DNA of 64,000 nt, from assembly GCF_009914755.1 (NCBI RefSeq), contig NC_060927.1; one strand, written 5' to 3'. The stretch comes from the human T2T-CHM13v2.0 reference genome, Homo sapiens. A program made the translations under genes and the position numbers. The notes below the pieces were generated by a model. The model made no database searches. It was not told the DNA's origin and worked only from the letters and a program-made list of their open reading frames with translations. Positions within the stretch are counted from its first letter, which is position 1. Every line of letters starts with the position of its first letter. This document shows positions 1 through 64,000 of the stretch, piece after piece.

Positions 1-130
1 ATGACAACAATCTGCCCCTAATTTTCTTATTTCGGAGAGAGAAATAACTCCTGACACAGTTGGAGTTCCCTAAACAAGGGTCATGTGTCCTAGACAACGC
101 GACCCAGGAAGCCAGAATAACCTTTAGCTA

Positions 131-403
<273 letters not shown>

Positions 404-704
404 AAAGCAATAGCCTAAGGAACAAAGGCAACACAGCTGCTCAGTTTTCCATCCACCCGACCATGTTTACTCTGTCCCTCCTGTGTGCACAAGAGAGTCA
501 AAACTGAGGCTTGTTTGTCATTGTTTTCCAGTCCCTTTCCACATTCCTTGCTCGTGACTGATGGGTGACAGAAGCCAGCTGGGTTATTATGCATACCAGG
601 GTACACCATGCTCATGGAAGTATATGTCTCAACCCAGCCCTGCCACATGGGAAGTGTGGAATAAAGCCAGTGCCTAAGGCGGCAGGACACTGTGCTCAGC
701 TCAC

Positions 705-819
705 CTGGGGATGCTAGTCAGGTAGGTCATGACATTCAGGAAGTCTTCATCTGGGATGTGTTTGAACCCCGAAAACTCTGGGAACGTGATGATGGGGGCG
801 CCATCCTCCCCTCGGCCTC
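705..819 (-). CDS. MCF2L2: MCF2L2 coding exon 3 (start of SEC14/CRAL-TRIO-like region)
   Basis: 115 nt; acceptor ttttgttgcAG, donor AG|GTgag. Phase 1 in, phase 2 out. Encodes (G)GRGEDGAPIITFPEFSGFKHIPDEDFLNVMTYLTSIP(S), matching recalled MCF2L2 and the Dbs/MCF2L motif. Confidence 0.96.
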
Positions 820-1159
820 CTGCAACAAAAACAGGTGGTCAAAATGTTAGCAAAATGTTGTCCTGTCACACCTCTGCAGGGAAGTTGGGCGAAAGAATAT
901 CGGTCACCTCTTTTCCTACCTATATTATCTCAGACTAGAATTTGGGAGAAGTTAACACAGTTATTTTGAACAAGTCTCTCTTCTCATTCATGCTGGCTCC
1001 ATGGCATTGTAAGAATTCAATTTTTGAATCCTTTGAAGAGAGTTACTGTGTAAAAGGAAATACTGATTTAATTATTCAGCATAGGTAGAATAGTAAATAA
1101 TGCCAACACAAATATGTAATATTGCTCTTCATTTTTGTAGTCAGTAAATGTCAAAAGTA

Positions 1160-1450
1160 ATATTGCATGGTGGTTAAGAGAGTTAACGCTAAAATCAGAC
1201 AGCCTGGGTCAAATCTGCTTTGCCACATTGTTGCTATATGATTTTTGGCAAGATACTTAATGTGTTTCTTTCATATTTATATATACATATATATGTATGT
1301 ATATATATAGATATATATGACCTACCATTTTATTATATAGGAATAATGCTTGTACCTACATGGTAAGGTGAGGATTAAATGACAGCACAAATGAGAAGCA
1401 CCTTAGCAGGGTGCTTATTATATAAAACTGCTCAAAAAATGGTGACCATG
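1160..1450 (+). mobile_element. MIR interrupted by (TA)n tract
   Basis: MIR-like gtggttaagag...cagacagcctgggtcaaatc...gaggattaaatga; TA-rich repeat at about 1275-1318. Confidence 0.65.
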
Positions 1451-1647
1451 ATTATAATTATTATTATTACAAGGAAGCAATAATCAGCTTCCCTTCAAGA
1501 ATTTATAAATAGTAATTTAAGATATCCCTGTGAAAGTAAAAATATGAAAATTCACATTTAATTCAGAGCAGAGACCACCAAATTCAATAGATTCTATTTC
1601 CCAGTCCCCTTGCAGCTGCATGGAGCCATTTGACTAAGTTCTAGCCC

Positions 1648-2490
1648 CACAGTCCCCAAACTGTGTCGCAGGTAAGCAGGGAACCACAGTAAATTCATGG
1701 GAGCACTGTGACTGTTTTAAATTTTTGAGGGAAACACAGTGACAGTTGACATCTGTCAGACACCATATGCACTACTACTACCATATGAACTACTTGAGGT
1801 AGTTCCCTATTTCTTTTTCCTTTTATTGAGACAGAGTCTCGCACTGTCGCCCAGGCTAGAGTGCAGTGGTGCAATATCGGCTCACTGCAACCTCTGACTC
1901 ACAGGTTCAAGCGATTCTCCTGCCTCAGCCTCGTGAGTAGCTGGGATTACAGGCGTGCACCACCATACCCAGCTAATTTTTGTATTTTTAGTAGAGACGG
2001 GGTTTCATCACGTTGGCCAGGCTGGTCTCAAACTCCTGACTTTAGGTGATCCACCCGCCTCGGCCTCCCAAACTGCTGGGATTACAGGCATGAGCCACCA
2101 CGCCCAGCCCAGGTAGTTCCCAACTTCAACATCAAATTGCATTATATTCTTGCAGATGGTGTTGCATCTTTATAAAGCTGGGGGTTTGGTACTTGCTGGA
2201 ATAAAAAGCAAAAACAGTGTGCAAATCAATGTGGAACAAGACATAAAGGTGGTGATATCTAGTTTGACTGCAAGGTTTAAGATAGTTGTAGTTATTTAAG
2301 AATAAAAATGAGAGAAAAAATAATATTTTAATTTATATGTATTATTTTTTCAAACAGCTACTAAGTTGTTAGGACATAGATACATATTAAGTTGTTTGAC
2401 ATGTTAGTTATTGCTTTTGGCCTAGGGGGGCCATGAAAAAAAGACTGAGATGCTAAGGCGCAGAGAATTGAGAGGGTTTGGGAACCTCTG
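1648..2490. mobile_element. hAT-Charlie-like DNA transposon inside an MLT1 fragment
   Basis: Imperfect terminal inverted repeats cacagtccccaaac / gtttgggaacctctg; ctagcc on both flanks. Confidence 0.5.
1808..2110 (-). mobile_element. Alu (AluS)
   Basis: Reverse Alu consensus; TSD aggtagttccc. Confidence 0.95.
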
Positions 2491-3437
2491 CCCTAGCCAG
2501 TAGTATAGGAGCTTAAGCTGCATGCACCTCCCAAGTTATGTCCTTGAAGAGAAACCACTTGAAGAGGAATCATGGCTCTCAAGGCAAGGCCAACTACAAA
2601 TGACTGAATGTATTCAACATATCTGAGACACACATATCAGTGTGGGGTGTGGTTAGTGGGGACTGTGTGATTAATGAGGATGTGTGGTCCACGAAGAAAC
2701 TATAGAAGAGGAGGACTCAGAGGAGCAAAGGCGGGCAGTGTACAGCCAATGCTATTCTAAGGAGAGAGGGCCAGCCCACTCTGAGAGTCCAACCCACGTT
2801 ACCAGTCTATCTGATGACACCACTGTAAGATCATCCAGCCAACTCTCTGGTGCTGACTCCAAGCCTGATAAGAATCTTCTGTTTATAATCTGATTTTCCA
2901 AGTAAATTGTAAATTTGTTTCAAGAAAAGGAATGTGTTATTGAGCAAACATAAGTATATTATATAAAGAATAAGTTAGCGCTGTGGTTTTTCTGCATGAG
3001 TCTCTTGTGAGTGTTGTTAATATGGGTCTTAGGTGCTCAGAAACCAATTGCTGTAGAACGAAACCATGTGAGATTTGTCTGGATGGTCAGTCATCCCTCC
3101 ACAGAAGGTACCTCTTTATTAATCCTATATGTTTACTCTAAATTTCCAAAGATGAGATCTACAGATTAGATGTTTATCAAGACAAGTATATTGAACTACC
3201 TCATTACAGTGACTGATGAGGATATTAACAGCTTTCATCTAATAATATTCTTCCTCTTTGCAGTTTCACAACTATGGGAAGTTTCAGAGAAATGTGCATT
3301 CAGAGAATTTGCGTCTTTGAAAAGCTAAATTAAGATGCATTATAACACTGTAGTAATTGCATAATCAACATTTGCTGAGGGACTGGCTAAAACATTTCAA
3401 GGAACTGAAATACCCTAAAATATTCACTAGAATGTGA

Positions 3438-3785
<348 letters not shown>

Positions 3786-4570
3786 TAGTTGACTGTATTA
3801 AAGCCATCCTCACCTAAATGAAAAAAGGTGAAGTTTTCTTCTACCTTGGTTACTACCAATACTGAACAGCAGAGAGGCCCTAAGGTTAACTGTGCACACC
3901 CACCTACTGTTGAATATTAGTCTTAAGAGGCAGAAGCATCAAGGAAACAGAGCTGGACTTAACTGTGGGGCAACCTACAACATGGCATCTAGTGCCACCT
4001 TCTGAGGAAACGCGGTAATGCAATAGGAAGAAAGAATAATTATTCCAAAGTCCAGTGCATTCCTTGAATGCAAGGAATACAAACAACCCCAAATTATTTG
4101 GTACTAAGTAAAATGATAACTTAAAATAAACTTTACTCCTCCTACTATGATTTTGTACCTTTTCATTAAGTGAAAGACAAATAGTTTTAGTGCAGAAAAC
4201 ATTAAGCGCTTGGGGTACATAAGGTGATTGCTGAAAGGGCCCTGGTGATAGCTGGCATGAAGGCTTCATGCACAGGTGAATTGAGAATACAGGAAATCCT
4301 ACAGGAAGATGGCAAAGACCAATGATGGGGAAGGTTGCAAAGCATCTTCCTACTGCTCTTTGCCTTCCAGTATCTATTTTCCCTTTCTCCTCTACACAAG
4401 GTTTTAACTGGGGAAATGGCAGAACCATTCCCTGGTAAGCACTTTGGAAATCTCAGGGCCTAGGATACTAAATGACCCATTCTCCATAATAAAACAAAGA
4501 ATTGCCCCACATGCTACGTGACTTCCAAATGTCTTACCAGAGGCTTAATTTAAGTGAAAAATCCATTTAA

Positions 4571-4949
<379 letters not shown>

Positions 4950-5552
4950 AAGAGGTTTTTTTTTAATCTTAATAAAGTCACTCCAGGTATCTGATCACCC
5001 CACCACATCCCAGCATTTGCACCCATCACATTTTTGGTGACTCCAAATTGAGGGGCAAGCACCTCTTTCATTATTCTCATGTAGCTAGACATGCATGTGG
5101 AAATACATACTATTGAAAGATATGTTACTTTACTATAATTAGTTTCCTTTGATTCCTCCTTTACAGTTCCTTATATTTTATTTTTTAATTTTTAAAAATA
5201 TGTGCATAGGTAGGTGTGGCTGTTCACCTAAGTTTTCCCTTCCTGGGCATATAGCTACACTACATTTCCCAGCTTCCCTTGCTGTTAAGTTTGTTCAAAT
5301 GACTGTGACAAGTTCAAGTCAATGGAATGTGCTGTATGCTATCTCTGAGCTGAGAATTTTAAGAAGCACTATGCTCCTTCCATGTTCTCTTAGCCTGTCT
5401 GCTCCCCAGACACGCATAACAACAATAAGAACCAGAAACTCAAAGGAGCCTTCATTCCTGAACCTCCACATGGAGAAAAGTTGTCTGCTGACCAGGAACA
5501 TACATGCAGAACTGGTAAAAGAGTAAGAACTTAATTTCTGTTATGTGTGTTT

Positions 5553-6221
5553 TGAAACCGCCTTTTCAAAATCATGACTGAGACAGTGAAAGGGATCTAA
5601 CTTAACCCACTCCATCTTGCTTCTAACATCCAAGCTCTCCTTGTTCATTCCTGGGCGTAGGCTGAACTAACTTTGGGAGAAATTTAGTTTAGTTTAAACA
5701 AACATGGTAACAGCCCTTTCCTAAAGCAGACCTCCATCTTGCCTGGGGATTAGATTGCCTTTGTAGGACTAATATTAGCCACAAGATTAGAAATGATGGT
5801 TTAGGAGTCATGCAGCTGGAGGCTGCAAGGTCCTGACCCTCCCTAAACTGCTCCTAAGATCAGTGCTTGAGATATTTTGCAAACCCTGCACTTGATGGAT
5901 CAGCTGGCACCATCCAGATCAATAAATGGGTTTACCTGATCTGTGGCCCCCCGCCCAGGAACTGACTAAGCACAAGAAGACAGGTCCGACTCCCTGTGAT
6001 TTCATCTCTGGCCAATCAGCACTCCTGGCTCACTGGCTTCCCCCCACCCACCAAGTTATCCTTAAAAACTCTGTTCCCTGAATGCTTGGTGAGACTGATT
6101 TGAGTAATAACAAACCTCCAGTATCCCACACAACCGGCTCTGCATGAATTACTCTTTCTCTATTGTAATTCCCCTGGTTCTGTCTGGGCAGCAGGCAAGG
6201 TGAACCCCTAGGGTGGTTACA
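5553..6221 (+). mobile_element. LTR8 solo LTR (ERV1), inserted in an MLT1 element
   Basis: TGAAACCGCC...GGTTACA termini; matches recalled LTR8 consensus; MLT1-like flanks at about 5220-5550 and 6222-6290. Confidence 0.85.
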
Positions 6222-6386
6222 GTTGGAGCTCTATACTCTTTGGAGTATATTCGTTGTAGTTGTTGAGCCCACCCTTGCAGATATAGTATCTATAAATTTT
6301 ATGTTAGGATGGCAGAGGGCAATACAAATCATTTGTTATAAAAAGGAGATATTCAGTCAAACATGACTGAGAACCTTCCCTCTCAC

Positions 6387-6697
6387 CTGCACTACCGAAT
6401 CCAACAGCCACTAGACACATGTGATTATTAAGCACTTGAAATGGAACCAGTCCAAATTGAGATATGCTGTAAGTATAAAACACAAACTAGATTTCAAAGA
6501 CTTAGAATAAAAAAGGTAAAATCCCAAAAATGTTGAATATCGAGTACATGTGGAAATATTATTTTAGATATGGGTAAATTTAAAATATATAATTAAAATT
6601 CATTGTATCTGTTTATTTTAACCTTTTTAATATGGTTACCATAAAATTTTAAAGTACATGTGTGGCCCACACTGTATTTCTATTAAACAGTCCTGCT
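6387..6697 (-). mobile_element. MER33 (hAT-Charlie)
   Basis: agccactagacacatgtg...agcacttgaaatg...tgctgtaagtataaaacac, as in MER33. Confidence 0.75.
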
Positions 6698-7099
6698 CTA
6701 GATGTCGCCCCTTGGTTCTCACCTCCCAGGTTTCAGGTCACTAGCTCCATATGTAAGCTAGGAGTTGGGGCTCCGATCTCTTCCTTGGTTTGACATTTTC
6801 CATTGTTTCAGTTAGGAGCCTCCCACTCACCCCTGGGAGCCCTACCCTCCACCAAACCTGGGCTTCATTGGTGTGTATGAGGGGAAACTGGGGACTCTAC
6901 AAGCCTAAGAGTATTGAGCAGTTGATTTCTTCATCAATTATTTTCAAAAGGATTCAAGCTGCCACAAGAGACAGGCAGAGAAAGGGAGCAAAGAGGGAGA
7001 GAAAGTGAAAGAGAGAGATTCAGTTCACAATAATTCCAAGTGGGAAACAACCATCAAGATAAATATAAAAGGACAATTCCTTATAATTAAAGGAAAGGA

Positions 7100-7540
7100 G
7101 CTGTGGCAAACGTTGATTGATGGCTAATTCACTCCCAGTCCCCTTTTCCCTGACCACCGTCTCCTGTGGCAGTTAGAAAGCTAAATGCTTGCCTTCTGAG
7201 ATTCTCTTGCTGCCAGGGAATGGCTGTGTGACAGAATTCTGGAATGAGACATAAGCAGAAGGCAGCCAAGAGTTTCTACAAACAGAACCAAAGAAGCCAG
7301 CATTTTCCTTCTCCTTCTTCCTGCTTTGGACACTGACCTAATGTCTGGAATTGCAGCAGCCACCTTGAATCAAGAGTTGACAAATAAGAAGAAAACATCA
7401 AGAGAATCATAAAGATGTCAGCCTTAATGTCATTGAGCCACTGATCCAATACCAAGAGTTTCTATCGTCAGACCTCGTTATGCAATTTAAAAAACAAACC
7501 AACAAGTCTCAGAGGCTAAGTTCCCTTGTAGTCAGATACC
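7100..7540. mobile_element. Old MLT1 (MaLR) LTR
   Basis: Diverged MLT1-like motifs (gatgtcagcc...cattgagccactga...cagacctcgttatg). Confidence 0.5.
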
Positions 7541-8384
7541 ATGCTGAGTGAAACTTTTCTTCTTACAGATGAAAAACTGGGGTTTGGAGCCACCTACTGG
7601 TTGTGTTGGAATGTGAACCCAGAATTGTCTGGGTCCAAAGCCCAGAGTGTTTCCACCACACTAACCTGCTTATACTCTCTTGTTTCCTAGCTAAGCCCTG
7701 AATTTAGAAATATCCCAAGTTCACTGTGAACATGCAGGTGTCTTCCAACGTCAGAGCTACCAGAGGCCCCAGCCCTGGTCAATATCCAATTCCCGCTGGT
7801 GGCCCTGCTCACAGGCTTCGCATCCAGAGGCCGCAAACCATCGGGCCACAAATCTGGGTCAGGCTTCATGTAATGAGCCTCTGCTCTTCTACCAGCCGTG
7901 GGAACACATGCACAGTTCAGCAGACCAGGCAGCTAGGGCTGCATTGAGGGAAAGGCTCTATCCTCTCCTTCACAGCCTTCCCGGTTGACAGGGTCTCTGG
8001 CTCCTTCCAGAGATCAGTGAAATTGGTAGAAAATTTTGTAGGGAAAATCTTTACCTTACTTGCCTGAATCAGGAAAAGGAAGCTGCTATGAGTTGAGGCT
8101 GAGGCTGCAGCTCTTAGGCTACCACAGCCATGGGAAAAGACCTAATTAGAGAGATTTCTGTTTTACAGCAACAACTATACAGGCCCCCACAACAGCCTCC
8201 TTGCTGACACTTGCTGTTTCTGCCAGAATAAGAGAGATGGTTAAAGATGAAAAGCAGGCCTCTGATTCCAAACAAAGTGCTGACTCAGAGAGACCCACGG
8301 CTGCCGCTATTCTTGCAGACTTGCAAGGCTGTAATTACTATCACAGCGAATCCATGCTTCTGCTTCATAAGAAAGGCAAATTTG

Positions 8385-8704
8385 GGCCAGACACTCTGGC
8401 TCACGCCTGTAATCCCAGCACTTTGGAAGACTGAGTTGGAAAGACTGTTTGAGCCCAGGAGTTCCAGACCAGCCTGGGCAACATGGCAAAACCCCATCTC
8501 TACAAAAAATTTAAAAATTTTGGGCATGATGGTGTGCGCCAATGCCTGCCTGTAGTCTCAGTTAACTCAGGAGGCTGAGGTAGGAGGATCACTTGAGCCT
8601 GGGAGGTCAAGGCTGCAGTGAGCCAAGACGGTGCCACTGCACCCCAGCCTGGGCAACATAGCGACACCATGTCTCAAAAAAAAAAAAAAAGCAAAGAAAA
8701 AAAG
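8385..8704 (+). mobile_element. Alu (AluJ)
   Basis: Alu with AluJ diagnostics (aggatcacttgagcct, gtcaaggctgcag) and A tail. Confidence 0.93.
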
Positions 8705-9061
8705 AAGACAAACTTAAATGACAAAAGGAACTCAGAAATGAAGGGTTATCTTTATTATGGTCAAAGTACCTTCCTAAAGCAGAAGTGTCTTCTGCGCCCA
8801 GTGTGTGTTTCCACAGTTCTCTGTTCTACGTTAGGGAGTGACAATTATCTCTATTCCTGACTCAATGGTGGCATTGTATACCATATTTATTGTGAGCATG
8901 ACATTGGTTCCTTATAAAAATTATCTTACTTGTAATAGAACCCCAAAATAAACATTTTATAGAACTATAAAAAGATATCAGAAAAAAAGAGAAACACTTA
9001 TTCAGCAGTTGCAATACTAAGTGTTTTTCATACATTATGTCATTTAATCCTCAAAATTACT

Positions 9062-9368
<307 letters not shown>

Positions 9369-11111
9369 TTACAATAACCCCATCATACAGATGAGGAAAC
9401 TGAGGTTTAGAGAAGTAAGTTGCCCAAGGTGATGCTGCTAGTAAGTACAGAATCCAAATTCATATCTGGAGCTGTCTGATACCAGTTCATGTTTTTTTCT
9501 ATATTGCCTCTAAGTCATAAGAACAGAAAGAAAGGCCTCAATAATACTCAAAGGAGATAAATTTGGATCATAAATGTATTAATTAATCTGTCACTAGACT
9601 GATTCCTGAGATGAGCCATTGTGTAATTATATAAGCCAGAATCATGCATTGAGGCCTCAGAGCTTTAGTCTAAGGCTCTAGGAATCTACCTGACCCCAGC
9701 CCACCCTGTCATCCATTCCAGACCTTGAGCTGCATGGTGGTCTCGGGGCCTTCTGTGGTAGGGCCACAGCAACAGTTTCCAGGAACCCAGAGAACAGACC
9801 CCATTCTGCCTTTTGTCTTGCGCAAGCCCAGACTCACAGTGGGAAGCCATGAGACTGTGCCTTCAGGAGGCTGGTTAGGTCCTCCCACAGGGGCCAATGG
9901 TGCCTAACTAGGCATCTGGGGAGCAGGGAGACCACCGGCCTCGCAGAATAGACCACAGGGACTTGGATATTTTTGTACTGAGCACCTTTTATGTTCCAGT
10001 CTCTGATCTAAGCATTGGCAATACAGACAGAAAGAAGAAAAAGGAGGACCCTGTATTTATGGAGCTTTCAGTGACTATGTGCGCAGTGACTGATATGGCG
10101 GAAAGACCAGAGAATTCCCCCAGAATGTCCTGGATTGTGTAAGATGTGGTCACCCAGGAGGCAATGCTGGGGTGGGGAGAAATATCCCAATAATAACTGA
10201 GTTCGCATCTCCTTCAAATCAGTGGGATGAGGAGCTTGGAGCAGATTAAATGTGATTTGGAGAAAAGAAAGAGATGTGACTTTTTTTTTAATATCCCATG
10301 TTGTAGAATAAAATTCACACCAACTACATATTCTCTCTGTGATGTAACTAAGATGGCTTTGTTGTTTTTTTCAGAACAGATGTAAAAGTTGAAAAGAGTA
10401 ACTTGCCACTTTATCCCTCCATGTTATATACTAAGGATATCTAATGTCACCACTTCATTCTCCTAAGTTGGGTCTAACCATAATTTGGGGTTTGGCATGT
10501 ACTTCTAGTTTTAGTAATTAAAGTCATGTCACCTTTGGCTGAGCGAATAAGAAAGAACAGTATTCAAGTCATGACAACCTTTCAGGGTTGTGTCTAGGCT
10601 CAAAAAATGCTAGACTTTTAGTCAGAACAGCCTCTCTTCATTCCCAATCAAATGCTTGATGGAAATCCCTTAAATGAGCTAAGAGTAAAAGACAATTCTC
10701 CCAGAGAACAAACAACCTCAGCAACGCTCGGGAACCCTTAGAACTAAGACCTTTGTAAGGCTGAATCTTGGAAGAACATCCAAAGGAACATTGGAAGAAC
10801 ATCATGGTGGCAGCTGATGTCAGTAGTTGTCTCTTTTTCTTTCCTCAAAATCTTTTCAGCTCTGTTATTTACAACCACAAAGAAATGTGCTCCTTTGGGA
10901 AAGATCAGATTGCACCAAACAGCAAAGGGAATAATATGTATGAGATCCCACCCTCTTCTGGCAGGATAGGCCTCAGCCTGTTCTAGTCCCGGGTGAAGCC
11001 TAAGGGGTGAGTGAGATTTGAGTATAACATTCCTCAAGGTTCAAGAGGCTGGACCTTCCCATCAAGACCCCCCCATCAAAATCTGGAAATGCAAATGAAT
11101 GTGCCCCTTAC

Positions 11112-11195
11112 CTGAAAGAATGGCAAATTGTCTGTGAAGTTGTTCTATTATCTCCACCGCCATCAGGGGTCTGACTTCCTGCTGCATAATTTCAT
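11112..11195 (-). CDS. MCF2L2: MCF2L2 coding exon 2
   Basis: 84 nt; acceptor atttgtgcAG, donor CAG|GTaagg. Phase 1-1. Encodes (D)EIMQQEVRPLMAVEIIEQLHRQFAILS(G). Confidence 0.96.
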
Positions 11196-12061
11196 CTGCA
11201 CAAATGAAATACAAAGTGGGTTAGTTAAACATGTGCAAATTACAAGAAGAAATTAAAAAGAAACAAAGGCAAGTTGTACTATTGGGAAATCTGGGACTTA
11301 TCAAGAGACGGTGCTGGCACAACATTCCCTTGAGAACTTGATTGCTGAGATCCAGGGCTGTATCTGGATTTGTGTGCTTTGGAGCTTATGCATCTGAGCA
11401 TGGAACACATTTCTAGAGCCCCTACCAAGGCTTTGGGAGGGACCAATACAAGGAAAGAACCCTGAAGTTTAAGCTCCAGCAGCTTCACAGAAAACCTGCT
11501 GGATGACCTCATTACGAAGGCAGGTATTTGCCTACACCTTTGGGTCTGCAGAAGGACATTTTAAACACAAACAACATAAGTTACTAGAGCTCCTTTCAAA
11601 ACAGGTCATAAAATCAATCTGGGATTCATGAGGGTTCTTTAATTTTTATTTTCCTCCCTACCTCACTTCCTTCCTCCCCTACTTATCTCCATTCCTTTTT
11701 TTCCCCCTTCCAGAATACTTTAAGGGGCCTCTTCCTACTGCTAAATGTATATAAGAAGGCACTTTTTCATTTTTCTATTTAAAGATTCTCCTAACTGAAT
11801 AATAAGTTATATAGGTTTCCAATGCAAAAATCCAATCCTTTCAAGCACAAATCTACAAAGTTCCTCTAACCCTAGAAAGTGACTTATAAGCCCTGTGATT
11901 TGCCCTCATTTCCATTTGGGGAAAAGGAATTAGAGAGAGGGGAGGACCAACTGGAATCTTTCAACCTAGGCTGAAGAGAGGAAGGCATTTTCATGTTATC
12001 TCTGCCTAAGATATTATCTTCATTCAATTATTTCCCAGGGAATCTTAAAGAATAAACTGGT

Positions 12062-12349
12062 GGCTGGGTACTGAGGCCGAGGGGGAAGGACTATTTGAGG
12101 CCAGAAGTTTGAGACCAGCCTGGTCAACAGAGTAAGATCTTGTCTCCACAAAAAATTTAAAAATTAGCCAAGCATGGTGATGTATGCCTGCGGTCCCAGC
12201 TACTTGGGAGGCTGAGGCAGGAGAATCTCTTGAGTCTAGGAGTTTGAGGCTGTCGTTAGCCATGACTGTGCCACTGCACTCCAGCCTGGACAACAGATGG
12301 AGACCCTGTCTCAAAACAAAACAAAACAAAACAAAAACAATAACAAAAA
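12062..12349 (+). mobile_element. Alu (AluJ, 5' internal deletion) with (CAAAA)n tail
   Basis: Alu consensus. Confidence 0.9.
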
Positions 12350-12849
12350 ATGAATGAACTGGTTATTGTTTCTACAGGAGTTAAACATCTAGTTAGATTA
12401 AGGCATGAACCAAACAACCTGTGCTCTGATGCTAGGTGGGAATTTCCTACTGATTCATTATGGGGTCATGGTAACATTATGATATTCTAGTGTTGACCAA
12501 TCAGAAGGTAATATTTGGGAAGGTCCTCTCTGAGTCTTGGTCTACTCTCAGCTTTTTGGTGTGGAGGTTAAAGGAGATAATATATATGGAGATGTATATA
12601 GAGGGTGCTGAGCAAATGCTAGTTATATCCATTGTTCTGAACAGACAGGCCTTTCCCAAATTTGCTTTCTAAAAGCCTTTTTTTTTTTTTTTCTGAAAGT
12701 CTTGTAAGGGGTGGGCCAAGTGCCAGCTTAAGCCCCAAGATCCCCTTCAATGAATTCCCCCATTGTTTTGGGTAAAGGGGATAAATCTAGACCAGAGCTT
12801 CTTCATCCCAATACCACTTCCACCCTGAATTCACTAAAAGTTCAAAGAA

Positions 12850-13150
12850 CTCCTTCGTCACTGTTCATTCGGTGGGTGTAATAACGGCATGGTAGTCACA
12901 TTTTATAAAAAGGGGGCCTTCTCTGTTAGAAACACAAATTGAAGCATTTAACAGTGAAATGATATGAAGTCTGAGATTTGCTGACAAATACTCCAGCACT
13001 CCCCTTCACTAAAACTATGCATGGGGTGGAAGTGGGGGGTAGATGAAACATGCTGACAAAATGTGGATAATTATTGAAGCTGGTTGATGGGTCCACAGGG
13101 GTTTGTTACATAATTCTCTTGCTACGTTTCAAATTTTCTGTAATAAAATG
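12850..13150 (+). mobile_element. Old L1M 3' end fragment
   Basis: ataattattgaagctggttgatggg...ttttctgtaataaaa, typical of L1MC/ME 3' ends. Confidence 0.55.
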
Positions 13151-13309
13151 TAAAACACAAGTAGACAACAACATAGAGAATTTCAGCAGAAACGGAAGTT
13201 ATGTAATTAAAGAGTTTTCAGAGTACAATCTCCCAGTGGTCTAGGACAGTGGCATACTCAGAAATAGAGCTTCAGTATTATTTGTTCATACCTGAGCATT
13301 TTTTTGATT

Positions 13310-13468
13310 TCTCTTTTTTAAGATATAGGATCTTGCTCTGTCACACAGACTAGAGTGCAGTGGCATAATCATAGCTCACTGCAGCCTTGAACTCCTGTGC
13401 TCAAGCAGTCCTCCTGCCTTGGGCTCCCAAAGTGCTAGAATTAGAGGCACAAACCACCACGCCTGGCC
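13310..13468 (-). mobile_element. Alu monomer (FLAM/FRAM-like)
   Basis: Single-arm reverse Alu. Confidence 0.85.
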
Positions 13469-14429
13469 AAGCAAGCATATTTCAGAGATGATGAACCGAG
13501 AGAAAAACAAAAATCATAAGGTGTAATTTATTGTTCTTACATGTCAATATTTGAGGTGTGCTTTAAATTAAACATTTTAAAGATGTAAGATCTGAAAGGG
13601 GAGCAGACATTAGCGAAGTCAACGATCCCCACGCCATCTCATTTTTCAAATGACAACATGGAGACCCAGAGAGATCCTAAACTTGCCTGTGGTTACACAA
13701 CAAATAACTGTAGAGCCCGGATCACCTGACGCTAAGAGGGCAAACCTCGGCCACGCGTGATAGAGTTCCCAGACCCTTGGCCTTGAGTTGCAAAGGCTCC
13801 TGCAACCCTGAGAGGCTGACTAGTGTCATGGGAATCTGAGGTTTGCCCATCCCCCCAGCCCCCGACAAGAGACCTTTCTCGCTAGCCTCCTGTGGCTATC
13901 AAATGAACAGGACTAAAATTCATAATTTGTTTTTCTAAGAATAGCAATGAGCTGCTTTGCTTTAAGTGCAGGTTTTGCTGAGAGTGCTTGCTCTCCAGCC
14001 AGGAAGTGACATGGTTATCCTTGAAGTCTTCCTAGCAAAGGAGCCACATGACCCAACCTGGCCAGCTGCAACAGATCATGAGGCTTTCCCAGACTCATCC
14101 TCTGACTCGGCATGGAGATGACTGCAGATACACCCAGCCTTCAGTTGCCTGACACTTGTGGTCCTGTTGGAATAGGGCATGCTCTGTTCTGCCCCCAGTA
14201 AAGTACACTTATGCTCTACACCAAGAGACACAAAGATCACCCTGCGGCTGGCAGGCCCTGCCTCCCACTCCTGTATAGGTAGGTAGGGGAGGAAGTACAA
14301 GAAGTCTTTGGTTCTGAAAGAACACCTCCACTGCAATGGGAAAGGATCTGCTTCAGATTCAGACAGGCTTGCATGCAAAGGCCCTTTCTGCCACCTTCTA
14401 GATAGGTGATCAGGGCAAGTACACTCTGA

Positions 14430-14948
<519 letters not shown>

Positions 14949-15058
14949 TGATAATTCAATTTCAACACAATTTCTATCCTGGGCAAACAAATATACTAGG
15001 GAAAAACTTGTCTCTTTTCTATCCTTGATAAGTACACAGAAGTGTGACTCTATTTTAC

Positions 15059-15146
15059 CCTGAGCCCACAGTTCCAGAAATACAGACGGTATCAAAGGCC
15101 AAACACAACCTCCAGACTCTTACGCGATGAAATAATAGTCCAGCAT
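15059..15146 (-). pseudogene. Candidate disabled alternative first exon (MLDYYFIA*ESGGCVWPLIPSVFLELWAQ-D)
   Basis: ATG at 15146; 88 nt = 29 codons + 1; donor AGG|GTaaaa in phase 1; one in-frame TAA at 15122-15120. Confidence 0.3.
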
Positions 15147-16979
15147 GTCCCATGGGAATTCCACTGCAGGCAGCAAGCAATATCCCTGTGTTGCCCACTT
15201 CCCAGGCTGAGAGAGCAGCATGCGCTCTGGAGCCAGGACCTTTGCTAATGACTGGAGCCATCCTCCTTACAACAGAGGGCAGGAAACAGGGCTGATGATA
15301 TCTCAACACTGTCTGACTGCTGCAACTGCTAAAGGATAAAGGGCAGTGAGACCCTTAGCCTCCCACTCTTGCTCTTCTGAAATTTCTGTCACACTATGAT
15401 TTAAAAGATTCAAGTATGATCTGAGGGGAAAAAAAGAAAAAGAACTAAATAAATAAATACCTAGGTTAAGGGGGAAAAAGTATGGTCTGGAGCAGAGAAC
15501 AGCTGCCCCAAGTTTGGCAGACCCTGTGACATTACTGCTTTGCCCAGAGACTCAAGGGGACAGAAGGAACAGAAGGATCTGCCAGTTGATCAAACTAGAT
15601 CTCAACAACTGAGTTTGCAACAACGCGTAACAAGCCATGAACCAGGATCTCTGCTCTCAGGCGCTGTGTAACAAGACCCTAACTGTTAATAACATGAATA
15701 GGGCACCAGCTGTGAGCTGGACACTAACTTTGCACGTCACAGATTAACTGGTTGAATCAGTTGCACAATGACAGAAAAGGAATGTGCCCTAACACTCAAA
15801 TGAACCTCTTCCAGCCCGCCCCACCCTCCTACCTCCACAACCAGACTGGACTTGACCACTGAGGAAACTCTGGACCAGAGGCTCAGAGACACCAGTTGCC
15901 GGGCTGGTACAAAAAGCCAGCCCATGGGGCATAATGCATTTCACTGCTCTGTTTTATTGGCCAGGTCAGAAATAACACAAACATATTTCCTTCTTTTACT
16001 GGGTCCTGCGCTATAGCGATGCTTAACCTGCCCCATAACAGTGACTTTTATCTTATCCATAATGAATAATGAAGTAAAGGCTTTTGAAAGCAGACAGAAT
16101 AATTGTTTAGAAGGAAATTTAAAGATTTTAAAAATCAAGAACACTAGAAAATGTCCAACTTCCTAGTCATCAACAAATGAAACTTAAACAGCAACAAAAT
16201 ATCTCACTTCATCCATAAAATAATTGAGATTCTAATACACAATGCTGGGGTTATATTGGAAAATCAGTACTTCTGCAGAACCTCAGGGAGTGAAGCAGGT
16301 AGCATCCTCTTGGAAAGTCGTTTCTCAATCTTTTACCTGGTGATTATTGAGCACTTATGTGGTCGATTCCATACCAGTACTTTATATATGCAACCTCATT
16401 TAATCCTTAAATCTACTCTAAGGATGATATTGAACTAGATTTGAAGTAGCTTGTCCAAGATCATGCAGAGCCAGAACTTGAATCCAGCTCATTCTGACCT
16501 CCAAAGCCCAACGTCTTAACCATTACAGTCATTAAAATCTCCATAATATTTTATGCACTCATCCTATATCTGAAAATGTATCATGAGAACATAATAAAAA
16601 CTTTATATGTAATGGCATAGACTGTGATGTTTTTACCAGAGTGAAAAAATGGAACCAATCATTATACAAGTATAAAGACCCACATTCACCGAAAAAGATT
16701 TAAGATACAATGTCAAGGACACAAAAATCCTACAAGTGGTGAGATTATAGTCAGATTTTAAAAAAGAAAGAAAAAACCAAGCGTGTGATATGTTTATGCA
16801 CATATGTGTGGGTGTATGAGAAAAGAATATATGAAACAGTTGTGTTAAAGTGATGGAATTATATGTGGTTACCCCTTTAGTTTACATACGGAAAAGTATG
16901 CACTGGTAGCCTTTATTTTTTATGCTATTGGTACTTTATTGAAGTATAATTTACATGCAATACAATGCACAAAGCCTTA

Positions 16980-17452
<473 letters not shown>

Positions 17453-18229
17453 TCAGTATCTCACACCCTCCCCCCATGAACATATGTATTAAAGAACACT
17501 TGGCTGCCCTGGGCACTCATGGTCCAGTGCTCAATGCTGGCAGGTGCACATAGCCCTGGAAATCTACTCTTTTAACGCTGCTCAGACCCAGGGAAATACT
17601 CCACAGCTCTTGGTTTATGTCCTCAAAAGAAAATGTGACCGCATCCAAATGCTAGGGTGGTTTGTGGGTTGCACCACTGCTGACATCAGGGACACACACT
17701 GCTTCAGAGTGCAGGGAGGATTTGAACTGTGGAAGTGCTTAGATAAGAGAAAAAATAAATGAATTAACTTGAGAAATCCTTCCTCTCACATAGCATGATG
17801 CTGTAGATTCTTTGGTAATGACATAGCCAGTCCAATAGAACCAAGCATCAATGCTCTTAGTTTTCTTTTGGTAATTCATCATGCAAATATACTCAAAGTT
17901 TGAACTTGTTAAACACAATTACATTTTACTTAGATCACATTGACTTTAGATGACTGTTCTCAACAGTTCAAAGTGAAAATCTCAGCTATACCAACACTGA
18001 TTTTGCTGACATGAAGGCAAGAAAAAATATATTTTATGGAATAAGTAATGACTTATGGATTCTGTATATATTTATTATTAATTCACATATCACTGGCCCA
18101 TAAACAGTGAAGCCTATTGGCTGGAAATGGTCTGTGGACAAAACAATAATAATAATTATTATTATTGTATATTCAGTATACATGCAATAATATGGAATAG
18201 TATGATGAGATGAGAAAGGAGGTTAGACA

Positions 18230-18502
18230 GAGAAACAGAGGAAGACAGAAACATGGAGAAAACCATGTGAAGATGGAGACAGATATCTGAATGATGCAAC
18301 CACAAGCCAAGAAATAGCTACAGCCCCCAGAAGCCAGAAGAGACAAGAAACTGAATCATCCCCAGGGCCTCTAGAGAGTGGCCCTACCAGCACCTTGATG
18401 GTGGACTTGTGGCCTCTAGGACTGTGAGAAAAATTAATTTCTATTGTTGTAAGCCATCAAGTTTTATGGTCATTTGTTACAGCAGACACAGGAAACTAAT
18501 AT
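18230..18502 (+). mobile_element. MLT1B/C/D-like LTR
   Basis: ccatgtgaagatggagac...ttgttacagcagacacaggaaactaata. Confidence 0.75.
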
Positions 18503-18577
18503 AATAGGCATAGACTGAAAACAGACAATTCATAGAATATAGCCAATAAATTTATATTGAAACATGTTTAACCACAA

Positions 18578-18986
18578 GTCTTAGTCTGTTCTTGCTGCTA
18601 TAACAAAATACCTTCGACTGGGTAATTTACAAATGTAGAAATTTATTTCTCATGGTTCTGGAGACTGGGAAGTCTAAGGCCAAGGCACCAGCAGGTTCCG
18701 TGTCTGGCAAGGACTTCCTCTCTGCTTCCAGGATAGTGCATTCTTGCCGCATCCTCACATGGTGGAAGGGCGAAAGGGGTGTACACTGAGTCCTCACGTG
18801 GCAGGAGAGATGGAAGAGGGAGGCAGCTGTCTGAAGCTTCTTTTATAAGGGCACTAATTCCATTCACAAAGGTGGATTCCTCATGACCTGTCCACCTCAC
18901 AGAGGCCCCACTTTCTAATACCATCACCTCGGGGGTTAGGTTTCAACATATGAATTTTGGAGGGCCACATACATTCAAACCATGGA
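18578..18986 (-). mobile_element. MLT1A/MST-like LTR
   Basis: gtcttagtctgttcttgctgctataacaaaatacc...acattcaaaccat. Confidence 0.75.
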
Positions 18987-21171
18987 TAAAGAAATCTAAA
19001 TTAAAACAAAATGAGATCTTTTCTGCCTGATGGATTAGTGATTATCTTAACAATGAATAAGATTGGGTTGGTAAGAGTGTAGGCAGATTATCTATGAGTA
19101 AAATATAAATAGGTACAATCTTTCCATTAATTAATTTGAAAATCTGTCAAAATATGAAATATGCAGCATTTTAGCCAAGAAATTCCATGTCTAGGGATTT
19201 CTAAGGTAATATTAACACAAGTACAAAATAAATGGGTTTGAAGATGTTTATTATAGCTTGTTCTTTTGTTGCAAATGACCATTAATAGAGGATTGGTTAA
19301 ATAAATGATGATAAAGCCATAGAATACTACGGAGGCATTAAATAAAATCAGATACATCTATGCTACTGACAGGAAAGGAGGTTTAAAATACATTAAGTTT
19401 TTTAAAAAGAAAGTGAGATAGAGAACAGAATGTTGTTTATGTTTATATGTATATATGTATAGAGGTACTGCCTAAGTTCAATTGCAATGAGCCATTGAAG
19501 CAGAGATGGCTAACTGCCCATCAAAATGTCACAGATCCTCTTCCATACAGTAGCTTTACCACTGAAAGGCAGTTGTCTAGCCAGGGACTCAATCTCCCAC
19601 CCACCCCTTTACCTTCAGTTATTGTCATGTGACTGTGAATGCCAATGGGAGGTAAGCAAAAATGATGTCTTACTTCTAAGCTAGGGTATTTAAAAAACAA
19701 GTTTGCTTTCGCCACTCTCTCTTCCCTCTCCCAGGCTGCAAGGTGACAACTCCAAGTATTGCAAATGGCAGACCCACAAGATAGAGGCAGCCAGGGTCCC
19801 TAAAACACTGAGAGAAGACAGCTCTCTGACTGAGGACAGTGTATTGGAATCTATTAATCCATTGAAATTTGGGTGTTTGTTACAGCAGCTGGCGCTACTC
19901 TAACTTAGAGGAATTCATTTTATAATATTAATATAATATATTTATAATCATATGTTATAAATATAATATGCTTTTTTCTTTAAAAAAAGAAAAAAGGGAG
20001 GAGGGACAGTCAGTGGAAAAGCAAACACCCAATTGCTAACTCTCCTGACTCCCCAACAATTACATAAACTATGGGTCTTTATTAACGCATATTCCAATCA
20101 GCATGTTATCTCTAGTTTAATTCCCCTAATCAGTGTTGCTTTAGTCCGAAAAGTCAGCTGACAGTATCTCATGAATATAACGTGGCAGTAATGTCAGAAA
20201 GGTCTTTTAGATACTCACAAAACTTACATTAACATACTCAACTTTCACTGTTGTCTTGAGTCACAGAATAAAATGACTGACAGCTAAAGAATATAGGTGA
20301 ATGTTTCATAATCTTCTTTAGTAGGGAAAAAAAGAAGGCATATATAATGCTGTGAGCTTAGGATTTGGAAATCTTACTCTTCTTTCAAATTATTTCCTCT
20401 CCTCACTACTAACAGAGTTGGAAAGCTCTTGTAATAATTTAATTTTAATAAAATTAGGGCAATCATATATATACACTTCAATTCAAGCCTTGTAAGGATT
20501 TGTGTGCATGCGCAGGTGAGCACACATGTTTAAATATGGAAAGCAAAATCTAACAAGTTGTCCTTCTCTAAGTAGCAAATATATAATAGCCATTGCCTTT
20601 GAGAATATAATTTATGCATTATCTACTATATAAGTATATGGTATATAACTATGAATCATGTCTCAATCAGAAAGTATACTGCAACAATGATTATTTTTAA
20701 AGCACACTTCATTTAATAACTTCCCACTGTTGAAGAAACAGGTTCCAAGTATAAAGAGTAATGAGAGAGCCTAAGACATTTGCTTTAATCACCTTTTCTG
20801 GCCTGTGATCCAAAGGGAATAAATGTATTATAAACATTTTCAAGGCAAAAAATAAAAATAAAAAAGGTGGGAGCATACCAATAAGTGCATTTCTAAAAGA
20901 AGCAGTCTTAGAAACAAGTAGCTGCTTCAGCTTTGAGAACATCTGTCCTGCTGGCTTCCAAGTACACGGAAAGCACACTTAGAAATGATGATTCTTCTCA
21001 CCAGCCCATCGAAGGGAAGCGCTTTTCTTTTTCTACTCTGAGACCATCAGTCTGTTATCAGTTCATGCATCTAACATGAAGCCTTTCAGACTTGACATTT
21101 TTCTTCAGGAATATGAATTTCATAATCTGGATTCTTATTTTCATTTTAATAGAAGAAATATAGAAATATTG

Positions 21172-21319
21172 AAATGGTAAAGGTTCAGATCCTGAGACGG
21201 AATGTAGAGCGTCTCCTGAACTCCTCCTGAAGATCAGCTGCAAGTACAATCTGATTCTCAAATGAAGGATATTCTTTGCCTGCCATGAAGTGACCAAGAT
21301 CCTACTTACTACCACTTGG
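21172..21319 (+). repeat. Local direct duplication, copy A (~148 bp)
   Basis: Aligns by hand to 22417-22563 with about 15 mismatches and 1 gap; not recognised as an interspersed repeat. Confidence 0.9.
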
Positions 21320-21766
21320 ACAAAAGCAAGATATGTTGGTAATTTTAAAAAATAGAAAATACAACCAAACAAAATTAAGTAAAACTTATTCCTTCAACCA
21401 AAATTAAGTAGTTATCTCATTGGTATACAATATTCAGTGCACATATATGTATGTGCAGACATATGTAGGCTTTCAAAACAAGCTCATACTTACACGTTCC
21501 ATATTATAACCTAATTTTTCAGAAAATGTTTTTATTATGAATCTACCTATGAACATATCAATAAATGACCATCTACAATATTGTAATAGCTAATTAATGC
21601 TTTTTTTAAAAAAGTCATTTTAAAACTTCTTCACAAAAAACTTGAGACGGTACTGCAAAGTAAGATTTTTTTTAATGTAAAATTTCTTCGCTTTAAATCA
21701 TTATGCTAAGAATGAGGAGAAATAAAACACATACATAAAACACATGCATCCTTGCTTCCACACTAC

Positions 21767-21947
21767 CTTTTTTTGCCATATATTCCAGCCTGATGCAACT
21801 TCCTACTAAACGGTGATAGGCCCTCATCTCTGCCTCTGTTATCCGCACCAAGGTGTAAGGTGAGTATCTAGGATCTTGCTGCTCACACTTCATGCACCAG
21901 ACCACGACTGGATTCCAGGAAACGGCGCCACCTCGCTCGCTCTCCAT
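21767..21947 (-). CDS. MCF2L2: Candidate alternative first coding exon of MCF2L2 (60 aa)
   Basis: Strong Kozak gaaATGG; 181 nt = 60 codons + 1 with no stop; donor AAG|GTagtg in phase 1, in frame with exon 2. Unique sequence with retained CpGs. Confidence 0.6.
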
Positions 21948-22416
21948 TTCTCTCTAGGCACTGCACTCACACAGAAATGTTCAATCCTTTCTCCCGGTTA
22001 ATCTCCCTGAAGTTCACTCGAGGTCATTTCGTGGCCGAGAGTTGATCCTTTTGATTGGTGAGTGCTCACAGGATTACAGCCCCAGCAGATTATCAGACGT
22101 ACTCATTTAGAAACAAAAGGAAAACTGGGGGATGACAGCGAGGGACATCCTAGCCTCAATGAGAATCAGAATTTTTTTTTTTTAGAAGTATCACATCATC
22201 ACAAGACACAAATCAGGCCACCAGATACTTAAAATAAAACGATAGGGATAAACTTTGTAAAGGATGATTTAAAAAAAAAATAAAAACTTATTCCAGGCCA
22301 CAATTCTACCCTCCTTCTCTTCTAACCTCTCTAGGCTGCCAGTAATAAAATCCAGAGGCTTAACGCTGCAGCCAGTAAGATTCACTATCTGAGCAGGCAC
22401 CTTAAATTGACACGGC

Positions 22417-22563
22417 AAACGGTAAAGGTTCAGATCCTGAGACAGGATGTAGAGCGCCTCCTGAACGACTCCTGAAGATCAGGTGCAAGTATAGTCTGAT
22501 TCTCAAACAAGGATATTCTTTGCCTGTCATGATGTGATCAAGAGCCTACTCACTACCACTTGG
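22417..22563 (+). repeat. Local direct duplication, copy B
   Basis: Partner of 21172-21319, same orientation, about 1245 bp apart. Confidence 0.9.
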
Positions 22564-22859
22564 GGAAAGTGAGTTCACCTTTCAAACTGCCGTGCAGAGA
22601 GGATGATATACTCAGAGAGAGGCTGCCTTTTCCTGATGCATTTTATTTTGGTTCCTCATGCTTAATGGTATTTATTAATAATGTGTTTCCATAGTTAAAG
22701 AAAGAGCACAATGTGAAATAGCCAATCAGCAAGTAATAAATGTTTTTACACAAGCTTCTCATCTTTGTATCATTCAAGCTAAAATTTCAGAGTAAGCCTT
22801 GCCATTGGCCAACAAGAAACTGGAAGACTTTTTTAAAAAAAAAATTTTTTTAAAGGTTT

Positions 22860-23442
22860 TTAACTTAATTTGGGGGGAGGGATAAAAATGTACAAATATG
22901 AAACTATACATTTCGGTGAGCTTTGACAAAAGAATACATCCATGTAACCCATCCCTCTTTCAAGATGCAGAACATTTCCATAACCCCAGAAGATACCTTC
23001 AAGTCCCTTCCCAGTCAACCCTGGTTCCCAGGCAACCACCACTGTGACTTTTTTCGATAGAGACTAGTATTGCCTGTTCCAAAACATCATATGGTGTTAA
23101 TAATACAGTATTGATTCTTTTGTGTCTAGCTTCTCTCAGGATAACGCATTTGAGATTCATCCACAGTAGGTATCAGTAGTTCATTCATTTTCATTGCTGA
23201 GTTTCATGTCATTGTATGGACAGCTACTGCTTGTTCATTCTCCTACTGATGGACATTCAGGTTCTTCCCCAACTTGGGCTGTTTTAAATGAAGTTGCTGT
23301 GAATCTTCATGTAAAGGCCTGTGTGTAGACATGTTTACCTTTCTCTCAGACAAATATCTAGAAATGGTATTGATGAGTCAAAGGGTAGGTGTATATTTAA
23401 CTTATAAGAAACTGTCAAATCTTTTCCCAAAGCAGTTGTACT
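22860..23442 (-). mobile_element. Old L1M 3' end
   Basis: tttgacaaa...gcagaacatttcc...ccaggcaaccac...atggacattcagg. Confidence 0.7.
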
Positions 23443-23577
23443 AGAAAGCACTTCAAGATTAGAGACTACTCTGTTGAGTAATTAGAGCTAGTTCTTTGTT
23501 GTTGTTAAAAGTACAGTAAGTTTGTGGGGATGGGGGGAATTAATGAAATGATTATCAAGTTTATTTGAAAGAATATA

Positions 23578-23889
<312 letters not shown>

Positions 23890-23935
23890 GAATATAAAAG
23901 GCTAGAGGGTAGAAGGGTTAAGAAAATGGTTTTTT

Positions 23936-24058
23936 GGCCAGGCACAGTGGCTCACACCTGTAATCCTAGCACATTGAGAGGCTGAGGCAGGAGATCGCTT
24001 TAGCCCAGGAGTTCGAGACAAGCCTGGGCAACATAAGGAGACCATGTCTCAAAAAAAA
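23936..24058 (+). mobile_element. Alu left monomer (FLAM)
   Basis: Single arm plus A tail. Confidence 0.85.
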
Positions 24059-24414
24059 GGTTTTTAAAAAAACAAATGCTTGAAAAAGAGAATTTCTCCT
24101 GGCAGGTATTTTAAAGTTATTATGTTAGCACTAATAAAATAAAAAGAATGAAACAAGACCAAGAAATAGATTATAAATTCAAAAATAACAATATGTAAAG
24201 AGTGAGGCATTGCCAATCAATGAAAAAATACTTAATAAATGCTACCGAGGAAACTGAGTCTCGCCTCATATCATAGACAAAAAATATATATATATATACG
24301 AAATTTAAAAGTTGTGTAAAAAAATAAAACCACTAAAAGATACTTAAAAAAAAAACACTTGATGATTATTTACTTATTCTTTACTTGAGGAAGGATATAA
24401 AAAGCAACAGACGA

Positions 24415-24705
<291 letters not shown>

Positions 24706-24722
24706 AAAGCAACAGAAGAAAT

Positions 24723-25403
24723 TATAACCAGCAAAAGAGTCTTAGCGCTCACCGTTTGTGGAAAGAAGTCAAAAATAATGACGACTTGTGATAAGAGAGA
24801 GTGAGATTGTATTATCCGTGCTAGCAGGGGAAGAGTAGAAAGCAATTCCACTCTTCAATTTGTGGAGGGAACATGGGGGTTTTTAAACAAAGAGCTTGGA
24901 AAGTAGAAGAGGCAAATGGGCCTATGAGATGCCAGGTGGCGAGACTTGCTCCAGTGGCCTTCTTGAATTATTGTCTCATTTGGTGAAGGGGCTGGCACCT
25001 TTGTGGATCCTGCCAGGTTGTAAATTAGTCAGTCTTCAGCTGGGTGTGGGTTCCATCCTCGAAGGAATCTTTTGTTGAAGAGAGAATTCTGGAGGTGCCT
25101 GGTCCCTATCAGGATCTGACTCCTGAAGCTTCTACGGAAATATATGACCAGATAAGACAGCATGGTCTGTGCTTAATAAGCATTAGGTAAATAAATGTTC
25201 ATAAGGCATGAGAGTATAGTATGGGAAAGGAAAGGGAGTGGAGGTTCACAGCACATTCCATTGCTGTCTTTTAAGATGAGAGGTAACATACATGCAGTTT
25301 GTGTCAAAGTTATATCTTGAAACGGACAGGGGGAAGAGGAAAAGGGAAAGAAGAAAAAAATGTTTAAAAAGTGGTTTGAGGCTCAGCTAAGCTGATGGTT
25401 ATA
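24723..25403 (-). mobile_element. Solo LTR, probably ERV1, family not identified
   Basis: About 680 bp with inverted termini tataacca...tggttata, interrupting an A-rich L1-like stretch. Confidence 0.55.
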
Positions 25404-25996
25404 AAACAACAAAATAAAAGATCTATAGATTTGACTACATACAATTTTAAACCTTTTATGTTAAAAGACATCAAAAACAAAATTATAAACAGAAAACTGT
25501 AGAATAAAAAAACCTTCTATAAACTTAAGAAAGGTTTAATAACTTTAACATTTAAAAAATTTATGCACAAATACCTTGGTCCCAAGCCAAATATTAATAA
25601 AACAGCTAATAAAAACATTAAAATCATTAGAGTTCACTCATAATTTTTTAAAATTCATTAAAATGAATACAATAACACATTTATCTATCAAACAAGCAAA
25701 AATTCAAATAAGAAACAATAAAAATAGGCATCACCAGAAGGCTAATATTACAGGTACGGCATCATTCCCTTAACATGCATTGTTTTAAAACAACCCTGTA
25801 AGTTCTGTCATTAGCTCATATGTCATACAAAATCACAAGTGCTGATAAACAGATCAAGTGAAAACAAGAACCCCACATCCTGTTGATGGGTGTAAGTTTC
25901 CCAGAAGGCAATCTGACCAAAACATATTTAAAAACTTCACACTTACACTCTCTAATCCAATAATATTTTCTAGAATTCTACTTGTAAAACAATATG

Positions 25997-26346
<350 letters not shown>

Positions 26347-27008
26347 TTAAAAATAACATTGGGAAACTGGGAATAACCTATATGAACAACGTAATTTATG
26401 GTGAAATCATGTAGCAAAAAATTATAAAGCCGTTAAAATATTATCTATGGAGATGTCTTAATAGAATTTACAATATAATTGAATGTACAGTATAGTTTTC
26501 ATAAGCAGAATATAATCTATATAATTCTATCTGTAATATGTATTATACATATAAAGAAAGCTAGATCATATAATCTTAACTATGTAAAAATGCCAAAGGA
26601 ACAAAAAGCTAGAGAGATATAGCTCAAAAGGTAACTGATTATTATTAGAAAATGGGATTATAGACTTTCTTTCTTGTACTTTTCTGTATTTTCCAAATAT
26701 TGAACAATGAGCATGTATTATTTTTTCTGTATTGTTTTTGTTTGCTAATTCTTCTTAAATTTGTTTTTTTAACCAATAGTATAAGTCACTCTTTTGGGAA
26801 TACAGTTCTATGAGTTTTGACAAATGCATGGAGTCGTTTAAGCATCGACACAATCAGGATACAATATAGTTGATTGCCCCTGTGAGTCAAACCACTCACC
26901 CACCCTTAACCCCTGGAAATCACTGCATTCCTATAGTTTTACCTTTTCCCAGTATCATAGAAAGATTAGTATGTACCTTTTGAATCTGACATCTTTATCT
27001 TAGCATAA

Positions 27009-27455
<447 letters not shown>

Positions 27456-27852
27456 TAAGAATAAAGCTGCTATAAATATTCATGAACAGATTTTTGAGTG
27501 ACCGTGAGTTTTCATTTTCTTGGGTTGCGATTACTGAGTCGTATATTAAATGTATGTTTAACTTTATAAGACACTGCCAACTGTTTTCCAACATGGCTGT
27601 ACCATTTTACATTCCTACCAACAGTGCGTGTAAGATATCCAGTCCCTTGTCATCTTCACCATGTCTTGGTATCGTCATTTTTTTTAGTCACTCTAACAGG
27701 TACACAATTTCACTGATGACTACTGATATTGAGCATATTTTCATGTGTTTTTTGCCATCTGTATATCTTATATCTTCCTTGATAAAGTATCCATTCAAAT
27801 CTTTTGCCCATTTTTAAATTGGGTCATTTGAGTATTTTATTACTCAGCTTGA

Positions 27853-28253
<401 letters not shown>

Positions 28254-30963
28254 TAACAGTATTTTTTGCAGAGAAAAAAAAATGTCAACGTTACCAAAAT
28301 CTAACTTAAATCAAATTTCTCTTATGAACCAGACTTTTGGTCTTTGTGACCAACTAAGGTCACAAAGATTTCCTCCTATGTTTTCTAACAGATTTTTTAT
28401 TAGGTTTTACATTTAGGTCCATGATCCACTTTGAGTGAATTTTTCTATATGGGGTGAGGTATACATAAGGATTCAATTGTTTTGCACACAGATGTCTAAT
28501 TGTTCCAGCACCATTTGTTGAAATTGCCACTACATCATACTCCACTGAACTGCCTTTATACCTTTGTCAAAAATCATTTGGCCATATTTGTATGATACTA
28601 TTCTGGAATATCTCCTCTGCTCCATTGATCTATATGTCTATCCTTTTGCCAATACCACACTGTCGTGATTACTTTGCTTTAAAGTAAGTTTTAAAATTAG
28701 GTAATGTGAGTCCTCCAAATGTACTCTTTTAAAAAAAAATTGTTATTATAGTTCTTTTTGCCTACTATAGTATCTCTTTTAGCTGATTCTCAATTTCTAC
28801 AAAAATATACAATAGATTTTTTATTGAAGTCGTGTTTAATTCATGGATCAATTTGGGAAGAATTGACATCTTGAGTCTTCCAAACCTTAAATATGGATGA
28901 TATGTTAGTTTTATAAACAGAGGTTTTGAAACCCTTATGAAATATCACATAATGCTCATTCTCCTCCCTCTTTCTTCTGCTTCTTTTTTAGATTCTACTG
29001 CAAAGCCACAGAAAATGACCAGGAAACATGATCTTTCTTTTTAAAATCTGGGTCAGTTTTCCCAAGGCACTGAGGGAGAAAATGGTCACCTCACATATGA
29101 GGTTTGTGTAGTGGAATTTTCCTTCTCATTTCTGCAGAATATGTCAAGGTCTAAAATCCCATTTCACAGCCTGCGGGCTTGTTCCTCCTTTGCAAGCAAG
29201 GCTAGAGGTATAAATATTGCAATAGAAATAAAATGGAATGAAGAATAGGAGGATGAGAATGCAAGAGTTCATAAGGCCTGTCATTCTAGTCTAGGTCCTG
29301 CACCAAACCCTCTTCACGGCGGGGGAGAAAAAAGAGGAAAGAGAAAGATGCTATGGGGTATGGGAGGTGCCAGTAAATTGGTGAGGGTAAGGGCCTGTGA
29401 AACCCTGAGGGCTAGGGTGGCCAGGGGACACTTTTGACACAAAGATGCCTCCGGCTCCATTTCAAAGTGTCTGTGTTGCTAGACGGTAAACATTTGCTCT
29501 CCCATCTTCGGAAAATTACCTTGTCCCCCCCAATCTTCTGTGTGCATGATTTTTGAGACACTGGGAGAAAGAGCTGGATTTCACAACTAAACCAACCAAG
29601 TGCAAAAGAAAGGCAGCCACTGTGAAAACTGGAGCCCAGAGTAGAGAGGCCAGGAGACCACAACATCAGCCCAACAATGAAAGAGAACCCTGGGGAGGCT
29701 TGGGACTCCACGAGCGACCTGGGAATGATGGCTAACTTTGCCTAAATACTGTCTTATGTTTGCTTAATGTCTACCTCCCCATTAGACCGCAGGCTCCAGA
29801 AGGACATTCCTTCATTCCTCCTGGCCCCCATTACACCTGAGGAGCTGCGCAGGATGCTGCGGCTGCAGCAGTGGAGGTGGTGGCCTGGTTCTGGCCCCTA
29901 GGGACCTATGGCCATGGGCAGGGGTTATCCCCACTCCTTCATATCCCATCCTTAGACCTGGCCCAGTGCCCAGCTCCCGCAGGCCTTCATGAAATATGGT
30001 TAGTCTTAAATTGGGGATTAAAGAGGAGAAACAGGCAGAAGGACCTCTTTCCCCACAGCAATTTAATTAATTCTAGCTTCCCAGGGTATTGAAAGAGAAA
30101 GCTAAAATGAATGTGAACTGATCTAACAATAGGTAGAAAAAAACAGACACACAATCCAAAACCTGGGCTGGACAGGTTCAGTTCAAATAACTGAACAAAG
30201 AAATCCAGAGGCAACTCTTCTAAGCCTCTGTGCTCATTTTGAACACCTGTAGTTTGTCCACATGCATACAGTTTGTACTTATAACTCCCTCACAGTAAAG
30301 TCCTCTAAATACAGAAAGTCTTCTATACTAAATAAAAGTGCATAGTGGTGCTGCCACCTTGCCATGATAATGGGAGGTTATAACTTTATTAGATTATTAG
30401 ACTTTTTGTTTGTTTAAGACTCTAGTGCTTAGCATGGGAAATGCAATTAGGCAAACATTTCTTCCTTAACAGGCTTATTATCCTTATTTAAGAATTATGT
30501 ATGTATTATTTCTGCATGTTTAAAGACTACAAAGTAAATCCTCTAGCTTTAGCTAACAGTTTTTCTTTGGAAGAAAGTGACTATTAATAAGCCAACTTTT
30601 CGAGTGGCTCATAAAATACTTAAGATTCAGGGATTAATGCTTTCATTTTCTATTTGATTTTTTCAAAAGATTTTTCAAAACTCAGTAATAGCACTTTGTC
30701 ATTTACTGGTTTATATATCACTTTGTCATGGGAAATTAAAGCAAATGTGAGCATTCAAATGCCTCAAAGCCAGCCAGACCTGACTTTTGATTCTGACGTT
30801 TCCTCTTGCTATGACCTTGGGCAAGCTTCCTAACCTGCTTAAGCCTCAAATTTCTCCTCCATATAAATAGACTGCACTTACCATTAAACTTAATTAAATA
30901 AAAATGTACATAATAAAGCACAACTTGTGACACTAAAAGGCAGGAAATAAATGGTAGCTAAAA

Positions 30964-31271
<308 letters not shown>

Positions 31272-32786
31272 AATAACATCATTTTAAATGTTATTTCCAT
31301 ATCCTCTAGCCTTTCCCAATCTCTTAACTCCTAGAAAAGGATCTATATGAGGAAGGAAAAACAGTGAGACACCATAGGTCTGCCTTCAAGCTTGAGGTCA
31401 TTCTTTCTTTCAAGGTAAAGCTCACTGTTGAGCTTTGTTGTCCAAGGAAGGGTTGTTGACCATGGAAGCCTAGGCAGAGACTACAATAAATTGGACAACT
31501 AGTGCAGAAAGACCAATGCAATCTCTAAAAGTGGCTATTCCCCTTATCCCGCCAATTAAATAGCTTTCCCCTCTCCATCTATCTAAATCTTTTCCTTCCT
31601 TCAAGATCAGCTCAAGTCACATCTCATATGAAGCTTTTTCCAGTCACTGAAGCTCACAATAACTTCAGCCTCCAAACTCTCACAGCACTATCTATATTGG
31701 CAATTGATCAAGCATCAACTTGTGACTTTTTGCAGTCTTTCTTAATATAACTATCATATTGGGCCTTGAACTCCCCTCCAGTCCAGTGGCCTACAAGCGT
31801 CCTCTCCAAACCCCTCAGATCATTTGTTATCTGGATAAAGCAGGGACCCATGGGTGACTCAGCCAGTGTTAAGAGCTCAGGCCCTCAGATTCCCCATAAT
31901 TCTCTCCCCATGACAGCTTGTGGGCCATATGCCCGGGCCAGTGCCTTGGTCGTGGTGGGTGCTGTCTAAATACCATCCGTTCATTGACCAGTGACATCTT
32001 AATGTAGTTATGGTGCCCGAGCACCTAGGCAGTCACACAGGGGAGGTGGCACACTGAATATGGGGCAAGGTTCCTGTTTTTCCCAGGCCAGCCTGTAAAA
32101 CCGTCTAAGTATTTTACATTCTTAATGATTCTAAAAGTTGAAAGCATAATGCCAGTACTTCCCAAGTTATTAGACTTGTTTTAGGGTGACTGTTCACCCC
32201 AAAGCCCTCTTCCCCAAGGACTTCTACCCCCATCCCAAGATCCAGCCACTCTCTAAATCCACAGCTGAATAAAGAGCTGATCTGCAGAGAAAAGCAGAAG
32301 AATGGTATAGACACAGGAGGGAAGCAGAGCACAGTGACCAGGTGACACCAGAGAGAGAACAGCTGTCTTAGCTCCTGACTGTGCACCTTGCTGATGAGGC
32401 CCAGGGGGACCTCCTGCTCTGAGGTTCTGTGAGATACTCCCTAGCTTGGAGAGCACTCAGCACAGACTAGCAGTGGTCAGGAACTCAGACTCTGAGGCCA
32501 AGACCACCTGGGTTCAAATCCTGGTCCTGCCACTTACCAGCAAGATGCTCCAAAAGGAGCTAATTTTTTTTTTGGCTTTGTTAATGTGAATTACATATGC
32601 ATGTCTTTGGTAATGTCAGTGTGTTAAATTCCAAAATCTCTTAAGTTGATTATAATAATTATTGCCTGCCAGTATGAAATAAGTGCTTTAATTTCACAAG
32701 TCCATGACAATGAGATAGTCTTCCTTTTCAGACTCATTAAAATCAATCAATCCCCATTTCTCACAATCAGCAGAAAGAGCACTTAC

Positions 32787-32811
32787 ACTCATTTGGGAAG
32801 AGCTGGTCCAT
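32787..32811 (-). CDS. Candidate short alternative first coding exon (MDQLFPNE-Y)
   Basis: gcaccATGG Kozak; 25 nt = 8 codons + 1; donor T|GTAAGT; phase 1. Confidence 0.3.
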
Positions 32812-33641
32812 GGTGCCAGATTTGGGCTCAGAGGCCCTCTGGCTGGGTCATATTCACTAACACCCGAAAGGGAGCCAATGTGATAACAGCCTCACCCTTC
32901 AAAGAAAAATTCCAAAACAAGCAGGACCATTTCGATTTTGATCCTCAATGATTTCAAGTATCTGGCAAAGATTTTTAAATTAGCTATATTAATTAAGTGT
33001 AATTTCTGTAGAAATGTTAGGCTACTTGAAGCTTTTTTTTTTTTTTAATAGGGAACACACATGAGCCTTTGGAACACAAAGGATGGCCTGTAGCCATAGC
33101 TGAGAAGTACAGGAAGCCCTGATAAGAGGCCAGCTACCCAGACTCCCTGACATCAGAGGTCCTTGCCTTAGTTGGTTCCTGGATAACAAATGATAGGAAG
33201 CATTTTATCAAGCTGAGCATCCTTGAAAATGAACTACAGTTGTTTAACATTCAAGATCCTTGACATCTGGCTAAGCACAGAGAAAAACTTTGAGACCCAG
33301 TTTTCTGGTATCGCTTGCAAAGATGGTAGTATGGCAAACTCTGTAACATGCTGGACAATGCTATGACGAAGGAAAGCTGTGTACGTGAATTACGTTTTCT
33401 CTGTGAAATGCACAGAAGGTTAAAAAGCCAAGGAGATGTTCTGCTTCCACTAGAAGCCAGAATGCTAGAAGGAGGCTCAGTACTACCCTAACAACAACAA
33501 CAACAAAAACCCAGATAAACTACAAAATCATAAGTTTTCTTAAATGCATACAAGCAAATAAGAAGCAATCACCTAGAAGTTTTAAATTAATTGTATAAGA
33601 CTGAGTGAGAGTAGACTAATGGGAGCATGTAGAGCCCCTAG

Positions 33642-34014
<373 letters not shown>

Positions 34015-34567
34015 TTCTCTAATAGTATTTTTAGTGGATTCCCTAGGATTTTCTATATACAAGATCATGTCATCTGCAAATACAGATAGTTTTACTCCCT
34101 TTCCAATCTGGATGCCTTTTATTTTTTTTATTTTTATTTTTTTTCCTAACTGCTCTGGCTAGAACATCCAGTGCAATGTTGAATAGAAGTGGTGAGGACG
34201 GACATCCTTGCCTTGTTCCTGTCTTTGGGGGAAAGCATTCAGTCATTCAGCACTAACTATGATGTTAACTGTGGGCTTTTCATAAATACCCTTTATCAGG
34301 TTGAGGAAACTTCCTTCTACTCCTAGAAGTGTTTGTTTTTTATCAAGATAGGGTGTTGAATCTTGTCAAATGACCTTTCTGCCTCTACTGAGATGCTTAT
34401 GTGGGTTTTCCCCTTTGTTCTATTGATACATGTATTATATTGATTGATTTTTGGATGCTAAACCAACCTTACATTCCTAGGAAAAATCCCACTTGATCAT
34501 GGTGTATAATCTTTTTTGTATGTTGCTGGATTTGGTGCTAGAACTTTGTTGAGCCTTTTTGTATCTA

Positions 34568-35421
34568 TAGTTGACCTTTGAACAATGTAGGAGCTGGGGT
34601 GCCAAACTCCCTCATGGTTGAAAATACCTGTATAACTTTTGACTCCCCAAAACTTAACTGCTAATGCCTACTGTTGACTGGATGCCTTACCAATAACATT
34701 AACAGTTGATTAACACTAATTTTGTATGTTATATGTATTATAAACTGTATTCTTATAATAAAACTAGGGAAAAGAAAATATTTTAAGAAAATCATAAGAG
34801 AAAATATTGTTAGGGTCACCCCAACCAGGCTGTTGCCCTCCCTTCCCATGGGTCTTACAATGCAGTCCTTTGTGACCTCCTCACAGCTCCCCCAGGGCTA
34901 AAGACAAACCCCACTTCACTGACCCCTCCAGTAACTGTTTGTCCAGGCAGTTACACGATGCAGTTAACATGTCTGCTCACCTCGCATAACAAAGCTGGCA
35001 AAAATATCTCCAGGATGCGGTCAAGACGCCTGCACCCCCAACTCAGCTCCCTGACCCTGACCCAGTTCCTCGCCCTGTAAAGCCCTGCAGTAGTCTGTAA
35101 GCAGGGCTGCCTCCTCTGCTTTTGTCAGGAGGTAGACCAGCAGGACTGACAATAAATCAGCTTGCCTGAACTTGGGTCTGTTGGCCTCATTCCTTTCTCG
35201 GCTGTCCTTCCAATTACTCCTTACAAATATATTTACTATTCATTAAGTGTAAGTGGATCGCCATAAAGCTCTTTATCCTCGTTGTCTTCACCTTAAGTGG
35301 GCTGAGGAGGAGGAAGAAGAGGAGGGGTTAGTCTTGCTATCTCAGGGTGGCAGAGGAGGAAGAAAATCCACGTATAAGTGGACCCGTACAGTTCAAACCT
35401 ATGTTGTTCAAGGGTCAACTG
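34568..35421 (-). mobile_element. Tigger2a (MER28)
   Basis: Terminal inverted repeats tagttgacctttgaacaa / ttgttcaagggtcaactg with TA target sites. Confidence 0.85.
34808..35225 (+). mobile_element. Solo LTR (LTR47-like, ERVL) inside Tigger2a
   Basis: TG...CA termini, aataaa signal, 5-bp TSD aatat. Confidence 0.75.
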
Positions 35422-36570
35422 TATATTCATAAGAGATTTAGCCTATAGTTTGCTTTCCTGTTGCATTTTTCTCTAGTTTTGGTATTAGGGTGATACTGAC
35501 TTCATAAAATGAGTTGTGGAATATTCTCACTTCTTCTATTTTTTGGAAGAGTTTGTGAACAATTGGTACGAATTCTTCTTTAAATGGTTGGTAGAATTCA
35601 TGTGAAGCCATCTGGTCCTGAGCTTTTTTGTGCGGGTGGGTAAGTTTTTAAAAAATTACTAATTCAGTCCCATTACTTGTTATAGGTCTATTCATATTTT
35701 CTATTTCTTGAGTCATTTTTGGTAGTTTGTATAGTTTTAGGAATCTGTCCATTTCATCTAGGTTATCTTATTTGTTGGCATATAGTTATTCGTATTATTC
35801 CTTTACAGGCCTTTTTGCTTATGTAAGGATGGTAGAAATGTCCCCTCTTTCATTCAAGTCATTTACGCCTTCTCTTTTTTCTCTTGTTACTCTATAGCTA
35901 AAGGTTAATTTTTTCAATTAATCAACTTCTGATTTTGTTGATTTTCTGTATTGCTTTTCTACTCTACATTTCATTAATTTCCTCTAATCTTCACTATTTT
36001 CTTCCTTCTACTTTATATTTAGGTTGCTTTTCTTTTCCTAGTGTCTTCAGTGTGGAAGATTGGGTTATTGATTTGAGATCTTTCTTCTTTCTTAATGTAA
36101 GCATTTGCAGCTATAAATTTCCCTCTCAGCATTGCTCCCATTGCATCCTCTAAGTTTGAGTATGCTGTGTCTTGATTCTCTCTCATCTTAAAGTATTTCC
36201 CTTGTGAGTTCTTGTTGACTCATTTGCTCTTTATATGCATGCTATTTAACTTTCACATTTTTGTGAATTTTCACATTTCCTTCTGTTGTTGATTTCTAAT
36301 TTTATTCCATTTTGATTAAAGAACATACTTTGTATAATTTCAATCATTTTACATTTATTGAGGCTGTTTTAGAGTCTAGAATATGGTCTGTCCTGGAGAA
36401 TGTTCCATGTTCCTTGGAACACTTGAGAATATTCCAAATGTATATTCTGCTGTTGTTGAATGGAGTATTCTGTGTTGGGTCTGGTTGATTTACAGTGTTG
36501 TGTAGGTTTTCCATTTCCTTGTTGATCTTCTGCCTGTTTGTTCTACACATTACTGAAAGTGACATACTGA

Positions 36571-36902
<332 letters not shown>

Positions 36903-37896
36903 AATAGTTGAATTTTCTATGTCTCCTTTCAATTCTGTCAGTTTTTGCTTCATGTATTTTGGAGCTCCATTTTTAGGCGTTTGTAATTATTATATCTTGG
37001 TGATAGATTAAGCCTTTTATCACTATAAAATATCCTTGTGTATCTCTAGTGACTTTTTTTGTTTTAAGTCTACTGTATCTGATATTAGTATCATCACCCC
37101 AGTGTTTGTATAGTTACAGTTTGTATCATACATCTTTTCCCATCCTTTTACTTTTTTATATCTTTGAATATACTAGTTGTATCTTTGAATATAAAGTGTG
37201 TCTCCAGGAGACACTATATAGTTGGCTCTTATTTTTTAAACCTAGCCTGACAATTTCTGCCTTTTGATTGGATCATTTATCCATTCACACTTAATATTAC
37301 TGATATAGTGGGATCCATGTCTGTCATTTTATGTTTTGTTTTCTCTATATCTCATATTTTTTCATTTACTGCTTTCTTTTACATTAATAAAAATTTCTAG
37401 TATAGCATTTTAATTCCTTTGATAATATTTTCATTATATTTTAAGTAATTTTATTAGTGGTTATTCTATAGTTTTTCATATACATCTTATCAAAATCTAC
37501 TTCAGATTTATACTAACTTAATTAAACTTGAGATACAGAAATGTTACTTCTATATAGTGCTAATCCTTCTTCCCACTTTGCTGCTATTATTGTTATACAT
37601 AGTATATCTACGTATGTTATAAACCCAACAATATGTTGTTATAATTACTATGTTATATAACTTTATGTTTATTACAGAATCTGAGACAAGAAAGGAGAAC
37701 AAGTATATATTTATAGAGTTTGTAACATTAACCTTATTTACTATTCCTGGTTCTCTTCATTTGTTCCTATGGATTTGAGCTACCCTCTGGAGTCATTTCT
37801 TTATTCCAAATGCAGCTTTTCTCCTACCCACCTCCCCTGTGCTCTTGTTAAATATATTATATTACTGAATATATATACCCAACAGTACATTATATG

Positions 37897-38530
37897 CAGA
37901 CATTCCTCAACTTACAATGGGGTTATGTCTTGATAAAGCCATCATAGGTCAAAATAACTGTAAGTCAAAAATGCACTTAATGCTGGCAACACAGCAGACA
38001 ATCCCTAATTTATGATGGCTTGATTTATGATTTTTCAACTTTATAATGTTGCAAAAGCAATATAATTGGCCCTCTGTATCTGTGGGCTCTGTATCCATGA
38101 ATTCAACCAACTGCAGATCAAAAATATTCAAAGAAATAAAAAACAATACAACAATAAAAAAATACAAATTCAAAATATAAAGTACAGCAACTATTTACAC
38201 AGCATTTATATTGTATTAGGTATTATAAGTAATTTAGAGATCAGGCTGGGAGTGGTGGCTCACACCTGTAATCCTAGCACTTTGGGAGGCTGAGGCGGGT
38301 GGATCACGAGGTCAGGAGATCGAGACCATCCTGGCCAACATGGTAAAACCCTGTCTCTACTAAAAATTTTTTTAAAAATTAGCTTGGCGTGGTGGGGCGT
38401 GCCTGTAATCCCAGCTACTCAGGAGGCTGAGGCAGGAGAATCATTTGAACCAGGGAGTCAAAGGTTGCAGTGAGCCAAGATCGTGCCACACCACTACACT
38501 CCAGCCTGGCAACAGAGTGAGACTCTGTCT

Positions 38531-38564
<34 letters not shown>

Positions 38565-38850
38565 TAATTTAGAGATCATTTAAAGTATACAAGAGGATGT
38601 GCATAGGTTAATCATTTACATCATTTTATAAAAGGGACTTGAGCATCCAGAGATTTTGGTAAACACTGGGGGGTACTGGAACCAATCCCCCTTGGATGCC
38701 AAGGAATGGCTGTATGCATTCAGTAGAAACTGTAACCCCATCATAAGTCATAAGAAGCTCTTCAACTTATGATGAAGTTACATCCTGATAAACCCATTGT
38801 ACAGTCAAAAAGTTGTAAGTTGAATCATTGTAAGCTGGGGACCATTTGTA
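37897..38850. mobile_element. MER47B-like Tigger element containing MER2 (about 38064-38713)
   Basis: cagacattcctcaacttacaatggggttat start; internal MER2 ttggccctctgtatctgtggg...gccaaggaatggctg. Confidence 0.75.
38243..38561 (+). mobile_element. Alu (AluSc-like)
   Basis: TSD gtaatttagagatca. Confidence 0.95.
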
Positions 38851-39336
38851 CTTTTGTTTAACATAATTGCTTTTCAAATCAGTTAAAAGAATGAAGAAAT
38901 ATGCATTTACAGTGTCTTACATAATTACATAATTATCTTTACTGATGCTCTTTGTTTTCCATATGGATTTGAATTACCACCTGGGATCACTTGCTTTCAG
39001 CCTGAATAACTTCCTTTAGTATTCCTTAAAAGGTAGATCTGTTAGCAATTAATTATCTGTTTTTGTTTATCCAGGAATGTCTTTATTTTGCTTTCATTTC
39101 TTAAAGATACTATGTTAGTCCGTTTTCACACTGCTATAAAGATACTACCCGAAACTGGGTAATTTATAAAGGAAAGAGGTCAAATTGACTCACAGTTCCA
39201 CATGGCTAAGGGAGGCCTCAGGAAACTCACAATCATGGTGGAAGATGAAAGGGAAGCAAAGCATATGTTTACAGGGTGGCAAGGGAGAGAGAGGGTGCAG
39301 TGGAAACTGCCACTTTTAAAACCATCAAATCTTGTG

Positions 39337-39623
39337 GCCGGGCCTGTAATCTCAGCACTCTGAGAGGCTGAGATGGGCAGATCACCTGAGGTCAGGAGTT
39401 CGAGACCAGCCTGGCCAACATGGCAAAACCCCATCTCTACTAAAAATACAAAAATTTGCTGAGTGTGGTGGTGCGCACCTATAGTCCCAGCTACTTGGGA
39501 GGCTGAGGCAGAAGAATCACTTGGACCCAGGAGGCAGAGGTTGCAGTGAGCTGAGATCATGCCACTCCACTACAGCCTGGGTGACAGAGCAAGACTCCAT
39601 CTCAAAAAATTAAATAAATAAAT
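39337..39623 (+). mobile_element. Alu in THE1 LTR
   Basis: TSD aaaaccatca(a/g)atcttgtg. Confidence 0.93.
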
Positions 39624-40981
39624 AAACCCATCAGATCTTGTGAGAACTCCCCCACTATCATGAGAACAGCATGGAGGAAACCACCCCCATGATCCAATCA
39701 CCTCCCAGGAGGTCCCTCCCTCAACATGTGGGGACTCCAATTCAAGATGAGATTTGGATAGGAACACAGAGCCAAACCATATTATTCCACCCCAGCTCCT
39801 CCCAAATCTCATGTCCTTTCCACATTTCAAAACCAATTATGTCTTCCCAATAGTCCCCCAAAGTCTTAACTCATTTTAGCATTAACTCAAAAGTGCAAGT
39901 CCAAAGTCTCATCTGAGACAAGGCAAGTCCCTTCTGCCTATGAGCCTGTAAAATCAAAAGCAAATTAGTTACTTCCAAGACACAATGAGGGTGCAGGTAC
40001 TGGGTAAATGTTCCCATTCCAAATTAGAGAAACTGGCAAAAACAAAGGGGCTACAGGCCTCACACAAGTCTGAAATCCAATAGGACAGTCATTAAATATT
40101 AAAGATCCAAAATGATCTCCTTTGACTTCGTGTCTCACATCCAGGGTAAACTGATGCAAGGGATGGGCTCCCAAGGCCTTGGGCATCTCTGCCCCTGTGG
40201 CTCTGCAGGGTACAGCCACTGCAGCTGCTTTCACAGGCTGGCGTTGAATGCCTGCAGCTTTTCTGGGCATACAGTGCAAGCTGTCGGTGGATCTGTCATT
40301 GTGGGGTCTGGAGGATGGTGGCCCTCTTCTCACAGCTTCACTAGGCAGTTCCCCACTGGGGACTCTTATTTCTCCTCCACACTGCCCTAGCAGAGATTCT
40401 CCATGAGGGCTCTGCCCCTGCAGCAGACTTCTGCCTGGATATCCAGGCATTTCCATACATCCTCTGAAATCTAGGAGGTTTCCCAAACCTCACCTCTTGT
40501 TCTGTGCACCTACAGGCTCAACACCACATGGAAGCTGCCAAAGCTTGGGGCTTGCACCCTCTGAAGCAATGGCCTGAGCTGTAACTTGGCCCCTTTTAGC
40601 CACAGCTACAGCTGGAGTGGCTGGAACACAGGACACCATGTCACAAGGCTACACAGAGCAGTGGACCCCTGGGCCCGGCCCATACAACCATCTTTTCCTC
40701 CTAGGCCTCTGGGACTGTGATGGGAGGGGCTGCCATGAAGGTCTCTGGCATGCCCTGGAGACATTTTCCCCATTATCTTGGCTATTAACATTCAGCTCCT
40801 TATTACTTATGCAAATCTTTGCAGCCAGCTTGAATTCCTCCCCAGAAAATGGGTTTTTCTTTTCTACCACATGGTCAGGTAGGCTGCAAAATTTCCAAAC
40901 CTTTATGCTCTGCTTCCCTTTTAAACATAAATTCCAATTTCAAACCATCTCTTTGTGAATGCATATAACTGAACACTTTCA

Positions 40982-41371
<390 letters not shown>

Positions 41372-41702
41372 CTACAGATCTCTAAGGCAGGGGCAAAATG
41401 CCACCAGTTTCTTTGCTAAAGTATAGCATGAGTGACCTTTACTCCAGTTCCCAATAAGTTCCTCATCTCCATCTGAGACCACCTCAGCCTGGACTTCATT
41501 GTGCATATCATTATCAACATTTTTGTCAAAACCATTCAACAAGTCTCTAGGAAGTTCCAAACTTTCCCACATCTTCCGGTCTTCTTCTGAGCCCTCCAAA
41601 TTGTTCCAACCTCTGCCTGTTACCCAGTTCCAATGTCAATTCCACATTTTCAGGTTATCTTTATAGCAGTACCCCCACTCTTAGTACCAATTCTCTGTAT
41701 TA

Positions 41703-42027
<325 letters not shown>

Positions 42028-42884
42028 AGATACAACCTGAAATGGGGTAATTTATAAAGGAAAGAAGTTTAACTGACTCATAGTTCCGCCTGGCTGGGGA
42101 AGCCTCAGGAGACTTATAATCGTGACAGAAGGCAAAGGGGAAGTAAGGCACATCTTCGCAAGGCAGCAGGAGAGAGAGTGCTCATGCAGGGGAATCTGCC
42201 ACTTTTAAAACCATCAGAACCCGTGAGAGCTCCCTCACTGTCAAAAGAATAGCCTGGGGAAAAACCACTCCCATTATCCAATCACCCCCCACCAGGTCCC
42301 TCCCTTAACATGTGGGGATTACAATTCAAGGTGAGATTTGGGTGGGGACACAGAGCTAAACTATATCAGACAGTTTTGCTGAATACAAGATTCTTGGTTG
42401 ACAATTTTCTTTAGCACTTTTTGCTTTCTGTCATCTATCATCTCTGATGAGAGTTGGTTGTTACCCTCATTAAAGTTTCTTTGTATGTGATGAGTCATTT
42501 TTCTCTTCTTTCAAAATTTTCTCATCTTTCACTTTCAGCATTTTTACAATAATGTGTTTGGGTGTGGATCTCTTTACCTTTTTCCTACTTCAACATCATT
42601 GAGCTTCTTTGATGTACAATGTTTTTCATCAATCTGGGGAATTTTTTAAATCATTATTTCTTCTGATACTTTTTCTGCTCCTCCTGTAGCTCCTCTCTTT
42701 ACATTCCATTTATATTAGTGCACTTACTAGTGTCTCACATTTTTCTAAGGCTCTATTCATTTTTCTCTCTCCTTCAGATTGCATAATCTCTATCAAATCT
42801 ATCTTCAGTTCCTTGAGTCTTTGTTTTTCCAGTTCAAATCCACTGTTAAGCTCCTCTAGTAAATTTTTAATTTCACTTATTTTC

Positions 42885-42999
42885 GTTTTTTATAGAGACA
42901 AGGTCTTGCTATGTTGCTCAGGTTGGTCTTGAACTCCTGGCCTCAAGCAATCCTCCTGCCTGGGCCTGGGATTGCAGGCATAAGCCACCACACCTGGCC
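42885..42999 (-). mobile_element. Alu monomer (FLAM)
   Basis: Single reverse arm. Confidence 0.8.
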
Positions 43000-44956
43000 C
43001 CTTTGAACATATTTATTGCGGCTGTACTGAAGTTTTTGCTAAATCTGACACCTGGGCTTTCTCACAGGCAGTTTCTGATGCCTGCTTTTTGTTTATTTAA
43101 GGGTCACACTTTCCTGTTTGTTTGAAGGTCTCATAAATTTTGGTTCAAAACTGGACATTTTAGGTAATATACTATAGCAACCATGAATACTGATTCCTCT
43201 TTTCCCCATCTCTGGGGCTTGTTTTTGTTTGTTTGCTTGTTTAGTGACATAGCTAGACTGTTTTAGTGAAGTATATTTCCCTTGAAGTGTAAAGACACTG
43301 ATGTCCCTCCTCAGACAATGTTGCTTTGGTTGTGCCCATAGTCTGTGTGGGTTTAACAGAGTTGTACTGCCTGTCTCCCTTTCTGATCTCTCTGTTGTCT
43401 GCCTTTGTTTATATCATACTCAGCTGTTAAACTCCACCTACCTACTGCTTGCTTTATCGTTTTCAACAATGCCCTGGGGCATAAAATTGCTCCAGTCTTA
43501 TTCAATTAAATTCAGGCAAAGATAGTTTTTGAGGCCAATCTTTAGGTTCCATATAACTCTAGTTGCCTCTTTCCCTGGTTCAGAGGACTCTCTGATAAAC
43601 AAGCTGGCCTATGGTTTAGCTTGTTGCTCTCACAAAGCTACCAGACTCCTCTTAATTTCTTACTCTCAAAATCTCCATTGTATTCAAGAGTGCCTTTAGA
43701 CTTGAGCTTTCCCACACTCAGTTTTAGCTAAAGTCAGTTATTTGGGGGAGAGCTTCAAACCCTCTATTCTTCCAGACTGTCTCTACTTCCAGGCAAAATC
43801 TCAGCCAGGGCAGTAGACTGGTCTTGGCTTGCCTCTCTCAATGTTGAATCTCCATTTCATGAGGGAGCTGGGGCAAAAGCAACCAGGTCTCAGTATTCTC
43901 AGCCCGCTGTACCTGGGATAAAGCTTCTGTCCTATGAATGGGGGCTGGGTGGAAAGAAGCAGACCCTGACCTCTCAGCTGTAGGCTCTCCAGGAACTTGG
44001 CCTCAGCAACTTGGAGTTAGAGAAGATGAGAAATGCTGGACACCTGCCCCTCCTGGCAAGGGACTATATCCCTTGACTAAAAGCTGAGGAGAGAGGAGCT
44101 GGGAGGATGAGAGCAGGTCATGCTCAGGTACCATAGACACTCACTATTATTACCAAGATTTAGTAGATTTTCTTGAATAAATGTATTTTTTTTCATTTGC
44201 TGCATGCCCTTCAAACAACTTCCAGAGGCTTTAGAAGCCTGGCTTTTAAAATAATTTTCACCAAGTACAGTTGCTTCACTGAGGAATGGATCCCTGGGAC
44301 TCTTCACACTGGCATTTCTGGAAATGGAACTCCAACTCCACAACTGTTTCTTTTTAAATGTGACAAAATGGTAAGGGCAAGGGAGCTTTTGTAGACATTT
44401 AAATGTTTCTTAAATTTTATTTTGCACTTTTAAATTTGTCGATCAATTTTTTTAGGGTTCAAACATTTTTAGTAGCCCTTGAAGAGTCTGTGAACACTAG
44501 GCACAGTGTCTACAGAGCCTAATCGAAAAATAGCCCAAATATAGTCAGATGGGGGAACATGTCCAGCCATCCCCACTGGGCACATTCCCACCTGATTAGC
44601 AGATACCCTACTCTAATTAGACTCTTCTTTCAGTACCAACAGCTGAGGCATGGACTCTAGACATTTCAGCTGCTAACAACATTGTATAATAATGAGCCAC
44701 GGGCTGAATTTCTCAGTCTAGTATTTTTCTGGCTGCATGTTATCAATGTTGACTGTGTCCCAGAAGTAGCAACCTGGGTTACAGATCAGTATCCTAGAGC
44801 CTCTGTCACCAAAATAGCCACCAATCCGATCTCCAATGATATAAGGAATGTTTCAAAGGATATTCTTTTCTGCTTCACAGTTAATTGGGTGTAGCCAAAC
44901 ATATGAAGTCATTTTAGAACAATGATAAGATCAAAATGTAAAATAATTATGTCTAA

Positions 44957-45336
<380 letters not shown>

Positions 45337-45889
45337 GACATGGCCCATCTTGATGACTATGGGTTTCTAGTTATTGGAAGCCCCCATGTGAGCCATATGT
45401 GCCCTGTCTATCAAAATCCTAGAGCAATCTGAGATGCATTCATAGATAGTCCATGTTACTTAGACAGCACACCTCCACATATAAATAGCAGTACAGCAAA
45501 TTTGCAGATATTTCAACAACCGAAAAGGGATAGGATGAGGAAAATCAAACAATATTTTTCTGACACTGAAATTCTGTAAACCAATGTGACTCTATGGTCC
45601 AGAATCAAGGGGAAAGGATGGTCCTACATGTGTCCTGCATGGATGAAAACACATCTAGACATGTGTTCACATGTGAACTGCATATTTTATAAGAGTTCCT
45701 GACTAATGGACAAAATCCAAAGAAAGAGGCCCCTAGAGTGAAGCACATCACATGAGGAACACATGAAGGGCTTCATGTTTACTTTCAAATGGGGTTTTGG
45801 AGACAAAATAGTTATCTACAAATATTTTATAGCTGTCCTTAAAAGTGTAAAAACTGCCTGGTACTCAATACTCCAACTCCATTCCAAAA

Positions 45890-46720
45890 CACAATCATTC
45901 ATCTATTCAGCAAACATTTATTCTGCATCTCCTTAGAGTGAGGCCCTGTGTTAAGTGGCTATCTAGGGTACATAAGACTCTTCGTAAGTAATGAAGAGTC
46001 TAGAAGCAGAGCAGGTTAAACAAGCGCACGAATAACCCAGTAACCATAATACAGGGGAGAGTATGATGGGCACAATGCGAGCAGAACAAAGCTTACTTTG
46101 GAATTCAGAGTCAGGAGTCATCATGTCCCACCAGCAAGATCAGAAATGATACCATGAAGGAGATGGCATTGTATTGGGTTTCAAAGGTGTGTACTATTTC
46201 TGTGAGAAATATACTAAAGACTTATTCCAGGTGGGGGGTAAAAGTGCAAATACTTAGAGGTGAGAAAAGGTCTGGAAAACATAATGGGACAGAGCCAAAG
46301 AACTGAAGAGTTCAAGTTGTCCAACCATAGGTGTAGAAATCTCAACTATTAGGGGATAAAGCTAGAACTTTATAGGCCAAACAGTGAAGAGCTTGTATCT
46401 TAGGCTGCAGAGAATGACTAGGTGCAGGTATTATTAAAGGCTTTGGAATATAGAGTGTCGTGTTTGTTTGGCTCGTAGTATACATCAGAGGCAGACACAG
46501 AGAGACAGGAGGTTTGCACAACGGCTAGTTAAAAGGAAATGAAGTCCTGAAGTAGGATTGAGGCAGGCAGCAGTGGGGATGGACATGAGGAAAGAAAGCT
46601 GCGAGGTGTTTCTGAAACTGAATCAACAGCAGCCAAGACACTTATGGAAATATGGGAGTGGGTGAAGAGAGATGACTCAATTACCAAGTCTAAGGGACAT
46701 GGAAAGAGCAGAAACCCCTG
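45890..46720 (-). mobile_element. L2 fragment
   Basis: tcattcatctattcagcaaacatttatt (reverse L2 3' end) followed by diverged L2-like sequence. Confidence 0.6.
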
Positions 46721-47055
46721 CTGGAGGAGAAAGTGACTCAGGGTCAGAGGAGGCCGAGTGAATACGGAAGACAGTGTGGCTACCCTGGCAAGTGGCTAGG
46801 ATAGGACCCGGAGAATGTTCCAACCCAAAGCCTTGCTCCAAGCACCTCTCAAACCTTCCCCAACTCATGATCACCTCCTCAGAAGCTACTTGATAAGGAA
46901 ATACCTGAAAAGAACAGGCAAGCATAGAGCCAATCTACCCTTGAGAAGCTCCACTGGCTACCCAAAGTGACCCTCCGTGAAGGCTGAGGCTGTTGCAGGG
47001 TTAGAGAAACGCCCGCTCCACCTTGAGGTCCCCCAGTAGGGGATATGAAGAGCTA

Positions 47056-47472
<417 letters not shown>

Positions 47473-48769
47473 TTAAGTATGAGGAGACAGAATCTTGCAA
47501 AGCACACAAAAGCCAAGGGTCATTAGAGGTTGAAAGGAGAAACTACAACAAATTCCTATGTGTATCCTGCATGGAGCTGTCTATAGAAGGAGGGAGGGAG
47601 CAAGGTAGGCAAGAAAATACCATAGCCTGGGCGCCACAGGCAGCTAAGTGTTAGTCAAGGAATACTGCCTGCCAGATTTTCAAGAAGAGCCTGCTCCAGA
47701 GAAATAGGAGGGACCTTTAAAATCATCCAGGTCAACCCCTCGTTTAACAGATGGGAGGCTTCGCCCTGAGAGAGGCCCAGTAACCCACCAAAGATCTTTA
47801 GTGGCGTGACAGAGGGACCAGGGATATGTCTAATAACTGAAATGTCTGTATAATCACAGTGTACACAGTATTTCTACCCAAATTATCTTACTTATCTTCA
47901 CAAGTAGCCTTTGAGCTGAGTGGGAAAGTACTATTAAAATTCCTATTTTTCAACCTGAGGTCGAATGACTTGTCCAGGGAAAGATTCAAATCCAGACGGT
48001 CACACCCCGAGTCCACTGCTCTTTCTCTATACCACAACTTCATGCCTGTGCTGGGTTTTAGCACAATCATTTCAACTTTCATCATATTGCAGATTCCGAA
48101 TTCTGTTTCATTACAAGTTCTTTTTCCTCTTATTTCACACTGCCTTCAGCAATATTTCACATTCAACCTTACCTGGTAGGATCCTACTGATCTTTTGTCG
48201 TAAAAGTTCAGTGCCCACAATTGGCACCAGAAACTTTTTTCTAAACTTGAATTATCAAAACTGGGCCTTCCCATATAAATCATCTTTACAAAGTATGTCC
48301 TCACAAGTGTATCATTTGAGATGTGCACGATTATTACAGCAAACACGTTGGACTAATTGAGGCAACATTTAACATGCAAGTACCAAGAAAGCAGCTTTCA
48401 CAAATGTGTAGAAAACCAAGGCAAATAGTTCCTGGCTTTATCAATAAAAGCTGATTTGCATTCATGGGAGGACCTCCAAGCACAGTCAGCAACAGAGAAA
48501 ATGATCCCGATAATTCCAGTTGCCCACATCCAGAGGTTCTGAACCTGAATGTGTGTCTTTACTGAGGGAGGTCCAGGGAAGGCCAAGGGGAAGAAAGTGC
48601 TAAGAAAAAACTGACTGGGAACTGTCTCAATGTCCTCTTGCCCTTACTTAGTCTGTGGGGCCTGACGTTCCATCACAACCCTTATTTCAGGAGCAAGCAA
48701 TGCATGTTTTGCTCCTCTTTTCAACTCAGGGAAGAAGATTAAAATTGCTCAGTCTCCTTGGCTTGCAGA

Positions 48770-51122
<2,353 letters not shown>

Positions 51123-51274
51123 TTAATGCTTTCTCTAACAATTGTGGGCTGTGATTGAGAAGCGAGGTCAGTTCACCTGTGTCATGAGATTTGTGGAGAG
51201 GTTCTTCCCCCTGTGAAGTTTGGGCACTTTGCACTCTGCCTGCAAAACAGAGCAAGGATTTTCTTTTTCTTTTC

Positions 51275-51368
51275 TTTCTTTTTTTTTTTTTTCGTTTTTA
51301 GAGATGGAGTTTCACCATATTGCCCAGGCTGGTCTCAAACACATGGACTCAAGTGATCATGCCCGGCC
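51275..51368 (-). mobile_element. Alu monomer fragment
   Basis: Poly-T plus partial reverse left arm. Confidence 0.75.
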
Positions 51369-51424
51369 ACTGAGCAACCATTTTCACAACCACCTTTTGC
51401 AAGAGATTCAAAAAAGGGTTAAAA

Positions 51425-51781
<357 letters not shown>

Positions 51782-51933
51782 TCACAAGAATTTTCAAGGA
51801 ACCAAATGAGATGTTTCCTACTGATAGTAGTCAGAACCCTGGTGCCCAGTCACAGCCAACTGTGAGTTTTGGTCAGCAGAAACCAACGCCTAGTAAAGAA
51901 GACAATGATGTGGGGTATGTTGGACTTGGAGTG

Positions 51934-52205
51934 TCAGAGCCACTTTGAAGATCCAGTAACCTCAGCTTCCTGGCTTAGGCCGGGTCCTTATGGGTGAGAA
52001 ACATGAAAAGGAAGAAGAGAAGGAATGGAGGAGAGGAAAAGGAGGGAGGAGAAGCTTATGATTAAGAATGAGAACAAAAAGAAAACAGAAAGGAAATAAA
52101 TCACACTCAGAGTGCTGCCCACATCTTTGGTACTTTCACAGTCCTCAAAGGTTTCCATGGAGATAAATGAGCTCAAGTTATGGTGAGATGTAGCAGGCAG
52201 TGCCT
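51934..52205 (-). pseudogene. Diverged remnant resembling terminal exons of MCF2L2
   Basis: FISMETFEDCESTKDVGSTL(S) vs recalled MCF2L2 FSSMDTFEDCEGAEDMEKESSALS; then a 120-nt GT..AG pyrimidine-rich intron and PGLSQEAEVTGSSKWL* vs AGLFQSDDSHETCSSK. Confidence 0.55.
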
Positions 52206-52356
52206 ATCCTCAGAAACTAATTCTGCTCTTATCTCTGACACTTACTCTCTCAGGGCCTTCACTGCTTCCCCTGGGCAGTAAGGAAGTGGGTCTGTGATCT
52301 CCAAGTTCCCTTTTCCAGCTCTGAAATCCTATAACTGGAATTAAGAAGAAATGATC

Positions 52357-52824
<468 letters not shown>

Positions 52825-52842
52825 TTATATTATGCCTCTTTG

Positions 52843-53201
52843 TGCTGTGGTTTCAATGTGTTCCCCAAAGTTCATGTGTTGGAAACTCAATCCTCAATGC
52901 AACAGCATTGAGAAAGAAGACCTTTAAGAGGTGATTAGGTCATAAGGGCTTTGTCCCGAGTTAATGCTGTTATCTCTGGAGTAGGTTCCTGATAAAAGGA
53001 GGAGTTGGTCCCCTTCTCCCTTCCTCTCACCCATGTGATGCCTTCCACCACGTTATGAGGCAGCATGAAGGCTCCCAGCAGGTACACCCCTCGATCTTAG
53101 ACTTCCCAGCCTCCAACACCAGGAGCCAAAGCAATTTCTGTTGATTATAAATTGCCCAGCCCATGGTTTTCTGTTAGCGCAGCACAAAACAGACTAAGAC
53201 A
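52843..53201 (+). mobile_element. MST (MSTC/D-like) MaLR LTR
   Basis: tgctgtggtttcaatgtg...acagactaagaca. Confidence 0.8.
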
Positions 53202-53518
53202 TCTCAGCTGGCAAAATCAGAGAAACAAGCTAGAAAAGCCTGCTTCCTTCTCCAGTGAACCAATTAACAATCACTCACATCTACTGAACATCCGCTATGG
53301 TTGTGATAGGCAGTGTCAGGTACAGCAACTACCACCACCATATAGCAAGTGACCGTTCTGTGTCTAGTATGATGTTAGACATTTTACAAACACCATTGAG
53401 GCCTCACAACAACACTCTAAAGGCTTTAGCCTCATTTTGCAGATACCACTGTAAAGGACCAAACTGTGTCCTTTACAAAACCTAGACCATTCTCTCCCTT
53501 CCGGTAAAGAACTGCTCA

Positions 53519-53813
<295 letters not shown>

Positions 53814-54009
53814 AGAATTGCTCAAGCTCCACGTCCCTGTAGATTCCACCTCACTATGGGTGAACTGTCAGTGCAACCTCTGACAAAGGAAAGACAGACA
53901 AAGGACCTCCCTTAGAGAGCAGTGGCTGGCACTACAGCCTCCTCAGCCCCTGATGCCACAGGTGAGGGTGGAGATTCCTGAGGTATCAAGGAGGCCCCCA
54001 GTTTCATCT

Positions 54010-54200
54010 ACATCTGTGGTTCGCAGACTTCAGCAGCATCACCTGGGAATAGAAGTAATTTTTACAAAAACAGATTTCTGGACCCCACCTCCAGGATTCT
54101 GATTTAGTAGTCTGGATTGGTACCCAAGAATCTGCATTTCTAACAAGTCCCCAGGAAAATTGATGGTACTAGTCTTGGGATTACCCTTTGAGCACCACTG
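54010..54200. mobile_element. MER5A-like hAT element
   Basis: cagcagcatcacctgg...aagaatctgcatttctaacaagtcccc...ctttgagcaccactg. Confidence 0.7.
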
Positions 54201-54249
54201 GCCTAGATGACAGCTCTTCAAACTTCTTAGTTGCAAATCATAGTATGAT

Positions 54250-55300
54250 TGTGCTATGAGAAAGAGATTTGGCCTTCACCCCAAGGTCCTGGCATATAGC
54301 TCCTAAGCCTCTTGGAATTTCCTTAATGATAATGTGATAGGAGTGTCTTTTGTTCTAATGAAGAGACTCCTAGCAGACCTCTAGATAGCTTCAGAACACA
54401 GCCTGGTCACCAGAAAGACCAAGCCTTGGTTAGAGGGTTAGAACTCTCAGCCTTATCCCTCAACCTCTAGGAAAGGGAAAAATGCTGGAGGTTGAGTTAA
54501 CGACCAAGGGCCAATGATTTAATCAATCCTGCTTACAGATCAGACCCTCCATAAAAATCCCAAAATGAGGCCGGGCACAGTGGCTCACACCTGTAAATCC
54601 CAGCACTTTGGAAGGCCAAGGAAGGCAGATCACTTGAGCTCAGGAATTCAAGACCAGCTTGGGCAACACAATGAAACCACATCTCCAAAAAAGTCAAAAA
54701 CTTAGCTGGGCATGGTGGCATATGCCTGTGGTTCTAACTACTTGCGGGGCTGAGGAGGGAGAATCCCTTGAGCCCAGGAGGCTGAGGCTGCAGTGATCTG
54801 AGATCACACCACTGCCCTCCAGCCTATGTGACAAAATGAGACCCTGTCTCGAAAAAAAAAAAATCTCTAAATGATGGGGTCTGGGAGCTTCTGGATTGGT
54901 AAACACATCGAGTGCTGGGAGGGTGGTACGCCTGGAGAGGGCATGGAAGCTTTGCAGACCACCACCTCCCATACTTTGCCCTGTGTACCTCTTCCGTTTG
55001 GCTTTTCCTGAGTTGTATCCCTTACAGTAAACTGGTAATGATAAGTAAAGCACTTTCCTGAGTTCTGTGAGTCATTCTAGCAAATTATCAAACCTGAGGA
55101 GGAAGTCAGGGGAACTCTCAATTTATACCCAACCAGGCTGAGGATTTGTAATTGGTGTCTTAATTGAGGGGCAGTCTTATGGGACTGTGCCCTTAACCTG
55201 TGGTGTCTATTCTAACTCTAGATAGTTAAAATCAGATTTGAATTGAATTGTTGGACACCCAGTTAGTGCCAGAGAATGAAAAGTGGCGTTGGAAAAGATC
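54250..55300 (+). mobile_element. MER21-family LTR with AluJ insertion (54569-54862)
   Basis: ggtcaccagaaagaccaag...ggccaatgatttaatcaatc...ttggacacccag. Confidence 0.75.
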
Positions 55301-55348
55301 CCACTTACTCCACAGCTGATTGAATAGACGAACCTAAGAACTGACATG

Positions 55349-55648
55349 ACGCCGGGCGCAGTGGCTAACGCCTGTAATCCCAACACTTTGGGAGGCCGAG
55401 TTGAGCAGATCATCTGAGATCGGGAGTTCGAGACCAGCCTGACCAACATGGAGAAACCCTGACTCTACCAAAAATACAAAATTAGCCAGGCATGGTGGCT
55501 CATGCCTGTAATCCCAGCTACTCAGGAGGTTGAGGCAGCAGAATCGCTTGAACCTGGGAGGCGGAGGTTGCGGTGAGCCGAGATAGCACCATTGCACTCT
55601 AGCCTGGACAACAAGAGCAAAACTCCGTCTCAAAAAAAAAAAACAAAA
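55349..55648 (+). mobile_element. Alu (AluSp-like)
   Basis: TSD aagaa(c/g)tgaca(t/c)g. Confidence 0.95.
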
Positions 55649-55660
55649 GAAGTGACACGT

Positions 55661-56215
55661 TGTTGTACTTGAGTAAGTTAGAGAAAACGCCACACTTTGA
55701 GACGAATTAAGAGTCTGTTTATTTAGCTGGTGGCTAAGAGACAGCTAACGCTTAAAGTTCTCTCAGCCTTGAAGGGGCTAGATTGTTTTTTATACTTTGG
55801 TTTAGAAAGGGGAGGGGGAGTCTAGTTAAAACAATTTTACAGAAGTAAAGTAGGCAAAAAAGTTAAAAGGATAAATGGTTACAGGAAAGTAAACAGTTCC
55901 AGGTGCAGGGGCTTTAAGACTATTACAAGGTGATAGACGCGGGGCTTTGGGCGTTATCAATTGGACGAATTCCTGGGAACTGTGGATATAGCTCACCAGA
56001 GTATCTTATCAGTTAATTGCATTCTTGGATGTGCTGGGAGTCAGCTTGCACAAGTTAAGTCCTTGAGGAAGGGGCTGCCAGTGAAAGAGCCAAGATAAAG
56101 TCTGTCGGGCTCTTTTAGCTAAAAGAGAGTCAATTCAGGTAGAAACAAAGTTAGGTGATTAAAGGAAAAAGAAAGTCTAAAAACAAGGTTAGTAAAAACA
56201 AGGTTAGGCATTACG
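55661..56215 (-). mobile_element. LTR6 (LTR6A/B, ERV1) solo LTR
   Basis: Matches recalled LTR6 consensus (gtaatgcctaaccttgtttttactaacc...caagtacaaca); 4-bp TSD acgt/atgt; low divergence. Confidence 0.8.
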
Positions 56216-56519
56216 ATGTTACTTGAGCTCACACCATCCTAACAGTCATTCCACTGCCATCTTTTTGTTTTCTGAAATCAGCCTGCCACCCTGGCATAGG
56301 GGTGTATATGTGCATGATGTGCACACATGGGGGGTAGGGCAGCACATCTGCCTCTACCTCTGCACTGCCACTCTCTCTTCCCATGTGTGTCCCTCTGTGG
56401 TTTTATCTCATCTCACAAGTGACTGAATTACAACACACATTTTGTGTGTGTAATGCTGAGGACATTTTGCCCCTAAATTCTTAGGAGTCTTCTTTGCCAG
56501 TAGAAGTATCCTCCTTACT

Positions 56520-59500
56520 GCCATCTGAGGGATTAACCCTGCATTCCCAGAGAAAACTGTGATGGCCTCCCCTGGGTCAGTTGCCTTTGCAAAACAATGC
56601 TGATTCTCTTCAGGATCCATTTGCTTCTAGACCTATAACTCAAGTCCCAGCAGGCCCCCTGTAACTCATTCAGCAGGCGAGTTACAAAGTATGCCCCATG
56701 CAGGGGTATACTATACTTCAAAAGAATAACTTGAGTTTTCTAATTTATACAGACAAAAATCTGGGGAACGTATGTGGGAATGCATATTAAAGGCATGAGA
56801 TATTGACATAAAGAACATAAAGCTGGATCAGGCTGAGTGTATTGATATGGGCCCATAGAGCAGAGATTCTGCCTTTAACATTACAGCTTAGAGTTAGAAA
56901 GGATTCTAACAGTCTATTTGGTTGGTTGGCTGACGCATGGACAAAAAGGTGGCTCATGCATTCAACATATGTTTATGTGTTGAAATCCTAATCCCTAAAG
57001 TGAGTTAGAAATTCCTGACCTGCCTTGGCTTAATATAGAGGAAGGGATTCAAAGGCTTAGGGAGATTGGATTGTTAGAGCAGATTCATCATTTAAGACCT
57101 ACTCACCCACCTTGGCAGGGTACAAGAGATACCTCTTTCACCACAACTGTGAGAAATGTCTGAGGGGAGCCCTGGCATTCTTAGAGCTCTGTGATCTTTC
57201 TTTTCTGTAGCCAGGCCTTACAGTGGGAACTACAGTCACTGAGTTGGGAAACTTCAATGCAATAGGAGTAATTGGATCTCAGGGTGGCAGGGACCAAGTG
57301 GCAGCACTCAGTCATCAAAGGTGAGGTGAATGTGATTACCGCAAGGGACAGCAAAGTCAAAGCAGGAACTGAAACAGTCTGACTCTTGCAGACCTCAGCA
57401 TTTGCTAGTTGATCATGATCTTTCCAAAAGTAGAACAGATAGGAAGCCTACTAAATTCTTACTTGATTTATATCAGCAGAAAGGTTTCTAGGTCAAGTGA
57501 ACAAAAGTCTGACTTGAATCATAAAAACGGAGAGTCACAACCCCTCATTCAATTCCAGGATTTGAGCCAGTTTACAGTCCCAGAACCCCTTGAATTAAGA
57601 TAAAATTGGGTCCCCTTTTGGAAAGAAGCCAAAACCAACCAAAATTTTATACTGTTAATCTTTCTCCCAGCCTTCCCCAAAGGACATGTGGCATTTTACT
57701 AAGGTAGCTATACATTAGGGAAAAGGAAATAATAAGACTTTGGAGGGATTATAGGACTCTGAACTGACACTAATTCCAGGACACCAAAAACATCACTGTG
57801 GCCCACCAGTCAGAATAGGGGCTAATGGAGATCAGGTGATCACTGAAGTTTGCTGTAGTCTGAATGTTTTTGTCTTTCCAAGATTCATATGTTGAAGTCA
57901 TAACTCTCAAAGTGATAGTATTAGGAGGTGGAGGCTTTGAGGTGTGATTAGGTCATAATGGTAGAACCCTCATGAATGGGATTAGTGCCTTTATAAAAGA
58001 GGCCTGAGGGGAACTTGGTTGTCCCCTCTGCCACATGAGGACACAGTGAGAAGTTGGCATTTTGCAACCTGAAAGAGGGGCCTTTGCCAGAACCTGGCCA
58101 TGCTGGCACCCTGATCTTTTACCTCCCAGCCTCCATTAGTGTAAGAATAAATTCCTGTTGTCTATAAGCCACCAAGTCTAAGGTATCTTGTTACAGCAGC
58201 CCAAACAGACTAAGAGTTTTAGCTCAAGTATGTCCTACAGTGGGCCCAATGGGGCCTCTGACTCCCATCCTGTGGTTACTTCCCCAGTTCCAGAATGTAT
58301 AATTGGAATAGATACACTCAGCAACTGGCAGCATCCTCATATAGGTTTCCTAACCTGTGGAGTAAAGGCCATTACGGTGGAAAGGCCAAATGGAAGCCAC
58401 TGGAACTGCTTCTACTTAGGGAAATAGAAGTAATATTGCATCCCTGGAGGAATGCAGTATTCCTGCAGAGCTTAGAGCCACCATTAAGAACTCAAAAGAT
58501 GCAGGGGTGGTGATTCCCACCGTATCCCCCATCAACTTGCCTATTTGGCCTGTGCAGAAGACAGATGGATCTTAGAGAATGACAGTGGATTATCAGAAGC
58601 TTAACCAGGTTGTGACCCCTATTGCAGCTGCTGTACCAGATGTGGTTTCCTTGCTTGAGCAAATTAACACACCCTCTGCTACCCAGTATGTGGCTACTGA
58701 TCTGACAAATGCTTTTTTCTCTATATCTGTTCATGAGGACCACCAGCAGCAGTGTGCTTTCAGCTAGCAAGGCCAACAATACCCCTTCACTTTCCAACCT
58801 CAGGAGTACATTGACTCTGCAGCCCTATGTCATAATTTAACTCACAGTGATCTTGACTGTCTTTCTCTTCCTCAAGATATCATGCTGGTCTATTACACCG
58901 ATGACATTATTGCTGAAGAGACTTAGTGAGCAAAAAGTAGAAACTTGCCTAAATTTATTGGGAAGACATTTGCATGTCAGAAGGTGGGAAATAAATGTAA
59001 CGAAAATTCAGAGACCTTCTACACCAGTGAAATTTCTATGGGTCCAGTAGTGTAGAGCATGCCAAGATATCCCTTCTACGGTAAAGAATAAGTTGTTGCA
59101 TCTGGCCCACAACCAAAACAGAGGCACGATACCTAGTGGGCCTCTTTGGATTTTGAAAGCAACATATTCCTCATTTGGGTGTGTTACTCCAACTCATTTA
59201 CCAAGTAACCTGAAAAGCTGCTAGTTTCAAGTGGGGCCCAGAATAAGAGAAGGCTCTGCAACAGGTCCAGGCTGCTGTGCAAGCTGTTCTGCCACTTGAG
59301 CCACATGATTCAGCAGATCCAAATGGTGCTTGAAATGTCAATAGCAGGTAGGGATGCTGTTTGGAGGCTACGGCAGGACCCTATGTGAATTGCAACACAG
59401 GCCCGTAGGATTTTCTTTAGCAAAGCTCTGCCACTCTCTACAAATAACTACACTCATTTTGAGAAACAGCTCTTGGCATGCTATTGACTCAATGGTTAAC

Positions 59501-60856
59501 CATAGACAACCAAGTTACCATGCAACCTGAGCTGCCCAACATCAACTGGGTGTTATCTGACCCACCAGGCCATACAGTTGGGTATGAACAGCAGCACTCC
59601 ATCATCAAATGAAAGCGACATAGATGTGATCAGGCCTGAGCTATGAAGGCACAGGTTAGTTACAAGAAGAAGGACTGAAATGCTCATTGCACCCTGCTAC
59701 ACTCTCTCCTCTCTCCCAGGCTGCACTTATGGCCTCACGTGAAGTCCCCTGTGATCAGCTGACAGGAAGAGAAAACTTGGGCCTGCTTTACAGACGCAGT
59801 ACTATATGCAGGCACCATCTGAAAGTGGACAGATGCAGCTCTGCATCCCCTTTTGAGACACTCTTGAAGGACAGTAGTGAAGGGAAATCCCCCCTACTGC
59901 AGTGGGCAGAACCTTAAACAGTGCACATGTCACTTTGTTTTGAAGGAGAAATGTCCAGACATGTGATTATATAGCAATTTATGAGCTGTAGCCAATGGTT
60001 TGGCTGAATGGTCAGAAACTTGGAAGGGACATGATTGTAAAAGCAAGGAAATTTGGGGAAAAGGTATATGGATAGACCTCTCTGAATAGGCAAAAATGTG
60101 AAGATATTTGTGTCCCATGTGAATGGTCACAAAAGGGTGATAGCAGAGGAGGATTTTCATAGTCAAGTAAATAACTTGTTTTGTGGATATCAGCCAGCCT
60201 CTTTCCTCAGCCACTCCAGTCATTGCCCAGTGGGCTCATGAACCAAGTGGCCATGGTGAAAGAGATAGAGAGTATGCATGGGCTGAGCAACATGAACCTC
60301 CATTCACCCAACCTGCAATTGGCAGAGTGCCCAATCTGCCAGCAGCAGAGACCAACACTGATAAGGCACCATTCCCTGAAGAGATCAGCCAGCTTCCTGG
60401 TGGCAGGTTGATTATATTGGACTACTTCCATCATGGAAGGGGCAGCAGCATTTGTAAATTTCTGGAATAGGCACTCTCAATACAGATCTGCCTTCCATGC
60501 ACACAATGCTTCTGCTGCAACTACCATCCGTGGAGTTAAAGAATGCCTCATCTACTGCCATCGTATTCCACACAGCATTGCTTCTCATCCGGGAGCTCAC
60601 TTAACAGAAATAAAGTGTGGAATGACCCACGATCATAGAATTTACTGATCTTATGTTCCCCAGCATCCTGGAGCAGCTGGCTTGATAGAACAGTGGAATG
60701 GCTTCTTGAAGACTCAGTTATAGTACCAGTGAGGTGGTGATACCTTGCAGGGCTGGGGCAAGATATGCATATGCTCTGAATTAACATTCAAAATATGATA
60801 TTCTTTCTCCCATAGGCAGGATTCATGGGCCCAGGAATCAAGGGGTGAAAATGGGA
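56520..60856 (+). mobile_element. Decayed ERVL internal region (gag/pol: protease, RT, RNase H, integrase remnants)
   Basis: ORF fragments [75 protein letters not shown]; many stops and frameshifts. Confidence 0.9.
57852..58215 (+). mobile_element. MLT1A-like LTR inside ERVL
   Basis: tgctgtagtctgaatgtt...cagcagcccaaacagactaaga; agttt on both flanks. Confidence 0.8.
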
Positions 60857-61343
60857 ATGCTTATACCCTGCTGGTGGGGATGTAAATTCAGCCATTGTGA
60901 AAAGCAATTTCTGAAATAAATTAAGTCAGAATTACCATTCGACACAGTAATCCCATTATTGGGTATATGCCCAAAGTAATATAAATCATTCTACCGCAAA
61001 GACATATGCACCTGTATGTTTATTACAACACTATTCACAACAGCAAAGACATGGAATCAAGCTAAATGCCCATCAATAGTAGACTGATTCATGAAACTAT
61101 GGTACATACACACCATGGAAAACCACAAAGCCAGAAAAAAGAATGAGATCATGTTCTTTGCAGCAACATGGGTGGAGCTGAAGGACATATCCTGAGCAAA
61201 CTAATACAGGAACAGAAAACCAAATACCACATATCCTCACTTATAAATGGGACCTAAACAATGAAAATGCATGGACACAAAGGGGAATAGACACCACGGC
61301 CTGCTTGAGGGTGAACTGTGGGAAAAGGGGGAGGATAAAAAAG
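60853..61343 (+). mobile_element. L1PA/PB 3' fragment
   Basis: aatcccattattgggtatatgcccaaag...acagaaaaccaaataccac...atggacacaaagg. Confidence 0.85.
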
Positions 61344-61349
61344 CTACTC

Positions 61350-61845
61350 TCTTGTTAGGTACATACACATTAAGGATTGTTACACCTTTGTGGAGAATTG
61401 AGCCTTATAATTACATAATGCTCCTCTTTATTGCTGATAATTTTACTTGCTCTGAAGTTTGCTTTATCTGAAATTAATATAGCTACTTCAGCCTACTTTT
61501 GATTAAAGTCAACATGGCTTATCTTTGCCTAGTTCTTTACCTTTATTCTATATGTCTTTATATTTAAAGTGGGTTTCTTGTAGACAACATACAGTTGGAT
61601 CTTGTGGGTTTTTTTTTTTTTTTTTTAATCCATTCTAATAGTCTTGTTCTTTTAACTGTGTATTTAAACCATTTAGATTTAAAATGATAATTAATATAGT
61701 TAAGTTAATATCCACCATATCTGTAACTTTTTTTATTTGTTGCTTGTGTTCTATTTTTTTTTTTTGTCTTCCACTCTTTTTCTGCCTTCTCTGGTTTTAA
61801 TTCAGCATTTTATATGATTCCATTTTTTCTCTTCTGTTGGCATAT
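61350..61845 (-). mobile_element. L1M fragment
   Basis: tttaaagtgggtttcttgtagacaacatacagttggatc (reverse L1 ORF1/ORF2 junction region). Confidence 0.7.
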
Positions 61846-62166
61846 TGTAGGAAACCAGAATATGTCACCCCAAAATGTGCCTCATTGACATAAGGATTAC
61901 TTTGAGCTGATCGTTTTGAAAAACAACAGACACAAGACAAGCTCTGAAAACAAGAGTAACATTTACCCTCTTGTGTTATGCCATTCTTGTGTTCTTATAA
62001 AGGAATACCTGAGACTGAGTAATTTATAAAGAAAAGAGGTTTAATCAGCTCACAGTTCTGCAGGCTTTACAGGAAACATGGTGCTGGCATCTGCTTCTGC
62101 TGAGGGCTTCAGAAGCTTAGAATTATGGTAGAAGGCAAAGGGAGAGCAGGCAGTGTCACATAGTGA

Positions 62167-62503
<337 letters not shown>

Positions 62504-63208
62504 AGTGCCACACACTTTTAAACAACCAGACCTCACAAGAATTCACTCATTTTTGCAAGGACAGCACCAGGCCATTCATGAGAGATCTGCCCCCATGACC
62601 CAAGCACCTCCCACCAGGCCACACCTTTAATACTGGAGATTACATCTCAATATGAGATTGGAGGGGATAAAGATCCAAACTATATCACCTCTTGTAAGGG
62701 CAATTCACATTTATAAAGAACAATCTCCATTTGTAAGGGTGTCTTCCTTCTCTGAACCAGGAAGACAAGGATAATTAAATCACAAAAAAAAAATTCTCAT
62801 TGATGGAAAAGGTATCAACTTAAATCTGCATAACAGACCTTACTCTTGTTTGCCATACTTTTCCTGCCATACTTTTCCTGATCACTTCTCTATAACTGGC
62901 CTCCCCGACACCATTCTTTCTTTATTTCAGCTGAAGATAGTATTTAAGCTTGAATTCTAAGCAAGGAGGGAGGTGCCACACACTTTTAAACAACCAGATC
63001 TTATGAGAACTCACTCACTATTGTAAGGACAGCACCAAACTAAGTAACTCTCTTTGAGAGTTACTCATTTTTCCCTGGATATCTCCCACATATAGACAAG
63101 GATACATAGTCATAAGACAAAATTACAACAAATTTAGTTTAAAGATCTTAATTAGCTTTTATTTGCAATTCCAGAATCAGGCAACATTTCAATCTATAGA
63201 ATAGAATG

Positions 63209-63461
63209 GGCCAGGCGCGGTGGCTCACAAGGTCAGGAGATCAAGACCATCCTGGCTAACACAGTGAAACCCCATCTGTACTAAAAATACAAAAAACTAG
63301 CCAGGTGTGGTGGCAGGCACCTGTAGTCCCAGCTACTCGGGAGGCTGAGGCAGGAGAATGACATGAGCCCAGGAAGTGGAGCTTGCAAGTGAGCCGAGAT
63401 TGTGTCACTGCACTCCATCCCGGGAGACAAAGGGAGACTCTCTCAAAAAAAAAAAAAAAAA
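63209..63461 (+). mobile_element. AluY-like with left-arm deletion
   Basis: ggctcac joined directly to aaggtcagg (tcac microhomology); A tail. Confidence 0.9.
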
Positions 63462-63661
63462 GTTGAATGGATGTTCTGATGAGCTGAGCAGAAGGAGCTG
63501 GTTTTATAGAAAGAAATGTTGGTTTTCCTCTGTTTCTAAGGAAAGCAGAAACAGAGAACAACAACAACAAAAATGGATTGGTCATTTCAAAGTCAAAGGT
63601 TAAAGCAGAAGAGACTTTTTTTATCATGCTAGCTAAAACTGGCCTGTTTGGGAATTGGATA

Positions 63662-63692
<31 letters not shown>

Positions 63693-64000
63693 CCCCCCAC
63701 CCCTCCCGCCTCTCCCCTACTCCCTTTTTCTCTCCTGATTTCTCAAAAAGTCAGATAAATAACTTAGTTTCAGCTTGGTAGCATGGAACTTTAGTATGAT
63801 TCCATTTTGGTTTGGTCTATTGGGCATAGGAAAGGATCTCAATTTAAATCAGTCACCTCCTATAAATTTTATTTAACACATGTTATGTTAATAAACTTGT
63901 TTGTTTTTCTATGGTTAATCTTCATTTGTTACAAGGGGTCCCACCTAAGAAGTATGAAGGGTAGAGGAAAAAAATTTTTCTCCCTTACAGTTTCAATTAT

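What the first reader, a model, noticed from the sequence alone, without database searches (positions are those of the whole stretch)
21767..22140. Intact 60-codon candidate alternative first exon with a CxxC motif and its own putative promoter
Seen: strong Kozak ATG at 21947 and an open frame MESERGGAVSWNPVVVWCMKCEQQDPRYSPYTLVRITEAEMRAYHRLVGSCIRLEYMAKK. The phase-1 donor AAG|GTagtg falls where the sequence turns AT-rich and intron-like. CpGs are retained locally in a CpG-poor intron, and a CCAAT lies at 22058-22054. Inference: an MCF2L2 isoform with a different N-terminus (CMKC plus a likely helix) that could alter localisation or autoinhibition. It differs from the canonical N-terminus I recall; I cannot check whether it is annotated.
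Basis: partly seen in the sequence, partly recalled or inferred. Interest (0 to 1): 0.8.

Follow-up and report, generated by a model that had tools for sequence, protein, structure and literature searches.

The report
Ancient alternative first exon of MCF2L2
The open frame is a real alternative first coding exon of the RhoGEF gene MCF2L2, conserved from birds and turtles to humans and already in many species' gene models, so it is a sound but largely known feature whose function nobody has described.

Summary
These are ATG 21947 with G at -3 and +4, 60 codons plus one base, donor AAG|GTAGTG after 21767, phase 1 matching exon 2, CCAAT 22058-22054, and local CpG retention.

Sequence alone does not lift this above chance. 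The strand has 41 ORFs of at least 60 aa, and intron 1 holds 3 equivalent Kozak ATG-ORF-phase-1-donor candidates.

Comparison settles it. The 60-mer is the N-terminus of predicted MCF2L2 isoforms in macaque (95% identical), squirrel, bats, a turtle and very many birds. Of the 119 long proteins fetched, 117 join it to the exon-2 peptide at exactly the predicted junction. Conservation falls at the donor and shows helical periodicity. C18, C21 and C51 and the core VRITExEM are near-invariant, and residues 38-59 fold as a confident helix.

It is therefore a second "front peptide" exon ahead of the CRAL_TRIO/Sec14 domain, as described for KALRN, TRIO and MCF2L.

I could not check human transcripts or the other six RefSeq models. 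The exon is known to databases but undescribed in the papers searched. The peptide's function is inferred, not shown.

The parts
21767..21947 (-). Coding part of the alternative first exon: ATG 21947-21945, then 60 codons plus 1 base (phase 1). It encodes the 60-aa front peptide.
   Evidence: Orthologous N-termini. tblastn alignments of bird-type peptides end at 21768.
21765..21766 (-). GT of the splice donor AAG|GTAGTG
   Evidence: It matches 6 of 9 consensus positions. In 14 read-through ORFs, conservation falls from 0.84 to 0.445 here, and Gly61 (G|GT) is kept in 13 of 14.
21957..21959 (-). In-frame TAG that closes the frame upstream, making 21947 the first possible in-frame ATG in human
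21948..22140 (-). Presumed 5'UTR and core promoter, including CCAAT at 22058-22054. The transcription start is not located. Short upstream ORFs start at 22148, 22106 and 22027, which matter only if transcription begins further upstream.
   Evidence: CpG observed/expected 0.50-0.60. The promoter role is inferred, not shown.
21806..22307 (.). RefSeq functional element labelled 'enhancer', overlapping the start of the exon and its upstream flank
   Evidence: Hub annotation supplied with the finding, not tested here. The stretch is single-copy in the genome.
11112..11195 (-). Common exon 2 of MCF2L2, the acceptor for both first exons. Its peptide follows the front peptide in the orthologous models.
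   Evidence: Hub annotation
49318..49393 (-). Coding part of the canonical first exon (25 aa, phase 1), which the alternative exon would replace
   Evidence: Hub annotation
17618..17698 (-). Further candidate exon between the alternative first exon and exon 2: acceptor cag|TGTGTG, stop TAA at 17617-17615. A colobus model splices to it from a donor 11 nt beyond 21767, giving a short 92-aa product.
   Evidence: tblastn of the P0007 tail: 93% identity, E 2.4e-14. The P0020 tail matches weakly (61.5% identity, E 1.2). Sequence.

Best explanation
This is a genuine and very old alternative first coding exon of MCF2L2. It lies in intron 1, 27.4 kb downstream of the canonical first exon.

Transcription starting just upstream would produce an mRNA translated from ATG 21947 and spliced from the donor after 21767 to exon 2 at 11195. 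The canonical 25 N-terminal residues are replaced by a 60-residue 'front peptide' directly ahead of the CRAL_TRIO (Sec14) domain. The rest of the RhoGEF is unchanged. The start region overlaps a RefSeq 'enhancer' and retains CpGs.

The peptide has three parts. The first is a variable, probably disordered head (residues 1-16). The second is a conserved Cys-x-x-Cys(-Gly) knuckle (C18, C21). The third is an invariant core, VRITExEM..Y, leading into a 22-residue helix (38-59) that carries the invariant C51.

By analogy with the alternative first exons of KALRN and the N-terminal isoforms of ARHGEF25, I infer that this peptide changes how the Sec14 end of the protein meets membranes or the rest of the protein. 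It could do this through a small metal-stabilised fold (C18, C21, C51 plus usually H45) or through S-acylated cysteines.

Shown: the exon, its frame, the junction in orthologues, and protein-type conservation. Inferred: use in human tissue, the promoter, and the biochemical role.
For: **Orthologous gene models.** The human 60-mer matches predicted full-length MCF2L2 proteins. These are Macaca fascicularis isoform X4 (95% identity, 100% coverage), Ictidomys X4 (60%, 100% coverage) and Glossophaga (73%). In each the peptide runs straight into the exon-2 peptide.

**Breadth.** A profile of 21 diverse front peptides found 188 proteins at E<=1e-3 among 5192 candidates. The 120 listed are almost all MCF2L2 isoforms of birds (Gallus, Columba, Anas, Taeniopygia, Struthio and others), plus a turtle and bats.

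**Junction.** Of the 119 fetched proteins of at least 400 aa, 117 carry the core motif at the N-terminus. In all 117 the exon-2 motif lies exactly 27 residues after it, the same spacing as the human join of 21767 to 11195.

**Exhaustive search.** A search of 1.84 billion representatives gave 32 hits at E<=1e-3 and 22 at E<=1e-10. All but three of the 32 carry the motif.

**Exon boundary.** In 14 ORFs that read through the donor, mean column identity is 0.60 for residues 1-16, 0.84 for 17-60 and 0.445 for 61-84, with differing stop positions.

**Protein-type constraint.** Among 60 distinct 44-residue segments, I36, E40, M41 and C51 are invariant. C18 is kept in 0.90 and C21 in 0.92. Conservation along residues 36-60 has 100-degree periodicity, equalled by 151 of 10000 shuffles. 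A one-residue in-frame insertion occurs in colobus.

**Structure.** AlphaFold2 with 17 sequences gives a helix at 38-59 with pLDDT about 93. The helix is amphipathic, with a hydrophobic moment of 0.5-0.64.

**Position.** Pfam places CRAL_TRIO_2 at 97-228 of the macaque isoform, so the peptide precedes that domain.

**Origin.** The locus is single-copy, and the peptide has no paralogue in the same genome (next best E 4.5). No Rfam family matches.

**Precedent.** KALRN has four alternative first exons ahead of a CRAL_TRIO domain that begins in exon 2, and they change lipid binding and localisation. TRIO and MCF2L are said to have alternative front peptides too (PMC9823006, passages and section 13 read). 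The palmitoylated N-terminal cysteines of p63RhoGEF are absent from its GEFT variant (PMC3722567, passages read).
Against: **No human expression data.** I saw no human transcript, CAGE or peptide evidence. Only one of the seven human RefSeq transcripts was shown to me, and it does not use this exon.

**No human hit.** No human full-length protein with this N-terminus appeared as a cluster representative. Clustering at 90% identity could hide one.

**Predictions, not experiments.** Nearly all the supporting orthologues are automatic gene predictions, which need an open frame to be called. Species where the frame is broken would be invisible.

**Start codon.** Human lacks the start Met used by 114 of the 117 models (Val at residue 14) and depends on an upstream ATG.

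**Weak donor.** It matches 6 of 9 consensus positions. The sequence-only composite is not above chance.

**Non-productive transcripts.** Some models from this exon splice elsewhere, or read into the intron, and give 65-126 aa products.

**The fourth zinc ligand is not conserved.** H45 is present in 0.85 of the 60 distinct segments and is Tyr in 8. No Pfam or PDB match reaches significance.

**No orthologous DNA.** Synonymous and non-synonymous change could not be compared.
Confidence: 0.8

Rival explanations
1. The exon is real in other amniotes but is a relic in humans. The frame survives, yet the human gene is transcribed only from the upstream CpG-island promoter, and the patch now acts only as an intronic enhancer.
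For: The RefSeq-selected human transcript skips the exon, and RefSeq labels 21806-22307 an enhancer (hub annotation). Human and other primates have lost the Met used as the start in 114 of 117 models. The donor is mediocre. No paper was found describing a human isoform.
Against: Human keeps every invariant residue of the family: C18, C21, T32, V34-E38, E40, M41, Y44, C51, L54, E55 and A58. It also keeps an intact ATG in a strong context, an intact GT donor and the right phase. Only 3 of 60 residues differ from macaque, whose annotation does include the isoform. CpGs are retained.
Confidence: 0.12
2. The main products from this start site are short or non-productive. These would be an unspliced 84-aa small ORF, or transcripts spliced to the extra exon at about 17.7 kb that stop early. 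The exon would then serve mainly as a regulatory or decoy transcript start rather than an MCF2L2 N-terminus.
For: Fourteen of the first 17 database entries are 65-126 aa ORFs that run past the donor. They include UniProt 'Uncharacterized protein' entries for colobus, lemur, beaver, porpoise, ground squirrel, pig and meerkat. The colobus model splices to a second exon that is present in the human window at 17698-17618 and ends in a stop.
Against: The tails past the donor are poorly conserved (0.445) and end at different places, so selection acts on residues 17-60 only. 117 full-length models join the exon to exon 2. A short ORF would not explain a boundary of conservation lying exactly at a phase-1 donor compatible with exon 2.
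Confidence: 0.1
3. The patch is a conserved non-coding regulatory element, and the open frame is fortuitous. Prediction pipelines have repeatedly mistaken it for coding sequence.
For: RefSeq labels it an enhancer (hub). ORFs of this length are common in the window. No known protein family matches. All supporting proteins are predictions.
Against: The frame is kept from birds and a turtle to primates, and the only indels are in frame. Conservation stops at the donor and shows alpha-helical periodicity. Replacements are conservative (K/R, I/V/L, S/A/G, F/Y) at the variable core positions. The same junction to exon 2 appears in 117 of 119 models.
Confidence: 0.04

Closest known systems
Alternative first exons ('front peptides', Ex1A-Ex1D) of KALRN, and the alternative front peptides of TRIO and MCF2L, in the Sec14-spectrin (SecSR) RhoGEFs (PMC9823006; passages and section 13 read)
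   Same: The gene belongs to the same subfamily. Each first exon has its own ATG and encodes a short peptide spliced to a common exon 2 that leads into the CRAL_TRIO domain. The canonical MCF2L2 first exon encodes 25 residues, as KALRN Ex1B does. The alternative peptide ends in an amphipathic helix, as reported for Kalirin Ex1C and MCF2L isoforms 4 and 9.
   Different: That paper names alternative front peptides for TRIO and MCF2L. For MCF2L2 it says only that a front peptide exists. The MCF2L2 peptide is longer (60 aa in human, 47 aa in most species), has no detectable sequence relative in the paralogues, and carries a conserved Cys triad. Its conserved helix face includes acidic residues (E40, E55), which suits a specific docking surface better than a basic lipid-binding helix. 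No lipid-binding or localisation data exist.
ARHGEF25 isoforms p63RhoGEF and GEFT: N-terminal cysteines are palmitoylated and place p63RhoGEF at the plasma membrane, while GEFT lacks them and is cytoplasmic (PMC3722567; abstract and passages read)
   Same: It is a Dbl-family RhoGEF whose N-terminal variants differ by a cysteine-bearing segment. The cysteines sit among basic residues close to the N-terminus; in most species the MCF2L2 peptide starts M-A-S-(R/W)-C-x-(K/R)-C.
   Different: There is no sequence similarity. Acylation of the MCF2L2 cysteines has not been tested. C51 lies within a helix, which is unusual for an acylation site.
CxxCG zinc knuckles, such as the zinc-binding form of ribosomal protein uS14 (type Z)
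   Same: The (R)-C-x-x-C-G motif is C-P-x-C-G in the most divergent members. There is weak profile similarity to uS14 type Z (E 0.015) and sub-threshold hits of single members to zinc-finger families (best E 0.0033).
   Different: No hit reaches significance. Only three cysteines are conserved, and the candidate fourth ligand H45 is Tyr in 8 of 60 distinct segments. AlphaFold2 gives low confidence for residues 11-30.

Membership tests
Alternative first (front-peptide) exon of a Sec14-spectrin RhoGEF, as in KALRN Ex1A-D | Own start codon and an open frame ending at a donor in the same phase as the canonical first exon, so that it joins the common exon 2 in frame | tested here: met
   ATG 21947, 181 nt, phase 1. 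The canonical exon-1 CDS is 76 nt, also phase 1. Both give Asp at the split codon.
Alternative first (front-peptide) exon of a Sec14-spectrin RhoGEF, as in KALRN Ex1A-D | The peptide is found joined to exon 2 in gene products | tested here: met
   Met in orthologues only: 117 of 119 fetched proteins of at least 400 aa have the junction. They include macaque isoform X4. All are predicted models. No human product was seen.
Alternative first (front-peptide) exon of a Sec14-spectrin RhoGEF, as in KALRN Ex1A-D | The peptide lies directly ahead of the CRAL_TRIO domain | tested here: met
   Pfam CRAL_TRIO_2 covers residues 97-228 of macaque P0001 and 84-214 of chicken P0048.
Alternative first (front-peptide) exon of a Sec14-spectrin RhoGEF, as in KALRN Ex1A-D | Own promoter and transcription start site, with tissue-specific use | not testable with these tools
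   Only indirect signs are available: CpG observed/expected 0.60 against 0.226, a CCAAT 107-111 nt upstream of the ATG, and a RefSeq 'enhancer' at 21806-22307 (hub). No CAGE or RNA-seq data were at hand.
Alternative first (front-peptide) exon of a Sec14-spectrin RhoGEF, as in KALRN Ex1A-D | The peptide changes lipid binding or localisation of the Sec14 end | not tested
   This needs experiments. A preprint reports that MCF2L2 localisation depends on which end carries the tag (10.1101/354316, one passage read); the isoform used was not seen.
Protein-coding exon under purifying selection | Frame preserved across distant species, with conservation bounded by the splice site | tested here: met
   The codon-position test could not be run because no orthologous DNA is held.
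Four-ligand zinc-binding motif (C2HC or C4) | Four invariant metal ligands | tested here: not met
   C18 is kept in 0.90, C21 in 0.92 and C51 in 1.0, but H45 only in 0.85, with Tyr in 8 of 60 distinct segments. Some of those have Cys at position 55 instead, and others have neither.
N-terminal S-acylation (palmitoylation) motif, as in p63RhoGEF | Cysteines near the N-terminus among basic or hydrophobic residues, shown to be acylated | tested here: inconclusive
   The sequence context fits: Cys at residues 5 and 8 of the 47-aa form, flanked by R/K. The modification cannot be tested here.
Interspersed repeat or transposon-derived ORF | Multiple copies in the genome | tested here: not met
   Window 21650-22350 is single-copy in the assembly, apart from an 89-nt intronic tail that matches chrX at 85%. 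The peptide has no second locus. The tool skips very common words, so this is not absolute.

The most novel reading that the evidence does not exclude
The exon encodes the ancestral amniote N-terminus of MCF2L2: a small lineage-specific module made of a CxxCG knuckle and a helix with an invariant cysteine. The module either binds a metal or is S-acylated, and it sets the membrane targeting or autoinhibition of this little-studied RhoGEF. The human reference isoform, and so probably most experiments to date, would then lack the conserved regulatory head of the protein.
Probability: 0.25. Interest if true: 0.6.

Novelty: already known. Interest (0 to 1): 0.33.

Why it matters
MCF2L2 is a poorly studied RhoGEF that recurs in association studies. 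Passages read here link the locus to a Parkinson's-disease risk region and to CSF ceramide levels (PMC12772658), and to type 2 diabetes (PMC5499878).

In its relatives Kalirin and ARHGEF25, the choice of N-terminus decides where the enzyme sits and how active it is. If human cells use this exon, there is a second MCF2L2 protein with a conserved cysteine-bearing head that the reference isoform lacks.

That would matter for three things: choosing cDNAs for functional work, interpreting variants in intron 1, and reading the RefSeq 'enhancer' at this spot as a possible promoter.

As a sequence feature it is ordinary, because public gene models in many species already contain it.

Tried and rejected
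**Structure in context.** AlphaFold2 of the macaque N-terminus (residues 1-264) with 31 sequences failed, with mean pLDDT 38.9. It says nothing about how the peptide sits on the Sec14 domain.

**Complex prediction.** I ran front peptide residues 17-60 against residues 61-264. The tool gave no verdict (score 0.00 against a mark of 0.34, the partner's fold was uncertain, and alignments were not used). This is evidence neither for nor against binding.

**Known families.** Pfam on the human ORF gave only HNH_5 at E 0.13. Pfam on 21 members gave only sub-threshold hits in single members. A PDB profile search gave a best hit of uS14 type Z at E 0.015. Rfam gave two chance-level hits outside the exon. 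I rejected all of these as memberships.

**Repeat origin.** Rejected.

**C2HC zinc site.** Considered and downgraded, because H45 is not conserved.

**Literature.**
- 'MCF2L2' + 'isoform': 40 papers. I saw the listing of 20 and read passages in four (PMC12772658, PMC5499878, PMC9823006, 10.1101/354316). A fifth, PMC13600778, showed no occurrence in its held text. None describes this exon.
- 'MCF2L2' + 'alternative promoter': 1 paper, about SOX2OT promoters and irrelevant.
- 'MCF2L2' + 'alternative first exon': 0 papers.
- 'MCF2L2' + 'transcript variant': 2 papers, seen as listing only.
- 'MCF2L2' + 'N-terminal' + 'Sec14': 4 papers.
- Four peptide words from the 60-mer: 0 papers.

**Papers I could not see.** The Kalirin promoter paper PMC5274606 is not held and is cited only through PMC9823006. 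Supplementary Fig. 16b of PMC9823006, which shows the MCF2L2 front peptide, was not seen and may bear on which N-terminus those authors used.

Full report
**What is in the sequence.**

On the minus strand an ATG lies at 21947-21945 in the context GAGAAATGG, with G at -3 and G at +4. An in-frame TAG lies three codons upstream, so no longer human frame is possible. The frame is open for 84 codons, to 21693.

After 60 codons and one extra base the sequence reads AAAG|GTAGTG. The exon would therefore end at 21767 in phase 1. The coding part of the canonical first exon (49393-49318, 76 nt) is also phase 1. A join to exon 2 at 11195 stays in frame, and the split codon is Asp in both versions.

The CCAAT at 22058-22054 is there. 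GC rises to 0.46-0.49 over 21700-22149 and falls to 0.26-0.33 just downstream of the donor. The stretch 21767-22140 holds 13 CpGs, an observed/expected ratio of 0.60 against 0.226 for intron 1. Only 1.5% of equally long windows in the intron hold as many.

**Is that more than chance?**

Not by itself. The window holds 41 minus-strand and 33 plus-strand ATG-ORFs of at least 60 aa, and 14 minus-strand ORFs of at least 84 aa. Within intron 1, three different ATGs combine a purine at -3 with G at +4, at least 60 open codons and a phase-1 GT matching at least 6 of 9 consensus positions. Without the Kozak condition there are 15. The donor here matches 6 of 9 positions. Only the CpG retention stands out. 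The case has to rest on comparison with other species.

**Comparison.**

A word-indexed search of about 5.8 billion proteins with the 60-mer, restricted to longer proteins, returned 5 hits from 7 candidates:
- MCF2L2 isoform X4 of Macaca fascicularis (95% identity over the whole 60-mer).
- MCF2L2 isoform X4 of the thirteen-lined ground squirrel (60%, full coverage).
- An MCF2L2 isoform of the bat Glossophaga (73%).
- Two short unnamed or uncharacterised ORFs.

In all three full-length proteins the peptide runs directly into the peptide of exon 2.

The search among proteins of similar length returned 12 of 12 candidates. They include UniProt 'Uncharacterized protein' entries from colobus, lemur, beaver, porpoise, ground squirrel and pig. 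All of them read on past the donor.

A profile of 17 such peptides, run against all 1.84 billion cluster representatives, found 32 proteins at E<=1e-3 and 22 at E<=1e-10. All but three of the 32 carry the motif. The hits include a more divergent group, and one quail fragment (P0024) that links the peptide to MCF2L2 exons 2-3 through an extra exon.

A profile of 21 diverse members then found 188 proteins at E<=1e-3 among 5192 candidates. The 120 listed are almost all MCF2L2 isoforms of birds, with a turtle and two further bats. In several species the isoform carrying the peptide is X1 or the only annotated protein.

Of the 119 fetched proteins of at least 400 aa, 117 carry the core motif at the N-terminus with the exon-2 motif exactly 27 residues later. 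The remaining two are unrelated proteins.

**Signs of protein-level constraint.**

- **Boundary at the donor.** In 14 read-through ORFs, mean column identity is 0.60 for residues 1-16, 0.84 for 17-60 and 0.445 for 61-84. The tails carry indels and stops at different places, so conservation ends at the proposed donor.
- **Invariant residues.** Among 60 distinct 44-residue segments, I36, E40, M41 and C51 never change. V34, R35 and Y44 change in one or two segments. C18 and C21 are kept in 0.90 and 0.92. The variable positions swap K/R, I/L/V, A/S/G and F/Y.
- **Helical periodicity.** Conservation along residues 36-60 is periodic at 100 degrees per residue, a value reached by 151 of 10000 shuffles. 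That pattern fits a helix with one constrained face and does not fit a DNA element.
- **In-frame indel.** The colobus sequence has a one-residue in-frame insertion.

I could not compare codon positions, because no orthologous DNA is held in the collections available.

**Anatomy of the peptide.**

AlphaFold2 with the 17-sequence alignment gives mean pLDDT 70.8. Residues 1-8 score below 50, residues 11-30 about 62, and a helix at 38-59 about 93. The helix is amphipathic, with a hydrophobic moment of 0.5-0.64.

Most species start translation at a Met equivalent to human residue 14, giving a 47-residue peptide beginning M-A-S-(R/W)-C-x-(K/R)-C-G (114 of 117 models). Human, Old World monkeys and lemur have Val there and depend on the upstream ATG. 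The squirrels share that upstream ATG.

Pfam places the CRAL_TRIO_2 domain at 97-228 of the macaque isoform. The peptide therefore sits directly ahead of the Sec14-like domain.

**What it is not.**

- The 701 bases around the exon are single-copy in the assembly, apart from an 89-nt intronic tail that matches chrX at 85%.
- The peptide has no second locus in the genome; the next best match has E 4.5. The paralogues MCF2 and MCF2L therefore have no detectable counterpart.
- No Rfam family matches.
- No Pfam family or PDB chain matches significantly. The best hits are zinc-knuckle look-alikes: uS14 type Z at E 0.015, and I-TevI_ZnF in one member at E 0.0033.

**How it most likely works.**

The closest described system is the set of alternative first exons of KALRN. 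Four promoters supply different 'front peptides' to a common exon 2, where the CRAL_TRIO domain begins. These peptides change lipid binding and localisation. The same paper says TRIO and MCF2L have alternative front peptides, and that MCF2L2 has a front peptide (PMC9823006, passages and section 13 read).

A second precedent is ARHGEF25. Its p63RhoGEF form is held at the plasma membrane by palmitoylated N-terminal cysteines that the GEFT variant lacks (PMC3722567, passages read).

A preprint reports that MCF2L2 localisation depends on which end carries the fluorescent tag (10.1101/354316, one passage read).

I therefore read this exon as a second MCF2L2 front peptide, driven by an internal start site. 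Its conserved helix face includes E40 and E55, so it looks like a docking surface rather than a basic lipid-binding helix. Together with the cysteine triad, it would modulate the Sec14 end of the protein.

Whether the cysteines bind a metal or are acylated is open. A strict four-ligand zinc site fails, because H45 is Tyr in 8 of 60 distinct segments. These functional steps are inference.

**What remains unshown.**

I saw no human transcript, CAGE or peptide evidence, and I saw only one of the seven human RefSeq transcripts. Almost all orthologous evidence consists of automatic predictions, which can only be made where the frame is open.

Some models starting at this exon do not reach exon 2. 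The colobus model uses a donor 11 nt further on (human has GC there) and splices to a second exon, present in the window at 17698-17618, which ends in a stop.

Attempts to model the peptide together with the Sec14 domain gave nothing usable.

**Novelty and verdict.**

As a sequence feature it is already in public databases, so it is not new. I found no description of it in the papers searched. Its depth of conservation and the cysteine triad are worth a note to anyone working on MCF2L2.

I put 0.8 on the statement that it is a genuine alternative first coding exon of MCF2L2. Within that, I put about three in four on it being used in human tissue.

Noticed in passing
window 17618-17698 (minus strand): Candidate extra exon between the alternative first exon and exon 2. 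It has an acceptor cag|TGTGTG and an open frame ending in TAA at 17617-17615. The tail of a colobus gene model matches it at 93% identity (E 2.4e-14), and a second species matches weakly (61.5% identity, E 1.2). Joined from the 21767 donor it shifts frame and stops early, so it would give a short or decay-prone transcript.
   Followed up: partly
window 21750-21756 (minus strand): The colobus model implies a second donor 11 nt beyond the main one, with the exon ending at 21756. Human reads GAA|GCAAGG there, which would be a GC donor rather than GT.
   Followed up: no
window 49394-50068 (minus strand): The whole 642-nt 5'UTR of the canonical first exon is open in frame with the canonical ATG (214 codons without a stop; GC 0.67; 64 CpGs). 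An in-frame ATG lies at 50068, 33 nt upstream of the annotated transcript start, which produces the 333-aa ORF 50068-49067. The translation is Arg/Pro/Gly-rich, so this is probably a by-product of CpG-island composition.
   Followed up: partly
window 21906-21908 (minus strand; human residue 14): The start Met used by 114 of 117 orthologous models is Val in human, Old World monkeys and lemur. These depend on the upstream ATG at 21947, which squirrels share. The start of this isoform has therefore shifted 13 codons upstream.
   Followed up: partly
window 21650-21738: An 89-nt stretch of the intron just downstream of the exon matches chrX (G000:C23:120402794-120402878) at 85%. It is probably a small repeat fragment.
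   Followed up: no
proteins P0033-P0037, P0041, P0042 (unnamed representatives): These are more divergent copies of the peptide, with E from 5e-8 to 6e-4. Three have a C-P-x-C-G knuckle, and several lack His at position 45. Their species are not given, so the exon may be older than amniotes.
   Followed up: no
MCF2L2 gene as a whole: Papers read in passing say that mice and several other rodents lack MCF2L2 (PMC5499878, passages read). Squirrel and beaver nevertheless keep this exon.
   Followed up: no

What the first reader, a model, noticed from the sequence alone, without database searches (positions are those of the whole stretch)
51934..52205. Fossil of the MCF2L2 3' end just upstream of its own promoter
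Seen: the minus strand encodes SSFISMETFEDCESTKDVGSTL, then A|GT at 52107/52106, a 120-nt strongly pyrimidine-rich intron ending cccatAG at 51987, then (R)PGLSQEAEVTGSSKWL* with stop at 51936-51934. From recall, the MCF2L2 C-terminus has REFSSMDTFEDCEGAEDMEKESSALS-LAGLFQSDDSHETCSSK. Two colinear matches separated by an intron point to genomic duplication rather than retroposition. Inference: the tail of an old head-to-tail MCF2L2-like paralog whose other exons lie further upstream or were erased by the repeat block; it may be intact in other mammals. A much weaker candidate exon ([16 protein letters not shown]|GTatga, about 52745-52697) loosely resembles WIKNMERATTSKEDPA.
Basis: partly seen in the sequence, partly recalled or inferred. 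Interest (0 to 1): 0.75.

Follow-up and report, generated by a model that had tools for sequence, protein, structure and literature searches.

The report
Old broken copy of MCF2L2 tail
Just upstream of the human MCF2L2 promoter lies a broken, 72%-identical genomic copy of part of the gene's own tail; it is likely a dead relic about as old as placental mammals, and it likely preserves the older sequence that the working gene and two sister copies later overwrote by GC-biased gene conversion.

Summary
Window 51150-54065 is a same-orientation, 72.5%-identical copy (875/1207 sites, K2P 0.35) of MCF2L2's tail. It holds the end of intron 27, most of exon 28, the start of intron 28 and a piece of the flank beyond the gene. 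A 5.9-kb gap removes the last two exons, and a 65-nt deletion removes the exon's acceptor. No other MCF2L2 exon was found in the 61 kb up to KLHL6. Two more copies exist on 3q27, both inverted: one near KLHL6 and one near ADIPOQ (likely MCF2L2P1). Their flanks are as old as the window copy (K2P 0.36-0.37), but their GC-rich cores are 92-93% identical to the gene, which points to later GC-biased gene conversion. The window copy escaped it and keeps the ancestral residues (ISME, as in non-simian mammals; the human gene and the ADIPOQ copy have SSMD). Verdict: an ordinary, unannotated, ancient unprocessed pseudogene fragment, with a modestly interesting conversion history.

The parts
51150..51264 (.). 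Block homologous to unique DNA about 4.4 kb beyond the MCF2L2 3' end (chr3:185980508-627), same orientation
   Evidence: nhmmer E 4e-7, the only non-self hit in the 284 kb searched; 64/91 identical; the source stretch is single-copy apart from the ADIPOQ-side copy
51721..51839 (.). Continuation of the downstream-flank block (185980640-768) after Alu insertions
   Evidence: Colinear with the previous block; E 0.0037; 78/113 identical; marginal on its own (score 2305 against a null maximum of 2293)
51840..51876 (.). Junction zone where about 5.9 kb of the gene (185980769 to about 185986745, holding exons 29 and 30 and the 3' UTR) is missing
   Evidence: Left homology ends at 51839 and right homology starts at 51877; no match to exon 29 or 30 in the region
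51877..52104 (-).
   Evidence: Three-way alignment; real exon and intron boundaries
52105..52173 (-). Decayed exon 28 (third from last; the number is inferred from the 30-exon annotation): acceptor and first about 11 nt deleted, 9-nt in-frame deletion, ancestral I and E residues kept
   Evidence: tblastn of 6 orthologues gives this stretch as best hit in 5 of 6
51988..52167 (-). 59-codon open frame (FISMETF...HVSHP*) that reads through the donor to the same stop position as camelid predicted read-through isoforms; no evidence of expression
   Evidence: 47.5% over 61 aa, E 5e-9 against P0010
52179..52336 (-). Copy of intron 27 (185987122-266)
   Evidence: 110/144 identical
52343..52671 (+). Alu-type insertion private to this copy, with a 12-nt target-site duplication
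   Evidence: D16; the gene sequence is contiguous across it. The name Alu is recognised from recall
52661..52817 (-).
   Evidence: 110/150 identical
52843..53201 (.). Old interspersed-repeat insertion (solo-LTR-like, MLT1/MaLR type by recall), absent from the gene
   Evidence: Best near-full-length relatives are 71-78% identical among 40 scored of 3030 candidates; the gene is nearly contiguous across it (185987438 to 487)
53203..53439 (-). Copy of intron 27 (185987486-728)
   Evidence: E 2.4e-17; 150/218 identical
53506..53828 (+). Alu-type insertion with a 17-nt target-site duplication, next to a gap of about 1.3 kb relative to the gene
   Evidence: D12
53840..54065 (-). Last block, copy of intron 27 (185989123-331); shared by all four copies
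   Evidence: E 2e-16 to 4e-15 to the gene and both sister copies; the window copy alone differs at 37 of 175 sites

Best explanation
The stretch 51150-54065 is a same-orientation, deletion-riddled genomic copy of MCF2L2's tail region, likely non-functional and likely made around the origin of placental mammals in the same episode as two inverted sister copies, which likely went on exchanging sequence with the gene by GC-biased gene conversion while this copy did not. Shown: colinear homology over exon, introns and flank; loss of the acceptor and of exons 29-30; private repeat insertions; equal old distances for all three copies (K2P 0.35, 0.36, 0.37); young GC-rich cores in the two inverted copies (K2P 0.08); ancestral residues in the window copy. 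Inferred: the age in years, a single origin episode, conversion as the cause of the young cores, GC bias as the cause of their composition, and lack of function.
For: 14 of 64 tiles scored above 2300, all on the same strand and colinear; the best opposite-strand and reversed-sequence nulls were 2293 and 2207 (threshold chosen by me). Pooled identity 875/1207, K2P 0.353 (95% 0.31-0.40); old flanks of the ADIPOQ-side copy 663/925, K2P 0.362; old flanks of the KLHL6-side copy 693/973, K2P 0.372; cores 2871/3110 and 1373/1478, K2P 0.081 and 0.075. One old flank tested genome-wide is not a repeat (2 matches: itself and the KLHL6-side copy). At 970 three-way sites the gene and the ADIPOQ-side copy agree against the window at 221; among these the pair has G/C and the window A/T at 140, the reverse at 47 (p 6e-12). 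Outside the GC-rich core the same count is 23:24 in 204 sites. GC falls from 0.57-0.61 to 0.35-0.43 about where identity drops. 12 of 12 Old World monkey proteins have S-S-M-D, like the human gene and the ADIPOQ-side copy; 9 of 9 named non-simian proteins have I/V-S-x-E, like the window. The private LTR-like insert is as diverged from its relatives (71-78%) as the copy is from the gene.
Against: No mammalian genomes were available, so age, orthology and direction of conversion rest on human paralogues and orthologous proteins only. The left-block control is small (47 informative sites). The gene also shows a mild G/C excess over the ADIPOQ-side copy in its old right flank (102:72, p 0.03), though not over the KLHL6-side copy (101:122, p 0.18), so part of the GC signal may be a property of the gene itself. 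Blocks were aligned locally and chosen by me, which inflates identity. The ADIPOQ-side copy has blocks of intermediate identity (81-90%), so the history has several layers. No expression or chromatin data were examined, so a regulatory role 1-4 kb from the promoter is not excluded. The 59-codon frame has stayed open to the homologous stop.
Confidence: 0.8

Rival explanations
1. Remnant of a whole-gene head-to-tail tandem duplication (about 250 kb): the window copy is the 3' end of the upstream twin, and the rest was deleted.
For: The orientation and order are what such a junction predicts: promoter, then downstream flank, then the gene's tail. Copies here do shrink by deletion: the window copy lacks 5.9 kb, and the ADIPOQ-side copy jumps from 185992740 to a unique piece at 186002321-3700.
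Against: No other exon (6 orthologue proteins, tblastn) and no other colinear unique intron piece (blastn, E<=1e-3) in the 61 kb up to KLHL6. The candidate at 54870-55290 is a common repeat. Both sister copies are also confined to the tail. 10 kb of the gene (186176001-186186000) was not held for the DNA comparison.
Confidence: 0.3
2. The young cores of the two inverted copies are not conversion tracts but fresh primate duplications that landed in older paralogous ground, or shared conserved elements; the window copy is then simply the oldest copy.
For: The KLHL6-side segment is flanked on both sides by pieces of one old repeat-like sequence, as for an insertion. The core includes a CpG-rich stretch (observed/expected 0.86 and 0.89) that could be under selection.
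Against: Old and young parts are colinear and contiguous in both copies. Selection since the placental root would not give the pseudogene the simian-derived S and D residues.
Confidence: 0.15
3. The window copy is used: a co-opted promoter-distal element, or a 57-aa hydrophobic micropeptide from the ATG at 52158.
For: It lies 1.1-4 kb from the TSS on the gene's strand. The read-through frame is open for 59 codons to the same stop as camelid predicted isoforms.
Against: No RefSeq functional element or transcript overlaps it (hub table). The acceptor is deleted. In the 21 aligned codons there are 7 changed residues plus a 9-nt deletion. CpG is depleted (observed/expected 0.07). T-rich DNA is poor in stops, and a net in-frame indel sum has about a one-in-three chance. 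No similar protein was found (weak tests).
Confidence: 0.07
4. One reading: two spliced terminal exons separated by a 120-nt intron.
For: GT and AG exist at those places with a pyrimidine tract between them.
Against: The second piece is intron 28 DNA. The real junction is SALS|L[AS]GLFQ or a close variant in the full-length orthologues, phase 0, 378-nt intron. The peptide match is at chance level.
Confidence: 0.02

Closest known systems
MCF2L2P1 (pseudogene near ADIPOQ, 3q27.3)
   Same: The inverted copy at chr3:189.64-189.65 Mb is an unprocessed copy of the same tail. It lies 27 kb from the top C1q-domain match of chr3, and PMC13702204 (one table passage seen) lists MCF2L2P1 beside ADIPOQ. 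The identity of the copy with MCF2L2P1 is inferred, not looked up.
   Different: That copy keeps exons 28-30, is inverted, and has a core 92% identical to the gene. The window copy keeps only part of exon 28, is direct, 72% identical and not annotated.
Unprocessed (duplicated) pseudogene fragments and ancient segmental duplicates
   Same: Introns kept, colinear, splice site lost, private repeat insertions.
   Different: It is far below the usual >90% identity cut-off for catalogued segmental duplications (definition recalled), and it sits beside its parent's own promoter.
Non-allelic gene conversion with GC bias (Harpak et al., bioRxiv 10.1101/135152; passages seen)
   Same: The paper reports converted regions at 48.9% GC against 39.6% in unconverted ones, a repair bias of about 67% towards G/C, and eventual escape as duplicates diverge. 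The gene and its two inverted copies show this pattern.
   Different: Here the homogenised stretches are 1.5-3 kb (mean tract in the paper 250 bp, detected tracts 880 bp), one partner is 3.7 Mb away, and the exchange would have lasted tens of millions of years after duplication (inferred).

Membership tests
Unprocessed pseudogene fragment | Significant homology to a parent gene | tested here: met
   E 1.1e-37 genome-wide; seven colinear blocks
Unprocessed pseudogene fragment | Intron or flanking DNA retained | tested here: met
   Introns 27 and 28 and the downstream flank align
Unprocessed pseudogene fragment | Disabling lesions | tested here: met
   Acceptor deleted, exons 29-30 missing, no upstream exons found
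Unprocessed pseudogene fragment | No functional product | not testable with these tools
   No expression data; the hub table lists no gene or element here
Processed pseudogene | Exon-exon junctions without introns | tested here: not met
   Introns are present on both sides of the single exon
Head-to-tail whole-gene tandem duplicate | Same orientation, with downstream flank joined to the promoter side | tested here: met
Head-to-tail whole-gene tandem duplicate | Further exons or introns of the twin upstream | tested here: not met
   None found in 186236036-186297000; later deletion cannot be excluded
Head-to-tail whole-gene tandem duplicate | Intact paralogue at this place in other mammals | tested here: inconclusive
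   No mammalian genomes are held; protein searches showed no named paralogue but are weak, as one search missed even true orthologues
Catalogued segmental duplication (>1 kb, >90%; definition recalled) | Identity above 90% | tested here: not met
   72.5% for the window copy; the cores of the two sister copies reach 92-93%
GC-biased non-allelic gene conversion (gene with its inverted copies) | Patchwork of young tracts within old colinear homology | tested here: met
   K2P 0.08 against 0.36-0.37
GC-biased non-allelic gene conversion (gene with its inverted copies) | Excess of A/T to G/C change in the tracts | tested here: inconclusive
   140:47 in the core against 23:24 outside, but polarised by one outgroup only, and one old flank shows 102:72
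GC-biased non-allelic gene conversion (gene with its inverted copies) | Tracts group by species, flanks by locus | not testable with these tools
   Needs other mammalian genomes; the shared simian-derived residues point that way

The most novel reading that the evidence does not exclude
Two inverted pseudogene copies of placental age, 0.3 Mb and 3.7 Mb away, kept converting with MCF2L2's 3' end until early simian times. GC-biased repair rewrote the primate C-terminus (I to S by ATC to AGC, E to D by GAA to GAC), raised GC from about 40% to about 60% and built twin CpG-rich islands, one of them upstream of ADIPOQ. The direct copy beside the promoter escaped and is an in-genome record of the ancestral sequence.
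Probability: 0.5. Interest if true: 0.5.

Novelty: new member of a known kind. Interest (0 to 1): 0.3.

Why it matters
The fragment itself is an ordinary dead copy. Its value is as a built-in outgroup: four copies of one block, of equal age, differ in orientation and distance, and only the inverted ones look homogenised. That makes a small natural test of how orientation and deletions govern ectopic conversion, and of whether GC-biased conversion with pseudogenes fixed amino-acid changes in a primate protein. In practice, the 92% identity between MCF2L2 exons 28-30 and the ADIPOQ-side copy could mislead probe and short-read mapping in a region studied for diabetes traits (inference).

Tried and rejected
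2) Window 54090-54340 and 54870-55290 as further MCF2L2 relics: multi-copy repeats. 3) Homology between the promoter-proximal 48001-50800 and the DNA downstream of the gene: none above null against 185976001-185996000. 4) An 84% partial hit of the LTR-like insert at chr3:189.45 Mb as another paralogous block: only the repeat matches, no flanks. 5) Copies of upstream exons elsewhere: a genome-wide protein search found MCF2L2-specific matches outside the gene only at the ADIPOQ-side copy, with a stricter first look than usual; the DNA search with the exon region 186012700-4900 was swamped by Alu candidates (40 scored of 5017), as were by other repeats, so these negatives are weak. 6) Protein searches with the window's frame: 0 of 202 longer and 0 of 4 similar-length candidates at E<=1; uninformative. 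7) Literature: seven searches (MCF2L2 with duplication; MCF2L2P1; MCF2L2 with gene conversion; MCF2L2 with pseudogene; MCF2L2, inversion, breakpoint; MCF2L2, paralog, ADIPOQ; and a general conversion search) listed no title or abstract on these copies. Most hits were seen as listings only, and closed-access papers, UCSC chained self-alignments and Ensembl pseudogene tracks were not seen. The one paper holding both 'MCF2L2' and 'gene conversion' was irrelevant (passage seen). No structure prediction was run, as there is no credible protein.

Full report
Observation. A genome-wide search with window 51880-52300 gave three matches: itself, the real MCF2L2 tail at chr3:185986765-7045 in the same orientation (74%, E 1.1e-37), and an inverted match at chr3:189648602-8881 (72%, E 7.4e-33). 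Below, A is the gene, B the window copy, C an inverted copy near KLHL6 and D the inverted copy at 189.65 Mb.

The real exon structure. From the genomic DNA and 23 proteins found with the exon 28 region, the last exons are the WIKNM exon (27), CSSREF...SALS (28; 185987062-6974), LAGLFQ...EET (29) and a terminal exon (30). The numbers are inferred by counting back from the annotated 30. Intron 28 is 378 nt, GTAATT to TTCCAG, phase 0. The peptide PGLSQEAEVTGSSKWL scored no better than shuffles against four orthologue tails (62-528 of 1000), whereas the first peptide beat all 1000 in each case. The weak 'exon' is intron 27 DNA.

Anatomy of B. Seven colinear blocks between 51150 and 54065 match A from 185980508 to 185989331, 875 of 1207 sites identical, K2P 0.353. 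14 of 64 tiles between 48001 and 56600 exceeded the best null scores, all on one strand and in order. The two left blocks come from single-copy DNA beyond the gene's end; the second is marginal alone. Between 51839 and 51877 about 5.9 kb of A is missing, including exons 29, 30 and the 3' UTR; part of that gap is young repeats private to A. A 65-nt deletion removes the acceptor of exon 28. B carries private Alu-type insertions with target-site duplications and an old LTR-like insert whose best relatives are 71-78% identical; the repeat family names are recalled. In the 61 kb from the TSS to KLHL6, six orthologue proteins found no other exon (no other hit below E 0.1), and blastn found no other colinear unique piece except C. 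10 kb of the gene was not held for that DNA comparison.

Sister copies. C (core 186284581-186287584) and D (held stretch 189638501-189658500) are inverted. D keeps exons 28-30 and a unique piece from further up the gene. It lies 27 kb from a C1q-domain match and is likely MCF2L2P1, which PMC13702204 lists beside ADIPOQ (one table passage seen). Both copies are mosaics. Their flanks are 71-72% identical to A (K2P 0.362 and 0.372, the same as B within the bootstrap intervals), and their cores 92-93% (K2P 0.081 and 0.075). D also has blocks at 81-90%. One flank tested genome-wide is single-copy apart from C. By recalled neutral branch lengths, 0.35 between two human paralogues is near the placental root (about 100 million years) and 0.08 is near the simian splits; these dates are not computed here.

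Conversion and GC. Where A, B and D align (970 sites), A and D agree against B at 221; A/D have G/C and B has A/T at 140 of these, the reverse at 47 (p 6e-12). Outside the core the A-B count is 23:24. GC steps from about 0.6 to about 0.4 near the ends of the young tracts. Against a clean reading, A also shows 102:72 over D in an old flank (p 0.03), though 101:122 over C, and only one outgroup polarises the counts. Proteins add independent support: 12 of 12 Old World monkey sequences, human A and D have S-S-M-D; 9 of 9 named non-simian sequences, sifaka included, have I/V-S-x-E, as B does. Both codon differences (ATC/AGC, GAA/GAC) run from A/T in B to G/C in A. So D exchanged with A after the lemur split, and B did not. 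This matches the pattern described for non-allelic conversion in bioRxiv 10.1101/135152 (passages seen; its supplements were closed).

How B arose. A local duplication of roughly 7-9 kb fits equally well and needs no lost 240 kb. B and C lie in the B3GNT5-KLHL6 interval scored as a synteny break in cow and opossum in PMC2681463 (a table passage and part 1 of 3 of supplementary file 1 seen). That rests on old assemblies and is only a lead. PMC5499878 (passages seen) reports one MCF2L2 among the 71 human Dbl-like genes and its loss in mice; those passages mention no extra paralogue.

A side result. Camelid predicted isoforms end at the matching place (P0009-P0011), and the frame is open to it in both A and B (B against P0010 47.5% over 61 aa, E 5e-9). 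Nothing here shows that it is used.

Verdict. B is a real, unannotated, ancient unprocessed pseudogene fragment: a new member of a known kind. I found no description in seven literature searches (mostly listings seen), but genome-browser self-alignment tracks were not available. Interest is 0.3, and would be 0.5 if the conversion history is confirmed across species.

Noticed in passing
G000:C3:186283771-186287593 (L024; window coordinates about 97800-101600): An inverted, purely intronic copy of MCF2L2 intron 27 between TVP23CP3 and KLHL6, not in the hub's gene list, with a 93%-identical GC-rich core and 71% flanks. It is bordered on both sides by pieces of one old repeat-like sequence.
   Followed up: partly
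G000:C3:189639528-189654542 (L032, L025, L031): The likely MCF2L2P1 block is much larger than its exons: at least 15 kb, from the gene's downstream flank to a unique piece above exon 27, with exon 27 itself not found, and identity varying from 67% to 94%. Its ends were not reached.
   Followed up: partly
L005:840-975 (real intron 28) and window 51988-52104: Read-through of the exon 28 donor gives a 38-residue hydrophobic tail ending at the same place in the human gene, the window copy and camelid predicted isoforms; TTCTCACCCATAAGGACC is identical in all three human copies. It may be a conserved alternative C-terminus.
   Followed up: partly
L005:1-600 and L025:5550-6150: Twin CpG-rich stretches (GC 0.68-0.70, CpG observed/expected 0.86-0.89) over MCF2L2 exons 29-30 and in the copy upstream of ADIPOQ.
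   Followed up: no
L004:5008-5817: A young L1-type 3' fragment (95-98% identical to many genome copies) downstream of MCF2L2, absent from the ADIPOQ-side copy; the family name is recalled.
   Followed up: no
L005:3899-4199: An Alu with old-subfamily (AluJ-like, recalled) features sits in the gene's intron 27 but is cleanly absent from the KLHL6-side copy, within the high-identity stretch; it could help date the exchange.
   Followed up: no
window interval B3GNT5-KLHL6: PMC2681463 scores a cow and opossum synteny break in this interval, and a mouse and rat break next door between MCCC1 and LAMP3.
   Followed up: no
L033:865-1079: An 84% partial match to the LTR-like insert at 52964-53176, higher than any other hit and also on 3q27; the flanks do not match.
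   Followed up: yes
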